Positions 1 through 13,332 of a DNA stretch of 13,332 nt are shown here, in pieces. The first letter of the stretch is position 1. Each line of letters starts with the position of its first letter. The DNA comes from Azolla caroliniana (taxonomy: Eukaryota; Plantae; Polypodiophyta), in the NCBI GenBank assembly GCA_043228905.1, contig JBHGNT010000963.1:1-13332 (forward strand), given 5' to 3'. Both the position numbers and the translations under genes were made by a program. Below the pieces are notes generated by a model that worked only from the letters and a program-made list of their open reading frames with translations, did not search any database and was not told where the DNA came from.

Positions 1-1154
1 CACAAACTTACCCGTAATAGGAAATAGATGGTTGAAATGACTATGTGAGCATCTACCAAATCATAATCTATTTTCTTCTTAGCTGACTGAGTTCGTCGAT
101 CTCGTTGGGAATTTAGGAGTTTTTGTTAAAGTGTCATATAAAATTCGGTCATAAGTGTTTTTGTACCCTAGAGTAGTTAAAAAGAAAGTTTTTCATACTT
201 CTGTAATTTCACCATTTGCTCTTTTTAGCTTATATTTAAAGGTATTTTGTTTTTTTTTACTCTCAGTAGTTCGTCCTTTAATTTATGCCGACTGCATGTA
301 TTTAAAATAAATAATTTCCAAAAGTTGGTATTTAAAACTTTTCTTTGCTGGTCGAAAAGGAACGTTGAATCATTTTTTTAACAATTATTATATGCCGGTA
401 AAACTGATCGTTAATTAGGTGTTCTTTCTTTCTTTTGATTTTTTCCTGCTTAGCTATTTTGCCTATTTTTTTTCTTTTTTATTGGTCTTCTACTCTTTGT
501 ATAACCCATATCAGATTTGTCGCAGCTTTTATCTTTTTTTTTCTACTGGTGTATAAATTATTTGATTGTTTGATATTTTGCATGGCACCTTTACAAATTT
601 GTCGCATGTTTCACATGTTATTTTCCCTTGATTCTTATAAACATTTTGGATCACTGTTTCTTGGTTAATTATTGCAAATTCACTTTCTATTGGTACCAAA
701 TTAGTTAATTCGGGTACTCATCCAGATCTTCGGGCATATTACATTTTAGTATTTCACCTATATCTTGTAAAGCAGTATTGACCGGATTTAAGAGGGTTAA
801 TTCAAAAACACCTGTAGGTGTCTCTTGGGCATTTACAATACAATATACACTTTAAAAACTAACTTAAATAGCAATGATTATAAACTAATGGCGCGGTTTT
901 TAACTTGTACTATCAGGAAACGCCGTAACTACAGTGACACGGTAGAATATATGGCTTTTTATTAGTCTGATGCATATACAGCATTTTTTTAAAGACATAT
1001 ATAAATTTTGTAGATACGGCTTGAATTAGAAATACAAACGGCGTTTTTGGCTGGTACAATGTTTATTTAGCTTGTAACGAACCCAATAAGACAAAAATCT
1101 CAAAATCCGATTTTTTGTGGATACGGCATGTGTTCTTAGGAGGGCAGTATACTC
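1..1154 (-). mobile_element. Degenerate cut-and-paste DNA transposon, Sola (Sola2-like): 5' end and N-terminal part of the transposase; runs off the window start or is truncated
   Basis: The - strand (~355 to 15) translates as DQQRKVLNTNFWKLFILKYMQSA*IKGRTTESKKKQNTFKYKLKRANGEITEV*KTFFLTTLGYKN...DAHI/SFQPSISYYG. This matches the FW.L / Y.L...VCK.FFL.TLG / HI.SF.P..SHY.R motifs I associate with insect Sola-type transposases. The candidate terminus at 1154 reads GAGTATACTGCCC on - (Sola2 ends start GRG). Short subterminal repeats lie at 905-1127. Confidence 0.6.
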
Positions 1155-1518
1155 GTTAGACTTTCATTAAGAGGTCTAACTAATCTTTACTGCTAAAAAA
1201 AAGCGAAAGATATTTATTATTTGATTAGCTGGTAAATAGAACTTAATATTAAGAATTAGTGAGAGTAACGACCTGGATATTACCACGCTTTTAAAAAAGA
1301 CAAAAAATTCAACAAAAATTTAGTCAGGTATGATATTAAATTGCTTCGATTGGTACTTCAAGAAAAATAATTTTAATAACTTATGTTTTGTAAAATCATT
1401 TAATTTTCTTTATTGTAATTTCTGATTTTATTAACAAAACACGCAAATAGTTTAAGTAATTATAACTAAAAAATGCTCGTTAAAAATTACATTTTTTGTA
1501 TTCGGTCCCTAAAATAGC

Positions 1519-1567
1519 CATTTTACGGACTCATTTCAGTCCGTAAAATGAGTCTTTTTCGGACTCA
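1519..1567. repeat. Cluster of overlapping inverted repeats at the left end of the YR element
   Basis: CATTTTACGGACT (1519-1531) and AGTCCGTAAAATG (1538-1550) form a perfect 13-bp stem. Also GACTCATTT (1528-1536) with AAATGAGTC (1546-1554), and TGAGTC (1549-1554) with GACTCA (1562-1567). Confidence 0.9.
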
Positions 1568-1639
1568 ATCCCAAAAAGTGGTCATGGAAACTTTTTAGAA
1601 TTATTTACGTAAATAAAACAAAATACATTACAACTAAAC

Positions 1640-1645
1640 TTTATT
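1640..1645 (-). promoter_or_regulatory. Probable polyadenylation signal of the recombinase gene
   Basis: AATAAA on the - strand ~50 nt after the stop at 1693, followed by a T/GT-rich tract. Confidence 0.45.
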
Positions 1646-1692
1646 TACCTAATTTAAGTAAAACCTCAAAAGGAACAATATAAATATACATT

Positions 1693-3152
1693 TTAAGAGA
1701 AATTAGAATTAAACGTACAATTTTGAGCACCTTTAAAACTCTCATCCCCAAATTTAATACCCGAACTCATCGATATTAGTTTTTGTATCGGGAATCGTTA
1801 TAAGAAGAGTTTGTTGGTCTTTTTGGACAATATCTTGAACTTTTAATGAATAGCTGAAGTAGCTCTTCGCTTTTGTATTCGGTCCCTAAAATAGCCATTT
1901 TACGGACTCATTTGAGTCCGTCAAAAAAAAGCACCTTCAAAACTCTCATCCCCAAATTTAATACCCGAACTCATTGAAATCGTGTTACTTTCTTTTGTAG
2001 TAGTAGCTTTGGTGGAATTAAGCGATTCGACTTTCTTCTCCCCCATTATCATTCTGCATATTTTCTTCTTCTTTTCAATTGATTCCTCTATATACGATTC
2101 CGCTACTGCAGACGACCTGAAATAAGTACTTATTTAGAAAAAATAAAACAATAAAATTATAAAAAACTCCTCCTAGCCGTTTCAACGAGGTTAAATCGAT
2201 ATCAGCATCTGCAGCAAGAGAAGCAGAACTTCGCCGAAAGCAATGCCCTGTATATTCTTTTGGATTCGGTAGCTTTAGAAATTCCGCTACCATTGAGGGC
2301 ATTTTAGCAAAAGTATGAATTCCTACACGTTGCACAGTACATTTTTGGTTTCGGTAAGAAATAAAAAAATAATCGTGGTTAATATTTGCTGGTCGAAGTC
2401 GAACATATTTCTGGTAAACTTCCATAGGATTAACAGCTTCACCTTCAGCTACCATGGGAAATACTCTCTTGATATTGGTTTTTGTATCGGGAATCGTTAT
2501 AAGAAGAGTTTGTGGGTCTTTTTGGACAATATCTTAAACTTTTCAGGAATGTAGTTCTTCGCGCCTACATGCACCACACACTCCAATGATAAGACCAACC
2601 TACGAAGTTAAATATGAAACTGATACATGTCATCAAATCAAAAATTAAAATATGATTTTAAACTTACTTTGATTAACAAATATTTTGCATCATCTGCATT
2701 TACCAAAAAGGTATTAATTTCTTGGCGCGTTAAAACTTTTGACTTAGTGGGTTCGTATCCTACTGAATTTCGCTTCAAAAAAGATATGACTCTTGTGAAT
2801 TTGTTTACTTCTATATTTTCTTTAACAAACAAAACAGCTTTTATCATTGAATATTTTGACCAGAGAATAGATTGTTTTACTTCTTGAGACTGTAGTAGAA
2901 AAATACGAAAAAGTCATAATAATAATGATTTACTAAAGTTAAATATTAAAATTGAACATAAAAAATAGCAGCACTTACCTTTTCATGTAAATAGTTTAAA
3001 ATTACATCTTCGTCTATAATTACAATCTTGTTGGATTTTTTCCATTAAATGAATACTTCATATTCCGTTTCGTAAATTTGACGATATTTTGCTGGAAGCA
3101 AATCTAACACAATTTCTTTTGCTTTTTCACTAATTATTTGTGTATTTTGCAT
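1693..3152 (-). pseudogene. Intron-containing tyrosine recombinase (phage integrase fold), Crypton-type, ~350 aa reconstructed, inactivated
   Basis: Exon 1 is 3152-2979 (MQNTQ...LLPAKYRQIYETEYEVFI*WKK...YLHEK). Exon 2 is 2889-2668 (SQEVKQSILWSKYSMIK...YLLIK). Exon 3 is 2599-~2168 (VGLIIGVCGACRREEL...PDTKT...YTGHCFRRSSAS...LKRLGG). Exon 4 is 2116-1930 plus 1725-1693 (SSAVAESYIEES...QNCTFNSNFS*). Introns 2978-2890 (GTAAGT..CAG) and 2667-2600 (GTAAGT..TAG) are phase 0. Catalytic R (2566-2564), K (TKT), HxxR (from 2245) and Y (2094-2092) are present. In-frame stops lie at 3047-3045, 2545-2543 and 2536-2534. Confidence 0.9.
1726..1974. repeat. Patchwork duplication inside the YR element
   Basis: A 45-bp direct repeat (1726-1770 and 1930-1974, 1 mismatch) brackets a copy of exon 3 (1772-1870, matching 2471-2562) and a copy of the left terminus (1871-1921, matching 1494-1544 with 1 mismatch). 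Confidence 0.9.
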
Positions 3153-3442
3153 TTTATAACTTACACAAAAAAAACGCGTCAAATTCTTTTCGTTAAAAAT
3201 AAACAACTAATTAATAAACAATCTGGTAACTATAGTAAATAAAATCATCGCTCACTATTTTTAGATAAATATAATTACTCTAGCCAATAGGAATATTGCA
3301 CGTTTCAAATGCTAAAATTTTTTTTTAAAGATAACAGTTCTGGTACATTAGACATATTTAATTATTATTGTTAAGAAATATATATCATATTAAATATATA
3401 GATCATATTTAATATTTAGGGAACTTTAACAAAACTATTTTG

Positions 3443-3574
3443 TTTGTATCTCGTACCTAAATCAGTTTTTTGGGACTCATTAGCTAATCCAGACTCGGCT
3501 TCGTCTCGTCTGGAAACAGCTACGATTCGTTCCAAAAAACATGATTTTAGGTACTTGATACAAAAATAACTATT
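3443..3574. repeat. Long imperfect hairpin at the right end of the YR element
   Basis: The left arm TTTGTATCTCGTACCTAAATCAGTTTTTTGGGACTCATTAGCTAATCCAGAC pairs with the right arm, whose reverse complement is TTTGTATCAAGTACCTAAAATCATGTTTTTTGGAACGAATCGTAGCTGTTTCCAGAC. The GC-rich apex is ACTCGGCTTCGTCTCGT (3493-3509). Confidence 0.9.
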
Positions 3575-3669
3575 TTAGTCTTAAGTTAAAAAATATTAAA
3601 ATTATTAGACATCCCCCACCACAACACTTACATAATAATTAATAAATTAAACTATACAATACACACAAT

Positions 3670-4228
3670 TTATCATTTTTAATCATAAAAATACCGTTTT
3701 CAACAATGTTTGATTGGTAAAAAAATGTGTATCCATGTCCTGCAATTTCTTTGGTAAAGTGTTAAAAATCATTGGGTCAAATTAATTAATATTGATGGTT
3801 AATTTTATACAATATTTTTTCGTGTTAAATTTTTCTCGGCTGTTATGTGTGTGGTAATAATCGGGGCTCTTGTATTTGTCAAGATTCCGTTTCATCTACT
3901 TCAAACACACAAACAAATGAGCGATGGTATAGTAAACATTTGTTTTGTATAAATACCAAAGAAACATCATCTTTGTACCCGTCGGCATATATAATCCTAA
4001 TTACTTTTCGCTGTAGGGTAAAACCGTAATTTGCCAGAGTTGAGTACTCGCTGGCAAACAAACTATAATTGCAGTGTGATAGAAGGGACGAATAATATCC
4101 CATGATTAAGTCACGGAATGGGGGTTAATTTTTCATTCTTATCAGATAGGTTAATGTATATAACGTTTTGGATAGATCGCAATATGTTTTTTCCAGGATG
4201 ATTTAAAATCCAGTGGGAAATAACTTAG
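3670..4228 (-). mobile_element. Decayed 3' fragment of a non-LTR retrotransposon ORF2 (CR1/Zenon/L2 group)
   Basis: Frameshifted - strand translation LDFKSSWKKHI / DLSKTLYTLTYLIR / YYSSLLSHCNYSL...TLQRKVIRIIY...YKDD / HYHT / PMIFNTLPKKL. This resembles the post-RT motifs LD.KL.W..HI, YY....SH..Y, LQ.K.IRII and FN.LP. Confidence 0.7.
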
Positions 4229-4239
4229 ACATTATTATT

Positions 4240-4439
4240 TATCTCACTTATAACAACCAAGTATTTTTTTACTGTAAAATTGTTTATGTAAAAAATGTCG
4301 TTAAATTAACGCAATACTAACTTTTGCTCCCTTTTGTTTGGGCAATTGTTGGCAAACCCTATCAATTTTTGGTTCCACTTATGACTTCTAGTAGTCTTTA
4401 CTTTCTTGTCGTGAAATTGTTTAATTTTTTTTCTAAAAT
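4240..4439. repeat. Diverged ~131-bp tandem repeat, left part (interrupted by the LINE)
   Basis: CACTTAT at 4245 and 4376. AATTAACGCAA, GCAATTGTTGGCAA (4342) and TTGTCG..AA.TTGTTT all recur after the LINE. Confidence 0.7.
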
Positions 4440-6529
4440 ATAGTGAATATAGATAGTGCAGTTAGTAAGTTTTATAACATTTTAAATAAAATACTCGGAA
4501 AAAATGTACCTAAACGCATTAAATCATCGTCTAAATATCCAATATGGTTTTCAAATAAAATTATAAAAGACCTTGAATCAAAAAGCAAATTTCACACCTT
4601 GTATAAGAAATTCGGTTATACCTGTCATGAAAACCAATACAAAGAATTGCGCAAAAGACTGAAAAATGATATAAAACTAGCTTATCAGAATTACATACAG
4701 TACGTTGAGGATGACATATTAATGAACCTACTGCCTTTTGGAACTTTATAAAAAATAAAAAGTCAACAAACAAAATGCCTAGTACCTTCGTTTACAATGG
4801 ACATAAAATTCAAAATGGTCCAGAGATTGCTGATACATTTTCGGAGTTTTTTAAAAGTACTTTTAATAATTCAAAAACCAATCCTCCCTTTACTGGTTAA
4901 TTAAAATTAAATTGCGACCTAATGTCCCTTAATGAGATATCTACAGATGAGATAATTCAAGCCATCAATAAATTAAAGTCAAAGAAATCACTTGGTCCTG
5001 ATAATGTTCCTTCCTACATACTTAAAGGATGTAAGGAAATCTTAGCGTCTCCACTTTGCTATTTGTTTAACTTATCATTAAAAAATAAAACTTTTCCATC
5101 TGCATTCAAAACAACGACTATTTGTACAATATTTAAATCCTGAAATAAAAATCACATTCCTAATTATAGACCCATCGCGTTAATTTGTAACATTCCAAAA
5201 CTATATGAAAGCATACTTTACAAGTATATTTTTTTTACGTACAATCTCAAATTTCACAAAATCAACACGGCTTTTTTAAAAGCAGATCTTCAGCCACAAA
5301 CCTTCTAAATTTCGTTAACAAAACGCATCAAGCATTTGAATCTTTTAATCAAATGGTTGTAATTTACTTAGATGCAGCCAAGGCCTTTGATAAAGTATCT
5401 CACAATATACTTCTAAACAAACTTCATCGCTTCTTTAATTTTTCTGAAGACCTTACGGGTCTTATATCATCCTACCTTAAACATCGTCTAGCTTAAGTCA
5501 AAATTGAATATTTTTTTCTGAAACATACATTGCAACATCTAGACTACCCCAAGGTTCCAATTTGGGACCTCTACTTTTCTTACTGTACGTAAATGATGTT
5601 GAGCATTCTATGCAAGATTTAAAATTCTTGATGTATGCTGACGACATTAAATTGTTTAAAGTTATTGAGAGACCAAATGATGTATTTGAGTTGCAAAATA
5701 TTATAAACAATCTTGTTTCGTGGTCAAAACATTCTGGCTTTTAAAAAATGTAAATGTTTTACTTTTTCCAGAAAAAGAAATACTTTATATCACGATTATA
5801 ACATTAACAATGAATCTTTGGAAAGAGTAACTCATTACAAAGACTTAGGAGTTATTTTTGATTCAAAACTGTCTTTCGATGAACACATTGAAACTACACT
5901 TAATAGGTCTTTCAAAAGCCTGGGTTTTGTTCGTAAAAACAGTAAACATTTCAAAAAACTTTCCACATATTATTTAATACGTTCATTAGATCAAAATTAT
6001 AATATTGTGCTATAGTATGGTCTTCTTACTACAAAAAAATATTAACCGTATCGAAAGAATTCAGAAAAAATATTATCATCACTGCAATTACTACTTAAGA
6101 TACCCACCTCTCACCAGTTATTCTGAATTATTAAACATCTTTCAGCTAGAAACATTAGAAGACCGCAGAAAACACCTTCAATTTTCATTTTTGTACAAAG
6201 TGCTAAACGGCCTAGTAGCTGATAGTACTATACTCGAATCAATACAATAATACGCACCTAGATTTAATTCCCGAACTTCATGCCCTTTCAGTCTTAAATA
6301 ACAACGAACCAATTACATGATTTCTTCGCCGTTGTACTCGATGTAAAATCTATATACTGAATGTACTAAAAATTCGTCCATTGATACATTTGGAGACAGC
6401 CTTGGATGTTTCAAAAACAAATTATTTAATTTAAAACCCCTAACACAATTAATCTGGATCTATCTGTCTATCTATGCCTAAGCCAAAAGATACTCTCTCT
6501 CTCTCCCTCTCTGTATCTCACTCACTCAC

Positions 6530-6588
<59 letters not shown>

Positions 6589-6789
6589 TTAGGGTAAGTC
6601 CAGTCTGTTTTTTTTATATACTTTCTTGTTTTCTTTTTGTTTTGTTGAATGGGGAAAACTATAATTTAATTTTTAGTTGTGATTTGTTTTTAAAGTTAAG
6701 TTAAATTAGTTGTTAACTACTACATTACATTTTATATAATTCCGTTATAGAATAATCTCTCTGTGTGAATTATTAAATAAATAAATAAA
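4440..6789 (+). mobile_element. 5'-truncated CR1-clade LINE; reverse transcriptase pseudogene with a (TAAA)n tail
   Basis: RT motifs appear in order across stops and frameshifts: YPIWF, KSLGPDNVPSYILKGC..LASPL..LFNLSL, NYRPIAL, QHGF, YLDAAKAFDKVSH, PQGSNLGPLLFLLYVND, YADD (5634-5645), KCKCFTFSR, KDLGVIFDSKLSF..HI, IERIQ, LEDRR. The tail is (TAAA)5 at 6774-6793. Candidate TSD TAAAAT at 4434-4439 and 6790-6795. No endonuclease domain is present. Confidence 0.92.
6494..6585. repeat. (CT)n microsatellite in the LINE 3' UTR
   Basis: An imperfect then perfect CT dinucleotide run. Confidence 0.97.
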
Positions 6790-6969
6790 TAAAATTAACT
6801 CCATATTTAATATTACTTTATTTGCCAAAGCAATTGTTGGCAATCCTAATCCATTTTTTGCCTCACTTATAACCACCAGTAATCTGCCTTTTTTTGTCGC
6901 AAAGTTGTTTGTATAAGGAATGTCCTAAAATTAACGCAAATATTGCTACCTTTTGTTACAGCAATTCTT
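6790..6969. repeat. Diverged ~131-136-bp tandem repeat, right part
   Basis: GCAATT at 6830 and 6961, AATTAAC at 6793 and 6929, and CACTTAT at 6864. Colinear with 4304-4425. Confidence 0.7.
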
Positions 6970-7337
6970 AGAAAAACTATTAAAAAAAATTAAACAGCTG
7001 TTGTTTAGGACTTAAAGGGATTATTTATCCTCCACACCGCATACTGTTCAATGCTTGCAATCTTTGTGGCGGCAATCCAAGACCATAATATTTTTTAAAA
7101 ACAAATCCATTTCTCAATCTTTTTTTTGTTTTTCCGCTTTTATAGAGTTTCAAACATATGTTGAAAACCATTGGTGTATAAAGTAAGTACGGGTGTTAAA
7201 GCTAGCTTAATTTTAAATTCAAGATCGACATCCAAATGGAAAAATAATCATAAACACTGCTATGTGTTTGCAACAAAATTAAGTTATTCAATGTGTATAT
7301 GGTTTATTTAAAATTCAAGACAAAAACCATTGCGCCC

Positions 7338-7502
7338 TATTGTTTAACATTTTTAATGCTTTTGATATGGTATATTAAATAAGCTAACTCAACACTTTTA
7401 CTTGTGGCAAAATGTGGTATATTGTATTATTATTTAACATTTTTTATGTTTTTGATATGTATGTAAACTCAACAATTTTACTCGTGGCAAAAATGGTATA
7501 TT
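7338..7502. repeat. Two-copy local tandem duplication (~90-bp spacing)
   Basis: TTTAACATTTTT..ATG.TTTTGATATG...AACTCAACA.TTTTACT.GTGGCAAAA..GGTATATT occurs from 7343 and again from 7433. Confidence 0.85.
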
Positions 7503-7520
7503 CAACCTACTAATATTTCT

Positions 7521-8135
7521 TTAGCCTTTATTTTTCCAATTCTAAACGTAGGCGTTATTCATTCGTTTTCATTCCGTCTTGTGCTGTCTGAAACCTTTTT
7601 TTCCGTCAATTGGTTTGATATCGTCCAGCCGACAGTATATATGTACTAAAGACTTTTTGATTTAAGTTTATAGGTATATTTCTCTTTTTGGCAATTTTGA
7701 TTTTATGCCCCAGGTAAACATATTCACTACTTATTTCTAAAGCATTTATGTACATTGTTTCAAGATTTAATGTTTTGCTTATTATTTGTGTCAACATTCA
7801 GTTGACATATCATTCGGTTTTGTACGTCGGTTTTTGTAGTCGGAAAATGTAGATAGTTAAGGAATATTTCGTATATACTAATTCGCCCTCAACACTGTTT
7901 TAAATATGATTTCTAAGGCCAACAGTTTGGAAGAGATAGTGTCTTCCTGGCGCCCGCCACTCCAATTTTTCATTTTGTATATTGTCAAAAAATAATTTAT
8001 TTTCAAATAAAATTTGACAATTTTATATATGTATTTTAAAGGATTTCTTATCAATAATCAATCCTAGCATGTCTTGCAGAAAAGTCCATGTCTCAATGTA
8101 GTCAAAAGTCTTGCGAAAACCTACGGAAAATCTAA
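7521..8135 (-). mobile_element. Heavily deleted RTE-clade LINE relic
   Basis: - strand remnants: VGFRKTFDYIETW (cf. VDF.KAFDS.E.W), GRQEDTISSKL (cf. G.RQGDTISPKLF), EYVYLGHKI and IPINLNQKVF..YIL. It also has the 3' end motif GCCTACGTTTAGAA...AAGGCTAA, shared with 9607-9639. Confidence 0.75.
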
Positions 8136-9110
8136 GAGTCGAAAACGTTTGATTAAATAAATATTTTTAAAAAAATGTGTGCTGAAACAATAACTATTCT
8201 TGGTCTATAAAATCATCCTAATTAAAATATTTGTTAATAAAGAGAAATATATTCTAAGATAACAGTTGTTGTAAATCTAGTGTCTTATCATTATTTTATA
8301 AAAAAAGAGAGAGAGAGACATCATTATTTTCAGTACAAAATGTACTGTCTACGAATTTAATTTATACACAGGCTTATAATAAAAACTGTTATCAGCAACA
8401 TGATTCTTTTTACCAAAAAAATATTATATATTTTAATACACAAAAGAAAAGAAAATAAAGCCCAACAAAGAAAAATGTACTCAATAAAAACTAAGTGATT
8501 CAAATGAATAAATTTATTTGTGAAAGGTCAGGCCACAGGAAAACTGTCAATTTTTGTTTTATTTTTTTTTATATATATTTTTTCCTGACCAGTAATGTTG
8601 TCTCCTATTTCATTCGACCCTCCGTCGATGTTCGCGAACCTTTTATAAAAGATGAAATAAAGAAAGGGCCATAAATGGACCAAAACTTATTGGAAACATA
8701 TTTATGTGGCAATAAAGTTTTTATGTCAAAAACTTACGGTGGTAAGCTTTTAGGATTATATAAAAAGTTTGATTTCGGGCTAGGGTTTCCTACTGGGTAC
8801 GATTCGATGGGGGCTGGTTGATTCGCGTTTTATTGGCTAGTTTCGGTTAGTTTTTGATCTTTAAGGATTTTGTTTAGAACCTGTTGGGCTTAAAACAGAT
8901 AATAAACACTATTGTTTGAACAAATAACAAATAATGCAATATCTTAGGGCCCATTTTATGCTTTCATATTGTCAAAATAAAAATGAGCCAAAAATCCATC
9001 ATCGTTATAAAAATTGTTTATTATTCATACTTAAATATCATCTATAAATTAATAGTTTTTTTTTGTCAATTAAGTCATATTTAAATTTTAACCCTTTTTA
9101 AAGACATAAT

Positions 9111-9560
9111 TATCTTTCTCTTTCTCTTTCTCTTTCTCTTTCCTTTCTCTTTCTCTTTCTCTTTCTCTTTCTCTTTCTCTTTCTCTTTCTCTTTCTCTTT
9201 CTCTTTCTCTTTCTCTTTCTCTTTCTCTTCTCTTTCTCTTTCTCTTCTCTTCTCTTTCTCTTTCTCTTTCTCTTTCTCTTTCTCTTTCTCTTTTCTCTTT
9301 CTCTTTCTCTTTCTCTTTCTCTTCTCTTTCTCTTTCTCTTTCTCTTTCTCTTTCTCTTTCTCTTTCTCTTTCTCTTTCTCTTTCTCTTTCTCTTCTCTTT
9401 CCCCTTTTTCTTTTCTTTTTTTTCTTTCTCTTTTCTCTTTCTTCTTTCCGGTCTCTCTTTCTCTTTATCTTTAAATTTATCTTTATCTTTATATTTATCT
9501 TTATATTTATCTTTATCTTTATCTTTTCCTTTCTCTTTCTCTTTCTCTTTCTTTTTTTTA

Positions 9561-9600
<40 letters not shown>
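9111..9600. repeat. Compound pyrimidine/purine microsatellite (TTTCTC)n-(TTTATC)n-(TC)n
   Basis: Directly visible: a hexamer TTTCTC array, a TTTATC block at ~9464-9525, and a TC run at ~9565-9597. Confidence 0.98.
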
Positions 9601-9775
9601 GTTTCATTAGCCTTATCCGGTCCGCTTCTAAACGTAGGCTATTTGTGTCCAGTGTCTACAGCCACCGTCTTTGCGGTCTTCCTCTATTTCCTTTTGTTTT
9701 TCCAGGGCGCCAGTAAATCACTGTTGGTCTATCTATTATCTTCCTGTCTTGCAGTATGTTCGGCCCACCTCCACG
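9601..9775 (-). mobile_element. 3' end of an RTE-clade LINE
   Basis: - strand WRWAEHTARQEDNR*T / YWRPGKTKGNRGRPQRRW / AYV*KRT, matching the RTE ORF C-terminus W.WAGH.AR...RW...W.P...R.RGRP..RW...AYVQ.W. The simple-repeat tail follows directly. Confidence 0.85.
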
Positions 9776-10124
9776 ATATCGTTCGTGAAGCGTAGGTGAC
9801 TAGCAACCAAAGTCTTGTTATTGGGAAGTTTTTGAAAGATATTTATCCCTTTAATTAGCTTTCCTTGATAAAAACTGATATAGTTCGAGTGGTTTTGTAT
9901 TAATATTCCTCTCCCTTAGTCTTTATCAGCTTCCATGTTTTCACTTCTGAATCCAATGGTTTTTTTTTATTAGTTCCCACACCTTTCTGTCTTGTGCTGT
10001 TTGGAACTTTTCCTAGCAATCTGTTTGTCTTACAGTCATCTTTTCTGGAATCTTTTTTGACTAGCTGACTGAGCCCTGTCTTGCTCAAAAACGTGTTTTA
10101 CTTGTGATGTCTAACTGTAATGGT

Positions 10125-10480
10125 TCTATTCGACCACAAGCCCCTCCACTGCCATTTATTTAGATATATTAGATATGATTCATGAGTTTTTTGCATTTTT
10201 GATCTCTTGGTCTAAATACCAACATAAAAGCCCTTATTGTTTTTTTGCATTATCCATAACAGTTTCAGTTCTTTTTTTGATATTACCATAGTTTCTTAAT
10301 CGTATGTTGCTATCGGTAGTATACACTCATCAAAAACTTTCCGTTTAAAGTTTATTGGTACGTTTTTATAAAGCAGCCATACAATTTTAACAAATTCTTT
10401 CGTGTAGTGTTATTTTTTAGGCGGGTTTTTCTTGATACCCCATGTAGTTCTATGCTTGGCATATGTTTCAGAACGGTATT
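10125..10480 (-). mobile_element. RTE-clade LINE ORF C-terminal relic
   Basis: - strand KNVPINFKRKVFDECILPIATYD*ETMVISKK, then MLGI-like and KWQWRG (cf. KWQWAGH) remnants. It may extend to ~10620. Confidence 0.75.
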
Positions 10481-13019
10481 GTCCACAAATCGTAGATGAT
10501 AAGAAAAGGTCGGTTTACATAGCTTAATAGCTTTACCTTCATTCTGGTTAATCCTCTCGTTATTATTCCCTTATTCACTGCAAGATCCTAAAGTCAGAAT
10601 ATTTAAAGCACTTCTAATACAACTGGAAAATTAAATATTAAATTTAATCAAAAAATTAATTAACAAGCACTTGAAAATTAATTAATTATTGGATCGTTTC
10701 CTTTAAAAATAATTGCTTCTTGTAATGTTAGGTTAGATTCGGATCAAAAAGTGCTGCTTACCTAAAAATGTCACGTAATTCTTTAAAACCTTGTTCCAGT
10801 TTTCGGAAAGAAAATCTGCGAATATAAAGGAATTAAGGTCGGTAAAAGTAATAAATATAAAAATTAATGTTACAACATAAAGTAAGCCTATTAAATGATT
10901 TTAAAATTGTGGGAGGCCAAAAAACTTTGTATATTGGCCTGTACTATTATAATCAACCAAAAACTTTCATTCTTGTACCTTTTTTTAAAAGAAATTATTT
11001 TTAAACACATTTTTTTTTAATTGGGAGCCCAAATATTATCACCCAGAAATATATTGTTTATTTATCGTAAAAGAGATGAGTACTACTGTAAAAATCAAAG
11101 ACAGAAACCTAGCTTCCAAATCCAATAATAGCCAGGCTTTATAAATAAAATTGTTATGCTAGCCAATTTTAAAAAAAAAAAATAGGCATTATTAATGAGC
11201 AACATAAAGCCCAGTGCCATTAAATTCGGACGTCTTATTTGCTTTACAGAATGTGTCTTACAAACTAGTACAAATTTACTGTAATTTGACCCAACAGCAA
11301 TCCGTTGTGCTTGCTAATCTTTAAACTAGAGTTAATTTTCATTTTAGAACGACTGATATTTGGCGGCGTTAGTGATTACATTGGAGGCTTAAGCTGGGCA
11401 ATCTAATCTTTAAAAATTAGTTTTGTTTCAAATCTGTTCCAAACATTAGTTTTTTAAATCCGTTTATGATGTCATGTCCTAATTTGACAACCGAAATTTT
11501 GTGCTTCAACTTTCTCATAAGAAATCATCCTACATAATCCATGTAATTGAATTTTAAAGCTCCCATGGATATTCAGGTTCCGTTACTGGAAAATCCAATT
11601 GATAGTTGCTACTTTCTTTTTTAGTTATAGAGGTTTTAACAGGCCGTTCTTTTGGCAACTGGATTATAAATAAAATTCATTATGCTTAAAGGGACTTTTC
11701 GGTTTATTAAAAAATAAAGATACTAAAAAGAATTTAATAATCAAATAGTGAGCAAGCTTCGCCACCACCAAAGCGTCTTTAAAACCTCCATTTAAAGTCA
11801 CTATTAAAAAACTGGTGGGTCATCCGGGGAATGTGTAGTTAGGATATACGAAATTTCAGACACTGATTCGCCTGGTTTTAACTTTTCTTAAGTAAGTATC
11901 CAAATATTTGCTTCATAGGTCAATTTAGCAGCTCTAATTTGGTGTTTTTGGTGATGACTGTTTGTTTATCACCTAATTTGGCTTAAATTAGTTAGGGCCT
12001 GTTCGAGCTGTAATACTTTTATCTTCGCATGCACCGCTGTTGTCAATTATAAACCCTTAATGAAAGTACCTATTAATTACCCCAATTTCAGCTACGTTTT
12101 TACGTGGGGTTGGTTGTAGTCGATCTAAAATTATGACAATAGTTTTATTGGATTTTCATTTCAACACTGCATTAGTTTCCTAGCATAATAAATTCCATTT
12201 CTTCTGTACTACATGATATGGTTAGTTTGTCGTCGACATAACACAACCCTATAAATAGACACTTTTTGAACATAGGGCTTCCCCAAATTTTTTCCATTCT
12301 TTCTGATCTTGTGCCTTCTGTTTTTCAGTGTATTCCTCCCACGTTTCTTATGTAGTCTCCTCATTTCATTTAGGGTCAAATATAAACACGTATAAATATG
12401 AGATCAGAAAAGAAACGGTACTTACTGAACAATACTTTACACGTAAATCTCGTAAAGTATATAAACAATATATTTACCTATACCCAACAATTTCATTTTG
12501 CTTAAAGACAAAAAAAAAACGTATACGAAAACTGTATCGTTATAAAATAAAAATTCTTTGTCGAACTTTACATTCCAAAAGCTTCGAGCTTTTATTAGAT
12601 AAACTGTCTTTTAACCGACGAGCAAAAAAAACCGGCAGAGGAATTTAAATAATAAAATCGTGTTCCGAATAATACTAATAATATCGTTCGATGGAGAGAC
12701 GTTGGGATAAAACAAATATTTTTATTTTTAAATAAACGAAGAGGTCTATCGTCTTTGTCAGCTAATAAAATTAGGACTGGTTTGATTTGGTTACAAAATA
12801 CAAATTTGTTGGATGCTAATATAAAGTTCGAATGCCGTTTGTTTGCAAGTTAAATTTAACATTGACCGTTTAAAATATTCATTTCCGACTTATGCTTTAA
12901 ATAAAATGGGGGTTTTTGGGTTGGTGGGAAAAGTCAATATTCCAGAGGCAGAGTATCCTCCTGGCCTTTTTATACTTAATCTCTTATCTTTACTTTTATA
13001 TGAATTCTCTTTACCAGTC

Positions 13020-13332
13020 TTGTTTCTTCTATAAGTTTGTATAACCTCCAGACTGGTTAGTTAATATGCTTTTGTAGGTTAATGTTGGTTTTCCAAATAA
13101 TGCCTTTCTTTATCTAACGTTACACATTCGCACATTATGTGGTAACCCGTTTTATTTCCCCATAATAAACACATACTACAGTTTGAGTTTTATATCTTGT
13201 GTAGGTATCTTCCTCAGGTTATTATACCCTGTTAGCAGGCCTACTGTTGAAAAGCTTTTATTTTCTACTTTGGTTAAAGTAGTTCCCTTCTTTAAACGAA
13301 AAGAATCTTGGATGCCTAAAGTCTGCAACCAA
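13020..13332 (-). mobile_element. 3' fragment of a LOA/I-group LINE (decayed C-terminal CCHC knuckle)
   Basis: - strand VGLLTGYNNLRK...KTGYHIMCECVTLDKER, resembling VGLLTGH..L..HL...C..C...ET..HILCEC..L...R. It runs to the window edge. Confidence 0.6.

Follow-up and report, generated by a model that had tools for sequence, protein, structure and literature searches.

The window, the whole stretch of 13,332 nt analysed here, carries on its minus strand (3152-1693) a tyrosine recombinase (YR) gene in four exons, delimited by exon translation and by tblastn with the best homologs. The gene lies within a longer element, and the parts of both are as follows.

1492-3573, minus strand: whole element, 2,082 bp, or 1,878 bp minus the private insert
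2979-3152, minus strand: YR exon 1, 58 codons, placed by tblastn, with a stop at 3047-3045
2890-2978, minus strand: intron 1, 89 bp, GT-AG, phase 0, placed by tblastn homology
2668-2889, minus strand: YR exon 2, 74 codons, placed by tblastn
2600-2667, minus strand: intron 2, 68 bp, GT-AG, phase 0, placed by tblastn homology
2168-2599, minus strand: YR exon 3, 144 codons, with catalytic R, K and HxxR and stops at 2545-2543 and 2536-2534
2117-2167, minus strand: remnant of intron 3, phase 2, with 9 nt missing at its 5′ junction
1939-2116, minus strand: first part of YR exon 4, carrying the catalytic Tyr
1735-1938, minus strand: 204-bp insert, private to the window copy, which splits exon 4
1693-1734, minus strand: tail of YR exon 4 with the stop codon, matching the C-terminus of protein P0004

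Other repeats surround the element. A broken LINE retrotransposon with RVT_1 matches, followed by a CT microsatellite, occupies 4437-6350 on the plus strand and is separate from the YR element. The segment 4234-4422 resembles 6830-6975 (~71-74%), another repeat lies at 1000-1150 (depth 39-85 in DNA run X11), and a long TCTTTC/TC microsatellite array at 9113-9597 gives rise to spurious long ORFs.

Structure and decay of the recombinase gene

Residues 2-307 of the weevil protein P0005 align to the window as four collinear blocks (combined E 4.7e-114) that break at these exon junctions, and the lengths and phases that an earlier sequence-only reading gave for introns 1 and 2 were reproduced. The exon-intron model is based on homology, not RNA. 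Two RNA read sets placed 0 reads on the element, one of them (X13) also 0 on the neighbouring LINE, and X10, RNA by guess, gave two short contigs, none spanning an intron. Introns had also been taken as a mark of Crypton YRs, a view that did not hold, as 12 of the 44 related loci classed as eukaryote-like carry the gene in one piece. Fifteen of the 44 break near residue 134, the position of intron 2, as judged from the break position and not from individual splice sites.

Read through its stops, the gene gives a product of 350 positions including 5 X, in agreement with the ~350 aa expected, and its closest proteins are beetle YRs (66% identity to P0005, 211/321; 63% to P0004, 154/245). The R, K, HxxR and Y residues of the integrase fold are all present as R144, K172, H251, R254 and Y286, and are conserved in 110, 111, 115, 116 and 106 of 116 homologs, respectively. 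Exon 3 alone matches PF00589 weakly (E 0.00049, below the cut-off), and the domain is recognised in each of the 50 full-length homologs of alignment A1. For P0005 the modelled fold (AlphaFold, pLDDT 90.9) best matches Cre (E 1.5e-11, TM 0.67-0.71), with the integron integrase 41st among the fold matches, and the family profile matches XerA (E 2.8e-5). The assignment to the YR fold was thereby borne out. Cre has a Trp at the H/W position, as do 106 of the 116 homologs, but identity to Cre is only 16%.

Named matches among 119 homologs are all from insects, mostly beetles but also mosquitoes and gnats, and include Tribolium castaneum and Culex quinquefasciatus, two species on the list of Crypton hosts. 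In a quick tree of 40 rows, with no reference Crypton among them, the window groups with P0004 and P0005 (support 99). A profile search returned 2,214 clusters (50% identity) at E<=1e-30, and in a protein family of this size one more family is not rare. Seven relatives (P0029, P0061, P0077, P0219, P0241, P0254 and P0276) carry ZAD, THAP or BTB domains in their annotation, fusions that are possibly domestications or gene-model artefacts. Two of these, the mosquito proteins P0029 and P0061, form a group (support 99) and stop short of the catalytic Tyr.

The window copy is dead, as had been proposed, with three in-frame stops, a lost third donor and the 204-bp insert. Relative to family reads, its third junction lacks 9 nt that hold a Trp codon and a GC-type donor and that occur in reads and contigs of X11, X1, X2 and X8, which agrees with the damaged third intron of the earlier reading. 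The third intron of the family appears to use a GC-type donor (window 2167-2168) in both reads and contigs. The insert consists of three pieces of the element itself, from the exon 4 tail, the end segment 1494-1548 and exon 3 (2471-2550), at 94-96% self-identity, and this composition would fit template switching during repair. A second nested element at 1735-1938 was considered and ruled out, since family reads join 1734 directly to 1939. The damage is private to the window copy because most reads carry sense codons at the three stops, the 9 nt and the 1734-1939 join, though read contigs are collapsed and the sense codons hold across reads, not for one single copy.

Extent and copy number of the element

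Loose read ends stack at 1492 (372 reads) and 3575 (206 reads), beyond which the flanks are unrelated (agreement 0.47 and 0.43), and identical ends are found in contigs of X1, X2 and X9. The right end is placed to within 1-2 A/T bases. Eight read runs were mapped, and 10 runs of 5 coded organisms contain part of the stretch. In DNA run X11 (11,063 mapped reads), depth with both mates summed is 230-244 over 1999-2442, 509-727 and 1,301-1,448 at the two element ends, and 0.4-2.9 and 0-0.2 in the right and left flanks, placing the element ~100-fold above the flank. This suggests about a hundred gene-bearing and several hundred end-bearing copies, figures that are rough because the flanks need not be single-copy in the organism of X11. 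A gene-less derivative in X11 joins 1591 to 3285 (214 reads).

A relative ~95% alike in X8 has a summed end depth of 15,000-59,000 versus ~99 in the gene, so that gene-less ends exceed the gene body more than a hundredfold. In runs X1, X2, X8, X9 and X11, which fall under four coded organism labels, the family occurs at ~95-98% identity, a spread that may reflect close relatives or horizontal transfer, which look alike under coded names.

Many insertion sites, unrelated flanks and gene-less derivatives indicate a multi-copy transposon, as anticipated, and not a single-copy host gene. As had also been claimed, neither a reverse transcriptase (RT) nor a second gene lies between the mapped ends, 1492 and 3573; the RT at 5209-5744 belongs to the separate LINE. 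The locus is almost certainly a dead copy of a YR-only, many-copy DNA transposon. Taken alone, the window copy is a dead transposon of ordinary kind from a large and probably known group.

Ends of the element and of its relatives

The two ends differ, and the element has the layout core-a-stem-a′-spacer-b′-gene-b.

3567-3573, minus strand: terminal core ATAGTTA, 7 nt, fixed; the hairpins of 11 related loci begin with an identical or nearly identical core
3441-3566, minus strand: terminal hairpin, 126 nt, of arms a and a′; in the arm alignment it has tandem G·A mismatches, and the core-side arm is the bulged one
3415-3440, minus strand: 4-nt spacer and internal site b′, a mirror image of the far end
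1492-1513, minus strand: far-end site b, an inverted match to arm a and to b′
1521-1548, no strand assigned: small sub-terminal palindrome with 13-bp arms (fold of 1485-1600, z -4.62)

The predicted fold of 3405-3580 reaches -32.9 kcal/mol (z -7.95), and 0/200 shuffles were as good. Site b matches arm a in inverted orientation at 18/22 positions (0/200 shuffles). The match of b′ to 1492-1513, by hand count, is 15/22 with the window letters and 18/22 once three positions are set to the letter found in most reads; for the window letters unchanged, the shuffle test was not significant (13/18, 17/100 shuffles). One mismatch in the window copy of the sub-terminal palindrome is missing from most reads. 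Among the best-supported rows, loose ends in X11 extend beyond the core. An Rfam search gave no match. The host flank at 3574-3600 is a weak mirror of b′ (73% in the self-match 3408-3600), which would suggest a target similar to a binding arm but may be A/T-rich chance. Positions 3567-3572 of the core hold the reverse complement of the 6-bp terminal repeat of CryptonF-1_CI and CryptonF-1_MC (PMC3212892 supplement 1), which may reflect shared origin or chance.

Besides the window, 11 of the 44 related loci have the core with an inward-facing hairpin; this set excludes L045-L080, of which L045 and L051 entered the flank comparison and L052-L080 are weak partial matches. In the motif screen, 15/121 motif sites passed versus 22/588 random sites, and 12 of the 15 face inward. 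The hairpin is 5′ of the gene in 8 and 3′ of it in 3 of the 11 loci, and gene orientations relative to the hairpin divide 9 and 3, as inversion between b and b′ would give. When upstream and downstream flanks were compared unguided, an inverted match exceeded all 20 shuffles in 12 of 39 loci and a direct match in 2 of 39, the matching flank site being located right behind the hairpin. In L004, L018, L019 and L022 the far end is matched by a site that follows the hairpin after 4 nt (15-17/18, 0/100 shuffles), and more weakly so in L023 (14/18, 2/100 shuffles). Six of the 11 relatives failed this test, perhaps owing to contigs that are short or interrupted. The match of arm a to the far end was significant for the window only, none of the 11 relatives falling below 12/200 shuffles; the partner that mattered for the far end turned out to be b′.

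Inner stems beyond the first 25 nt are better than all 50 shuffles in 13/13 cases and exceed what short binding sites need. Tandem GA/AG occurs 10 times on the core-first strand and TC/CT 0 times, spread over 7 of 11 relatives; the core-side arm carries the extra bases in 11/11 (~53 versus 3 by eye), and the top strand folds lower in 10/11, although these counts are not independent because the 11 families are related and were chosen for having a hairpin. A bias of G·T over A·C was not significant (15 versus 7, p 0.13), and in modelled junctions random flank pieces gave equal pair counts in 3/5. Tandem G·A mismatches are stable in DNA hairpins. Stem folding, the strand bias of G·A and the one-sided bulges suggest selection on the folded strand, as far as sequence comparison can indicate it. 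The same design of hairpin and core was found with YRs just 40-50% identical, across many families.

A young relative was found in six gut-metagenome contigs (L045-L050), which carry a 1,541-bp element, 98-99.7% alike, in different flanks (e.g. L045:503-2043) and with the same end layout as the window element. Its gene (L047:3300-4454) is an unbroken, intronless YR of 384 aa, 27% identical to P0005 and belonging to a cluster of 196 sequences. The host, a gut eukaryote, may be Blastocystis-like, and flanking genes look intron-split. These contigs extend the YR group beyond insects. The core is at the hairpin end in 5/5 intact copies, and tandem GA is absent from this hairpin. The far end in L046 runs straight into the core and folds with the hairpin and b′ into one predicted stem of ~190 nt (-61.3 kcal/mol, z -15) with a small mismatch at the core. 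This junction, at the contig start, may derive from a circle or from copies in tandem. The start of L047 falls no more than 1 nt from b′, as a cut at that internal site would leave it.

Classification and a possible mode of movement

The element encodes a YR with R-H-R-Y, has neither RT nor DDE transposase, its only gene being the YR, and is dispersed in many copies in reads and contigs, as described for Cryptons. It very probably represents a CryptonI family, an assignment set by description, not against Repbase sequences. CryptonI comprises insect elements, 1.5-2.0 kb long, that encode a YR alone and have deletion derivatives (PMC3212892, Kojima and Jurka 2011), the listed families measuring 1,528-1,980 bp. 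The window element is likewise YR-only, of 1.9 kb and with gene-less deletion derivatives; no C-terminal domain is predicted, P0005 having no further Pfam domain, and an insect host is inferred from the homologs. It differs in its offset imperfect inverted repeat, fixed core, long hairpin and internal mirror site, whereas animal Cryptons are reported without terminal repeats (PMC3212892). The offset repeat lowers the case for CryptonI without removing it, because that survey covered other families and may have missed offset repeats. The supplements of PMC6681497 name CryptonI entries, and a motif search in the files covered gave no match.

Other groups fit less well. Eulor repeats are palindromic. 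CryptonA and the Eulor5/6 repeats belong to the same superfamily and have reported conserved termini (PMC5753468), but DUF3504, which marks CryptonA, is matched by 0/50 homologs of the window YR. Neither GCR1_C nor a conserved C-terminal domain, as in CryptonF and CryptonS, was found in 50 homologs, and in place of the 5-6-bp direct end repeats of those groups the two end spacers match at 3/6. No RT or RNase H of DIRS, Ngaro or VIPER type lies between the element ends.

The movement of Cryptons lacks experimental demonstration, and the current model assumes a double-stranded circle (PMC13565253, 2026 review). When the ends of the window element are joined, two inverted sites, b-core-a and a′-spacer-b′, come to lie ~130 nt apart with unequal centres and, by sequence and predicted folding, would fold into one, as in single-strand hairpin systems. 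We consider it somewhat likely (probability about 0.55), from these sequences and by analogy, that the Cre-like recombinase acts on a folded single strand of the element. That insect-type Cryptons and the gut-eukaryote relative share this route, with one strand exchange, has about an even chance. The excised circles of the sequence-only reading agree with the published proposal, but the ends point to a single-strand variant of them.

With the ends joined, one strand would read b-core-a...a′-spacer-b′ and fold, so that a mismatched core is flanked by b paired with b′ and a paired with a′. The folded strand would be the recombination site, as are attP1 and attP2 of the CTX phage. At the b|core border the recombinase would exchange a single strand pair with a target rich in A/T, and the junction would be resolved by host replication or repair. 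The core would then stay at the hairpin end and the far end would abut host DNA with no target duplication; the observed ends, one with a fixed core and the other against bare host DNA, are those expected from a single exchange at this border. Release would probably be the reverse, with the donor strand coming from DNA that is transiently single-stranded and the donor copy staying where it is. Derivatives that lack the gene retain both ends and would move in trans.

The closest parallel is attP(+) of the CTX phage, used by XerC/XerD. There attP1 and attP2, in opposite orientation and ~90 bp apart, pair in the single strand as a 150-bp hairpin; after the exchange of one strand pair, replication completes the process (PMC3089051). 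Both systems have two inverted sites ~90-130 nt apart, a hairpin of 150-190 nt and unequal central regions. CTX, in which the single-strand mechanism is demonstrated and not, as here, inferred, borrows host enzymes, targets dif and obtains single strands by rolling-circle replication, whereas the window element has its own YR, many insertion sites and no replication gene. Integron attC sites are hairpins conserved in shape, not sequence, with extrahelical bases on one arm (PMC2727003), as in the window element, which differs in having no cassette array or attI and a YR no closer to IntI than Cre. The odds are level that these elements are a first eukaryotic counterpart of CTX-phage and integron chemistry, with sites set by shape, in the form of the long stem, the one-sided bulges and the tandem G·A pairs, and not by sequence.

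Among the points against action on a single strand, the element encodes no source of single-stranded circles, and Cre, the best match of the modelled fold, acts on double-stranded loxP. The published working model (PMC3212892, PMC13565253) has a double-stranded circle, with two strand exchanges between b-core-a and the target, and the hairpin and b′ would then be extra protein-binding or regulatory sites. This is a possible but less probable reading. The joined ends alone do give two inverted A/T-rich arms flanking a 6-7-nt spacer, and the fold match to Cre and the likeness of the core to a CryptonF terminal repeat are further points for it. Tn916-type integrases use a double-stranded circle with two strand exchanges. 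Starships, which likewise depend on a YR, integrate when supplied as a synthetic circle (10.64898/2026.09.21.753150). The double-stranded model leaves unexplained, however, stems of 90-140 nt kept without sequence conservation, tandem G·A on one strand, one-sided bulges and the fixed 4-nt position of b′.

Helentron and DINE-1-like elements have sub-terminal inverted repeats and a stem-loop, so the ends could belong to a rolling-circle element served in trans by an HUH enzyme and merely carrying the YR gene. This is improbable, as YRs of many families, only 40-50% identical, share this end design, the catalytic residues of the YR are kept and no HUH gene lies between the element ends. A host-gene pseudogene, or a stray viral (nudivirus/polydnavirus-type) or bacterial integrase, to which the annotated host-domain fusions might point, is in the main refuted by hundreds of reads with unrelated flanks at sharp ends, by finding no relatives in the viral contigs or prokaryote genomes searched, and by best viral fold matches only 12-20% identical, and is very improbable.

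The literature reached holds no description of hairpin ends or single-strand recombination for Cryptons, though Repbase Reports, Goodwin 2003, bioRxiv supplements or figures may hold one. The end architecture described here, absent from that literature, makes the open question of Crypton movement testable: the mapped ends are exact candidate substrates, with a prediction that separates the single-strand and double-stranded models, and the unbroken intronless 384-aa recombinase, with its six copies 98-99.7% alike, is the best candidate for assay. If the single-strand model is true, a shape-recognising recombinase of ~350 aa would already be working in eukaryotic nuclei, and the core, hairpin and mirror site would be a signature by which abundant unclassified insect repeats could be classified.
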